Part shown: piece after piece, positions 1-64,000 of the stretch
Layout of the letters: each line of letters opens with the position of its first letter
Numbering within the stretch: the stretch's first letter is position 1
NCBI GenBank assembly: GCA_012295275.1
Contig: CM022671.1
Location: forward strand, 23,808,001 to 23,872,000
Length of the DNA: 64,000 nucleotides
Reading direction: 5' to 3'
Origin: Chrysomallon squamiferum
Lineage: Eukaryota > Animalia > Mollusca
The notes under the pieces: model-generated
Told to the model about the DNA's origin: nothing
Database searches by the model: none
Seen by the model: only the letters and a program-made list of their open reading frames with translations
Program-made: the position numbers and the translations under genes

Positions 1-120
1 TCATTTGTTACTGGGCGTTCGTGGTTATTATTTCATATGATTCAATTATATCTACATCACAATGCATTGTGAAATGTTAACAGCAGTGAATGGAAAAAAT
101 TACAGTAGCTTTGAAAGTGT

Positions 121-280
121 ATCTAAGTGGTGCAACACTAATGATGGTGGTGCAATAGCCTAGGAGATGTGGTATCTGTCAAGGCTGTGGTGCAGTATTT
201 GTTTCTGTAATGCAGTATCTAACTAGGTGGAGTAACATTAGTCTTGGTGGTGCTATATCAAGAGGTGCTGTATCAGCCCA
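121..280. repeat. Degenerate ~20-bp minisatellite (core GTGGTGCARTA)
   Basis: Units recur at 20-nt phase: 121 atctaagtggtgcaacacta, 141 atgatggtggtgcaatagcc, 181 aaggctgtggtgcagtattt, 201 gtttctgtaatgcagtatct, 221 aactaggtggagtaacatta, 241 gtcttggtggtgctatatca. Confidence 0.6.
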
Positions 281-1344
281 AGTGATTCTATACTGATACA
301 GATTGCTCCATACTGACAATAAGTGTCTGACTAATCCACCAAAGGTTATTGTTTCAAAATAAAGAGTTGTGTACTGAGAACTAGCCTCCTCAATAAAGTA
401 TTCAATGAAAACATTTCAAAAGCACTTTTCATGTCTTGTGTTTTGTTCTTTTACACTCTGTGTAATAGATCTGTATAATATATAATATTGATATATGTGA
501 TTTGTACATTTTACAATGTACATTCTATGATGTAATTAAAAAATAAAAATAATAAAATAAAATAAAAAATAAAAAATGCTCATAAATTTGTTTCTCTTGT
601 ACTTTATTTTGAGCAAAAACAGATTGGTGCAAAACTTAAATAAAACTGCTGCTTTGAAGTATAACACAATATATTCAAGTTGTTAGTCTCAACTATTAAA
701 GGTATGATTTAACAAACTTTAAGTAACAGCATCTATCTGAGTAATGCTTATAAAACAGATGAATAATTCTTAATTCCAGGAAAAAAATTTGGCTGTCAAA
801 ACAGTAAACAATTGTGGACTATAACCAGAAATGAATATTTATCAAATATATTTGTTTCTCAAAGCAACAACAAATGAATCATAACATCATAGACATTAAA
901 TATCTGTTCATTATTTGTGCAAGGTTATTTAAACAGTTGTGGAACAGCTAAAGTCACAGGAAAGAACAAAAAATAAAACAAATGCCCTTGAAATATAGCT
1001 TTCCTTTCTGAATATCTGATTACTGTAATCACTACAAGAAAAAAAATGAAATGAAATTTAAAAAAGAAGAAAAAGAAAGGTTATCATAGAAATACTTAAA
1101 TGTTAAGATAACATTATACACTGAAACCACCACACACACACAATTCAGTGATCAACATTCTTTCCAACCTATTCAGCAGATCTTGAAATCCAAACCATAC
1201 CTGTATGTTTTCAAATTAATTACATGTACTTCCATACTTTTATCATTTCTTTTCATGCCATGCAAATAAAAATAAAATTGGCTCGAAATTTTTAAAATTT
1301 TATATGTTCATGTCTAATGTAGGTGTATACATATGCATGCATAA

Positions 1345-1446
1345 GTGTGTGTGTGTGTGCATGCCTGTGTGTGTGTGTGTGTGTGCATGTGTGTGTGTGT
1401 GTGTGTGCATGCCTGTGTGTGTGTGCATGTGTGTGTGTGTGTGTGT
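1345..1446. repeat. Interrupted (GT)n microsatellite
   Basis: Directly visible; source of the spurious CV-repeat ORFs. Confidence 0.95.
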
Positions 1447-3322
1447 CTGGTTGAGTGTAACATTTATCAAGAAACTGATCTTATAGGATTGAGACTGATT
1501 ATGTCAGAGGAAATAGGAAATACTTATACAGTTATTTCCTCTATGTTCTTAAACACAGTCTGCTGTAGACATACAGATAACAGATATATTCTGTATCACA
1601 CAAACATATTGTCCTTCATTATTTCAATAGTAAACAATGAAAAAATATATATATATTATGTTATACACAGTAACATCTCCAATGTGAAAGACAATTCTTA
1701 TGTATGGAAAAAAAAATATGTGTGCATTTAAAAATATTATTTCATTATAACATATCTCCTGTCTTGAGAGATATCACAAACACACACACACACAGACACT
1801 CACACAATTTTCCTTCTGTTTTTATTACTATATTTGTTTGTATACATTTAAATATTCCTCACCCCATCTGTTTTTTATTACTGTTTATTATTTTGTATGC
1901 ATTTCTGCGTCAGTGAATATTTAATGCAAAGTAAAAGCTATGGTAAATCATTTCTGCTTTAAGTAAATGGTAATACAATATTTAAAATATGCTGCATAAA
2001 ATACATAAAGCAACAAATATGCATTTTTAAATTCTGTTCTTAAGTAAAAAAAAATATGAGAGAAAAAAACAACAATTTAGACTGGCATGGATTTGAAAAT
2101 AATTATTTTTGTAAAAGCCTGATATAGAATTTCAGAATTGCTGGTTTTCAAAATATTCAAAAAAGAAAAATGGAACTGAACATTTTCAATGCATAATCCA
2201 ATGTTTTCTTATAACTGTAACTGTACATTTACTGGTTTTATGTCTGTTTAGTGTAGACACAGACAAAATTAAACAGTTAGAGTAAAACTATAACAATAAC
2301 AGACAAACAGATCCCAGTGGACCGAGAAAACACAAAAGTAATTTCAATATTGATATCTGAATGCTGTAATTTGGCTAGAGTAAATATATAAATTTATTAT
2401 TTGATCACAACTGAAATAAAAACAGTGATAAAAGATAAGCAAGCAAACATTTTACAGATACTGATAATAATAATTTTAGTAATATCATCATTTCATAAAT
2501 TACTTGATCAACAGGAATTTCTGAGTGTTAAATTCAAAATGGCTGGATCTGAACTAAATCTAATCAAAGCATGGAAAGAAAGACAACACTGAACAACTAT
2601 AGGAAGCAATTTGAAAAAAATATTAATAATAATAATACTAAAAATAAATCTATTTATGAAAATAAAATTATCTACAACATTTAAAAAGCAAATTAAGTGT
2701 TATTAAAAACAGAACTGTTTGTATAGCTAAATTATTTGTGTTATGATGATAATCAGTGTTTGTATTTGTATGGTCTATCACATATGCAATTATGTTGAAG
2801 TAATGTAATTAAAACTGACACATTTAGCACAGGAAGTTACAGTGTGAAAATTAAGGATGCTCTAATTTATGCTAATAATCAGATTGCTTTGAAAGTGCTG
2901 GGTAAACAAACAGGAATATTTTCTACATAAATATAATAATTTTTTTTTTTTTTTCTCTAAATACTTATTATTCTTTGAGGAAAGGGATGATGTGCAGTAA
3001 TCATAAATTAGGTGTGTTTCTGTGATGATTAAAATGATGATGATGATAATAATAAATAAAAACACAGAATTTTATTAATTTCACTACATATCTGTCACTA
3101 CAGCATCCATGAAATCATTTGTATGAAAGTGTTATTATAATACTGTTACTAAGCAATACAATGCAGACAACATCTACATACATACATACATACACACAGA
3201 CAGACAAAACCAGCATACACATATACACAAGCTTTCTCTCTGCAGGATCGTGTTGGAGAATTAGTCACATGGAAAAAGCAAACCACACTGCTGACATGAC
3301 CATTTTATAGAATGCAACTTAC

Positions 3323-3379
3323 CGAAGGCATCGGCATTGACAACAATTTGCCAAATGTTAAATTCTCTCCAACAGAAAA
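3323..3379 (-). CDS. Internal 57-nt phase 0-0 exon of unidentified minus-strand gene (FSVGENLTFGKLLSMPMPS)
   Basis: Long pyrimidine tract ttgtttgtttctttttctgttaag acceptor, consensus donor TCG|gtaagt, open 19 codons, and motif shared with the exon at 5719-5811. Confidence 0.6.
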
Positions 3380-3527
3380 CTTAACAGAAAAAGAAACAAA
3401 CAAAATCTTAATATGAATAAAACCACATTCTTAATAGGTTCAGTTTTGTTGCTAAAAAAGATGATTATATTACAGTTTATATTCTATTTTAATTCAAGCC
3501 ATTTGTAAATATTTTCCATTCCTTTGC

Positions 3528-3570
<43 letters not shown>

Positions 3571-5524
3571 AAAATAATAATAATAATAACAATAATAAAA
3601 AAGAAAAAGAAGAAATTAATAACAAAAACATACAAAAAAGATGTTTCACCTTTTACATACATTATAGAAATATAATTGACCAGAAATATAATTATAATAT
3701 CAAATACGTAAATTCAAAATGATTATTATATTGTCATTCTCTTCAGCATGTGTGTAAATTTTAATGTGCACTTTCAACACAGCACATACCAGCCACTGAG
3801 TTATTTTCAAAAACTCTCAGATTTTACCAAGGTGGTTTTTAATAACACACTGTACTGTGGGTAAAAGATCTATACCAAGTGAATTACACACTGTATTTTT
3901 TCAGTACATTCTGAGTTTACAGGTGTGAGTGTCTTTGTTAAGGAAAATAAACACTGTGTCTGGGGCCACACATGGTGTTTACAATACACTTTTATTACAA
4001 ACAAGAACATGCAGGGAGAATAAAATAAAACCCATTGCCAAACTTCCTTTATTTGTAACTGAATATTAGACAGCAATGTGGCTGGTCTAATGTGTATCAA
4101 ATTTTTGGTTCTTAAAATCTATGTTTGAAGAGGAAACGTGACGAAAGTGTAATGGTTTCATGAAAAACCTTAGAAATAATTTGATAATGAAAATAACAAT
4201 AATTTTTAAATATACAGAAAAATAATAAATAAATAAATAAATAAAATATCAACAAAATCAAAAACAATAAATATTAATTATAAAGTTTTAAGATGCTAAA
4301 CAGATTTTTTAACAATCTGTTCACAGATCTTAATGTCTAGGTTTTATTCACTGTACAAGAATGTGAAATATCTTAAAGTGTAATGTACTTAGTCATTTCC
4401 TTGTTCAAACAGAAGTACCCAATTTTCTTTTAAAAATAATTATTTAGCTCATAAATAAGATTTTCAGATAACCCTTTTATTTTTTTTATCTTCTGCTGTA
4501 CCATCTACTTTAGAATAGGACATATTAACAATTTTTTCATCTTCTATTATATTGTAAAAACTAGCCTGAAAGTACAGTGATGTCTTTAAAAACCTTGAAA
4601 TTCAATGAGACTCTCAACTAATAATAATTTTTTTAATTTAAAAAGAAAAAGGAAAAACAGTAAAAAATGTTTTTAGCTTGTACATTTCAAACAGAATGTA
4701 TGTTATAAAGGAATTAAAAATAATAATAATAATAAAGTAAAATAAAATAATATACAAATAAATAAGTAAGTAAGTAAATAAATAAATAAATAAAAGATAC
4801 AGATTATATTTTTAGCTCACTGAGGTAACAGTAAATACCATGTATCTATTTAGTTAAGATAAACAAAGGTGTCAGATGGTGAAATAACATCTGCTTCAAT
4901 GTAAAGAGTATCTATTGTCTAACAGACACTGAAATACAATGCTAAACATTTGATTGTCACTAATGTCACTTGATATAGTCAAACTATTCTTAAACTGGTA
5001 TGTTTTAATGTGAATAGTTTGATGCTTTCTTAACATATTCTTATCAACTGCTTTAATAAAAAAAAACCACATACACACAAAAAAAAAAAAAAAAAAATAT
5101 AACATAAAATAAAAATTGACATAGTTCCTTATTTTTTTTATTTAATTATGTTTATTTGATTATTTAACTTCTTTGTGCAGTTTTTATTACCTAGGGATTT
5201 CTTTTATGATTAATACAGTTTCTGTATATATATAAATTTTCCTCATATCAATCTTCAGATGTCATTAGACTTTTTTGTTTTAAATATTAAAAAAAAATAA
5301 TAATAAAAAATAAAAATAATAATAATAATAAAAAAAATAATAAAAAAAAAAAATAATAAAAAAAAAAAAATAAAAAAAAAAAAAATAATAATAAAAAACA
5401 ACAAGAGAAAGAGACAAAAGAAATAAATCTTGCCATCAGTATTTGTCACTTTAAAATTCAAAATAATTTTTTTGTCATCAAAAAAAAAAAAAATTAAATA
5501 AAATAAAAAACATTTCTCATCTAG

Positions 5525-5671
5525 ACATTTTATCTGTCTGAATAATAAATGGTTTTTGAAAAGCAATGACAGGGGAAATTAAAAAGACAAACAAAAAAAA
5601 CAAAAACACTTCACATCTACACATTTTAACTGTCAGAATAGTTAATGGTTTTTGAAAAACAATGACAGGGG

Positions 5672-5685
<14 letters not shown>
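5525..5685. repeat. Local direct duplication (~60-bp core, ~96-bp spacing)
   Basis: acatttta.ctgtc.gaata....aatggtttttgaaaa.caatgacaggggaa.ttaaaaa occurs at ~5525 and ~5621. Confidence 0.8.
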
Positions 5686-5707
<22 letters not shown>

Positions 5708-5718
5708 ACTAGACTTAC

Positions 5719-5811
5719 CAAGGGTGTTGTTAGTAGTTTTCCAAACGATACTTCCCCAGCCTTGCTGGTTATTCGGTGCACTTTGCGCTTTGGTTTCTCT
5801 GGCGATTCCAT
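5719..5811 (-). CDS. Candidate alternative first coding exon of unidentified minus-strand gene (MESPEKPKRKVHRITSKAGEVSFGKLLTTPL), phase 0 donor
   Basis: ATG at 5811, 31 open codons with normal coding-like composition, consensus donor TTG|gtaagt; possible UTR acceptor gactaactgtgtacag at ~5871; shares FGKLLxxP with 3323-3379. Confidence 0.6.
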
Positions 5812-8057
5812 ATCAACTGACTCAAAACTGTGCTATCCTTTAAACCCTGCTTTTCACAAGCCCCTCTATCCTGTACACAGTTAGTCACACTTTCCAAGAA
5901 TATTTTCAAATACTATCACAACATTTCTCCAAAGGTGATTCTTTTCTTGACAAAAATCTGCATCACAAAACTCAATGTTTAAAAAAAATAAAAATATGTA
6001 AAAATCCACAGTGAAGTTAAATATTAAAAATAAAATAAAACCTGTTTGACGTTATCAGAACAACAGAAATAATAAACTGAAAACTAAATCCAGTGGGGTT
6101 TTCTTTTTGTTGTTATTTTTCTTTTAACCGGAATGATTTTTATGTGTTAACTTCCTTAATGATTCATTTCACTGTTGTGATTTCACCAGATATGAAGTAT
6201 CAGAGTTTGACTCAAATATTCAGACACAAAGTGTAAACTTACAACATTCACGATCCATAAACTCCAGAGTCAAATGTTCATTCACAAAATGAAATATGAG
6301 ATGTTTGGTATCCTTCACAATGAATGACAAACTGCTGCTTTAGAAACAGTTTCAGTTTCAGAACATACATATATAATTTTTTTTATTAACTTTAAAATTT
6401 CATAAATTTTGTTTCAACTGAAGTCAGTCTAAGTAACAGTGTAACTTATGGTAGACTCACATCAATGAAAGGATTAAAAGAATGGTTTTGAAAAGAAGTT
6501 AATCCACTGAAAGTTAAGATCTCAAGTCTTAAGTGTTCAAATGTGGAATGAGGTATAAAATATCCTCAGTTCTGTGTGACACCCGGCAATAATTCTCCTT
6601 CAACAATGTGACAACACTTGTGTGGATGACCTCCTCAACAAAACACTTAACATGCAATATACAGTCAGCTTTCTTATGATATACGATCAAAATTTACATA
6701 CAGAACTTTTTTTTTTTTTTTACTGTTGGTGTGCCAACATCCCAGTGAAAAATTTCTTTCTTTCTAAACACAATTTTGTTTTACCAAATAATGTTAATTT
6801 TTTTTTTTTTTTTTTTTTAACAAAAATAATTTTACACTTTTAATTATTTTCTTTAAACTTGACAGGTTAATAAGAAAAAAAAATTAAATAAAAATTAATA
6901 TAAATATGAATGTGTAAGCTGTCACTTCATATTACAAAATCTGTACCTGGAAAAAGACTCTGTTTGTTAACTAAAACTGATGTCATGTTCACTGGAAAAG
7001 GTTACAGATTTCCAGCGTTGGACAACACGAGGGATGATGATACTTCTGAACAACTTGGGTAACACTACTGTTAGAACAGGTCCCTGTGACGTTGTCAAGT
7101 GCCACTTGAATAGTCAAAGGTTCAGAGAGGAAGTCACTTACACACTGCAATGTGCAAAGGAAATGGATGGCCGTGTCGCTCTGCACTGCTACACAAGGTG
7201 GTGAGGTGATAGAAGCTCTATTCTGTTGTGTAACGTCTTCTCTGTCACTTAATCAAAGATGCCAAATGGATAAACTACAGTATACTACCGTTATTCTCAA
7301 CAGTCAAGATGGAAAAAAGAAAACATTAATAAAAAATGACGATTTTTGCCCTCAACACTCAGGAAAAGTGATAAGTGTTTTGTAAAATTAGTTATTCAAT
7401 AACATCCCGGACAATCCTTGTTGTTCTAGAAATACTAATTGAAAACATCCTCAGATTAAAAATAATCAAAAATTAGATTGCAGTTCAGCGCCCACACAAA
7501 GTCATGTGAAGTTTGTGTAAACTCTGGAATGTAAAATATGATCAAGCAGTTTTGTTTATGTGTACACAAAATCCAATTTCTTTCATGTACGAGCCTGTAA
7601 TATTGTCACTTTCCAAGATAACCAGTGCAGGACATGCCTGATCCAACAAACAAATTAGTCACATCCATACAAACTATCTGAAATGAAAATGACAATGAAA
7701 TTGTCAGAGATAATCCAGGGCTATGTTGTCAGCTCAAAAGACATAAAAAGAAGCCTGTACATGCTTATTTCTTTCTTTTCATACACTGATCTGCCTCGTT
7801 GGAACTGGATATCACTGAACTGTTGGTGTGAGGCGCTGTTTATCACCTCATTATCTAATACTGAACATACAGTTAAGATTAGAAAAAGTGTTTCTTAAGA
7901 AAAGAACTACGAAATGTTCCAGAAACTTATTTTACAAAGTTAACTAAGTCTAGTTAAAACAAATATGATACCTTTACCATTTTTTTTTTTTTCAAAATCT
8001 AGTTTATTTAAATATCACTAAGTAATATATTCACATTTTTAAAACTATTTATTTTTA

Positions 8058-8097
<40 letters not shown>

Positions 8098-8539
8098 TTA
8101 TTTTATTTTATTTTATTAATTCTGATTTGATGGTTTATTAACTGTTTTCAGAACTGACTCAATTTTATTTTGTTTATCAGTTTTTATATTTTACATCTAA
8201 TAAATATTTTAATTAACAATCTGTGTAACCATTTATAAATTTTCTTTACTTTTTCTTCTGTTTCTCTAGCCATAAATTTTCTTAACTATTTTTTCTTCTT
8301 ATTTTCCTCCCCTTAATTTTCTTTTACCCTCATGTTTTTGTTAATGAAAAAACATCAAGGTTAACTTTGACAGGTATCACTGAAAACTACTCCACAATGG
8401 CAGTAATTACAATTTCCTAAAAATAAATCTAGTAATTTCCCAGAACTCACTTAAGCTGCCTGAGGAAATCCTATACCCTAGGTTTTAAAACTTGGAAAGT
8501 ATTTTTAAAATAAACACAAGGCTTGAATGCACCTTCGGT

Positions 8540-9040
8540 ATTAATCAACCTTTCCCCAGGTGTTAAAAAACACCTTCATTTTAACAGTGGAAATAAAAAA
8601 TTAAGAAACTGAATATGAATCCATTTACAATAATCAACATTTCAGGTGTTAAGAAACATATCTGTACAGGTGACTTTCATTCTAACAGTATCAGTCAAAA
8701 TAAAAACTTTAAAAGTTAAGTTTGAATCTATCTTAAAAATTCAAGCTTTTGCTCGTATTAAAAAACATACCTGTACAGGTGAAGTTCATTCTAACAATAA
8801 TAGTCAAAATTAAAAAGTTTTAAATTTAAGTTTGAATGTATCTTTAAAAAATCAAGCTTTTGCCTGATGTTAAAAAACATACCTGTACAGGTGACCTTCA
8901 TTATTACAAAGTCTAAATTATTATTATTTTTTTTTTTTTTTTAAATTAAGCTTGAATATATATCTTCAGTAACCAAACTTTTGCCAGGTGTTAAGTAACA
9001 TACCTGTACTGATTACTGTCATATTTACAAAGTCTAAAGC
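8540..9040. repeat. Tandem repeat, 4-5 diverged units of ~110-120 bp with palindromic core ACCTGTACAGGT
   Basis: Cores at ~8660, 8769, 8881 and a decayed one at 9002; shared flanks gttaaaaaacat...ttcatt...aagtttgaat.tatctt...aagcttttgc. Confidence 0.85.
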
Positions 9041-12000
9041 ATCAAGACAAATAAAATTATCTTGAAAAATAACTTCATAATCTCAATTAAAAGGTTTTCC
9101 AGATTTTTATGGCTAGGAAGTAGTGTTTTCCTGGGAATTCTTTATCATAGCTTTAGCATGTAACAGTTTTTCCAGAAGGACTTTATGTTCATCGAGCAGA
9201 AAATGAAGGAAAAAAAACTAATTTTTTTTCTACGTCTATTGCCACAAAACATTTCTTGGCCACTGAAGTAAAACCTCAAAGAAATCATTGGTTCATTCCC
9301 AAGTGTGATTAAATTAACTTGAAGAATTTTGAAGAAATTTATTACAAACTGCACTTATACAATTGGAAAGTTTTTGTTTTTAAATATTTTAAGTTAAAGG
9401 AAGTAATATTTATTTTATTTTATTTCATTTTATTTTTATTTTTTTTTATAAATTCTTATTTATTATTTATTTTAGAATTATTATTATTTTTTTTTTTTTT
9501 TTTTTGAATTAGTGGTTAATGAATATTTTGTTTACGGTTATTTTTAAAACTGTAAATAAACATATTGTCAATAAAATCACTTTAAAAATCAACCATCAGA
9601 TCAAAGCAGACACATATCTACAAACACAATGGGATTATAAACAATATGCATTTGGCAGCAGTTGGATGTTATGAGAGAAAAAAAAAACTAAAAAAAAAAA
9701 AAAAAAAAAAATTAAACATAAAAAATCAACAAAAACAAAACCAAAAACAAAAGGCAGTGTGTTCTTTCTCGTTTGGTTTAAATATTTTTAAAGGCTTTGG
9801 ACCCTACAATGCATTTTATAAAGTCTATATCATAACTGGCAAACTAATCCTATAAAATGAAAGAAAAATAAAAAAACCCAGAAATAAACCAAATCTGTAA
9901 AACTTAAACAACCATTTAAATTTTACAAAAAGAAAAATCAAATCAATCCTTTTCAATTAATTCAGCAACTAAAGAATGACGAAATAAAACGAACCATAAA
10001 TTATTAAAAGCAGACAGATAGAAAAATTTCATTTTCTTTTCTTTTTAATTTTTTTCTTTCCCCCCACCCAGTCTGCTTATGATTCAGCTTAGTTCTGCTT
10101 TCATTCAGAGAATGCTAAATTAACTTCAGCTTCCAAGCAAAGACAGATGGTTATCAAATCATTCTGCTACCAATAATGAAAACGAATTCTCCAGAATTAC
10201 TTATGTGCATGCATTCAAAAAAAAAAAAAAAAAAAAAAAAAAAGTATTGTTTTTACACCCTTGAACCCTAGCATCATGCATAGTGGAAACAGAGGCTGCA
10301 TGACACTGTAAGGAAACTAACACATGAGTAAAGCAGATGAATATGTAAGTGTAATATCCCCTGGAAGAAGGGAGAGAGTGACAAGGCGGAAGGTGATTGA
10401 TCAATACATGCCCAGCCAGGGGATAATCTCTTGTTAACGGAGTCTGTCTGCGTGAAGAGAGAACCTGCAAGACAAAGCCTGAAACCCATCTCAAACAACA
10501 AAAGCAATTAATCACTATCACTTAACATACAAATATGTTTTGTATCTACATTAATGTGGCTGAATTTAGTATGTTTTTGATGTCAATGGGACCGAATCAA
10601 GTACTTTTTTTTAAAATAATCTATCATCTATGTTAATGTGGCCAAATTTAGTATATTTTTAATATCAAAGTGCCTGAATGAAGCCTTTTTTTTTTTTTTT
10701 TTTAATGACTGAATCAAATACATTTTTAAAAGTCTTATGTGCCAAAACAAGGACATTTTTTTTTTTTTTTTATCTATGATAATAAGGCCAGGTCAAGTAA
10801 ATTTTTATACCAAGATTATTTTTTGCTCTTAATCTAGTAATTTTTAATAAGTTAATGTTGGCTAAATCTATGTTTTATATATATATTAACATTGCTTAAC
10901 TGTTCAGTTCAAAAACTAAAAACCATAAATAATTTAACATAAAAAGCCAACAAAACAAAACCCTGGTCCGAGCTGTAAATTCTTTCAGAACATAAAAATG
11001 CAAGCCATTTTAACAGGGTTATCAAAATGGTGACCCCCAGCTTGTCAACTCAACACACAAGCATTGCAAACATCCGACAAAAATGCACCAACATAAATAG
11101 CTGATTGGATGTGCTTAAAGATCATGTTTTTATGTGACAGTGAAACTCAGGGAAGTTGATAACAGGATCCTGTGCAACTTGCATCAATATTATCAAGACA
11201 CCTCACTATATTTTAAAATTTACACAAAACTCTAATGTTTTATAATCTTATGCATTCTGCAAAGTTATAACATTGCATGTACTGTTGATTATAACAATTC
11301 ACACTGCACATTATTTTTTTATAATTTGTTTAAATATTGTTTTCAAATAGTTTCCAAAATGTATCAGTTTTTAATATCAACATTAATGTATTGCTTAAAT
11401 GTTGTCCACAAGCTTAACTGACTATCTCCAAACTTGAATATTCATTCACAAAAAAAAAAAATAATACAAAAAACATAATGCCAACAGAATCCTTTTTTTT
11501 TTTTTTTTTTAAATTTTAATATTTATTTCTTTATTTCTTAAATGGTCAAAATTGTTTTGCTTTAATAATCCACACATAAAATAAAATATATGTCTATTAT
11601 ATATTTATTTTATTGTCATTTTATTTTACTTTATTTTACTTTTTATATCATATATTGCATGAACTCATAAGGTAAGTGAAAGTCTAGTTAAAATAACAGA
11701 TGTATTTCCATCATATTACTGAAATGAGTACTTCCTACATCAAGTATTACATTAAGCTGTTATATCCTGATGGGAAATGGCAGATTTAAATGCAGCAGGG
11801 AATCAAATAAAAAATAAACTAAACCTTCCTAGCTGAAAGTAGTTTCTATTTGATTAAAAAAAACACACACCAAAAAAACATCTTCCTGCTTTAAAAAAAA
11901 AAAAAAAAAAGGAATATGTATGACTGACAACAGATCTAACAACAAACAATAAATTTATACTCTCAGTGAAACACTTGACTTTTATAAATGCATAGTTACA

Positions 12001-12287
12001 CCAAACCAGTAAACTTTAAAAAAAAAAAAAAATAATAAAAATAAAATTTTAAATATTAAAAATAGCTTAAACGTTAACATAATTTATGGACATTAAATTT
12101 AGAGATATAAAAATAGTTATGATTTCCACTTTTTATTCATTTTCATTCAAACTAACACAGCCACACACATAAAAACACATGTAAATAAAGTGAAAATTTA
12201 TGTGTCGACATATTACCAGTTATCATTCATGTCATATTTTACAGGCTATATTAGAAGAAAAAAAAAACAATTATGTACCATTATTCA

Positions 12288-12328
<41 letters not shown>

Positions 12329-12599
12329 CAACATGCTCTCAATAAAATATAGTCACAATTATTACAAAAAACACCTAAATTTTATTTCTTAAAAAAAAAA
12401 AAAAAAAAAAGATAAAATGAAAATGACAAGCAAAATCTTTTGTTTAAACTTAAAAAAAAAAAAAAAATTAAAATGTAGGGAAAAAAAAGACAAGAGCAAA
12501 GGCCTCAATAAAGGAACTTACTGGAGTAAATCAAGCTGTAGGAAATGGTTTATGTACACTAAGAAATCCTTTTTATCTGTGATAGAGCTGAGGAATTGA

Positions 12600-13750
12600 A
12601 ACTGAAGCTTTGTGTCCTACAGCCGGCAGTGATGACACATCAAGTTTCAGACTGCACATGTCGACATCTTATGCAAAACCCTGTCTGCGGGTTCGACAAG
12701 TGAAGAAAGTGTCAAATTTAAATTAGAAGAGAACTCGTTGACAAGAAGTGCATAAATTTGACGAACAGAATGTCGTTCTTTTTCTTCTTCATGGAACTAT
12801 AAATCAAAATATTTTTAATTTACCAAAAAAAAAAAATAATAGCTTTGAAATTTTGATTTTGCTTTCTCTACACTAATTTAAAATAAAAATAAAAATAAAT
12901 AAATAAATAAATTTAAAAAAAAGAGAAAACAAAGACAGAAAGATATCTATAAAAAGACAAAGAAGATAGAAAATGTCAAATACAGAATTAACAAAAAATT
13001 AAAGGTAAGTATAAAAATATATAATTTTTAGTAAACATATCTATTTTAATGAAAAACTATTTTTTAAAAATATTTAAAACCTGTATGAAATCAAATCCTT
13101 TATAATAAAAACCTATTTTTAATCTAAAACACTACAATAAACACCTCAACTAAAACAGCAACTATAAATATCGTTACCAAAAATACTATCCACAAACTCA
13201 CATCAACCATCCTAAAAACAAAATTCTCCCAAAAATAATTTAAAAAAAATTTCATTCATCCAAAAAACACAAATTAAAAAAAAAAAAAGAAAAAAAAAGA
13301 AACGAAAATAAGCCGATAAAGAGAACATCCAACTGCTGCATGCATGCACATTGCGTTTTAAACTCCCACCGTAACAAAGCAGGTAGAGCCTTTCTGCGAG
13401 TCGACAACACATAATCATAATATAATCCGTTCGAGCTGTTGTGTGAATAGAGCCAGCCTAGATCTACAACGCTGATCACAGAAACGCACAGTGGTCCACG
13501 AAGAACACAACGTACACCAACCTACAATACACACACACCTCCAATACCCATCCCAGCACCAGTGAATTACTCGCTGGCTGGCCGCAAACACACTCCCCCT
13601 AACAGCGGCAGACAGACACAGCAGCCTCTGGTGGTGAAATCCAGTCAGACAAGTTTTTGTTTGATGGGAGACGAGCATTCTCTCATTGTGCAGTGATACT
13701 GAGAGAACGAACAGCAGCATGGTACCAGTCCATGCTTCACACTGACTCAA
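12600..13750 (-). promoter_or_regulatory. Putative internal alternative promoter / 5'UTR of the minus-strand gene
   Basis: Locally GC- and CpG-richer islands (12600-12780, 13300-13720) inside CpG-poor DNA; minus-strand donor CCA|gtaagt at ~12521; no convincing coding frame. Confidence 0.35.
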
Positions 13751-15917
13751 AAGGCAAAAAAAGGTGTATTGAATACACAAAGACATTTGTTGCCCCCCAG
13801 GGGATTAATGTAGTTCTGGAAACTGTTTTCATTAAGTAAGTGTGAGAGATAGAGATAAAAAATAAAAATAAAAAAATAAAAAAATACAACATCCTACTGT
13901 TAATATTTACATTGTCATGCACTCTAGCATGAATGAATATTTTATGTAAATTTTTCATTATATATTGAGATGATTGGTAATGACACTAAGGAACAGCAAC
14001 AATTGTAATGAGAACACCACCAATAACAGCAATGAGAGCAAGAAGGATTTTAAAATGATAATAGTTTTTCATACTACAGAGTACTCAGTTAAAAAATGTA
14101 TTTAAAAAATAATAATATAAAAAAAAAGGAATAAAAAAAAGATTAAAATTTAAACAAATTATTGACAGTTTTGGACCAAATGGTGACTGGAATGTACTGT
14201 TTAATAGATATTCATCTAATACATCAGATTCCAGTTTAATGAGTCTAGCACTGTAATGTGTTAATGTATTATAAAATGGATTTTTAAATGGCTGACTCAT
14301 CACTGCACAGGAACTTTAAATCTTTCCGGGGTTTTTTCTTTCTTTAACAGTCATTTTTTTTAAATCATTATTAATCATTTCCTGAGTCCTTCAAACCATG
14401 CCACTGATAACATAATAATCTTAAAGAAATCATCATAAAAACTAAAAATAAATAAAATAAAAATTAGCAGCTGTTCTATGTGCTGTGATATCAAGTGCAG
14501 TTTATATCATTTACTTCTCTTTTTTTTTTACAGATGATTAAAGATATGCATATTTAAACTCATACATACATATACATATGTTCGTTCATGCACAGAATTA
14601 TGCATGATGTTTTCCAGTTTTGTTCAAGGATTCATTTCTAGATTTAAAACCTAACTTGTTTAATTTTTAATACATCATTATCATAACATAATGAAGACAT
14701 GTTATGTATATCAGTATCAGTTGATTCTTTTGAGTCTGTACTGTCTAAATGGTAACAGTTAGCAGCTCAGTATACCTCTCTGCAGTACTCACAGCATTTG
14801 TCTGAGAATTTCATAGGTCAAAGGATTACTTCTCTGTGCCCACAATGGAATATTTTTCCTGTCCATGGAAAGGTGTAAATAAATTATTCGTTGCTGCTAG
14901 ATTTTATACAAACCCATTGTAATGGTAACATATTTTTTCTCGTGATAAATCACCAAGACACTTCATTCAAAAAGTTAAATTTAAAACATTTTCCCCACAA
15001 ATAATTTCTTGTATTTTGTAGTAAAATTTACTAATTTTATATTATAATTTTTGTTCAGTATTATTTAAACAGCTCGTTACGTTTTATTTAAAGTATATGA
15101 AAATGTAATTCTCCTGAATATAAATGGCAGACACTGTGATGAATGTCTAAGATAAATGATAGATGGAAATCTAAAATGAAAGCTTTAGATTGGAAAGCCA
15201 ATTAAATGCCTGGCTGCTAGTCTGCTATGGTTTCTTTCTTTCTGAGTTATCTTGTAGAAATCAATAACGTATTACAAAACAAGGTCACCTCACAAAAACA
15301 AATTTGAAAACGGTATAAAAGATAATAAAACTTGTTTTCTAAAAATGAAAAAGAGGTCAGACTGAACATCAACAACAAACTGAAAATGGAAGACAAACGT
15401 AAAAAACATATATAATATTTTGTTATTATAATTTTAAAAATTTTAGATTTTAAAAAAAAATAGCAATAATGATAATATTCCACATAAGCATTATATAATT
15501 AATAAATATAAGTAAAATTAAATTTAAAAAAAATAATAATAATGATAAAAAAAAGGAGTATATACCCTTTCAGAAACTTCAGTTACATAAAGAATATTTT
15601 TTACACCAACACTTCTTATATAAAACACACATGTATATTTTTGACAGATTTTTCTTAACAAACACACCTGTAACTCTGAGCATTCTTATCTAAGAAAGAT
15701 CTACAAAGCTTAATGATAGAGCCTCAGTGTGCTGTAACTGAATTACCTTACAGATGACCTTAAAGAACCAAGCATCCTCTGAGATGAAGGTATTTAGTAA
15801 GATAAACCTGACACTTGTGGATTGTAGTCCTGATAAGCAAAACAAAACTGATCAACAAGAAATTGAGAGAGAAAGAGAGAAAGAGATAGACAGAGAGGGA
15901 TGAGAGAGGGAGATAAA

Positions 15918-15995
15918 CAGGGTGGCCCAGATGTAACCGAACCTGAAAGCTCAATCGATTGAGCTTTTGGGTTCAGTTACACCTGGGCCACCCTG
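15918..15995. mobile_element. 78-bp palindromic Tc1/mariner-type MITE
   Basis: Two 39-bp arms with no spacer and 35/39 complementarity; termini CAGGGTGGCCCA...TGGGCCACCCTG; TA on the right flank, AA on the left (decayed TA TSD). Confidence 0.8.
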
Positions 15996-16160
<165 letters not shown>

Positions 16161-18018
16161 AAATTCAATGTCATTATTTAAAAAATCAGAAAGATCAGTT
16201 TTAGAAATAAAACTAATGTCATATATTTTAATCCAGAAATATTACAGAAACTTTATGAAGTTATTCTGGTCAGTTTCATGTTTTCATTCATTTATTAATT
16301 ATTCTGAGTTGTTTTGTTATTCCAAACAAATTCTGTCAGTTTATATATTGCTTCATCTGGTTTTTATAACAGAGTGATGAAACACATTAACCCAAAAGAG
16401 TTACAGAATATATGAATTCATATGGGTTTTTTTCATTTATCTACTGAACAGCAATGGTGTCGATTCCTTAACATTTACTAGGTAAATAATTTTATTTAAC
16501 TTAAAACGTATCTTTTTTCTTTTTTTAATTTTCCCTTTAAATTTTTGAATTTTATTATTTCAAGGCCTGCAAAAATATTAAAGTCATTCATAATAAAACC
16601 TAATTATCATTATTATGAGATCCTTTCAAGCATTAAATGCAGACATAAAATAATGTTTAATGACTAGATATAATCACAGCTCGTCTTGAAAGGTAAAACT
16701 TCTATCTCAGATCTCATAATACAAATTCTCTCCCCGAGTTTCAGATTTAGGTTAATTAGAAATGTACAGACAGGTTCTCTGATGAAATTTGGTCTTCTTT
16801 TAACAAACTCTTTTAACTATGAAGCATCAGGCCATACACTCCTTGAACAAATATTTACAATCTATGGTTCGTGTAAAGAATGTTTGCCAATGTTATGGCT
16901 TATCTCCTGCATTAGTACGTAACAAGTGTGAATTATCAAGGAATTTTACTTTTATCAAGAGTGATCTTTTGTCCTGGTACCCACGTTAACAGTTTAAGAA
17001 TTTCCACTTTAATCAATGTGTTGTAACAGAGGTATTTAATTTATGGAGATTAGGTTTTTGTTTTATCTTTAGGTAATTCTGGTATAAATTATTACGTCCT
17101 TAAGGTAAATTTAAAAAACTAAAAATAAAAAAAATAAAATCATCTTGTCTAAATTATAGCCCCTAAACTGCTAAAGAAAAGCTGTTTTAATCTTTGGTAA
17201 CAGATTAGTTAAATAATTAAGATTTCAGTATACAAAATAGTAAATTAATCTGAATAACAAAAATAGGTTTAATTTCAGCAAAATTACTATTATTATTATT
17301 AGTAGTAGTAGTAGTAGTAGTAATAGCAGTAGTAGTAGTAGTAGTAGTAGTAGAGGTATAAGACAATTTTAAAGAGGAACAGTGATGAATGATTAACTGA
17401 AATGGATATATAAAATATGGTCAAGGGCTTCACATCATTTGAAATATAAATTTTATCATTATTATTGTTGTTATTATTATTATTATTATTATAAGCAAAT
17501 TTGAAAAACTGGAACAATGATCAATGATTAACCGAAATGGTTACATAAAATATGTTTAATAATATCGCACACTCTGAATGTAAGCTCTCCAAAAATTTGT
17601 ATTATAACAAAGCTACTGCATTTAGCATCTCAAGGTTTTTCAACTGTTAGATACATCAGCCTGCAGTTAGTGAGTGACTCATGGTTTGTGGTCAAGTGTC
17701 CAGCTCAGACCATCGGGTCTTTGGGTCACCATGTATCTCTGTCTGGGTCAGTTAACCTCAGTGACATTAATTAGAGATAAATAATTCATTAAAATGTTTT
17801 ATAAATCTTATCTAATTATTTATAAGAAAGGAGATTTGATAAAATATGCCCACTTTATATAATCACTTTATTTCACGTGTTTTTTTTCCTTTTTTTTTAA
17901 GAAATTTTTTGTAGAATGTTTTAGATGTGTTTGTTTTGTGTTTTTCTGAGGTTTTTAAAATTTATTTTGGAACAATGTTTATTTTTCTGATTTAAATCTT
18001 TTTAAATTTTATTATTAA

Positions 18019-18052
<34 letters not shown>

Positions 18053-18873
18053 TTCTTTTTTAAAAATCTATTTTTGTACAGTATTCATGCTTTCCTAAAG
18101 AGAACATTTCTTGGAAAACTCACATACCTGTATTAATGCCAACTATTTAAATGGCAGAATTAAAAGGCACATGTTTTTTATATAAATGTGAAATGTAAAT
18201 AAGGATGTTCAAAAACCAATGTTTTGACAAGACAATCGCCTACATACTTTCTTAAATATAAACCTCATGTTAGACAAATTATCAAACCAGACAATGCAGA
18301 TTCCTTACAGATGAACATCATCTGTACACGAAAATTCTATATTAAAGGTTTACACACTGGTTTACACAATGTTCTACATACACAGAGTATGTCATGAAGC
18401 TCACAGTTCTGTAGATGTGACATATACATGTTATTACATCTCTGACAAATGCAAGGAACATTGCATTATCTGATATTTACACAGGCAAAAGTTTATGTAC
18501 ACACTCAACTAACAATTCTCAGCATAATGGTGTGGCAAAAGAAAAAATTTTGCAATCTGTAAAAAGAATGGAATAAAACAGTATTTTAGTATTTAAGGTT
18601 ATCTTTTGTGTTGCATTTGAGAATAAAAATATATTATTTGTAAAAAAAAAAAAAAAAAATCTTTCACTTTATTTCATCATTTGATGAATTATAAGAATGT
18701 AAAATTGTCACCTTTAAATATCTGTTCTGTTTTTTCTTTATTTTCATTTAAAAATGTGAACACAAACACCTTGAATACATGTATCTAAATATTGTAATAC
18801 TAATAGTTAAGTAATTCTGTCTTACTCAATTTTCTATTAATTCTATTTTTATTGATTTATTTATTTATTGATT

Positions 18874-18941
<68 letters not shown>

Positions 18942-19331
18942 TTCTTCAAAAAAAGATTTAAAATTGACAAATTGTATTTCTTTTTTGATCTATACAACAC
19001 TGATAAAACAGGATGCTAGTTACAGTTACTTCTTGTGAACGTAGGAATGAATGTTTTGGGTTATCTCAGTACAAAATTTCTTTGACTATTAAGTGTTATG
19101 AAGAGTTACAATATGAACACATTATTAACTCTGTTTAAACATAGTATGTTCTTCTTGAGGAAGTTACAATGAAAGTGAGCTAAATTAATGATGTTTTGCA
19201 GCGTCTTCTCTTTAATTCGATTAAAACAACTTGCATCATTTGCAGAGAGACCAAAATGTAATTAAGATTTCATTTCCTGTATTTTCCAGTCCAATGAAAA
19301 AGAGTTCTAAACTGTTAATATTATAATAAAC

Positions 19332-19462
<131 letters not shown>

Positions 19463-21803
19463 AGTTATTATAATGGCATTTTTTTGTAGGAGAGGTCAAG
19501 AATGGCCAATCAATCTGTATAAATAAAGGAATTATGAGTCTGGCACTGGACTGGGAAAACAAGAACATGTCCAGATCATCATGTGGTGTTTACTTTTGCA
19601 CTCACCATGCAAGCACTGACTGATGGAGACATGTGTCTGACAGATACAGACAACTGTTGAAAGAAATTATAATCCTCTCAACCAGTTTTTATTAAAATAA
19701 ATTTTTGGTTCAAGGTCTTGTTCTTGTTTCCCTAATGCTTTTATTGTAAAAAACTGTGTTCCCTGTTATAATTTTGATTATCATATATTTTGTGTTTTAT
19801 TTACTTCTGTTCATTTTTTTTTTCATATCATCATCTTTATCATCATCATTGTCACTGACATTATGTCATGATTATAGAAACAAAATTTTGTTACTTCTTT
19901 TTAAACTTTTTTTTTTACTTCATTTTATGTTTCTATCTTGACCCATTTTATCTGGATTTCATCTATAACAAAATGCATGTACAGAATGACGTCATTTAAA
20001 TAATCACAAAACAGATGTAGAGTTCAGAAACAAAACAACAATCTTCAGAAGGAACGTAACATATACTTCAGAGAAAATAAACACAACACTGTCACCAAGA
20101 GAATTACAGGAGATAAAATTTCTTAAAAGAAAATGCTAAATTAAGCCGGTTTAAGCAGCACAATGAGGTATTATATCAGAAAGATCAAAGGTCTTAAAAC
20201 TGAGCAGTAGATTAACTTGTGTAACTGTTGCACGTCGGTGTATCTGTGATTAACCCTTGTGAGCCAGTACAAAGACAGCGCATTGTTGTTTGTTGTAATG
20301 ATCCACCTGAGAACAAAGAGAACCTAGTTAAATCTGTTGTGTCTTGAAATTAATAACATGGCTTATTAAAGATGATGGTAGTCAATGTGATGTATGATTT
20401 TTCAGTGTTAATTGGGGAACTTCTGAAGAAGAAAACAAATTATAACAAATAATGATAAATAAAAGTTAAAAATAAACTGATAAAACGGTGTGAAAAATGT
20501 TCTGAATTCAGTGAAGATAAACGTATCAGTTTCACTTCCTCTGTGACTTTGAATTAACCTTTTCTGTGTCAAAAATTTTAAATATTTTTTCTAAATATCA
20601 GTACTTTCCTTTACTAATACCAAAGTTCTTGAATGAGTTTTTTTTGTTAATGAATACATGATAATAAAAACCTTTTGTGCATTTTGCTGTTACCAGAATT
20701 AAAGTAAATTTTGAAACTATTTTTATTTTATTTTATTAAATGACAATGATATACTTATTTTTAAATAAGGCAATGTTTTAATTATTCACCAAATATATTT
20801 TATTTTAAACAAACATCTTTGTCTGGATGATCAATGAAAACAGGTCAGGCAGATTAATAATTCAAACTCATGTAAAGTATTTAATTAATCACTGTAAGTA
20901 CAAAAAAAGGATTACCATCAGTTTATAATTTAAATATGCTTATATACATATATCGTAGTATCATAAGCAACAGATAGAAAAAAAATAGACAATGAATGGT
21001 GTAAAGCATGTAAAACAAAATGTGTTGTGTGTCTGAATGTGTCTCATCTCCAAACTTCTTTTTCTTTCTTATTTCTTATTGTTAATAGATTATTATTCTG
21101 AACTATTACAGATAATGTAAATTAAGCATCAATTTTAAATTATTAAATATGGCTAAAAATATTAGATATTAGATATAGGCTACATATTAAATGTTATATT
21201 ATATATATAAGTACATTGCAGGCCTGTTAAAAAGTTACTCCTCTGATGTGTGTGGTGTGTGAAAAAGTTCACACCTAGACCAGTGTTGATGTAACACCTG
21301 ATACTCTGTACAGGAGATAATCACTGTAATCTACTCTGTACAAATATTATTTCTAATACACATTCAGAATGGATAGCAGGTCTGTCTGTAAACTGGAGCA
21401 AAGGTAAAATAAACAATGATCTTTCATCTACGTTTGTGTTCTCTTTTCCACTTGTAACATGATTTGAATGACCCTCAGAAACACATACAGTAAATATTAA
21501 ACAGAAAATATGAATGAGAATATTAGTATATATATGTACAAACATATATACATCTATATATTCATATAAATATATACATATTTTACACACACACACACAC
21601 ACACACAAACTCATATAATATACACGTACATGATCAAATACAAAGAGACTTTCTCACTGAACATTATTTGGTCAAAAGTAAAAAGTTTTATAACATTCCA
21701 CATAAATATCACTGCAAGCTGTGAAGAAAAGTGTAACACATTTTTTAACACTGAAAATTCAAATTTGTTTTCATAATGCTTATGATATATGAAGTAAAAT
21801 TAC

Positions 21804-21899
21804 CTTCTTTTTAGGCTGTGAATTTGTAGCATTACTTCCTTTAAACATCTGTGGAACGTGGGATCCTGACTTAAAAGCTTGCATTTTTGTGTTGAACAT
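21804..21899 (-). CDS. Candidate alternative first coding exon (MFNTKMQAFKSGSHVPQMFKGSNATNSQPKKK), phase 0 donor
   Basis: ATG preceded by in-frame stop, 32 open codons, donor AAG|gtaatt; would join in frame to the 57-nt exon at 3323-3379. Confidence 0.4.
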
Positions 21900-22760
21900 T
21901 GGTAATCCAGTTCTTGATAGAAAACTTTGTCAACAATGACTCTTCAACAAGAAATCACTCACAATCAGTTTTCAAATTTGCGGGGACAGCTCAACAACCC
22001 CCAGATTCAATGATTTTTTTTGTTTTGTTTTGTTTAAGGAACAGGAAATGCAGGGCAGGTTAAAGGTAGAAAAGAACCTCTCCCAGGCTGGAGCTGTTTT
22101 GAATTTATTACCAGGTGCTAAACTTAAATCCATTATATTCCAACAATCCAACGTACAAGTGTTAGATTTTTTTTTTTTTTTTTTTTACATTTCATCCTTT
22201 AACCCCAACCTTGTATACACTGAATTAACTTATTGGCCAGGTGCAGAAACCACCTTTTTGTTTTCAGACTGGGTGTAGGATTCCAGTAACTTGAACATGG
22301 ATTGTGATATACTTACATTAACATTACAATGTTTACACAGTGAAGATATAAAGTGAGTGTGTTGAAACCAGTTCAAATAATATTGTTTTTCTTTTTCTTC
22401 TTCGCTTTGTTGTGGGGTTTTTTAGGTGTTTTTTTTCTGATTATTACATCTGCTGTTAATACCACCACCTGTATGCTGATTTTATAGAAAAATACTTCAC
22501 TCTTTGGAAAAGTTGTTTTTATGGTAAAGTTGTGAAGTAAGTTGAGTCTTCTTACTAAATGAATCATAGAAGTATTTGCATTATTTGTTGTTGTTGTTGT
22601 TGTTTTTCTTCATTATAATTAAAGCACTGATAACATATCTGAGATACATTCAGGAATATATTTTGACATTTTAACATGCATTAGATCTGAACATGAACCA
22701 AGTCCCTTTAAATTAATAGAATTACTTTTGTTGATTTTAATATTAGAAGATATAACATAC

Positions 22761-22802
<42 letters not shown>

Positions 22803-24364
22803 CATTTTATTTTAAAATGTTAATATAATAAAAAGAAGTCTTTGTTATTACTTAAAATTATGTGCTCAATTTGATTAAATAAAGCAGTCAGTTAATATGT
22901 ACTGTTTACAAATCTGAACAGCACTGGATGTCAATTTTATATACAAATTACATATTAATAAATTTGGAAAAAAAAGCCAATATAGAGATAAATAAAAACT
23001 TTTTTTACATATTTAGTTTTTTAAACCTTTCATGAATTCACCTTTATCTGTTAAAAATCAATTTACTTTATACAAATAAAAACTGCTCACAATATAGTTT
23101 TATTTTATTAATTTGTTTTATTTCTTTTTTTTTTTTTTTGTAATCCAAGCTTGGTAGGCTTTGAATGTCAAAATTACCCTATATTTAAAATGGTGAGCAC
23201 TAAAACCATGGCTCTGTGCAAGTCTAAAAGAAAAATACATTTGTGTGTGTATAAACATACAGGCCACTGGATTTTCATTAAACTGGCCAAACTCTTATCT
23301 GCCAGGTGTGTTGAGGTAAATGTGATATATGGTTATTATACAAACGAGCTTTCCCCCATCTCTGTAACATTAAAGTACAGTAAACATTTCTTAAAATTGC
23401 TAATGCCACAGGTAATTTCCCCACCACCGAATTTAAAAAGTAACCATCTTTATGTAATTAAATTTGTGAGGAAGGAAGTAAAAGATAAAGTAAAAATTTT
23501 ATTTGAAGAAAAAGAGTTGTACTGTTATACCATTTCCTCAGTAAATTCTGGATAGGGAATTAGTTGTGTCTAATATAATTACAATATGATGATGATATAA
23601 TAATAATAATGATGCCTCTTAGTCTTATTATTATTACTATTATTGTTGTTATTATTGTTGTTGTTGTTGTTACTATTGTTACCACTGCTACTATTAATAT
23701 TACTTTTACTACAACTACTACTACTATTACTGATGACAGTGATTCTGGAATTTCTTATAAACAAAACTTTTCAACAAACACATCCTCTGGCATTTCAGTA
23801 CATATATACCTATAACTTTACTACAAAAACAAGATATACATGTGTTGTGATATAAATGAACCATGCAGACCAGACAGATGAAAATTATTCATTTAGCAGG
23901 TAATACATTCTCCACCAGACCTCCATTCATCATGTCCAGAGCAATTACCTTCCAAAAAGAAATCCAATTACTTTTTACATGTAAATATATTATATGAGTA
24001 TTTTTTATAAATTTATTTTAAAAATCTTCTGAAGTCTCATTAGCTAAAAAAAAAAAAAAAATATGCTCTGTGTTTTAACACTAGGTAGTGTATGCTTTAT
24101 GGCTATTTTTCATGATCTTTGTAAACTGTTTTCAGTGACGGATATACAAATACCAGTTCAGCATTTGTGAAGAATAAAAGTAAAGAGAAAGACAACTTCT
24201 GTGAGTAAAAAGTATAATGTAATTGAATGTTGTTATTGCTGTTGTTTTGTTGTTTGTATTTTGTTTGTTGCTTTTTGTTGTTATTTATTTATTATTATTT
24301 CATTTTATATTTTATTATTATTTTTATTTTTTTTTTTATTTTTTATTACTTTAATACAATTATT

Positions 24365-24475
24365 ATTTATTTTATTTTATTTTATTTTATTTTATTTTAT
24401 TTTATTTTATTTTATTTTATTTTATTTTATTTTACTTTACTTTTTACTTTACTTTACTTTACTTTACTTTATTTT
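24365..24475. repeat. (ATTTT)n/(ACTTT)n pentanucleotide repeat
   Basis: Directly visible. Confidence 0.9.
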
Positions 24476-27072
24476 ATCTACTTATTTTATTATTATTATT
24501 ATTTATAATTTAAAAAAATCATATAAAAATGTCTGAAAAGAAGGATTCTTTTTTAAAAAAAAAACCAGAAACATTTCCTCTGGCAGACATATCAAAACAA
24601 GCTAACCGCTCTGTGGAGTTTCTTCAAAACAGGACATGACAGTACCATGCAGGTCATTAAATTTAATGATGTGATGCGAAGGGTAGGAAGAAAAGTAAGA
24701 AGAAAACATGTCCTGAATATCCGAGGTCAAAACAAAAATTAACAAGATGAAAGAGGAAGAAAAAATATTTTTAATAATAATAATGATGATGATGATGATG
24801 ATGATGATGATAAAATGTAAATCTAAATCAATACAGAGATGGCGTGGTTATGTGTATGGATGATCCACTTCAATAATAAAATAAATATAAATTAACTTTA
24901 TATAGAAAAAAAAAAATCTGAAAATATAATAAACTATTCAATTACAAGCTTATTTATCAATGAAATATGTATTTGATACAAAAGAAATAATTAAATAATA
25001 ATAATAATAATAATAACAATTATAATAAATTCTCAAGAAAACAAAATTAGGTTGCTTCTGAAAATAATATGTATATTTTTTTTTTTTTTTTTTTTATTTC
25101 CATGTGCAAGAGAGTAAGACTGGTTTATATTTATTAAAATATATGTAAATTACACTGTATATATTAGCCTTACTTTAGATATATGTAATTCCTGTAAACA
25201 TTCACCATCATCATATTTAACTCATACTTCATGGACTTTTTCCATCAACCAAGTTAAATACAGATTTCTAGAAATACTTGCAGACTCTCAAGAGTTGTCT
25301 CCCTTCATATATAAAACCATTAAAACAAATTCTATCCACAATATGCAATACATTTATTTATTAGTTTTACTAATTACAGGTAAAAAAATGTTACAATCAG
25401 TTAATAAAAATACTTTTTTCTGATTTAATTATTTCATGAAGATATTTTAGGCCTTTAAATGAAATATACTGTCTGAAATTTTTGTTTGTTTTTGCTTGTT
25501 TTATTATTATTATTTTTTTTTTTGTTATTTTTTTTTTTTTTTTTTTTTTCTGCTTCTCTTTCTGTGTCTATTTATTTATAGGGTGTGTATGTGACTCTAT
25601 TTGTTTTAAAGATAAAAAAATATATAATAATGTGTATTAATGTAGAGATACTTCAGCAAATTAAACAGAAGCTAATAATAAAAAAAATACATTAAAACAA
25701 TAGCATAAATTTTATTCTATGTACTTTGTTACTAGCATCTGGCTAGAAATTATAAACAAAAAAAACAAAACAAAAAAAATATGTTGATTGAAATAGAAAT
25801 GCAAACAGAAAAATAAATACATATACATTTTAAACACAAGTGATTGTGAATGTAAGTGGCCTTGAAAATACTGAAAGGTTTCCTTAAATGTATCTGGTAT
25901 TCAGATAATATATTTTAAATATGCTCAAAAACATTTTGCTTATTATAATTTTGTTGTATTATTATTAATTAGTTTTATTATAATTAATTAATTTCTAAAA
26001 TGAATGCTATTTCTCTTTAAGTGTTAAAAATATGTGCACAATAGAAATGGAATAACAAGAATCTGACTTTCATAATTCCAGCAGGCACATTTTTTTTTTT
26101 TTTTTTTCATAAATCTATGTCCAGTTTGGATGCACACATTCAAACTGCTGTCAGTGTTATTCATGATAATATATGTTTTATTATTTTAACGAATACTAAA
26201 GAAGAAGTAAAACTGGCAGACAAAACCAATTATTAATGATTATGAAAAGATTAATGATTAATGATTATAAATGAAGATGGTTACCCTTACTGAAAATAGG
26301 TCAACATTTGTTCAAAAAGTTTTATTTACTTAGAAAATATTTGATGTTATTTTTTATATATATATTTTTTAACACTGAATTATACTTAAAATTCAAATGT
26401 TATATGTTTAAACTTTAATATTTATCCTTTCAGTGATTATCAAACACTGAATATGAGGGGTCCAATAAATATATAGAATTTGTTTAATAATAACATAATT
26501 ATGATAGATGTAAAGGATTTTTTGATATGTGAAATAATAGTTTATGGGGTCAGCAACAGTTAAAAGGGATGGGATTCATTTATGTAATCTGTAAACATTT
26601 ACAATATCACCATGAATAATCCAAATATTATACTAACACTATATACAATAATATATATATAGTAATTAGTATATCAGGTAAAATAATTAGTATTTACTGA
26701 GAATGATGAAATTTGTCTATGTTATTGTGAACATATTTTTGATTCTGAAATAAAAGTTTGTTTTTCTTAAAAATCCTACTGATGTGTAAAGATTATGAGC
26801 ATAAAGTGAATGACAAATAACCCAGGATCTGGTATATTTTTAATTTTAAATTCATTCATAATATAATTATTATCTACTTCTTAATAACATCTCGGCAGTT
26901 GTCTAATGGATGACCATGATGGCGATTGAAGACATCAAATGTTGTACGATCTCGTACCCTTTAGGAGATGCTATCAATGTATCATGACTCATTCAGACGA
27001 ATACAAAATAGGAGTGAGTGTGAAAAATCAGACAAACATGCAAAACAAATTTAAATATAAAACTGTACTCAC

Positions 27073-27094
27073 TTGTCTTGATTCTGTTCCACAT
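27073..27094 (-). CDS. Candidate alternative micro first exon (MWNRIKT+1 nt), phase 1
   Basis: ATG TGG AAC AGA ATC AAG ACA A|gtgagt; same phase as the exon 100 bp upstream. Confidence 0.3.
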
Positions 27095-27197
27095 AAAGAC
27101 AACAATGAAAAAGAATAAAAAGTAATAAACATTAATAAATAAATAAGCAGCAGATGAACATAAATCGTATTAAATGTAAACAATAAAGAAAACTAAC

Positions 27198-27207
27198 CTG
27201 TCGCCAT
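27198..27207 (-). CDS. First coding exon (MAT+1 nt) of large unidentified minus-strand gene running off the left end
   Basis: aaaATGGCG housekeeping-type start context followed by CAG|gttagt donor; sits at the CpG-poor / CpG-retaining boundary. Confidence 0.55.
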
Positions 27208-27540
27208 TTTTCCTTTGATCCTGTTTCAAAAGCCGCCAAATGATATCATTTCCGCATTGTTCTGTTACGGTAATTCCCTCCCTTTATTTGTAATACGACT
27301 AACAAAATTAATAGAAGTTAATGATAACTGGAAGGTAAACTTTCCATTCGTTTAAAAAAAAAAAAATTGTAAAAATTAAAAAAAGACAGAATGAAAAAAA
27401 GAAGAAAAAAAAAAACTGAAGAAGTAAAAGAGATGAATTTCAGTAGGCCTGCTTAGTTATTGAAACAGAAGCAACAATTTTAGCCTTTGCAACTTAGTGA
27501 TTAAATCGAGAATAGTTTGCAATTAAATTATTACTTTTTG

Positions 27541-27595
<55 letters not shown>
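27541..27595. repeat. (AAT)n microsatellite
   Basis: Directly visible. Confidence 0.95.
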
Positions 27596-27596
<1 letters not shown>

Positions 27597-29577
27597 TAGA
27601 AGTAGTTATAGATGTAGTAATAGTAGTCGTCGTCGTCGTAGTAGTAGTAGCAGTATGAGCACTATTGTTGTTGCTGTTGTTGTTATGTAAGGTACCATAA
27701 CCAACGTAGCCAAATGTATCAGTCACTTCACTATATCTGGTAATTAACGGCTGCCAGCCAGAATACCGTCACTGTCTTTCTTGATGTCTCTGTCAGAATA
27801 TCTGACATAGATTAAATTTTGTATCTAAGATGCGTAATGCTGGGAATAAATAAAATATTGCAATTGTTATATCGAAAGGTTCATGAACCTGTGCTGAACA
27901 TCAGACGAAGTGTGTCAGACAGACACTAATTTCAAACTATAAATCTTTTAAATTAATTCTCCTCTCCTGAAGTAAGCTAAATAATTTGGATTTCATTTTA
28001 CGAAACTTTCACAACAGTGTAAAACTTCCGAAATGTTTGTTTTGTAAACCAGACTGGATCATGAACATAAGATATTAAAAATAAGAAATGTTTCACAAAT
28101 GAACTTGTCTTTTTTATTTTTATTTTATTTTATTTATTAAATGTTTATTTTTTTTTTTTTTTATTTTATTATTTATTAAATGTTTATTTTTATTTTATTT
28201 TATTTTATTATTATTATTTTTTTTTTTTTACCTAAAATATCACCTACAAAGCTACATTTACACGCATGTATTTTACATTTAGTTTAATTTGTATTTGTTA
28301 CACTTCTTGTGGAATGTTTTCTTAAGAAACTAACAGCAGACAGCTCCAAGTGTTTCTTTCTGTATCTACGATTTGGATTAAGTCCGAAGAATCACGTTTG
28401 AAATGACACCTGCCCACATGGTTGAAAAACCATGCATTGAGTGCAGAATCTAGAAACCTCAGTTCGCATCTAGTTATTTTCCGTTTCAACCAGAGCTCCA
28501 GCAATGGTTGATGATTTTTTTATTTTTTTTTTTTAAATATTCCCGTATTTGAGAAAATAAATATAAAAGTCACTTCCTCTAAATCGAAAAAAAAAGAGAA
28601 GAGGATTAGATATTCGCATCGTAGCAGCCGATCCAGAATCTCTCATTGTCCATCTAGACATAAACCAGACGCATGACGCTATTTAACTGTGGATTAAGTA
28701 CACATTGTTATTAAATAAAATTATTTTAGTACAAAAAGATACAGGAATGAGAAGTTTCGCCTTTGTATGAGATCGTTCTGAGAGTAAAATAGGAGGAACA
28801 TATCAAGAAATATTGACATCTCTTTAAAGTTATCTAACATCCTAATTTAACTTCATCTTAAGATGACCCATATTTCTAGATTATGATTGTAATAACATGA
28901 TTATGCCCGTCATGATAACTTTCTCTGTCAAACTGAACAATTCTTTGCCTTTGTTAATGTTTCGCATATTTAAAATAATAATAATAATAATAATAAAATA
29001 AAATAACTGTTTTAAATTCTGTTAAAAACAGGATGATGCCAGATATTCCAGTAAGGTAAACAGTGAGAAAAGGTGTTAACATTGCAATATTACTGATAAC
29101 ATATTTTGTGGATTCGCTTCAAATAACTTTTTGGAGTTAGTCATTCTTGTGTACCTTATTAGACAAGTACGTTATAAATTACAAACGGGACAAAAGAAAT
29201 AAATAAAACTAAAAACGGTGAATAAACCTCACGAATAATGAAAAAAAAAAAAAAATGTCAAAGGTAAGATATATTTAAAAGATAAGACAAATGGATTACA
29301 TGTAAAACGTTACTGCAAGCTGACCTGCAGAACACTGGGAACATTAATACTTTCATATGTTTTTCTACATGTTCGTCACGACGAATTATTTGTCCACAAA
29401 AGTAGGCGTATGACGTTGATGTAAAAGAAGTCATCATGAAGTTGATGGCGAGACACAAGGATAATTTAATGACCTAAATTTACCTCCAAGACAAAACAGG
29501 AAAGAAAAAAAAAAAAAAAAAAAAAAAAGAATTAATTGTTTGCGACTAAAATAGCGTTCTGCGTTCATGCGGCAACA

Positions 29578-29609
29578 TATATAAGGATTAAGGCGGAGGA
29601 AGATTAGTC
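29578..29609 (+). promoter_or_regulatory. TATA box plus initiator for the LPMO-like gene
   Basis: TATATAAG at 29578-29585 and Inr-like ATTAGTC at 29603-29609 (about 28 nt spacing), ~420 nt upstream of the ATG. Confidence 0.5.
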
Positions 29610-29866
29610 GAGTCTAAGGAGTTTCTTTCAACGAATGACACTGCAGATTCACGTCTTAGGATTTCAGAAAGATACTCTTTGACTGATTCTTTTAGAGATA
29701 CAGTTGTCCTGTTCTGTCTACGAAGAAACAAATACAGTGTAATTTCTAATATTTAAAAGTGAATTCAAATTTGGAACTGAATTCAGTTTTTGGATGTATA
29801 AAGTATATTTTGAAACAAAAACGGAAAATTTCAGAGTTGTTAAAAATTAGAAAATATTAGAATTAA

Positions 29867-29897
<31 letters not shown>

Positions 29898-30023
29898 GAA
29901 ATAGCAGGAGAAGACGAAAAAGAAAAAGGAAGAACAGATACAAAAGAAAAAGCTTAGAAAACAAAAGGAATTTTGTTACACAGTGCTAAACAAACAAACA
30001 AAGAAAAAAAAAAAAAAACAATT

Positions 30024-30194
30024 ATGTATCTTGTCAGATTTTCAATACAATCAGCAGTGTATATGTTTTTCATTGCCTCTGTGGCAGGAAGAGGTCGTTT
30101 GGTGGATCCACCCAACAGATCCAGTTTGTGGAGGGAGGGCTACCTACAACTAATCAACAGAAATGATTCGGATTTAAACTGTGGAGGTGATATG
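30024..30194 (+). CDS. AA15/LPMO_10 (chitin-binding type-4)-fold secreted protein, exon 1
   Basis: Signal peptide MYLVRFSIQSAVYMFFIASVAG then RGRLVDPPNRSSLWREG...DLNCGG, matching the family start HGRLxxPPxRxSxWRxG...LxCGG; donor ATG|gtaagt, phase 0. Exact start Met less certain. Confidence 0.85.
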
Positions 30195-30540
30195 GTAAGT
30201 ATAAATATGTTCATGAGATTTTCCCATGTTTAATATTAAAAAAATAAATAAATAAATAAATGTTTATCACGAGTAGCCGATATTCAATAAGACTAAAAAA
30301 ATCATTTGATACAATAACAACATGAAAAGATGTAATATATTATTCTAATAAAACAAAAATTATTTAATATATATATACATATATTCTTTATCGAAAGGAC
30401 TCGAAAAAGAAGACAGCAAAGGTAATAACAAAGCGATAAAGCAAAATTTCATATGCACATATTTGTATGCAAGATACAAGCTTATCATTCCTGCAAACAA
30501 ATACTATAATATTACATTTATCTTGATATTCCGCTTTCAG

Positions 30541-30922
30541 CTTCCTTATTTACCATTCCAACTTAATGATGGATGGTGCGGTGTTTGCGGGGATTCCATT
30601 TTCGAGCCACGAAATCATGAACTTGGAGGTCTGTACGTGCCTCAGTTTACAATATCTCGACGTTACTCGGCAAACTCAAAATACATTGACGCAGCCGTCC
30701 TTGTAGAAGAGTTTCTGGGTGGCTTTTTCGAATTCTCGCTTTGCGCCCACAACGAAAAGAATGAAAAGGTTCACCAAGAATGCTTAGACGAAAACCGTCT
30801 TCGAATTTATGGATATGGAACTCGCTACTTCCCGCTAAGAGCCGGACTGCACCGACTGCGTCTTGAAATACCTGCAGGTCTTGTGTGTGAACACTGCGTC
30901 CTTCAGTGGCGATGGATTACAG
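30541..30922 (+). CDS. AA15/LPMO_10-fold protein, exon 2
   Basis: Acceptor ctttcag; encodes GWCGVCGD..PRNHELGG..GFFEFSLC..QECLD..LEIPAGLVCEHCVLQWRWIT, all family motifs; donor ACAG|gtgag, phase 1. Confidence 0.93.
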
Positions 30923-30950
30923 GTGAGAAACTAATCCCATCCATCTAATT

Positions 30951-30952
<2 letters not shown>

Positions 30953-31024
<72 letters not shown>

Positions 31025-31350
31025 AATAATTGCAATAAAGCTGCATGGTATAATGCTTTGAAAACAAATTTAACCTACTAATCAGTTTCATGAAACATTC
31101 TCATAATTAATATGTAATTAATTAAAACTATGGAATAATTGTACACATAAGAAACAAAATTTGATTTCGCCCTTCTCTCTTTTTTTTTCTCTTTTTTTTT
31201 TTCTCTCTCTCGCTCTTTCTAAGTCTCTAGCTCTGTCATACTATCTTTTTCTCAGTAATAACGGTTAATAATTCTGAATGACACACTGCTTTAGAAACTT
31301 ATCTAACCTACTAATCAGTTTCATGAAACATTTACGTGCACAAAAGTATG
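30953..31350. repeat. (CT)n tract followed by a local direct duplication in LPMO intron 2
   Basis: ctcagtaataa...tgcttt...taacctactaatcagtttcatgaaacatt occurs at ~31020-31098 and ~31251-31332, each preceded by a CT-rich tract. Confidence 0.8.
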
Positions 31351-31354
31351 TCAA

Positions 31355-31411
<57 letters not shown>

Positions 31412-31452
31412 AACAACATCATTATTTTGTGTCTTATGTCTTCTCTTGGCAG

Positions 31453-31586
31453 AACAATACACTCATACTGACTGCAGACTGTTACCACATCGTCGTCATT
31501 GTTTTCAGTGGATGCAGTACATCAACTGTGCTGACATTTCCATCATGCCATCTATTAACCCACGATTTTTCAACGTCTACCACTAA
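31453..31586 (+). CDS. LPMO-like gene, alternative terminal exon 3a (isoform a, 228 aa)
   Basis: Acceptor gtcttctcttggcag, phase 1; encodes (E)QYTHTDCRLLPHRRHCFQWMQYINCADISIMPSINPRFFNVYH* with the family C-terminal CADI motif; AATAAA at 31705. Confidence 0.8.
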
Positions 31587-33373
31587 CCAATTAACACTGA
31601 ATGCAGCCAACTAAAAGCATGTGGTGAATACATAATTTATATAGTATACAAACTAAACTGTGTTATATGTTACTATACATACATATAAAATAATATTATT
31701 AAAGAATAAAATCACTGTTGCTTATTTTATTTAATATATTTCTTTAAATAAAAATACAGAAAGTATTATACCTTTTCAGTTATTAATTGACTGTGTTATA
31801 TAATGAATATATAGCCATACATATATATTTATTTATTTTTATTTTTTTATTATTATTATGATTTTTATTTATTTTTTATTTTTTTTTTTTTTTCAATTTT
31901 TTTAAATTATTATTATCTATATAACAACATCTTCTTCTGTTGGAAAATGATAAAGCAATTAGCAGGGTTTTAAGACAATGGTCGATATGTGAACATGTGT
32001 TTGTAATGACCCATGGCTGTTACTGCTTTGCTAGTTAAACATTTTGCTTGCGGTTGTTTCGGAATAAACAATGGCTTCCTCTTTTATATCTTTTTATAAT
32101 AATCATTAATTTTAACGACTGTGATTTAGGTCTAACTACAAGTTTTAAGATCCATTTTTTTTTTTTTTTATTTTTTTTTTTTTTTTTTTTTTCATTTTAT
32201 TTATTTATTTTTTTTTTTATTTTTTTTTTTTTTTTTCATTATTGTAAGTAATGAAAAAAATTAATATCGGTAAATGTTTTGGACAGATTTTTTATTATTA
32301 TTACTTTTTAAACTTTTTTTTCATTTTTTTTTATTATTATTATTTTTTATATCGTTTTTTTTAATTATTATTAATTTTTTTTATCGTTTTTTTTTATTTT
32401 TTTTTTGTTTTTTTGTTTTTGTTTGTTATTTATGAGCGGAAATTGTTTGCGGGATACAACAGCACTGGTGTGAGAATACTTACGGTTTAACGCTGTATTG
32501 CAAATGGTTTCTGTCTGTGTGAAAAGCAGTTCATATATTTTATTTCAACATTAAGCAACTATTACGCGATATAGTACGGCTTAGCTGAGGATTATCACAG
32601 TTCAGGCTGGAAATAGCAAGAAGTAAAATTATGATGTTAGAGACACTTCGCAAAGAATTTATTGGCGACCTTTGGCTTACGACAAAAGACATGGTGGCAA
32701 TTGTACTCCAAAATTCAGGCAGAACAGGATCAGTTTGTGAAAAACAGTTTTTTGTAGTTGTGCTTTTATTTGTGTAAAATTTCGGCCAAATGAACCACTC
32801 TGTCCTCCTTAGCCAACAATGTCCATATTCCTCGTGTAGGTGGCAGCGAAATACGGTCACCGATTCACCACGTCATGAAAAGATCATAAATTTTGGTGTT
32901 GTTTATCACCATCATCTTTTATTTTCTTCTTATTGTTGTTGTTGTCATCGGTGCTGCTATTGCTGTCTTTATATATATATATATATAATTTTTTTTTGTT
33001 CATCCCTGTCTGTGTGCAGTTGTGATATAAGCATTGACTAGTTATCATACATCTATATGAAAGTATTTTACGGCGATTGGCATCAAAGTAAAATGTCAAG
33101 ATTCAGTTACAGTTTTCGAGTGGTACTGCAACAGAATAATTAAAGGCTGCACCTCTGTTTAGCCGACGGCAAGTTATGCTTTAATGTCAGCAGAGATTAT
33201 TTTAAATCGTAGATCAACATGTTACTTGACCTATATACAGTTGAAAACAGAATGGATTGTTCAGTGATTTGCTAATCAGAGAAGACTTGCCTTTAACAAA
33301 TGAAATTAATTAATTAAAAAAGAGAGAATGATGATGAAATATCTGCACAATTCATTTCAAGCATAGAACATTA

Positions 33374-33380
<7 letters not shown>

Positions 33381-33429
<49 letters not shown>
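33381..33429. repeat. (GA)n microsatellite
   Basis: Directly visible. Confidence 0.95.
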
Positions 33430-33431
<2 letters not shown>

Positions 33432-33553
33432 AACTAGGCCGGTAGGTAGGTAGATAGATAAACACATACACATAAACACGTATAAATATATAATACAGAA
33501 AAACGCAAACACACAAACATATGTATGTTAATTTAAAAGTTAATTACTTTCAG

Positions 33554-33792
33554 AAAAATTCACTCGTAATAAGTGCAATGGCCTGGTCTTTCCCAGAACA
33601 TGTCTGGTGCCGTGGCAGTATCAGAACTGTGCTGACATTGCCATTTCGGAACAGACGACCCGGAAGACACGGCTCCAAGAGACAATCACTGAAGCCTTGG
33701 CCGATCTTGCAGATTCTGATTTTTTTTGGTTTTTGCCTTTTCTTAACAGGTTTCCCTCATTAGGATTAATGGCCTCTCTGCTTGATGCTTAG
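33554..33792 (+). CDS. LPMO-like gene, alternative terminal exon 3b (isoform b, 263 aa)
   Basis: Acceptor ttactttcag, phase 1; encodes (E)KFTRNKCNGLVFPRTCLVPWQYQNCADIAISEQTTRK...LMASLLDA* with the CADI motif. Confidence 0.82.
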
Positions 33793-34429
33793 TATACATA
33801 CTTCTATATATAAAAAAAATTAGTTGTGAATAACCTCGTAGGAATCCATTTACATAATGAAAATATGTTTATTATATTCAGATGTTTCTGATGAAAAATT
33901 AAACGTTTTTTAACATTAATCAAGAAGATTGTTCAGTGAAGATTTATTTTGATATACCGTTGCTGTTATTTTTTGTATGTATTTTTGTTTAATTTTTATT
34001 TTAAGTGACATTATCACTTTCCTGTTTTATTCGATTTACATATCTTTGCATTGATGTATATTTGCTTCATGTGTTAATATATATGTGTGTGTGTGTGTGT
34101 GTTGTTTTGTATGTAATTGTTTATAAAGCATGGTATGTTTACTGAAAAGAGATAACGAAATAAAATATTTACAAAAGCAAAACTAAGAATAAATAAATAA
34201 TAAAACGTATTTATGATTGATTGTTAATTTTATGATATTTATGGATTTTTTTTGTTTTTTTGTTTCTGTTTTGTTTTTGTTGTATTCAAAAAGAAAAGAA
34301 AAACGTCAATTGTATACAATTATAATAATGTAATAACATTGCTGTATCACATTTAGAGAACTAGGAAAAACCCTATAGTGACTGAGCCACTCATTTGGCG
34401 TCTTGGCGAAACTTAAAAAGCTATAAAAA

Positions 34430-34474
<45 letters not shown>

Positions 34475-35911
34475 GATCTTTTATTTTCCTTTCATTCTTT
34501 TATTTATTATTATTCGTTTGTTTTGTTTGCTTGTTTGTTGCACTTGTTTATTATAAGAATATATATATATTTGTTTCTGGATGTATTTATTTTCCCGTTT
34601 ATCCAAATTTATCCTTTGCTTTATGTTACGATGCTTTTGCTGCTGATGATGATGATTATTATGGTTGTTGTTGTTGCATACAACACATAGCATTGATTAA
34701 TTTTGTACAATTTTATTAAATACTAAAAACAATAAGATATTTTCAAAATAAATATTTCGGTAATAAAACATTTTTGTTTAAAATAATAATAATAATAATA
34801 ATCATAATAATAATAATAATAATCTGCCTAATAAAATTCCACCACTAATATTATCAGATAAATTTCGTATTGTAAACTTTTTTGTAACATTTCACTTTTA
34901 AAACTAGACAAATGAGTAATTAAATAAGTAAATAAATAAATAGATAAATAATAGAAAATTTAAATGAGCCGAATAATTACAATATTCGCCCAAATATTAT
35001 AAATGAAGCATTCACCAGTTACCGCCTTAAAAATTACTTTTCATTTTGATTTTGGTTTTTTCTTCTTATTTTTATTTTTGTCAAATTCACTTCACATCTG
35101 TATTGTGAAACAATGAAACCAAACATATTGTTCTCGTTCCATTCCAGGTGTATCTAACACATTACAGCCATATTAACCTACATAATTATTAGGTCTGCAC
35201 GAGACCAACAGACAGAACACGAGACAAACTACGCCCAGTTTCTTAGACACGCAAAACTGTTACAGACAAAAGCGATCTATAATTTGATGCACGTTTGAAA
35301 CACGTGTTTTAATTTCTGCTCGAAATGAACAAGCGGGAAACGTCTGAGTTTAAACTTCTGCTCGTTATTATGGCGGACAAGGTCGTGTTCGTTCGCCGGC
35401 TGATGATTTGTTTCTTGTGGAAGTAAATAAATAAGTTGTGAAAAGAATGAATAAACTAAGTGCTCAGTAAATAAATAAAATAAATAAATAAATAAATAAA
35501 ACTGACGAGAAAGCTGATCAACAAAAAATAATATTACGAAATTATTATTATTTAAATTTTTATCATTATTATGAGTAGTAGTAGTAGTAGTAGTAATAGT
35601 TCAAACATGATCACAATTTAGCCTAAATATTAGATTAATATATCTTTATTTTACCAGTTAATGTAATTTAAAGCTATCAACAAGAAATTAAAACAAGGAA
35701 TGAGTACAAATAACACAAACAACAAATTAATTTTTGTACTAAAAAGAGACTTCTGTCACACCTTTATTACAAAGCATATCTTATAATTTTGTACAATTCA
35801 AATGCACGTGCATATTGTACAATACACATACGCATAAATACGTATTTAACAATGCAATATTTATTTCACGTTACCACTGTCTTATTACTGGTAAACAGTA
35901 CAACTCTAGGC

Positions 35912-36349
35912 CAGAGGTTTTCAGACTAAGAATATGCGTACTCAGGAAAAATTCTGTAATGGCGGATGCAAAAGATAAGAACAATATTTGTATAGAAGGC
36001 CATTTAGAAAATGATAATCATCCTTGCACGATCCCTAAAACTGGTCCCGAATCGTTTATTTATTTTTATTTTAATTTTATTTTATTTTATTTTATTTCAT
36101 TTTCAATTTTAATTTTTCCTTATCACTAAAAAAAATAAAAAAAAAAAAAAACAAATTATGAATAAATAAATAATAAAAATAAATAAAAATATGAGTTCCG
36201 TATATTTTACAAAATTAAAGCACTGTGCACATTTCGCTCACATATTAATTCATTGCACTGTACATGCTTTTTGATATTTGGAAAGGGGTACGCATACACC
36301 AAATATTTTCTCCAAGGTGCACAGTTGGAAAAAAGTTTGAAAACCTCTG
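35912..36349. mobile_element. Non-autonomous hAT/Charlie-type MITE, 438 bp
   Basis: TIRs CAGAGGTTTTCAGACT / AGTTTGAAAACCTCTG (15/16 match); left flank ctctaggc fits the Charlie NTCTAGAN target preference, right flank (c)ctctataa is a decayed copy. Confidence 0.72.
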
Positions 36350-37259
36350 CCTCTATAAAAAAAACGTTTAAAAACAATATAAATTACAAATGTCATAAAA
36401 ATATAAATAAAAGTTCTACATAATGTTTGAAAACGCTCATGAATATCTACAAAATCTACAATGTCTTATTACAGGTGATTGGTTATATTTACACAGTTTA
36501 TTAACACCTTGATAAATGCAGTTTCTTGTCACATACTTTATTACAAATTTCATAAATGAATTTATAAAAATCATTATTATAAAACTGTTAAAGTGTTTTT
36601 AAATTTATTTTTGTTTTTGTTTTTATTTTTTTTAATTTTATTATTATTATTTTTTTTTTTACCTAGTCATTAAAGTGTAACCTTAGTGACACAAACAGAT
36701 GGGTTACATTATCTAAAAAAATTATTCGACTTGGGGAAAAAAGAAAGAAAGAAAGAAAAAAGCTTAATATTTATTATTTAGATTTACTACAGGTTGTAGT
36801 ACTTCTAAATCCGTTTCTATCTTATTTACAGCTTTGGGTTTACTTTGCCTGTTTGTAGTCAAAGTCATTCTGGTTTTGAATGAACCCAATTTTAAACTTA
36901 TTAAACAGAAATCATTCTGCTTTTCGAACACTCGACGATTTTATTCGGGACATTTCGGAATCGACAGTACTTCTGGTGTTTAGGTCTGGATTGTACAGAG
37001 CAATATTGTACAAATAAATAAATAAATAAATAAAATAAATAAATAATAATAATAATAGGTTTTGTTTTAAATAAATACAAAGGCAAAAAAAAAAAAAAAA
37101 AATAGTAATAATTTAAAAAAAATGCGTTTCCTCTGGAACAGATGAACTACTTGTTTTAGATTTTCTAAAATATGACGTATTAATATATTTTTAATGTTGT
37201 ATAATTATAATGATCAAAATTTCTTGTCTTACAATATACCCGTATGTTCTTTCTAATAT

Positions 37260-37307
<48 letters not shown>

Positions 37308-37903
37308 GAGGTAGAAGTCAAATGGAAGTAAAGAAAAATGAAAAACTAATTTTTTTTTTTTTTTTTTCCTTTTCCTACGAGCTGTGTCCAAATTTTGTCT
37401 TCCCACTCCTTCATAATAATTTATTTATATTTATTCCACGTTGCATTAATTCTTTGTAATTCTCTGTGTTTGCAATTACTTTATCATTCATTTTTAAATT
37501 AGTTTTACTCTTTTTTTTTTTTCTTCTCCGTTGATTGTGGATGATATAACTTATTCTTTTTTTGTTTTGATACAGAATTGCGAAATCTTGACGCAGTATA
37601 AACACAAATAATGATGATGACATATATTGCAAATATGATGTAATGTGATGATGGTCAAGAGAATTTTAAAAACCAAAAGAAAAGAAAGAAAGAAAGAAAG
37701 CACCCAGCAAAACAACAATCCACTTAACTGTGAACCTCCTAAACAAAATTAACGCCGAAAATGTAAGGGCGATAACTCTTACCTCACGTTCATAAATTGG
37801 ACTGTACCGTAATATTATTGGAAGACATATGCAAAATGAAAATAATTTAATAATATACTTTTTCGTCCTCCTATTTTTTTTTTTTTTTTTTTTTTTTTAG
37901 TTT

Positions 37904-38096
37904 TTAAAAGACTCTAGATTTTCGCGGATAAGCTATACGAGTGAGCTTGTACTTCTTGCAAACACCCCACCAGTTTCTGCGTTTGCAAACTTTTCTTTTC
38001 TTGAAAACAAAACACGCTGGAGAGATCACGTTGAAGAAAATTTTACCCATTAAAGGAGCCGTGGGCGATGTAGACTGTTTCAGACACTTGCGGAAT
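37904..38096 (-). CDS. Group III secreted phospholipase A2, exon 2 (terminal)
   Basis: Acceptor ttattgcag, phase 2 matches exon 1; encodes (K)FRKCLKQSTSPTAPLMGKIFFNVISPACFVFKKRKVCKRRNWWGVCKKYKLTRIAYPRKSRVF*, completing the FxxCL...GxxFFN...CF group III signature. Confidence 0.92.
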
Positions 38097-38907
38097 CTGC
38101 AATAATAATAATAATATTAACAACAAAAGGACCAACAACAACAACAATAATAATGATAATAATGATTATGAAGATGACGACAATATATTCAAAGGAAAAT
38201 GAAGCTATACCAAGCTGCAGTTTCATGTTATTAAAGAAAAGTTATGAAACTCTGGAAAATGTTTTTAATTGTGTAAAAGCATTAAAAGTAATAATGCATC
38301 TGCAAATTTGACGATTTTTAGTGCACTGAAAAAAAAGAAAAAAAGAAGAAAAAAAAAGAAAAAAAAAAAAGTAGTTGCCAGATGTTTCGATATTTTTTTT
38401 TACTCCAGACTAGTGAACGCTAGTTTCATCTCGTCGTGAATGAAGGTAAAATAATACAGAAAAAAAAAAGAAAGAAAAAAAAAATGTTATGTAAGATGAC
38501 TGGAATGAATTACAATGATGGTCTGAGATATGTTTTTACTATTTTGTCTTCGTTAATCCAGTGTTCTGAAGACTGAGTATATCTTCAACAATCTCTGGTT
38601 TCAGACGTTACGGTAAGGTAGAGATATCGAAAAAGTCGTCTGCCCTCTAGGCACGAGAACTATCGTGCCTGTCAAACGTAATTTGTCAGAACTGTCAACG
38701 ATATCAGGATGATCGTCGGTGCCATGTAAATGTCGCATCACTGTTACGTACTCGACTTTTCTTTTCAGCGCAAGTTAGTGTTTAAAGTAAGATACGACTG
38801 TTGTTATGTAATCATAGTAGTGTTTTTATTTATTTAACCTTTTAAAAACCACCCAGCTGGCTTAAACTACATCAGCCAATGCACGGACAATACATTTATA
38901 TATATAC

Positions 38908-38909
<2 letters not shown>

Positions 38910-39003
<94 letters not shown>

Positions 39004-39030
39004 AGAGAGAGAAGAAGAAGAGCGAGAGAG
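38910..39030. repeat. (GA)n microsatellite
   Basis: Directly visible. Confidence 0.95.
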
Positions 39031-40203
39031 GAAGGTAGACAAACAGATGGTTATACAGGATCAGAGGCAGAACGAGGGAGACATATGCAAATATCTAAAA
39101 TAATTTAAGCTTCAACATCAGAGACCTAAAACAGATTTAGTTCGTGTTTGTGTGTATGGGTCGTTTCCAGCCTGTATTAAGTCCCGAAAGAAACATATAT
39201 GATTGCTAACTGAAAACAGTACCACAGATTTTATTTTTTTCACCACAAAAATATAGACAATTATAATTATGTACAAGTATCATTAAAAAATCATTAAAAA
39301 ATTCTTGTGGAAGATAGATAAATTTAAAAATAACAATTTAAAAGTAAATAAAAAATTAAAAAAAATAAAATTAAACAATTAAATAAACCATTCTCCCCAT
39401 CAACCTTCGTTGTTACGCAATCAGGACAGGACGTACGATTGCAGTATAAATTTCTAATGACCATTCTGTTTGACAAATATTAATTTATTCTCACCACGCT
39501 GTCACGTTGCTGACACCTACTGTAACAGTGGTGCCGTTAATCAGAGGCGATGAGGATTAGATCAGCGTGTTACAGGTTACATCGAATGACGCGACGTCCC
39601 TGTAGTCCTTTAGCATTGAGTGAAAAGTTGAGTTAATTTTGGTCATGACAAGCCTTGGTTATGTCAGCAAATTTATATAATTTTTGTTTATTGTTAATAT
39701 GGTTGATGAGGAAGATTGTTTTAATGCTGCTCTTGTGCTGTTAGTGATCGTCTTCTAAATCTTCTTCTTTTTATTTCCCTTATTTCTCTTCTTCTTCTTT
39801 GTGTGTGTGTGTGCGTGTGTGTGTGTAGGTGTATAGGTATATATATATATATATATGTGATTGTGCAGGGGTCTTAACAGCATTATAAGCCTAAGGGCTA
39901 CACAATGTTCGCTTGATACCATAACAATTAACCTTAATAATGTTCATTATCTTTAGTAAACCACATGCTAAATATTTACAGTTTAGTAAAGTATGGCATT
40001 CACTGACAGAAAGTCACAACATAAAAGAGTAGCATTGGACCGAGTGTGTTTATATATAAAGACAAAATTACAGCCTTTTCTTCAAGACAATTAGTTGTAT
40101 AATGAGTCACACACAAGCATCTAATAATCGTCTCTTAGATTTTATTTAAGTAGCGTACATCTTCTTCTGAACACCTCTCCTCGATGAGTATAGACACCTT
40201 CAC

Positions 40204-40316
40204 AACAAGCAGATTGTAACAAGCACTTCATAACAAGCAGATTGTAACAAACGGCTCATAACATGCACTTCATAACGGACACTTCGCAACAATAACTTCA
40301 TATTACAGCACTTCAT
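40204..40316. repeat. 14-bp minisatellite, ~8 units (AACAAGCACTTCAT / AACAAGCAGATTGT variants)
   Basis: Units readable in phase from 40204. Confidence 0.85.
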
Positions 40317-41698
40317 ATCTAATGAATGGTCAACACGGTACGTCTAGTCTGGGAACACTTTTGGCAGATAGCTGGCTGTCAGGCGACATCAATCATTTTC
40401 TTCACTCTGTCAAAATTCCAAACAACATCAAAGGACGCCGCCACAGGTAAACATAATACAATGTAGACAGGTGAGCTATAAGCAAACTAAGAGGGTACGA
40501 GACATTCCCGTTAATAAGGTGGATTTGTTAGAGGCTATGGGATTATATCCAGGCTGACTCTAGAAGGATTTTGGAGCGAATTTCACAGACTAAATCGAGA
40601 TTCTAAACACACATTTATGCATGTTTACGTATTTGTGTTTGCAGATTTGCTGAGTCCTAGTTCTACAAGATGTTATGATAGCTGAACCTAAGGCGAAAAC
40701 AAAGTAATTGTTTTGATTGTTTGTGACTGACAACCAGTCTTTGCTAACAAAAAAAAAAAAGAAAAAAGTTTGTCATCATTTTCCTAAGTCTAATAATTTT
40801 AGTACTTTTCTGTACTGTATTATTTCTTTTTTTCTACATTTATTATTAATAATATAATATATCTATAAAAGCTAAAAGTTGGAGAGAAAAAATAAGATCA
40901 ACAACAGCAATAACAACAAAAACAACAATAATAACTATAATAATAATAATAATAATAATAATAATTAATAATAATAGTTCTATTTTTCTTTTCGATAAAA
41001 AGTTAAAACAGCAAAACAGTTAAAGCAGATACGAAGTCTTTAATTTTATGAAACAGAGATGACTGACAGTACCACACGCACTTCGAACATTTACAACTAT
41101 CACTACTGCTTTTATTATACACTACCTCCCAGCAGACAAAATCGTGTTTATTGGTCTCACGACCCAGTAAAAGGTATCACGCCGTACCTGAACGCAGCTA
41201 AATGATGATCCTAATCTGTCTACACAGCAGGGAAGATTTTAAGTCGGGCCATTATTACTGGATCTAGATCTCAATGGTACAAATTTAAGTTCCAATGGTT
41301 CTCGTTGTAATGAATGATGATAACAACAGCCGCAAACTTTGTTAGTTAATTACAATTTATGTTTTTTTTTTTTTTTTTTATAGAACTTTTAGTAATTTCG
41401 ATTTCATGTTTTTTTTTTGAGACTGGATAACTGGTATGTGTATTTAGCATGCAAATAATTAGTAAAGTGGTAAAAGAAACAAATAATATAAACCCTCAGA
41501 ATAAAAAATTATACTGCTAAAAGTTATAAAAAACAACAACAGACAAACCTCTCTCCCGAAAAAAAACACCACAATCCATTCAAGGTAAGTCTATTAAAAA
41601 TCAAAATGAAGGTTTTTATTTATTAATTATTATTATTATTGTTGTCGTTGTTGTTGTAGTTGTTTTTACTATTATTATTTTTGTTCTTGTTATCGTTC

Positions 41699-41742
<44 letters not shown>

Positions 41743-42625
41743 TTGAAGGTTAATGGGACTGTGCCAGGAAGTGCCCCAGACATTAGGACCATCTGTCCAA
41801 AAGAAATATCCTGTTAGTTACCATCTCTGTTGTCTTCCACGGTGCACGAGTCTTCACCTTACATTCTGCAGCACTGCAACAAAGCATTCTCTGTGTGTTT
41901 ATATCACACTAATATTATTTTTCACACGCACTGTTTCATGTTACGTCTGTAGACAATAAACAAACATATGATTGTCAAAACACTGGGTGGAAACATATAA
42001 TTTTTCCCCATAGGCATCTTATCTACTTATTGCTTTATGACGAACGATAGCTATCTAGGGCAGTGGGATGATGTGTATACGATTTTTGGAAACCTTTGAG
42101 GATAATGCTTCGTTTTGGAGGTTTGGTGTTTGACTGTATCTTGCACATCAGAAAAATATAATTTTAAATGCTGTAGATGTTTTATCGTATCGATTACCCG
42201 TATAGAGATGAATATAGTTTAGATACGTTTTATGTTTTTTATTTTTATTTTTTTAAATATTTTTTACCACACAGACAGCAATAATAAAATTTCAGATTCT
42301 GAAATCGGTTATTATTTTCAGTTAATATTAGATTTTAAATGCGTTTAAACTGTTGTTAATTAAAATGTTTATCCCATTTTAAATACTTTTAAGTAGCCTA
42401 ATACAAAATCTGATGCTGGTCAATATATTTACGACGACGACGACGATGATGAAAATTAACACAATAATATAAAAAAGAACAAATAAAACATTGTCTCTTT
42501 TTTTGTCCAAATTTAAATTTAATTTAATTTAATTTTATTTTATTTTTTTTATTTATTTATTTTTTTTGGATTTATTTTCAGCAATTAATTATTATTATTA
42601 TTATTTTCAATAAAGAACAAAGAAT

Positions 42626-42629
<4 letters not shown>

Positions 42630-42693
<64 letters not shown>
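42630..42693. repeat. (GA)n microsatellite
   Basis: Directly visible. Confidence 0.95.
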
Positions 42694-42698
<5 letters not shown>

Positions 42699-45284
42699 GG
42701 AGAACAAAAATGTATGAAAGAAAAGAAAAGCAATTTACACGCGAAAAATGACGTCTTTAGAAGCCCACCCTGGAAGTTACAAGACAGTTAAACATTCAGT
42801 AACCTTCTCGCTTATATATACAGCTATCGAAGCGAAACCTTCACTAAATGTCCCCTCTATTCCATCTAAGCATTTACTTGCAGCTAAATTGACAGCGATC
42901 CCTCCCTGGGGTTCGGGGTCAAAAGGAAAGTCGAAGTTATAATTTCAATATGGTTCACACATTTGATCTCTGAACTATGGTAAGCAGACGACTGGGGATA
43001 AATCCGCGCCTAATTTAACAGGTGCTTTTCCGTGTCAAGCAGCTTTCATGTCTTTCCAGGTGGTTTGCCCTTTTTATACCAGTACACGGAAAAATTAATT
43101 TTCAGAAATAACTTGGGGCACGCACTAAATATGGCAAGGAAAACAAACGGAAAAGTAATTTTATAGCGGATTTAAACTTTTCACCTTAAATAATATCCTT
43201 ATGGTAATATGTATGTATACATGTTTGCTTAAATAATTATTGTAATATTGTTATGTGATAGCACTGTCTATAACACACACACACACACACACACACACAT
43301 ATTCATGTTCAGTTTATGACAGAGACGTAATTTATTCCAAATTCACTCAATCTCTGATATGTGCGTACGTATATAAATATAATTATCGTCTCTGGAAAAA
43401 TAAAAAAAAAAACATCGCCACATATTCAAAATAGTTCATATTCCTTCATTACCAGTTCCTTCAGCGTATGCATCTGTCCAACAACGTCTGCTTTGAAGTA
43501 TAACTATTATTTTCAAACAGTAGACATCTTTACCATATTACTAAAAGTGACAGCAAACACGTCTCGTTAGCAACGAATGCTGGCCCAGTAAATCATCCCA
43601 AACACAACTGAGGCCATAACTAAACAATGATGGGACACTTACAACAGACCGTTTAGTTATTAAATCAACGACGAAGAAACTCGCCACTGTCAGAACTTGA
43701 CCGCTGCTACCAAATTTTCAGAATTTACGATCATCCCCAGGAGTATCTTTACAGAATCTCAACAGCAAAACGTATTAAGGGGAGTTGAAGCGTAACGTAA
43801 GATTTCCTTTTAATGTTGATTAAATACTCCGGGGTGATATCTCCATACAGAAGACAAATATTGAACTGACCACTCCATTCAGGTGATATTGGTCTTTGTG
43901 TTGGAGAAAGAGAATGAAAGAAAGATACAGCCGCGTTCTTTTTTTTTTTTTTTTTTTTTTCTTGATAGCATCAGTTTTAGCAGTGCTAAATGTTTAACAT
44001 TTTGAAACCTCGTGCTGAAACTGTGAAACGGAAATTATCTGTTGTCTGAAGAAATTATCTTATTCATCGTCTTCCTCGTTTTAATAAAACATTGTCATCA
44101 GTGCTATCTTTATGGCTATCATAAAACATCGTTATTAACATCTTGTTAAATATCTTATTAAACATTACTATCAGTGTAATAAGTATATATGGAACGAACA
44201 AAAAATGTGTGTGAATCTCTGCGCGCACGTTCTGTATTTTATGTGTTCTGTATATACGTATACCTGTTCATAATTATTTGCTTGTATGAACATTTAGCAA
44301 TCTATCTATATATAAACATAAGGATTAAAGGCATGCATGCGTATGTGTGTGTGTATACGCGAGCATATGTTTGTATGCAAAGCTGAATAGAAACTTTTTT
44401 AAATTTAGTTTTCACAAACTACTTTCATGTATTATTATTATTTTTAAAACTTATTTTCTTTAAATTTTTACTGTAATTACGCCCTCGACCCTAGACAAGT
44501 ATATGAAATTTTTCGCACAAGACGAGTTGAGAGTTCAAACATTAGCAGTCATTAAGACCTCATTTAATCCACCCCTCGATTGTTAGATATTGTTTGGCTA
44601 CTCGCGTATTGAATAATTTAATCTTATTACAGCTATTTAAACATTAACCAAATATTATTGAAAAGCGAGTTGATTTGTTCAGCAAACGTTGCAGACAGAT
44701 AAATGTTTATTCTAATTCTCAGAAACGTGAGAAAACACGAGATTTCGTGCCGACGCCATTTTAACTATGTCCACAAAAGCTGTTGCCGCGAACTGACCGT
44801 GGTCGTGTGTGGTGAACCCTTGATCCGGTTACACGACAACTCTAATTCGATTGTTGCTAATTTTCAATGTTCTTTTTACAATCGGCGCAGTTTCAGTGTT
44901 GGTGAAGTAGCCGGCGTCAAAACGGAGACATCGTTCTTGCCGTTTAGTTTATGGTTGCCTCTGTTTTTCACAGAAACAAAAACAAAATCCGCACGTTAAG
45001 TCTCGAATGACTGGATCGCTAGAGTAAATCAATGCACATAAGTTTGTAGACGCTCCAACTGACTTTATAATCCGCCGAAATACCTCCACGATGAAGAGTC
45101 GATATACGCCACTCGTTTGATACAGTAACACAATACTGTAATACGTTTGTGGCGCTTTACCTCGTTAAAATCAGGAAAGCAATTAAAACAACTTTAATAA
45201 GCATTCTGTTTCTTTTTTCGATATGTTTGTTCTCCACTTTTTAATTTATTTTATATTTTTGGTGGATGAAGGAGGTTAGGCTGC

Positions 45285-45324
<40 letters not shown>

Positions 45325-47104
45325 CATGATCATTTTGATATTTTATTCCCCCACCCTCAATATAAGACATATATTTTATTTATTTACCTCTGTGATTATC
45401 AAATCAATAATTTGTACTTCTAAAATGACCAGACAGAGCGATCGCTTTCTGTCTGCTTCTTTAATATTCTGGACGTCTGCTTTTTTTTTTTTTTTTTTTT
45501 CTTCCGCAGACGGCGATCGTTTGCGCGTAAGTCAAATATTTTTTTTTCCTGGGCTTTTTCTCATAAATGCTGACTTATTTACACGAATGTCGGTTCTGTT
45601 ATTGCTATCTTACAGAGTAGGTCAGTTTTACGAGACAGAAAGAGATATTAACTGATTTAACTGTTAATAGACTGCAGCATGTGATAAACAGGTATAGCTG
45701 ATAAAATCAAACAATTCTTATGTTTTATTATGAAAAACTAGTAAAATGGCTGACAGTTGTTTTTCACAATGTATTATTATTATTATTATTATTATTTGTA
45801 ATGAAAATCATTTTATCGTGAATGTTTTATCGACAACAATGTTGGCCAATATTTTCAGAAATTTTTGATCAACCTTTGAACATGGTACGAACATTCTTAA
45901 TTTATTTTATTATTATTTATTTAACTAATTATTTTTAAATTTATAACGTCTCCGGGAGTGGAAATGAAACTTTCTTTTTGCTGTTTCCAGCAGAATAAAG
46001 CTCTGCAGTTTTTCTTTCAATGTCATGACTACAATAGTGTTCACCTTATTTTCTGAAATCCTGTTTTCTCCAAAAAAAGAGCTATCAACTTAGTTAATGT
46101 TTGTTCTACCAACTGAGTATCTGCTTGTTAATTAAACATTTTATAACTATAGTTTCTGAGAAAATGTATGACTTTTAGACTGCGAAGTAAGAATAAATAT
46201 AACTAATTTTATTAGCTTCACCTTCCAATTCTTCCATTTCCCCATTCATCAAACCGTGGAACGGCTGGTGACAGGAAAGAGAAGGGGTCCGTTAGGCTAT
46301 ATTTTGTTTCCAGTTTATGAATATTATTTTCTTTTCCTTAATGCCCTCCATTAAATGTGATTCAGCCTGAAGTTGAGGTAAGCTGAACTGCGAGATAATG
46401 TTAAACACACGTTCCTCCGGGTGTTGCACATAATCGTAATGTAATACTGTGCTTTTTATTGGTTATACCGTTGTATAATGGTTGACATTTCCCTTAACTA
46501 ATATCTCAACAATAAGATCATCATCATCATGATGGTAATTATTATTAATAGTACTAGTAGTTGCGGTACTGGTAGTGGTGGTGGTGGCAGTAGTAGTAGT
46601 AGTGTTGTAATAGTATTATTACTTGTCATGTTTCATCATTTAGGAGAAAAAGTGATAGTAGAAGTAATAGTTATAGCAGCAACAGCTAGTAGTAGTGATA
46701 GTTAAAGAAACAGCATTAGTAGCTGCAGTAACAACAGAAAGTGCACTAGTAGTTTTAAGTTGTGGTAGAAACTGGTGTTACTTAGTCTCCATAGCAGTCT
46801 CAGCTTCATTGAATATACGAAAAGGTTTTGCCATAAATAATAATAAATATATTAATAATAAGTATCATCTTCTTCTTCATAAATTCTGTCATCTTGTCGT
46901 AATTTCGATGAGTAAGAAAAAGAAACATTGGTAATAATTTCTAGAAGCGATTTTCTAAACCGTCATCTTGAATGTGGTTCAAAAGATTACAGGAAATATT
47001 CTGTGGAATTTTCGCTGTTTTTGTTTGTTTGTTAGATGTTTTTTATTATTATTATTATTACTACAACTACTACTGTTACTACTACTTTAACGTCTGACGT
47101 ACAT

Positions 47105-47105
<1 letters not shown>

Positions 47106-47194
<89 letters not shown>

Positions 47195-47197
47195 CCT

Positions 47198-47281
<84 letters not shown>
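47106..47281. repeat. ~175-bp (CT)n tract with central (CCCT)n interruption
   Basis: Directly visible. Confidence 0.95.
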
Positions 47282-47282
<1 letters not shown>

Positions 47283-48302
47283 GCTATTTTCATCAGTTCA
47301 GCATTAATGTCTGTTTCATGCTGTACAGTGTAAAATACGGATCAGACATCATTAGGTTTCATCTAACATGCTATACAGCTACAGAGCAGAACGAGTGCCT
47401 CGCTGAAAATAAAGTTGCGTGTGTTCCATATGCAACCACTTCGATTATTTACATATACTTATCACATGTCAATGGTCCCTCTCGTTTTTATTTATTTCTA
47501 TCGCCAACAACAATGCGATCAAAGATGTGTGATACTCTTCATGTACCCGCTGTCCCGAAAACTGCATTATGATAAGTTAGCAATAAGCCGCGTTTTAGCC
47601 CTCACCTTTCAAAGGCCAAGTCGAAACAGAAATTAAGTCCCGTCCTCCTCCACCGCCCACTGCATTGTGGGAGCTGTTTTGCTTGGCTTTATCTATTGAA
47701 AACGTATCATAGTAATTCCTATAATTTATAAAAATGATATATAAATCTTTTGTTCCTTGCTGTACATCATACTCTGTTGTTGTCAAGTGCTTTCAAGTGC
47801 ACATTTGCTGTCGGGTCCAGTCCATTATAGCTGTTTTGGCAATGAAAAGTTACCCAGAAGAATAAATCTTCACAAAGCTATTGTTGGGAATCAGTCAATA
47901 CTCCGTTTTCTTGACTCAGCCGCCAGGCATTTATTATCGTAGGTTTTTTCTTCTGCACAATGGTTGTATGTTAAATATTTGAAATATACTCTGAATATGT
48001 CACCAAATTGGACTCAATTATATTAATCACTATGAAGGAATTTGCGTTTATTTTTTTGAGATAAAGAGAAAAAAAAAAATATGAAAAACTAGAGAATTTC
48101 CCCTGTGAACTAGGTGATGCTTTTACACTGACTCATAACTGGGTAGAGAAGTGAACGGTAGATTATACCCAGATAAAACTTGTGAATGGAATAATTCTGT
48201 GTACGTATCCAGGAAGCATTCAGTGATTAGATTATATTGCTTTAAGCAAAAATTTAAGTTTATTACTTTTTGTATTCTACTTATGTTCACATTAAACCTT
48301 CA

Positions 48303-48341
<39 letters not shown>

Positions 48342-48433
48342 GTTACAAAATTGTTACTTTTAATTAACTGTAATTGAGATTATGGATTATGGTTGCCGTA
48401 TACATGTACAGAAAACACGGGAGTTGTGTTAGT

Positions 48434-48540
<107 letters not shown>

Positions 48541-50436
48541 ATGAAGGTTTCAAATTCAGAGAGAAATCATTATGTGTTATGAAAGACGTTTTAAAAACCA
48601 AAGCGTTGCAATCATAATTTAATTCAGTAACATTACTGATACATCACTTAAGTTGTTTACACTGATTCGAAAAATGCCATATACATCAATTCAAATTTCA
48701 CATCCCACGGTGCCAGTATAAGTATAAGAAAGAAAATACAGACTCTTGGCCTCAAAGAATTAAAAAAATCGCGTGATCGGTGTAAGAATGACTAAATCCG
48801 AGCATGGTTGTCAACACCCACTTCGAAACAATTGATTTGCACAGCCTGGCAACATTTGTAATGTTTCGAAACAATGAAGATAAATAAACATAGACAATGC
48901 TTTCAGGAGTGCGAAAAACCTTTTAAACAAATCTTTTCTTTTTTTTTTTTTAACCATTTTTGAGTTTTAATGTCTGTAATCCAGACCAGTAATCCTGGAA
49001 CAGTGAACACCTTACACAGTGAAGGCATTTTTTTGTCGTTTGTGTATCTGTATGCTGACTTTACTAACAGTGAACTGGAAGATTGAACAGAAGACATAAT
49101 AAAGGTATTATTAATCATTTATACACTGTTCTTCTAATGAAAAAAGGACATGCTTAGCGTTACAAATAGATGATACAAATACTTTTCTTTCAATATACGT
49201 GCATGTGTGTTTATTTATGCATATATGTCTGCCTGTTTGTCTGTCTGTACGTATGTATGTATGTAAATATGTAATTTATGAATGTTCGTACGTAAGTACC
49301 TATGTATGCATTTATATAATTCATTAATGAAAGGTCACACATCATCCAACTTATACTATATTGTGTAAGCCCAGAAGCAATGTCTACGAAAAACCGTTTT
49401 GGTAGTCTTTCATCATCGTTCAGTTTGTATTTGTCGTGTATTTCTGATGGCAGAAAAATGCTCGATCATTCAAAGGTTGCTGTTAACATACTTCTATGCG
49501 TAACATCCTTGTTGTAAGGACAAGAAGTCAGACTGAATACGCCAAACGTTAGTTCAATACTCATGAACCTGCCAGAAAAATGATGAATTATTAATTAAAA
49601 TGATATTTGTCTACGTGCCTTTCCGTGAAAACAAGGCAGACTTGATTATATTGTTTTAATACGTGAAATGTTTTTAAAGAAAGTGTTTGTAATGACAATG
49701 TTCGATCTATGGATAATCAAATGGATAAATCTGTAAATGAAATTACAAAACGAAACAAATGATATCAATTAAAGATAAATGCCATGAATTAACAGTGTAG
49801 TGAATATTGTTATTTTAAAAAAAAAGAAAAAAAAAGTAGATATATGTATGTATGTATGTACGTTCGTTAAACAATGGATTGTGCACATTTTTGTTTTGCT
49901 AATATACGTCAAATGTACCGCTACGTTCAGTTTTCACTACAAAGAGTATTCGTAGTTCTTGTACATGACCATTTTCTTATTTTACCCATAAATTATAAGT
50001 TGCTGTTTATAGCGTGGATTTTATTATATATCTGACATAGGTTATATGTTCAAATAATATACCCTCAGCAGTCGTTAACAGATTTTTAAAACTGTAATTT
50101 CAAAAGCCGTACGGAAAGCGTTTTTCGATTGATAGCAATAACAAAGCACCTGTTTCCGTGCCCATTGCCCGTATCTGGATTCAGTTTAAAGCTAGAGTTT
50201 TACACAACATTTAAAGCAGTTTTAGTTAACATGTGTCAATGCACCTGAAACGAACGAGTGTTAAACACAGATTCATTCACGTGTAAGAGCGACTTTTTAA
50301 GAATGGAAACGCTGCAGTATAATAGTATTTACCTTTTCTATTTTTTTTCTTGTTAAGCGGAAACTCCCACGTGGCTTACTTCCAGTGCAAAAAGCTAGTA
50401 CAATGAACAGTAACTCAGGAGTGGTTTATTTCAGTT

Positions 50437-50508
<72 letters not shown>

Positions 50509-51324
50509 GATTATTATTATTATTATTATAATGATGATGACGATGAGGAGGATGACGACGATGATAAAGATGGTAACGATGGTGATGGAGATGATGATGA
50601 TACACACATACTTACATACATACATACGTAGCTATATAGACAAACAGGCAGACCCACAGGCGGACAGACAAACAGTTGGATAGATATTAATTTTTCCCGC
50701 AAAATGGATTCAAGATCGAATACCAGACGTATGGCGTTAACGTTTTACAATTTCCATTAAAAAGGAATTAAGCATTGTGTAATTATTTCGAATACATGCA
50801 CTTACTATACTTATTACTGTAATACATTTGTGTGTGTGTGTGTGCGTGTGTGTGTGTTGTTAAAAATAAAACTTCTTCGTAAGTTAAAATAATAATTTGT
50901 TAAATTTTATTTTTACTTTTTTAAATAGAAATAATCAGATAAACCAAATTTATGTACGGAAATGGGAAACAGGATCTGCTTTGGAAAGATATGCCACTGA
51001 CTCTAAGGTGTTTAAATAATGCAAATTTTTAGGGGGATTTTGGACACATTCTTGTTCAGACCTTGACACAATACTGCTAGTAATAATTTTCTTGGCAACT
51101 AGTCTTACTTCTGCTTATTCTTTACGCATAATTTCGGATATTTCAATTAAGTGCGTACTGCACGTTTTCTATTTAATTTTCATGAATACAAATGATTGAA
51201 ACAGCTGCCAGTGTACACAGGAAGACCTAAAATTTTATAAATACAATGAAATTATGAAAAAAAAAAAAAAAAAATGTGAAGCTGCCTTACTGCATTATCT
51301 ACAGTTTTAAATAGAAAGATCCTA

Positions 51325-51426
<102 letters not shown>

Positions 51427-51532
51427 GTAATGTACTCAAATATCATTAAAACGTTTTATCTTCGCGAGCGAATTATAACACGTATGCAGAACAATAAAAA
51501 GAAAAAAAGAGATGACAATGAAAAAAACTTAC

Positions 51533-52395
51533 TTTTTGTCGCAGTCACAGTGACTCATGGTGGTCAGTCTGTAGTTAAACAGATTATATTTCCAATTGAA
51601 TCGTCCTATGATGTATTTGCAGTTATCATGGGTTCTGCAGCAAGAGTCCGTTCCGGCGTCGTAGCCGAGGTCATTATAGGACTCAGCGATGTCCCCGTCC
51701 CCGCACCATTTAGTCCCCGGAAAAATGAACCACCCCGACATCAGGTCTCTTTTGACCCGCAGGCGTGTTGCATTGACTGAAATTTCAGATTGCTCCGATA
51801 TATCGTTATTTGTTCCTATTCTCTTTCGAATGGCCTCTGCCGCTAATTTTCTTTTCTGTTCTTCAATTCTTGCTTTTTTGTAAAACATGTGACACTGTCG
51901 CCGTTGACCTTTCACGTCAACGTAGTTTTTGAATATTCCAAGAGAATTTCTGTTTCCTAGTGCGGAATAAACACTGCCATGTTTCAACACTGAAGCTGAC
52001 ATATATGCCTCAGTGATGTTTCTCCGAACACTGCTAGATATGAATGATTTTGCGCTTATAAATGAATCAATGAATGTCAATATGGCTTTTATATTTTTAG
52101 TATATTCACAGTCTTTTATCTCCCCGTGTTGGGTGACCAACTGAATAAGTCTTCTTCCATCACAAACTTGTCTTAGCGACAGACTGTCTGGACTGTCCAA
52201 AAACCCAGTGGTTTCTAGTATCAAAACCCTTTTATAAGCTATCCTTAATTCTCTTTCATTATTTTCATTTAAATTAACCAAAGCGAAATTTTTCGACATA
52301 AGCGAATAACCGAATTTTCGTCCGTTTACGGGAACCGTGAGAATAAAGCAGATAAAAATAGCCACCCCTGTAACACCCGCCCGCATCTCGACCAT
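51533..52395 (-). CDS. Group III (bee-venom-type) secreted phospholipase A2, exon 1; full protein 351 aa
   Basis: Signal peptide, long prodomain, RVKR site, IFPGTKWCGDG Ca-binding loop, DSCCRTHDNC active-site motif, SHCDCD; donor AA|gtaagt at 51532, phase 2. Confidence 0.95.
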
Positions 52396-52683
52396 GACCG
52401 AAAAATTAACGTCTGACTCTTACGGCGGCAACAGACGAGAGTGTCGTCTGCTTGTGCTCGAGGAGAACGCTGCGTGACGTTTTCACTGTAGGACCGGGCC
52501 CGCGCGAGAAAACCTACCGGCTTGTTGAACGTGTAATCGGTAAACCCCGCTTCGGTCTACACGTCCACGTAGGTCTAGTTAAACACAGGAACAAGCGTTC
52601 AGTAACAACTGACATTGTATAATGTTGGTCAAACGAAAACTTCCTTCTTCAGTTAATTCAGCGCAGGTGTTGCACAATTATTA

Positions 52684-52722
<39 letters not shown>

Positions 52723-52992
52723 ATTTAAAATTACATATTAACAGAAGAAAGAAAAAGTATCGCTTGTTTAACTGATTCTTCGCGCTCTTCCGACATCATC
52801 TTGCAGCTTATGATTTCCTTATTATGAAAACGTAATCTTGCACGAAAGTAAATTAAGCGTATCGAAAATCGCGTTGGATAGAATGATGTAGAGATGAACA
52901 AAAAAAAAAACGAGGAGAGATGAGAAAATCAAACGCGTTTATACTTAGTTTATATTAATTTGCATACCAAAGTGATATTATAAGATATTATG

Positions 52993-53023
52993 TGACCCGG
53001 ACGTGGGTCATATTACGTGACCC
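52993..53023. promoter_or_regulatory. Three alternating GGGTCA nuclear-receptor half-sites upstream of PLA2
   Basis: TGACCC-n6-GGGTCA-n7-TGACCC, ~600 bp upstream of the PLA2 ATG. Confidence 0.35.
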
Positions 53024-53213
53024 ACATGACATGCTGTGATTATGATATGATGTAGGTGACAGGTAATAAATAATACAATGTGTTAAAATGATTTATCAGA
53101 TCAAATGAAATAATATTAACTCAACACCAAAAATGGAGTATATTACTGGTTTTGTTGTTGTGGCTGTTATTGTTCATGTTATTGTTTTATTGTTTTATTG
53201 TTATTGTTATTGC

Positions 53214-53259
<46 letters not shown>

Positions 53260-53679
53260 TGCTGTTACTGTTGATACTCGTATATACTTATTATTACTAT
53301 TATTGTTATTGTTATTGTTAATGTAAGAGTTGTTACAGTTCTTATTTTAAAAAGTGTCTGGTCGAAATGTACCAAATAACTGATCGCTAAAACAAATATT
53401 CATTATTTTAGTTTTCAGCGTAATGTAAGGAAATCAAACTCCAAGACACTAATAGAGTGTTTTATTTGTTTTATTATTATTATTATTTACGAACGCATTA
53501 ATATTTATCATATCACATTTCACGTATTGACGCATGATACGTCTCATCTTAAATGATGAAACATGACAAGTTATCGCCATTCAGGATACTTTTAATGATT
53601 ACCAAAAACAGATCTTTAATTTATACTGATGTGTGCCTTCCCATATATATTTAGAAGTACATGTCAGTGAATTTTTTAA

Positions 53680-53786
53680 ACCAGACTTTGGGGCACTGCC
53701 TCGAACAGAAAATAAACCATGTTTGTCCTGATTAGAACTGATTCCTTGATTTTCATGATTCAGTCCTGCAATCCAACCACTACACC
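53680..53786 (-). mobile_element. Possible decayed tRNA-derived SINE head
   Basis: Minus strand begins GGTGTAGTGGTT (A-box-like) with a weak B-box-like AGTTCTAATC about 45 nt later; no intact cloverleaf. Confidence 0.3.
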
Positions 53787-53830
53787 TTCAGTTTGTTTCT
53801 ATATTAAATGCATGCAGACTTTGAGATCCA

Positions 53831-53867
<37 letters not shown>

Positions 53868-54424
53868 GAAATTCATATTGTGGTATTTTACAGATGTACG
53901 GTGCGTAAAACGTATTCCTGTTTACGAAGACGAGCAATTTCTGAAGCTCAAAGGTCACAGAAGATGGCCGGAGATCACTCGATGAGAGTTCAAAACAGTG
54001 AAAGGGGTCAAGTACTCTTTTCTGATCTTTGTGACGGACTCCGCCGAGTTCCTCATACACCTTTGTATATTCTCTAATGTACATAGCATGTTGTTTTAAT
54101 TGGAACACCTATGTAGAACATGCCGCGTCAGTCCCCGGACAATGCCGGGTAGCCGCTTCAAAAGAAGACAGTGTATCCGCCTTTAGTAAATTCCCAAACG
54201 TGTGCTCTTTTATGTTCGGACATACACCGACACGGAGGGCATGCAGTGCCATGTTCTTGTTTCTTATTGTTGTATCTTTCTTTTATTAAATATGACAATG
54301 TATAACGCAGCCTTGTTCCAGTAAATACGGCTGGTATGTCGTCTGCCCTTCAGTCTCTGTGTATGTTTGTTATGTCTGTCGTTCAGACTTTTGTTTGTTA
54401 GCCTGTCTCTGGATGTTAGAATTT

Positions 54425-54427
<3 letters not shown>

Positions 54428-54505
<78 letters not shown>
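54428..54505. repeat. (CT)n microsatellite
   Basis: Directly visible. Confidence 0.95.
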
Positions 54506-54510
<5 letters not shown>

Positions 54511-56129
54511 ATTAAAATGTATTTCTTATTTTTTTGAATTGTCTCTCTAATTATCAATGAAATTGTTAAAACATTTATTATAAGATAGAAACTTAAATGT
54601 TTCTGATATATAATAAATGTTTTTTAAATATCAAGGATCAGAACCTCAAAAAGACACTAATTATTTCGAAAATAATATTTTCTGTACTCTGAATAAATGA
54701 ATGGCGTGAATAGCAGATAAGAACTGTTTGTTTATATGCACCATCTCGCGTACACGAAAACTGACCACGCCCGTTGTTAGATCAGCACCGGAGTACTGTC
54801 TGGAATAGGAAAGAACTCGATGTTATTATTGAAGAAAACTAATCCAGCGACCTGTGAAATTATCGGCAGACTTTTACCCAGTAAAGGATCTAAACAAACA
54901 TGATTCTGGAAAGAAGAAAGAAATTGTTTTTCTTTTGACGACGCAACTCATATTCAGATTTAACGGTTATACCGCGTCGGACATGGACCACACCGTCTTA
55001 TATACAGAACAGTACATTCCAAAGCCTTTGTTACATCAGTTACAGAGCATAGTCCGGAAAATGAAATATCTTATTTGAGCCACCAAGAGTGATGGACCCG
55101 GCGACCTTATACTTTCAGTTTCTACCACTGAGGTACTAATATATACATAAGGTAAATTTTAAACATTTTTTTTTTGTATTAATCTTTTTAATGCATTTAT
55201 GTAAGGGAATTACAGAATCTTTATTTTTATATATTTTTTTTTATAGATTAGTATTCTTTATACTTTTCATCCAAAGAATCGAATAGCCAAGTCAACAGAC
55301 ACAAAACATGGGTGTGTTTACAGACCATACAGGTGAAATAATCCATCATGGTCTAACACAAATACAGAGCTGAATTACCGTAACATGCGATTTACACCAC
55401 ACAGCGTCAGTTACTGGCTAACGGCATCAGACATTAACACGATTAATCTGATAAATTCCACGACTTGAAAAACGTCAGTGCTCATTTTTCCTCGGGACAG
55501 AACTAATTTAGTATTTTCGAGTACCTGCTGGAGATTACCTTTGCTCAACAATACGGGAGATTATCATTTATTTTCACGGTGCTTTCATTACTGGCCGATT
55601 GCTGTCACGCCGAGATGAATTACTTGTGCGATATATCAAATTGGTGACACCAACAAAGAAAGCAATATGAGGACTTCTTTCCACGGTACTGACCAATGCA
55701 TATCCCAGACACTGGTCGCATTTGGGCGGAGCGGTGGCCCACAATGACCGTTTGTGTTACGGACACGTATACCTTCTGTTTGATCTAGACAACTTCCCAT
55801 TTTTGTAGAATTGAGAAAATTGAAAGAATTATTTTAAAAAAAAAAAAATAAAAAAAATTGAAACTTTTTAAAATCATATTTTTCTTTGTCTTTCATCTTT
55901 TTTGTTTTGTTATTATTTAAATGTTTATTTGTTTGTTTATTTATTTTTAATGAAATGAGGAAATGATTAATAATATATCCTATAAAGGGCACGATAAATT
56001 GATTTTTCTCAAAAAAATAATAATAACAATAATAAATAAAATAAAATAAAAGTATATAAATAGGTTAACATGTTGATCAGAAAAGCAAATCTATGACCCT
56101 ATGATTATATTTATTTTAATTTATTTTAC

Positions 56130-56164
<35 letters not shown>

Positions 56165-56815
56165 TTTTCCATCGATGACAGCGGCGTGTGGTAATAATAA
56201 TAATAATATATAATATATATATATATATATATTATCTTTAAAATTCGAACGCAGTGCACGTGTAATATTACAGAAACTAATGTTACATAGTTAACGTATT
56301 ACCTGCTTTTATCAGATCTTAGCATTAAAATGAAACACGAACCAAAGGAATCATCGCAAATTATTTAATAACACGTCAGTAAAGCATTTTAAATAAAAGG
56401 ATATTTTCGCCCTTCGCCAATAGAAAACTGCTAGGCTGTAACAAACGTTGTCTGTTGTACGAGAGAAATCTGAAGTCATTACGTTTGTATGCAACAACGT
56501 GTAACGTATTATTAGGACAAGTCGGCGTGATGTAAATCTTTGTTCTTTTATGAGATCGCACCGCCGATATGCGCCATTTTCCTTTACGCTTTGACGCGAT
56601 GTCAAAAGTGCACGCACAATTAAGCAAAATAATATTACGCAGGGAAATATTTATTATAATTATTATTCTTTATATGCTAAAAATAGAGAATTGGCGGCTT
56701 GCATTTAGGTTATAGTCATTACGTGATCCGTACTTGGAGCGAAAAACTGACCCGTATTGCTAATAAATAAAGTATATAAATGAAAATGAATTTGTATCAA
56801 AGTGTTTATTATAGG

Positions 56816-56848
<33 letters not shown>

Positions 56849-57758
56849 GTCAGTGAACAAATCAGTGAGGAAGGCGAGTTAGTTTCGTTAAATAATGTGC
56901 TGTTTACCGTTACGTTTTTGTTACTGTGCTATTTAAAAAAAAAAACTTTTAAATATTTGTTTAGGGTGGAAATTGGCTGTATTTGGGTAAGGACTGATAA
57001 AAGCAAGATAAATCGAAAATAGAGCATTATTTTAAAAATTAAATGGAGACACTAGTTAAAGAGCCATTCTTAATGTAAGTACATAAATAGGGAAAGTTTA
57101 AGTCAGGGTATCACGTGCGAACAACTGAACGTTCAAAGTTAGACAGCTCGTTTCCTGGTATAATTAGATATATATGTATGTATGGATGTATTTCAGTTAA
57201 AATGTAAGTCAGTGGTCTTATATGTTTAAAATATTTACAAAAATAAAATAAAATAATAGTAATAATATCAACAACAATACCATGCATACCACCACCGCAA
57301 CAGTAGTAGTAGTAGTAGTAGTAGTAGTAGAGTAGTAGTAGTAGTAAAGTATTCAGTTAGATTAATCTGAGTAAAAGATAGACATATAAAATCATATGGG
57401 GATGGTGGGTTGTAATTAAAAAATTAATCGAAAATAGGAGGAAATAATATCTTGTATAATCATAAAATTAATAAAATTCGGTGCAACAGACGGTCTTTCT
57501 TTTTACTGTCGCTATGAAAATCACTGATGAGACTTATATAATTATTTCATTGTGGGGTTTGCTAGATACGGTGAAGCATTATGTCACTGCATCGAATCGT
57601 GAATTTTGAGCATAGCATTATTGAATATTTTAATAACGGGTAATTGAAAATAATAATAATTATTATTATTTTCTGATAATGTTTAAAATCAGAATTCTGC
57701 ATAAAGCTTAAGTATGGATGCTCAATAATAGTGGTGGATTTTTCGAAGGAAATATAAA

Positions 57759-57788
57759 ATGGCGGCTATTGGCGGTTCATCGATATTG
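57759..57788 (+). CDS. SMPD4: Sphingomyelin phosphodiesterase 4 (neutral sphingomyelinase 3), exon 1
   Basis: aaaATGGCG start, MAAIGGSSIL, donor TTG|gtaatt, phase 0 joins exon 2. Confidence 0.7.
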
Positions 57789-58446
57789 GTAATTATTTAA
57801 ATTATCTTGCAATAGAATAGTAATGCTGAAACAACCTGAGATCATGACAGTACTAAAAGCACAATGCGATTAATACTGTATTTGATTCTAGAGAAATAAA
57901 ATCTTCAAACAATGGAGAACATGTCATATAACTTCAAATTAATGTTGGTTTGATATATTTTCGATGTAAATACTATGTCGATAAACCAGATTTTTTAAAA
58001 CTGATTCTGACTAATTATAGTTTTATACTTTGCCTATACAATTAAAATAAAAAAGTATTTATAAATAATTATATTTTAGTTTATAAAGTAAATAGTTATA
58101 AATGCTTATTTTTAAAATTAATGTTATAAATGTTGATGCTTTTGAAATAAACAGAAAATAACGATCATCAAGAATCTGAACAAGACAATTTTGAATTTAC
58201 TTATAGGTTATTTATTGATTTGGTTTTGGTCAGGCAGTTGATTTTGTATTAATTACATAGACAACCATTATTTAATAATATCAATAATACTATATTTTAC
58301 TGATCTTTATAATCTGTTATGGGAAACGAGATAAAATATATTTCAATAATCACTAGATCTTAAGATGTTTCAACATATTCTTAATTATAACAAAGGTATA
58401 TTCCTTATTTATTTATTTTATTTTATTTTATTTTATTTTATTTCAG

Positions 58447-58530
58447 CCCAAACTTCAACTTATTTTTGCTAAACGCCTTCCCCAAAGATGTCAGGAAATT
58501 GATGAATTAATCAGGAAAACAAATGTTAAG
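58447..58530 (+). CDS. SMPD4: SMPD4 exon 2
   Basis: tttcag / AAG|gtttgt; PKLQLIFAKRLPQRCQEIDELIRKTNVK resembles the vertebrate [20 protein letters not shown] segment as recalled. Confidence 0.85.
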
Positions 58531-58799
58531 GTTTGTATTATTATTTTCTGTTTCAAAAATTTACAATCCACAAACAAGACTACTTGATTATTAAACAGGC
58601 CGGAAACAATACAGCTCTGTGTTTTTGTTTTTTAAAACAATTATCTTTAGAAATAATGTAAAAGAACATATAAAAATTACAAGAAAACTTATATATATAA
58701 TAATGAAAACAGTAACTTAATGAAATAGTCCCTCTTATTAATTTACTTTTTATTTTTTTTATTCTTCTGTTTTTTTTCATTTATTTTATTGCCTTACAG

Positions 58800-59009
58800 G
58801 AACTGAAGAACTGTTTGCCATATATTGTGGAGAATATATTTATGTCACAACGAGGATGGGAATTGGATAAAATATCTAAACCTACGAATCCAGCTGCATT
58901 TCAGTCAGTTCGACGTTTCCTTTCTCCAGAGGGTCAGCTACTTAATCTTATCTACAGTCTCCAGGCAGACATATATCTGCAGTACGAGTTTCAGATCAGT
59001 AATATACCT
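58800..59009 (+). CDS. SMPD4: SMPD4 exon 3
   Basis: ttacag / CCT|gtaaga; ELKNCLPYIVENIF..GWEL..FLSPEGQLLNLIYSLQAD..YEFQISNIP parallels vertebrate ELHTIFPWLVESIF..GWNL..FLDPGGPMMKLVYKLQAE..FDFPVSYLP. Confidence 0.92.
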
Positions 59010-59448
59010 GTAAGAATCTAAATTTCACATACCTTTTTTTTGAAATACAGATTATCATTTAATTTGTAGAAATATAGCATTGTTTTCCGTTTCATTGTGA
59101 TTTGTGTTTCTGTAAAATTACGTGTGGGTATATGACTGTGATTAAAAATTGTATTTAGAAACCAGTTTTAGATATTGATTATTATTCTGTGTCAGATATA
59201 TGAGATAGTTTTCCTCTAATGTTTGTTTTGCTTTCTGGTTAACAAAAGTTATTTAAAATATGTATCTTATGTATCCATATATTACAGATGTTTTATATAT
59301 ATTGATAACTTTTTAAAGCCAATTTAAAATAATGTTTAAAAACATGAGTAGTTTAATTACCTATTGTTATTATTATTATTTTTTTTCTATTTTTTTATTT
59401 TGTAATGGTGCTTTCATATGTTCCATTATGAACTTGTTTTTATCATAG

Positions 59449-59545
59449 GCTCCATCTCGACATTTGATTGAAGAAGGTGCAATTCCACTGTTCTATGTAA
59501 ACAAACTCCGCCAGGATGGTTTTGGACAAACTTATTTAGCACTAG
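59449..59545 (+). CDS. SMPD4: SMPD4 exon 4
   Basis: Acceptor tttatcatag; APSRHLIEEGAIPLFYVNKLRQDGFGQTYLAL+G; ends at the U12 donor ATATCCTTT. Confidence 0.88.
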
Positions 59546-60027
59546 ATATCCTTTCTAAGAACAAATTGTTTATATTATAGTAACGAAAACAAAACAAATG
59601 TTGAAATGAGGTTAAATATGATAATGTTCGTTTTGTATTTGGATTTGCTGGTCTCAGGTCTGTTTATTAATATTTTATAAACAAAGTGTTATTTGGAGTT
59701 TGGGATAAATATAACATAGCTGTTGAGTAATTTTAATTTATTTTTAATTATTATTTTTTTTTTTTTAATTTAAATGTTTTATTATGATTATTAATTGTTT
59801 TTAATGTTGATGCCAAAAAATATAGCCCTGTCCTAAAACATCTACTTGACAGACAGATCATTTTTATATCATTTAGTGTGATATTTCCTTTTTCAACCAG
59901 TGCTCCAAGACTGTTAATGTTATGTTAAAACTGTCATAAACATATATAATATCTATTGTCTCCTATATACAGTTTTCTTTTAAAGAAACTGATCCTCTGT
60001 ATGTTAACAATTCTTAACTCTGTGTAC
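59546..60027 (+). other. SMPD4: U12-type AT-AC minor spliceosomal intron (482 nt)
   Basis: 5' site ATATCCTTT, branch site TTCTTAAC at 60011-60018, terminal TAC; removal restores YLALGAFEYF in frame. Confidence 0.92.
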
Positions 60028-60247
60028 GTGCCTTTGAGTATTTCATGTTCCACTTTGCCTATTACCTGATCAACCCGCTGCTGCAGAAAACAACTGTAAG
60101 CTGGATCAACTTTTATGACTATTTGTATCCCAGTCTGGTGGATGACTACCTGAAGTATTTTTTTCCTCTGGATAAGAAATCTTTGCCTCCAATGCCGCAC
60201 ATGTCAGTCCCTGTCAGAAGTCCTCTTTCTCAGTACGCCATTTCCAG
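60028..60247 (+). CDS. SMPD4: SMPD4 exon 5
   Basis: (G)AFEYFMFHFAYYLI..YPSLVDDYLKYFFPLD..LPP matches vertebrate PFEYYIFFFALSLI..YFILVDRYLSWFLP; donor AG|gtttgg, phase 2. Confidence 0.92.
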
Positions 60248-60790
60248 GTTTGGGACTTTTTTTTTTTTTTTTTTAATTATAATTTAATCTACCTGGAACA
60301 TGCATCTTCTTCTGTTTGCTAACAGTATTTCCTAACTTTAAAAGAAACTAGTCTTCTCATATCAAATAATAAACTATGACAGTTTTATTTTTTTTTCTTT
60401 TATTTATAGAATTGTTTTTAAAAAAAAAAAAAAAAAAAAGAAAAAAAAAATCCAACATGAAAATGTTCTTCTTGTATAAATTTTATTGATTTTGTATTTG
60501 CTGAATTTTTTTTTTTGTTAATGTTTTTTAAATGTTACCTTAAAAAAAAGGAGAGGTTTTTGTATATACACCAGAGTAAATGAAGGGCTGCTGAATATTA
60601 ACATATCTGAAAATTAATAAACCAGAGAAAGAAATTACAATAAAACTGAAGTACTAACTAAATTCTGTTTTATGTTTTTTTTTAATTATTATTTCTTTAT
60701 TTTAGTATTTGATGCTAGTATTATTAATGTATTTGAAATCTAGAGATAATAATATGTTTACATTGAAACACGTGATAATGTTTATTTCAG

Positions 60791-60953
60791 TAACATATCT
60801 CCAGTCAGAATAAATCCAACTCCTCAGCAGCATTCGAGTCGCCCTTCTCTGTTTAAAACAAGTTTCACGGCCATGCAGAAACAACATGTCCAAGGGTCAC
60901 CAGTCTTAGAGCAGGGCGAGGCAGAGACTTGGCGGTCAGAAACAATACTTCAG
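60791..60953 (+). CDS. SMPD4: SMPD4 exon 6
   Basis: tttcag / CAG|gtgact; ends EAETWRSETILQ (vertebrate HEIWRSETLLQ). Confidence 0.92.
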
Positions 60954-61300
60954 GTGACTTTTATCTTCCAATTTCTGTACCCGTTCTGTCAGTAGACACT
61001 GAGTTATAAAAATTAATTACACTTTGAGATCTTTTCTAGATATATTCTGAACTATTATTTTAAAGGTTGATGTTAATATTTGAATGTCTATACATGTCAC
61101 CAATTAAATTATTATAAAGATTAATGTTAATATTTGAATATATATATATATATATGTTTATTACTTTAAGGTTAAATGTTTTACGATTTGGATATTACTG
61201 ACTGAGTTTTTGTAAAGATTAGATCTCGGTATATACTAAGCCAATTTTTTTAAACATTATTTTGTTATTTACTTATTTGTTGAATTATTATTATTTTAAG

Positions 61301-61375
61301 GTGTTCGCTGAGTTTTGGCTGAACCAGAATTCTCATGATATGGGTAGAGCAGCCATCTTTTCACAGTCATCACCA
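61301..61375 (+). CDS. SMPD4: SMPD4 exon 7 (gene continues beyond the window)
   Basis: ttttaag / CCA|gtcagt; VFAEFWLNQNSHDMGRAAIFSQSSP (vertebrate VFVEMWLHH). Confidence 0.88.
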
Positions 61376-62344
61376 GTCAGTATTTTTTTCTTATCACTTT
61401 AAACTATCCTCAAATTTATACTTTAATTAAAGTTTATATGTTAGTGTTTATTGGCTGTGATAAATTTTTATTTATTTATTTATTTTTGTAGTATTTTTAG
61501 AAGAAATGTTCAAACTGTGTTAAAGTTTTATTTGAAATTTACCATGCCGTGTTTTTTAAAACTTTACATTGTAATATCATTTCCTTTAATTTTTATTTTA
61601 ATGGACCTGTGGCCTTGTGATATTCAAAAATTCGGTTAGAACTATCTGAAATCATATTCAGTTTTTGCTTTTTGTACATAAGTATTTACTAAGCAAATGT
61701 AAAATGCTACTACTGAGAACAATTATTTGAAATTTTCAAAAGTGAAAATTATTAGAAAAGTGGGTAAACCACATGATTCTGACATAGAGAAAACTAGCAA
61801 AAGTTAAGTAATCAATAAACAAAGTAATTCATAAGTAATTTTTATATCATTAGCATTTAATCCTTCATATAAATTTATTTACATGTAATATTTTATTTAA
61901 AATAGCTGATACATTTCATTTACTGCATAGTGTTTACCTAATGATTCTGTCATTGAAAGTGATCACTTAGACACCAAATGAGAAACAAAGAATGAACATA
62001 TTATTATTATTGTTTATTGTCAGTAAATTAGAAATTATTTGTACAATGCAAAATACTTGAATAAAGCAGAATCAGATAATTTCGAAAGATAGCTAAAATA
62101 ACTGCAAGCAAGGCATGTAGGTCTAATATGTCTTTATTTTAATATTATATGTGACTAGGGAGTAGTTAAAATAATTTGCTGTACAAACTGATGCATTCAT
62201 TACCTTCTGCAGAATGGTCTTTTAAATATTTAATGTAAATTAAGTTTAACCAGTTATTAATCTTTAAAAGATTTATTAGTAATTTAATATGTTAGTTATA
62301 TTTTTGGTAGAAAAATTATCTGTTTTCAATCTCTCGCTTTCAAG

Positions 62345-62392
62345 TACTCGGCACGATACATGTTTGAGAGAGATCCTTTTTCTTCCCTGTTT
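62345..62392 (+). CDS. SMPD4: Candidate 48-nt symmetric cassette exon of SMPD4 (YSARYMFERDPFSSLF)
   Basis: Pyrimidine tract tctctcgctttcaag, donor TTT|gtaagt, phase 0-0, open frame. Confidence 0.5.
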
Positions 62393-64000
62393 GTAAGTAT
62401 GGTGTTACACAGTATATATATATATATACATATATATTATATCAGATACACGCATGTGGATTTATATGTGTTAATATGGTTATTGTCTTCATCTGCTTGT
62501 TGTTTCATTGTGTTTACTTGTGAAATGCTGATGCATGAAGATATAACTTTTAATTTTCATTTATTTATACGTTGTTTTTTTTTTTCATTTAAAAAAAAAA
62601 AAAATCTGTATGTGTTGTTATTATTTTGTTTCTTCCATTATTGGTATGGTTAGAGTTTAGTTTCTGTTGTCTGTTTTTAATTATTATTTTATTTTTCTTG
62701 TTCTTTTTTTTTTTTATTAAATAATTTTTTAAAAAATTTGTTGAATTTTAATTCTTTTCTCTTTCATTTCTGTTTATTTAATTTTAATGTTGACTTTGAT
62801 TTCTGGCAATAACCTGTTATCGGAAATCCTTAGAATGTATAGATATTACTGTACAATGTTGTTGCTAAATTGTTTATTTAGTAATGTTAACTCTTTGTAT
62901 GTGCATTTTGAATTCTAGTTTTAGATAATATTTTTAATTTTCAGTGCTATATCAGTGAAAAAAAGAAGGTTATAGTTAAATAAATAAATAATAAAACTTA
63001 CATAATTTACAAATTGATAAAAAAAAAACCAGAGATAAATGCTAGTGATGTTTTTATCTTATCGCTATTGTTAGTTTTGCTTACATTAAATGCTCATTTT
63101 TATTTAATTTGTTTCTTTATAATTCTTTTTGATTATACAATGTTTTTTTGTTTATTTAAAATTTTTTTAATCTCTTATAAATAATAATGAGATTGCTGTT
63201 TAAATAAAATATGTACATGTGATTACATACTTAAATTAAAGTTATTTAAGCATTTCATACATATATATTAATAAATACTGTATACTATACAGATAATTGC
63301 TGAAAGTTAGTAATTTATAACAAACCCTATTTAGCTGGTATTTAATACTTTCTACAATTTTAATTTTTTTGTAAAAAAAACAACAGGTAACTTGCATTAA
63401 AAAAAAATGGGTACATAAGTGTTGTTTCACAACCCTTCACACTACAGAGTGAATCTATGAAGATTTAAATAGATAAAAATTAGCTAATTTTGCTTAAAAT
63501 TGAAGCTTTTATATACTTAGTTTTAGGTGACAGTATTTAACTTAAAATTTACATTTATTATAAATATAATAATTATTATTATTGTTGCTGTTGTTTTTGT
63601 TATTAGATGATTTGTTATAGGCACATGCTGCTTGCTTTTGTGAATACAGGTGGAGGAAAGAGGCACCCCTTTCCATTTATATATTTTCTTTTTCATGCTT
63701 TGGGTTTTCTCTCCAATGTGTTTATTAATTTTAATTTTTATTACCAAGTACATAAAGATTAATGACATAAAACAAAAATTACAGAAAGATTTTTTTGAGA
63801 AAACAGTCCCCAAAAAACAACACAGTATTCTATTAATTTACTTAAATTATTAGATGATGAATCATTTAGGCAACAAAATAATTTTTATTATAAGACACAG
63901 TATGTTCTGAATCCAAGAATTTAATTACTTTTTATGATAAAGTTACTGAATCCCATGGTTGCTGTATTTTTTTTTTTTTTTTAAATTTATTATATAATCT

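What the first reader, a model, noticed from the sequence alone, without database searches (positions are those of the whole stretch)
30024..30922. Animal LPMO homolog with no histidine brace: Arg at mature position 1
Seen: after the predicted signal peptide (..SVAG) the chain begins RGRLVDPP (codon AGA, 30090-30092) where the family has HGRLxxPP. The second brace His of the LTAxHxGYFEF motif is Leu (VEEFLGGFFEF, CTG 30715-30717). The second-sphere Glu of QExFxxCADI is Met (3a) or Trp (3b), while the axial position is Tyr. All 10 cysteines and the reading frame are intact. AGA differs from CAY at all three positions, so this is not a single-base sequencing error. Known: LPMO catalysis requires the N-terminal His brace, and brace-less Arg-type members have been described in fungal AA9. 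Inference: a convergent animal pseudoenzyme, probably a non-catalytic chitin, matrix or anion-binding structural protein.
Basis: partly seen in the sequence, partly recalled or inferred. Interest (0 to 1): 0.8.

Follow-up and report, generated by a model that had tools for sequence, protein, structure and literature searches.

The report
Copper-less LPMO relative in snail shells
This spliced snail gene encodes a relative of the copper enzymes that cut chitin, but it lacks both copper-holding histidines; its abalone counterpart is an uncharacterised major protein of mother-of-pearl, so it likely serves as a non-cutting matrix protein.

Summary
Arg1 (AGA 30090-92), Leu94 (CTG 30715-17), Met/Trp183, Tyr185, ten cysteines and two alternative last exons are all there. 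RNA contigs splice exon 1-2-3a and show the same codons. No transcript seen supplies His1.

The gene belongs to a gastropod-wide AA15-fold clade (support 100/100) that lacks the brace. Position 1 is Arg in Gigantopelta and Haliotis, Tyr in limpets and Gly in caenogastropods. A fold model of the Gigantopelta orthologue matches TdAA15A (Z 25.8).

The abalone orthologue is idb_66139, listed as 'uncharacterized' among 77 major shell proteins and enriched in acid-insoluble nacre (up to 1.06%). A probable scaly-foot snail counterpart, identified only by alignment statistics, is in that shell proteome but is expressed 26-fold more in the oesophageal gland than in the mantle.

Brace loss recurs across animal AA15s (45 of 262 domains, biased sample), and a single origin of Arg1 is rejected (AU p=0.003). 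Arg is one mutation from His, so an anion-binding role is weakly supported. One surface aromatic is lost, so chitin binding is unproven.

Verdict: a real, conserved, likely non-catalytic matrix protein; a new variant of a known kind.

The parts
24171..24200 (+). 3' end of an upstream exon, GT donor at 24201. In run X2 it joins an internal AG of exon 1 (30086-87), which skips the ATG and signal peptide and puts an in-frame TGA directly before the Arg codon. The 5' boundary was not seen; an AG at 24134-35 is a candidate acceptor.
   Evidence: loose end of the X2 contig found in the window; frames read
30024..30089 (+). predicted 22-residue signal peptide, no His
   Evidence: sequence; hydropathy and alignment with homologues; SignalP not available
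30090..30092 (+). AGA, Arg at mature position 1 (His1 in braced AA15)
   Evidence: RNA contigs X2 and X4 without difference; Arg in Gigantopelta and four Haliotis species
30024..30194 (+). coding part of exon 1 (57 codons)
   Evidence: GT-AG joint to exon 2 in runs X1 and X2
30541..30922 (+). exon 2, core of the LPMO beta-sandwich (mature 36-162), with clade-invariant Pro37 and His139
   Evidence: 76% identical to Gigantopelta P0001; 5msz match E 3.7e-19
30715..30717 (+). CTG, Leu94 in place of the second brace His (His91 of TdAA15A); Glu92 in place of Ala89
   Evidence: no difference in the RNA contigs
31453..31586 (+). alternative last exon 3a (short tail): Tyr165, Met183 (31512-14), Tyr185 (31518-20), stop
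   Evidence: GT-AG joint from exon 2 in runs X1 and X2; corresponds to Gigantopelta isoform X2
33554..33792 (+). alternative last exon 3b (long tail): Phe165, Trp183 (33613-15), Tyr185 (33619-21), acidic then hydrophobic tail, stop
   Evidence: 22 of 32 core residues identical to Gigantopelta isoform X1; splicing to exon 2 not seen

Best explanation
The gene encodes an AA15-family homologue that lacks both copper-brace histidines and is likely a secreted, non-catalytic scaffold or adaptor protein of gastropod extracellular matrices, including the insoluble framework of the shell. Shown: loss of His1, the second His, the Ala89 position and the second-sphere Glu; ten cysteines kept; splicing in RNA; a gastropod-wide orthologous clade; the abalone orthologue in bleached or sand-blasted nacre (published data). 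Follows from established LPMO chemistry: without the brace there is no T-shaped copper site and no oxidative cleavage. Inferred: signal cleavage before Arg1; a disulfide-locked beta-sandwich (predicted for the orthologue); binding to matrix polysaccharide or matrix proteins through the remodelled flat face. Also inferred: the two last exons swap the loop next to the former active site and the tail, which would give two binding variants.
For: Of 37 columns at least 90% conserved in 214 braced domains, the window protein keeps 30; four of the seven changes are His1, the second His, the Glu and the axial Phe-to-Tyr, so the fold is kept while the site is lost. Clade support is 100/100 across limpets, abalones, Gigantopelta and caenogastropods. 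In Pomacea and Batillaria models the domain follows a long N-terminal extension, so a free N-terminal amine seems not to be needed. The AlphaFold model of the Gigantopelta orthologue has pLDDT 87.7 and matches 5msz at Z 25.8, rmsd 3.9, 184 aligned. Abalone idb_66139 is a major shell protein: 1.06/0.82/0.34% in insoluble nacre, 0.14/0.03/- in soluble nacre, 0.02/0.06 in insoluble prisms, 4 peptides, sequence from the authors' mantle assembly (PMC6003135). Other brace-defective paralogues are also shell proteins: Lottia LUSP-14 (Lotgi1|226726 = P0110, Asn1 and Arg) and abalone CLC_18633 (second His is Leu in the peptide; His1 not seen). The probable scaly-foot counterpart is in 3 of 5 shell samples (PMC11871041).
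Against: No binding or copper assay exists. The probable scaly-foot counterpart has 59.8 TPM in the oesophageal gland against 2.3 in mantle and 0.7 in scale epithelium. Its Gigantopelta orthogroup partner ctg696-5.17-1 appears only in the orthogroup tables, not in the shell tables, of a file cut when stored. The Lottia orthologue's id (159528) was not found in the text or 5 supplements of the Lottia shell proteome. The Tyr24 surface aromatic is kept in only 1 of 10 clade rows, against 196 aromatic of 214 braced domains, which weakens chitin binding. A braced paralogue is also in abalone shell (CLC_1125 keeps the second His), so shell location does not go with brace loss alone.
Confidence: 0.6

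Rival explanations
1. The protein is likely a non-catalytic lectin-like or lining protein of the foregut and the symbiont-bearing oesophageal gland; its presence in shell would be secondary or a co-option in abalone.
For: The probable counterpart is about 26-fold higher in oesophageal gland than mantle, and its orthogroup paralogue shows the same bias (158.8 against 1.0). The Lottia orthologue's id was not found in that shell proteome.
Against: The identification rests on alignment statistics, not on a sequence. In abalone the orthologue is a major, nacre-enriched, acid-insoluble protein under three cleaning methods. The clade is also present in limpets, abalones and apple snails, which have no such symbiont organ (own knowledge).
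Confidence: 0.2
2. Arg1 and the N-terminal amine would form an oxyanion site (phosphate, sulfate, carbonate or a phosphorylated residue), convergent with the brace-less fungal AA9 proteins.
For: Arg1 is kept in the window, Gigantopelta and four Haliotis species at about 55% overall identity, and occurs in 8 further proteins outside the clade, the 7 named ones all molluscan. Arg177 is invariant in 9 of 9 clade rows. Brace-less LsAA9B has a phosphoserine near its N-terminus (passage in PMC10354095).
Against: Orthologues have Tyr or Gly at position 1. A single origin of Arg1 is rejected (p-AU 0.003). Arg, Gln, Asn, Tyr and Leu, the single-base neighbours of His, make up 37 of 47 replacements (rows not independent). 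The N-terminal Arg and phosphate binding of the fungal proteins are recalled; the paper was not held.
Confidence: 0.11
3. The protein would keep a rebuilt metal site, for example from the clade-invariant His139, the acidic or amide residue at 91 and Tyr185, and act as a metal-binding or weak redox protein.
For: His139 is present in 9 of 9 clade rows but 8% of braced domains; position 91 is Glu, Asp or Asn; the axial Tyr is kept in 8 of 9.
Against: I had no coordinates, so the geometry is unmeasured. The abalone isoform found in shell has Ile at the axial position and Asn at the Glu position. One His is not a brace.
Confidence: 0.07
4. The locus is a decaying or mis-assembled copy without function.
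For: RNA contigs differ from the window at several exon 2 codons (4 amino-acid changes), and one contig splices so as to skip the start codon.
Against: Open frames, canonical splicing in RNA, 10 cysteines, orthologues across gastropods, two last exons also in Gigantopelta and Haliotis rufescens, and peptides in shell.
Confidence: 0.02

Closest known systems
AA15 LPMOs (TdAA15A, PDB 5msz; Pfam PF03067; Sabbadin et al. 2018, PMC5823890)
   Same: Signal peptide, ten cysteines, predicted beta-sandwich (Z 25.8 for the orthologue model), axial Tyr, aromatic at the Tyr166 position.
   Different: His1 is Arg, His91 is Leu, Ala89 is Glu, the Glu two residues before the axial Tyr is Met or Trp, Tyr24 is Arg. 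That paper reports absolute conservation of the active site in 214 CAZy members.
Brace-less fungal AA9 proteins (LsAA9B; Frandsen et al. 2019, seen only as cited in PMC10354095)
   Same: LPMO fold without the histidine brace; N-terminal Arg (recalled, not seen in a call).
   Different: Other family (AA9 chains score Z about 9 against 25.8 for AA15), animal host, Arg not fixed in the clade, no evidence here on phosphate binding or phosphorylation.
Haliotis shell protein idb_66139 (Mann et al. 2018, PMC6003135)
   Same: Orthologue: the 164-aa fragment matches the Haliotis Arg1 protein, including the FLGGYFEF motif without His.
   Different: Published as 'uncharacterized' with only a short repeat noted, no LPMO domain. 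The fragment lacks the N-terminus, so Arg1 itself was not seen by MS. It has Ile at the axial position.
Lottia LUSP-14 (Lotgi1|226726; PMC4094399)
   Same: Shell matrix protein with a chitin_binding_3 (LPMO_10) domain that lacks both His (Asn1, Arg).
   Different: A separate lineage outside this clade; a longer gene model has a low-complexity, phosphorylated C-terminal part.
X325/Bim1 LPMO-like proteins (PMC7924993, PMC10952591)
   Same: LPMO-like fold with no polysaccharide cleavage detected.
   Different: They keep the brace and bind copper; this protein lacks the ligands.

Membership tests
AA15 LPMO (active enzyme) | N-terminal His1 after signal cleavage | tested here: not met
   Arg (AGA) in DNA and RNA contigs; no His in the signal peptide or the first 60 mature residues
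AA15 LPMO (active enzyme) | Second brace His (His91 of TdAA15A) | tested here: not met
   Leu94, CTG 30715-17
AA15 LPMO (active enzyme) | Axial Tyr or Phe (Tyr184) | tested here: met
   Tyr185 in both isoforms
AA15 LPMO (active enzyme) | Ala89 and the second-sphere Glu two residues before the axial residue | tested here: not met
   Glu92; Met183 or Trp183, where 96% of 214 braced domains have Glu
AA15 LPMO (active enzyme) | Ten conserved cysteines and the AA15 beta-sandwich | tested here: met
   10 Cys; model of the Gigantopelta orthologue, not of the window protein itself, matches 5msz at Z 25.8
AA15 LPMO (active enzyme) | Flat surface bounded by Tyr24 and Tyr166 | tested here: inconclusive
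   Tyr24 position is Arg; Tyr166 position is Tyr or Phe
AA15 LPMO (active enzyme) | Copper binding and oxidative cleavage of chitin or cellulose | not testable with these tools
   needs recombinant protein
Arg-type brace-less LPMO-like proteins (LsAA9B kind) | Arg at mature position 1 and no brace | tested here: met
   the cleavage site is predicted
Arg-type brace-less LPMO-like proteins (LsAA9B kind) | AA9 lineage with Arg fixed across the clade | tested here: not met
   AA15 is nearest; position 1 is Arg, Tyr or Gly in the clade
Arg-type brace-less LPMO-like proteins (LsAA9B kind) | Phosphate or phosphoserine at the former copper site (partly recalled) | not testable with these tools
   source paper not held
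Mollusc shell matrix protein | Peptides in cleaned shell | tested here: inconclusive
   Met for the abalone orthologue; for this gene only through an entry matched by alignment statistics
Mollusc shell matrix protein | Mantle-biased expression | tested here: inconclusive
   The abalone sequence comes from a mantle assembly, but the probable scaly-foot counterpart peaks in the oesophageal gland

The most novel reading that the evidence does not exclude
Molluscs have repeatedly turned the chitin-cutting AA15 copper enzyme into a class of copper-free matrix proteins. This gastropod-wide clade is one of them: a major nacre framework protein whose two alternative last exons swap the loop beside the dead active site to change its binding partner, and which a vent snail has redeployed to its symbiont-bearing gland.
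Probability: 0.25. Interest if true: 0.75.

Novelty: new variant of a known kind. Interest (0 to 1): 0.55.

Why it matters
It gives a fold and a testable hypothesis to an uncharacterised major nacre protein. It shows that 'LPMO' or 'chitin-binding type-4' labels in mollusc shell proteomes can hide proteins that lack the copper ligands, so counts of animal LPMOs made from domain hits overstate the enzymes. It offers a natural series (His, Arg, Tyr, Gly at position 1) for asking what the LPMO fold does without copper. It is not a new kind of system: brace-less LPMO-like proteins are known in fungi, and pseudoenzymes are common.

Tried and rejected
Sequencing or assembly error: rejected (RNA contigs, orthologues).

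A first exon that supplies His1: the only alternative 5' exon seen gives a stop before Arg1.

Arg1 as one clade: rejected (6 changes on the tree, at least 2 forced by starred branches; p-AU 0.003). All 37 brace-defective rows as one clade: p-AU 0.021, a weaker rejection, and long branches are in play.

Gigantopelta shell protein ctg2958-0.6-1 as the orthologue: its domain ends at 188-190, against 207 and 213 for P0001 and P0003, and the BLAST figures differ, so it was not counted.

Pfam on single exons was too weak (exon 2 E 0.046, exons 1, 3a and 3b no hit); whole orthologues pass the cut-off. The ESM Atlas gave only LPMO_10-type clusters and one unnamed bacterial set. No genome is held for this window, so paralogue number, synteny and dN/dS were not tested. 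Four look-ups in earlier findings returned nothing. The Frandsen 2019 paper is not held. No complex prediction was run, as no partner is known.

Full report
1. Observation. The window is AT-rich eukaryotic DNA (GC 0.21-0.36 in 2-kb bins). The gene has exon 1 (CDS 30024-30194), exon 2 (30541-30922) and two possible last exons, 3a (31453-31586) and 3b (33554-33792), giving open frames of 228 and 263 aa. AGA at 30090-92 and CTG at 30715-17 are as reported. In mature numbering these are Arg1 and Leu94, with Glu92, Met183 or Trp183, Tyr185 and ten Cys. The first His is at 61. Exon 2 matches the only solved AA15, TdAA15A, at E 3.7e-19. PMC5823890 (passages and section 9 read) defines that site as His1, His91, Ala89 and Tyr184, with Tyr24 and Tyr166 bounding the flat face, and reports absolute conservation of the site in 214 CAZy members.

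2. Expression. Five runs hold part of the stretch, four on record as RNA and from one study; I laid those four. Runs X1 and X2 show the GT-AG joints exon 1-2 and exon 2-3a. No other letter is listed at the Arg or Leu codons. X1 also covers introns, so coverage alone may reflect DNA or unspliced RNA; the joints are the evidence. No joint to 3b was seen. One X2 contig enters exon 1 at 30088 with 185 other letters before it. The 30 shown lie at 24171-24200, followed by GT. That splice skips the ATG and places TGA directly before the Arg codon, so it supplies no His.

3. Orthologues. The best hit is Gigantopelta aegis LOC121367712 (76% over exon 2), with Arg1, Leu and the same short and long last exons. 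Four Haliotis species have Arg1 and Leu, and H. rufescens also has two last exons. A profile search added Patella and Lottia (Tyr1) and Pomacea, beside Batillaria (Gly, after a long N-terminal extension; gene models unverified). On a tree of 83 domains picked by hand from 280 (12 Arg1, 25 other brace-defective, 46 braced; LG+G4; bootstrap not settled) these eight rows form one side of a branch at 100/100. A quick tree of 117 of 145 domains agreed (98). The window protein itself was not in the trees. It is placed by identity: 140 of 194 aligned residues to the Gigantopelta protein, 105 of 188 to Haliotis, 90 of 187 to Patella and 71 of 183 to a braced Gigantopelta paralogue. The window therefore most likely comes from a peltospirid-like snail (inference).

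4. Brace loss is recurrent. Of 280 domains cut from 275 of 299 stored proteins, 262 had a residue at position 1: 214 have both His, 45 have neither, and 3 have one. The sample is biased, because the queries were brace-less and near-duplicates are included, so this is not the family frequency. The joint loss does show that the two His go together. Position 1 in the 47 non-His rows is Arg 14, Gln 11, Asn 7, Gly 6, Tyr 4 and five singletons; 37 of 47 are one base from a His codon. AGA differs from CAY at three positions, but CGY is one step away and the rest is synonymous (genetic code). Arg1 proteins outside the clade come from Aplysia, Saccostrea, Solemya, Argopecten, Ylistrum, Patella vulgata and one unnamed record. 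An AU test rejects one origin of Arg1 (p 0.003; part of the group had been seen apart) and, more weakly, one origin of all 37 brace-defective rows (p 0.021).

5. Structure. An AlphaFold model of the mature Gigantopelta long isoform (115-row alignment) has mean pLDDT 87.7. It matches 5msz at E 1e-17 and Z 25.8; AA10s score Z 14.6 or less and AA9s about 9. The window protein keeps 30 of 37 columns that are at least 90% conserved in braced domains. The Tyr24 position is aromatic in 196 of 214 braced domains but 1 of 10 clade rows; the Tyr166 position is aromatic in 8 of 10. Pro37, His139 and Arg177 are invariant in 9 of 9 clade rows and rare elsewhere (the alignment is gappy around 170-182). By alignment with 5msz, the alternative exons begin just before the Tyr166 position and carry the cysteine-bridged loop, the Glu position, the axial residue and the last strand. 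They would therefore swap part of the face around the former copper site (inference; no coordinates were available).

6. Where the protein is found. In PMC6003135 (passages and supplement rows seen) the peptide LVIPQDLTCR of the Haliotis orthologue occurs in seven peptide tables and belongs to idb_66139, whose 164-aa sequence carries the His-less motif (24 of 27 files searched in that call, all 27). Table 1 lists it among 77 major proteins as 'uncharacterized', with only a short repeat noted: 1.06, 0.82 and 0.34% in insoluble nacre, 0.14, 0.03 and none in soluble nacre, 0.02 and 0.06 in insoluble prisms. Four peptides were found, two from the long last exon. Shells were bleached or sand-blasted, and the sequence came from the authors' mantle assembly. 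The same proteome holds CLC_18633, whose second His is Leu, and CLC_1125, which keeps it. Lottia LUSP-14 (PMC4094399, passages and supplement rows) is P0110, which lacks both His but lies outside the clade. The id of the Lottia clade member was not found in that paper's text or five supplements.

7. A twist. PMC11871041 (passages, sections 7-9, supplement rows; file 3 cut when stored, file 4 unreadable) lists a scaly-foot snail shell protein, Csqv2.0S_3028_38.35, with PF03067 at 24-213. In the window protein these are Gly24 and the Ile of CADI. Its BLAST row against LUSP-14 is 34.7%, 219 columns, 126 mismatches, 8 gap openings, query 5-216. The window's 3b isoform against P0110 gives 35.2%, 219, 127, 8, 5-216: a summed difference of 1, against 9 or more for all 304 stored proteins with a hit. 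It is probably the same gene or a close orthologue, but I did not see its sequence. It was found in 3 of 5 shell samples and is absent from the scale SEQUEST table; its TPM row stands in a table titled 'scale', an inconsistency in the supplement. Expression is 59.8 TPM in oesophageal gland, 2.3 mantle, 0.7 scale epithelium, 0.35 gill and 0.27 foot. This counts against a purely shell role.

8. Mechanism. That the protein cannot work as an LPMO follows from the loss of both copper ligands (established chemistry; about 0.9). The most likely positive role is a secreted, disulfide-locked scaffold or adaptor in extracellular matrices, the nacre framework among them (0.6). Rivals are a gut or symbiont-organ binding protein (0.2), an Arg1 anion site (0.11), a rebuilt metal site (0.07) and a dead gene (0.02). 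What it binds is not shown.

9. Known versus new. It is a homologue of AA15 by sequence and predicted fold, but fails the membership test for an active AA15. Brace-less LPMO-like proteins are known in fungi: LsAA9B was seen only in a passage of PMC10354095, and its N-terminal Arg is recalled. Ten paper searches turned up no description of brace-less animal AA15 proteins in the listings or passages I saw. Passages of PMC10952591, PMC7924993, PMC11464482 and PMC7142155 did not mention them either. The library lacks most subscription journals, so this does not prove that it is not in print. LPMO_10 domains are already listed among shell proteins, without comment on the brace in what I read.

10. 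Verdict. Real feature; new variant of a known kind; interest 0.55. The value lies in the gastropod-wide brace-less clade, its link to an uncharacterised major nacre protein, and the repeated loss of the brace in molluscs, more than in the arginine itself.

Noticed in passing
window 51532-52419, minus strand: Open frame of 296 codons ending in the start of a phospholipase A2 domain (PF05826, E 1.5e-24), apparently one exon of a secreted group III-type PLA2 gene.
   Followed up: partly
window 24171-24200 joined to 30088: An RNA contig splices an upstream exon to an AG at the end of the signal-peptide sequence, removing the start codon and placing a stop before Arg1; perhaps a non-coding or regulatory isoform.
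   Followed up: partly
window exon 2, mature His139 (30850-30852): His139 is invariant in 9 of 9 clade rows but present in 8% of braced domains; unexplained.
   Followed up: no
window 31453-31586 and 33554-33792: Two alternative last exons duplicate the end of the domain in the window, Gigantopelta and Haliotis rufescens. The core of window 3b resembles the short Haliotis exon more than the long one (scores 98 against 67), so the pairing between lineages is unclear.
   Followed up: partly
window 30559-30883: RNA contigs differ from the window at four amino-acid-changing codons and one compensating indel pair in exon 2, none at the former brace positions; alleles or population differences, some in low-depth contigs.
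   Followed up: partly
proteins P0058, P0071, P0075, P0076, P0198, P0287: Brace-less AA15 homologues also occur in a brachiopod (Gln1), decapods (Gln1), a wasp (Tyr1) and several bivalves.
   Followed up: partly
protein P0004 and published idb_66139: The 164-aa sequence published for H. laevigata looks letter-identical by eye to the C-terminal part of the record named H. asinina, while the H. rubra record differs; a labelling or database question, not checked by a tool.
   Followed up: no

Follow-up and report, generated by a model that had tools for sequence, protein, structure and literature searches.

An AA15-fold gene without copper histidines and with two tandem-duplicated, likely alternative last exons in Chrysomallon squamiferum

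In a stretch of 64,000 nucleotides from Chrysomallon squamiferum (contig CM022671.1, positions 23,808,001 to 23,872,000; hereafter the window) we describe an AA15-fold gene that lacks the copper histidines and ends in two tandem-duplicated last exons, 3a and 3b, which are likely used as alternatives. On balance we favour the reading that the gene yields two likely secreted matrix proteins, predicted to be non-catalytic, with a common core but with different tails and a different loop and strand next to the lost copper site.

Two last exons behind one core

An earlier note, made from the letters of the window, had reported two intact phase-1 terminal exons behind a single exon 2, and we reproduced its coordinates, phases and stops as well as the lengths of the two products (228 and 263 aa). 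The features of the gene, in window positions, are as follows.

24136..24200, + strand: upstream exon that one RNA contig joins to position 30088, an acceptor inside exon 1; 5' edge predicted from an AG
30024..30194, + strand: coding exon 1, with the start codon, a likely signal peptide (residues 1-22), the first strand and Arg23 at the His1 position
30195..30540, + strand: intron 1, GT..AG, 346 nt, phase 0; spliced in RNA contigs
30541..30922, + strand: coding exon 2, encoding most of the AA15-type beta-sandwich core, with Leu116 at the position of the second copper His and a phase-1 GT donor
30923..31452, + strand: intron to exon 3a, GT..AG, 530 nt; removed in RNA contigs of runs X1 and X2
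31453..31586, + strand: coding part of terminal exon 3a, with the tongue loop, the last strand and a 13-residue tail; 228-aa isoform; junction in RNA
31705..31710, + strand: candidate polyadenylation signal of 3a, AATAAA, read from sequence only; another at 31747
33554..33792, + strand: coding part of terminal exon 3b, with the tongue loop, the last strand and a 48-residue tail; 263-aa isoform; homologous to an exon of Gigantopelta aegis isoform X1
34159..34204, + strand: cluster of candidate polyadenylation signals of 3b, likewise from the letters

All introns of both isoform models are GT..AG. The acceptors are the AG at 31451-52 (3a) and at 33552-53 (3b), the pyrimidine tract being weaker at 3b (0.55 vs 0.77), and the stops are a TAA ending at 31586 and a TAG ending at 33792. 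The N-terminus of the exon 1 product matches that of the G. aegis ortholog, residue 58 is Leu with intron 1 at 30195-30540, and the tail of 3b consists of an acidic stretch followed by a hydrophobic one. The AATAAA at 31705, to which the earlier note had pointed, exists but is weak evidence, because a second copy lies at 31747 and the DNA is about 30% GC (the window is AT-rich, with a GC content of about 21-36%). The intron before 3a contains an internal duplication (30956-31099 and 31188-31332; 145 nt, 76% identical).

Over their first 31 residues the two terminal exons align without a gap, with 14/31 identical amino acids and 54/93 identical nucleotides, and none of 100,000 shuffles reached 14 identities. 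This alignment, the C-x8-C-x8-C spacing and the common QY-x-NCADI-x-I motif all agree with what had been reported before, and the same ten cysteines occur in both isoforms. Identities are concentrated in the last strand (8/10) and fewer in the loop half (6/21). The exons are adjacent, homologous and equal in phase, and each has its own stop, as befits a tandem-duplicated 3' exon. A comparison of 30 codons of 3a and 3b gives a dN near 0.59 and a dS near 0.94, values that do not decide between a role of the loops and one of the tails or UTRs only. A third copy of exon 3 was considered and rejected, since none was found within the 64 kb, nor was a second copy of exons 1-2.

Of five runs that contain this stretch, the four recorded as RNA (X1-X4) were used to seek splice support; all four come from a single study and consist of contigs, which show neither RNA ends nor expression levels and whose low depth lets rare forms drop out. 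Junctions 1-2 (30194-30541) and 2-3a were present in two of the four runs (X1 and X2). The exon 2-3b junction (30922-33554) was seen in 0/4, which for low-depth contigs from one study is not proof of absence. Contigs of run X3 cover exon 2 and 33504-33867, unspliced across the 3b acceptor. In run X1 coverage starts upstream of the 3b acceptor, and introns and flanks are widely covered; this run therefore contains DNA or unspliced RNA. Alternative use of the last exons by one gene, as first proposed from the letters, is thus supported by the 2-3a junction in RNA, by the annotation of both forms in G. aegis and Haliotis rufescens and by an abalone transcript that joins exon 2 to the long last exon, but not by a 2-3b junction in these runs. 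We nevertheless consider it highly probable that both isoforms are made in C. squamiferum.

The RNA contigs also differ from the window at two places in 3b. Contigs of runs X1 and X3 carry a Gly-to-Asp variant in the loop (window 33581), and one contig of run X3 has an extra T in the T run of the tail (window 33719), a frameshift that would shorten the tail. Both differences may be alleles or contig errors, and the tail frame of the window agrees with that of G. aegis. At the 5' side, the loose end of contig 11 of run X2, a single RNA contig, is an exact match to 24171-24200, and about 120 more of its upstream letters remain unplaced. The form joining 24200 to 30088 encodes no signal peptide, and its joint creates an in-frame stop; transcription running on from a unit further upstream could explain it, as could a non-coding variant.

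Orthologs and the history of the last exon

The best match of the window protein is G. aegis LOC121367712 (76%). Its two RefSeq isoforms (XP_041347977.1/978.1) come from one contig and are identical through residue 184, after which they split: isoform X1 has a 3b-like exon with a 50-residue tail, and isoform X2 a 3a-like exon with a 15-residue tail. Similarly, the two products of H. rufescens LOC124138663 (XP_046361377.1/378.1) are identical through residue 181 and then have long versus short homologous ends. In both pairs the split falls at the exon 2/3 junction, and RefSeq isoforms of this type usually rest on RNA-seq. Among the records examined, two of the nine other species found in the clade (G. 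aegis and H. rufescens) have both forms; a single form was found in H. asinina, H. cracherodii and H. rubra (the long one in each) and in Batillaria, Pomacea, Patella and Lottia (one each). Tail lengths across species are 47-50 residues for the long form and 13-16 for the short one.

These isoform pairs bear on a possibility that the earlier note had named as refuting its proposal, namely that 3b is the last exon of a second, distinct paralog and that the assembly collapsed the exons upstream of it. We regard this as most improbable, because in two other species one locus carries an identical common part with two ends that split at the junction, and because 3b itself is conserved (21/31 residues identical to the exon of G. 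aegis isoform X1). Moreover, no trace of exons 1-2 was detected between 3a and 3b.

The tail of 3b also aligns with that of G. aegis isoform X1 in the same frame (13/5000 shuffles), and in the variable half of the exon 13/21 residues are identical between the two species, compared to 6/21 between 3a and 3b. Window 3a, whose tail length and end motif make it the counterpart of G. aegis isoform X2, is identical to it at only 11/25 positions, and six residues are deleted in G. aegis. The earlier suggestion that both copies are under selection accordingly finds support in the loop of 3b but not in the poorly conserved loop of 3a. The conservation of 3b weighs against the idea that this exon is a decaying leftover that is no longer spliced in C. 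squamiferum. Decay would account for the missing 2-3b junction in the four runs, for the frameshifting tail insertion and the Gly-to-Asp change in RNA contigs and for the weaker pyrimidine tract, yet 3b retains an open frame of 79 codons, an intact AG and its likeness to an annotated exon, and contigs of such low depth lose rare forms. We thus judge decay very unlikely.

Of 43 proteins chosen for a tree of the common part, 8 were dropped upon failing the domain cut; the tree (36 rows, with a bootstrap that had not fully settled) places the window gene next to G. aegis (97/90) and inside an all-gastropod clade of 8 rows (98/99), which points to a gastropod host near Gigantopelta. A tree from the exon alone (11 rows, 33 columns) was unresolved. 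The abalone and vent-snail exon pairs may stem from separate duplications of the same last exon (convergence) or from a single old event. In support of two events, the loop of the H. rufescens short exon is nearer to window 3b (17/31) than to window 3a (12/31), the H. rufescens long exon matches 3b at 14/31, and none of 11 local tail alignments, those across the two groups included, was significant (best 107/2000 shuffles). On the other hand, both groups have the same junction and the same pattern of a long and a short tail, and a global alignment, picked after the local one had failed, matched the tail of window 3b to the H. rufescens long tail at 17/5000 shuffles, though the G. aegis and H. 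rufescens tails gave 1996/5000. AU tests (six tests on 11 rows and 33 columns) rejected neither the lineage-specific pairs (p 0.26 and 0.22) nor the single-event groupings (p 0.25 and 0.10). We view separate duplications as a serious though less favoured possibility; they concern the history of the exons and are compatible with our main explanation.

The lost copper site and the swapped segment

The fold of the window isoforms was read through their orthologs, of which 6/6 score above the PF03067 cut-off; for the separate window exons the sole Pfam match was a sub-threshold PF03067 for exon 2. By sequence, the only solved relative is TdAA15A (PDB 5MSZ; phmmer E 5e-32), and when both G. aegis isoforms were modelled with AlphaFold2 (mean pLDDT 82 and 88), 5MSZ was again the best match (E 3e-17 and 1e-17; target TM 0.81-0.82).

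We then compared the copper site across 168 rows, made up of 166 proteins of at least 170 aa (two shorter ones were dropped) and the two window forms. His1 is kept in 131/168 rows (14 gaps), His91 in 147/168 and Glu182, which lies two residues before the axial aromatic and presumably has a second-shell role, in 145/168. The window protein has Arg23 at the first of these positions, Leu116 at the second and Met (3a) or Trp (3b) at the third, and the axial Tyr207 and the ten cysteines are present in both isoforms. A Leu at the His91 position also occurs in G. aegis and Haliotis, the His1 position is occupied by Arg, Gly or Tyr across the clade, and no member of the 8-row gastropod clade keeps both histidines together. 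Because both copper histidines and the conserved Glu are lost, the window gene is best read as an AA15-fold pseudoenzyme and not an LPMO; an active LPMO is rejected by the residues at these three positions, a loss that the earlier note had missed. The window proteins are almost certainly non-catalytic, as predicted from these replacements, and the gene is placed by its sequence in a gastropod-wide clade of LPMO-fold proteins without a copper brace.

Another protein of LPMO fold that has an Arg in place of His1 is LsAA9B, for which we know of no alternative exons. This fungal AA9 LPMO-like protein is also without a histidine brace, as described in the accessible text of PMC10354095; unlike the window gene it belongs to another family and kingdom, and its loss was independent. 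Other AA15-like proteins that lack both brace histidines occur in oyster, Aplysia, Babylonia, decapods and a wasp (P0136, P0137, P0159, P0102, P0114, P0120, P0108), and none of the four that the tree includes (P0136, P0137, P0102, P0114) groups with the gastropod clade; the copper site therefore seems to have been lost several times. In clade members from Pomacea and Batillaria (P0129, P0163, P0016) the domain follows a long N-terminal stretch rich in Gly, Ser and Pro, which leaves position 1 inside the chain instead of at a free N-terminus.

In TdAA15A, according to PMC5823890, copper is held by His1 and His91 with an axial Tyr184, the active site is flanked by Tyr24 and Tyr166 and lies next to a tongue that links strands 8 and 9, and the role of the tongue was left open. 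The window gene has in common with AA15 LPMOs (TdAA15A, PDB 5MSZ; PF03067) the fold, the ten cysteines, the signal peptide, the strand 8-9 tongue and the axial Tyr. It differs from TdAA15A in the replacement of His1 by Arg, His91 by Leu, Ala89 by Glu and Glu182 by Met/Trp, in the non-aromatic equivalents of Tyr24 (Arg46) and Tyr166 (His189/Arg189) and in its two alternative ends. Without these two surface aromatics, chitin stacking of the canonical kind is doubtful.

In the G. aegis models exon 3 forms the end of one strand, a loop and the last strand. Comparison with TdAA15A thereby supports the structural placement first suggested for the swapped segment, which corresponds to the tongue between strands 8 and 9 together with the position of the axial Tyr184. 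The axial aromatic itself, which lies in the swapped segment, is not exchanged, as the Tyr is identical in 3a and 3b; the abalone pair does differ at this position (Ile vs Tyr). A disulfide in the loop of the window protein would be expected by analogy with 5MSZ.

Both exons could be used and yet only the tail or the 3' UTR matter, through retention, assembly or expression, with the loops drifting and no two binding faces. Such drift could take place on a surface freed by the loss of catalysis, where the flanking aromatics are gone, and fits the poorly conserved 3a loop with its deletion in G. aegis, the low confidence of the loop (pLDDT 58 at residues 191-200 of the G. aegis isoform X1 model) and the consistent tail lengths across species. 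Conversely, the 3b loop of the window is well kept in G. aegis, with a further likeness to the short exon of H. rufescens, and at least one loop is therefore constrained. On these grounds we hold a role for the tail or UTR alone to be unlikely, although it is the chief competitor of our reading. Different binding by the two loops, within our preferred reading of two alternative matrix proteins, is a prediction that we put forward tentatively.

Occurrence in shell matrix and proposed role

Evidence from shell comes from the abalone H. laevigata. In the 24 of 27 supplement files of PMC6003135 that were searched, shell peptides of the protein idb_66139 map to exon 2 as well as to the long last exon; their flanks span the join between the two, and peptides and flanks match the long form of the H. 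asinina ortholog exactly. In the acid-insoluble nacre matrix idb_66139 accounts for 1.06, 0.82 and 0.34%, as compared to 0.14 and 0.03% in soluble nacre and 0.02 and 0.06% in the insoluble prismatic layer (PMC6003135, Table 1). The protein was ranked among 77 major shell proteins and published as uncharacterized, and no domain is listed for it in the available parts of that paper. Motifs of the abalone short exon were not found in the same 24 of 27 files (one match was unrelated), and this form may differ in H. laevigata or be absent from the authors' database; likewise, 12 supplement files of the Lottia shell proteome (PMC3374290) yielded no trace of the ortholog from that species. Judged by the tail, the window counterpart of the abalone nacre exon would be 3b, but by the loop it is the abalone short exon that lies nearer to 3b, and we are unsure of the assignment.

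PF03067 has been searched for as a chitin-binding domain in mantle secretomes. PF03067 domains are listed for bivalve shell proteomes in the consulted portions of two reports, on Tridacna crocea (Tcr_684209 and Tcr_714405; PMC8217771) and on oyster (PMC11464482), which discuss neither the copper site nor splicing; these bivalve proteins, like idb_66139, bring an LPMO-type domain into shell matrix. We consider it quite probable that the window proteins are structural or adaptor parts of a chitin-containing matrix.

The following mechanism could account for these observations. Cleavage and polyadenylation after 3a, as opposed to skipping to 3b, would determine which isoform is made. The long form would become part of the shell's insoluble organic framework; there, chitin or matrix proteins might be contacted by its conserved tongue, and its amphipathic tail, predicted to be helical (pLDDT 53-67 in the G. 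aegis isoform X1 model), might help retention or assembly; the short form would serve another tissue, stage or chitinous structure. A bolder version, which we regard as rather doubtful, is that in gastropods an LPMO was converted into a structural shell-matrix protein free of copper and that duplication of its last exon, kept or repeated after the split of vent snail and abalone, swaps the surface at the dead active site along with the tail, with one isoform in nacre and the other in a different chitinous structure, as a splice switch between biomaterials.

The type of splicing is already known. Among substitutions derived from tandem exon duplication in human, 77 of 236 events are C-terminal, e.g. 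in GNAO1 (PMC8373072), and such substitutions are mostly old and tissue-specific (PMC9741552), as far as the accessible text of the two papers describes them. As in those C-terminal duplications, the window gene has homologous last exons with their own stops that likely serve as alternatives, keep structural residues and are old; unlike in the human cases that these texts describe, the exon completes the fold itself and adds tails of unrelated length. The earlier remark that no description of the arrangement was known consequently does not extend to duplicated alternative last exons as a class, but we found none in the sources available for an LPMO-fold or mollusc matrix gene. Full-text searches of the open literature, with hits judged by title and abstract and subscription papers outside their scope, turned up no account of the window gene, of splice variants in AA15 or of a gastropod clade of AA15 proteins without the brace. 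What seems new is a shell protein of dead LPMO fold with a likely last-exon switch.

Through these comparisons idb_66139, one of the major abalone shell proteins, gains an identity and a fold, as a member of the gastropod-wide copper-free LPMO-fold clade. It is precisely in the AA15 tongue, a loop with no settled role in the TdAA15A paper, that the two natural isoforms diverge, and they therefore offer a ready-made swap experiment for the role of this loop; the pair also informs how a chitin-degrading enzyme became a component of matrix.

Elsewhere in the window, the minus strand contains an open reading frame of 296 codons (51532-52419) whose last 65 residues match Phospholip_A2_2 (PF05826, E 1.5e-24); this match makes the frame a probable exon of a gene for a secreted phospholipase A2.
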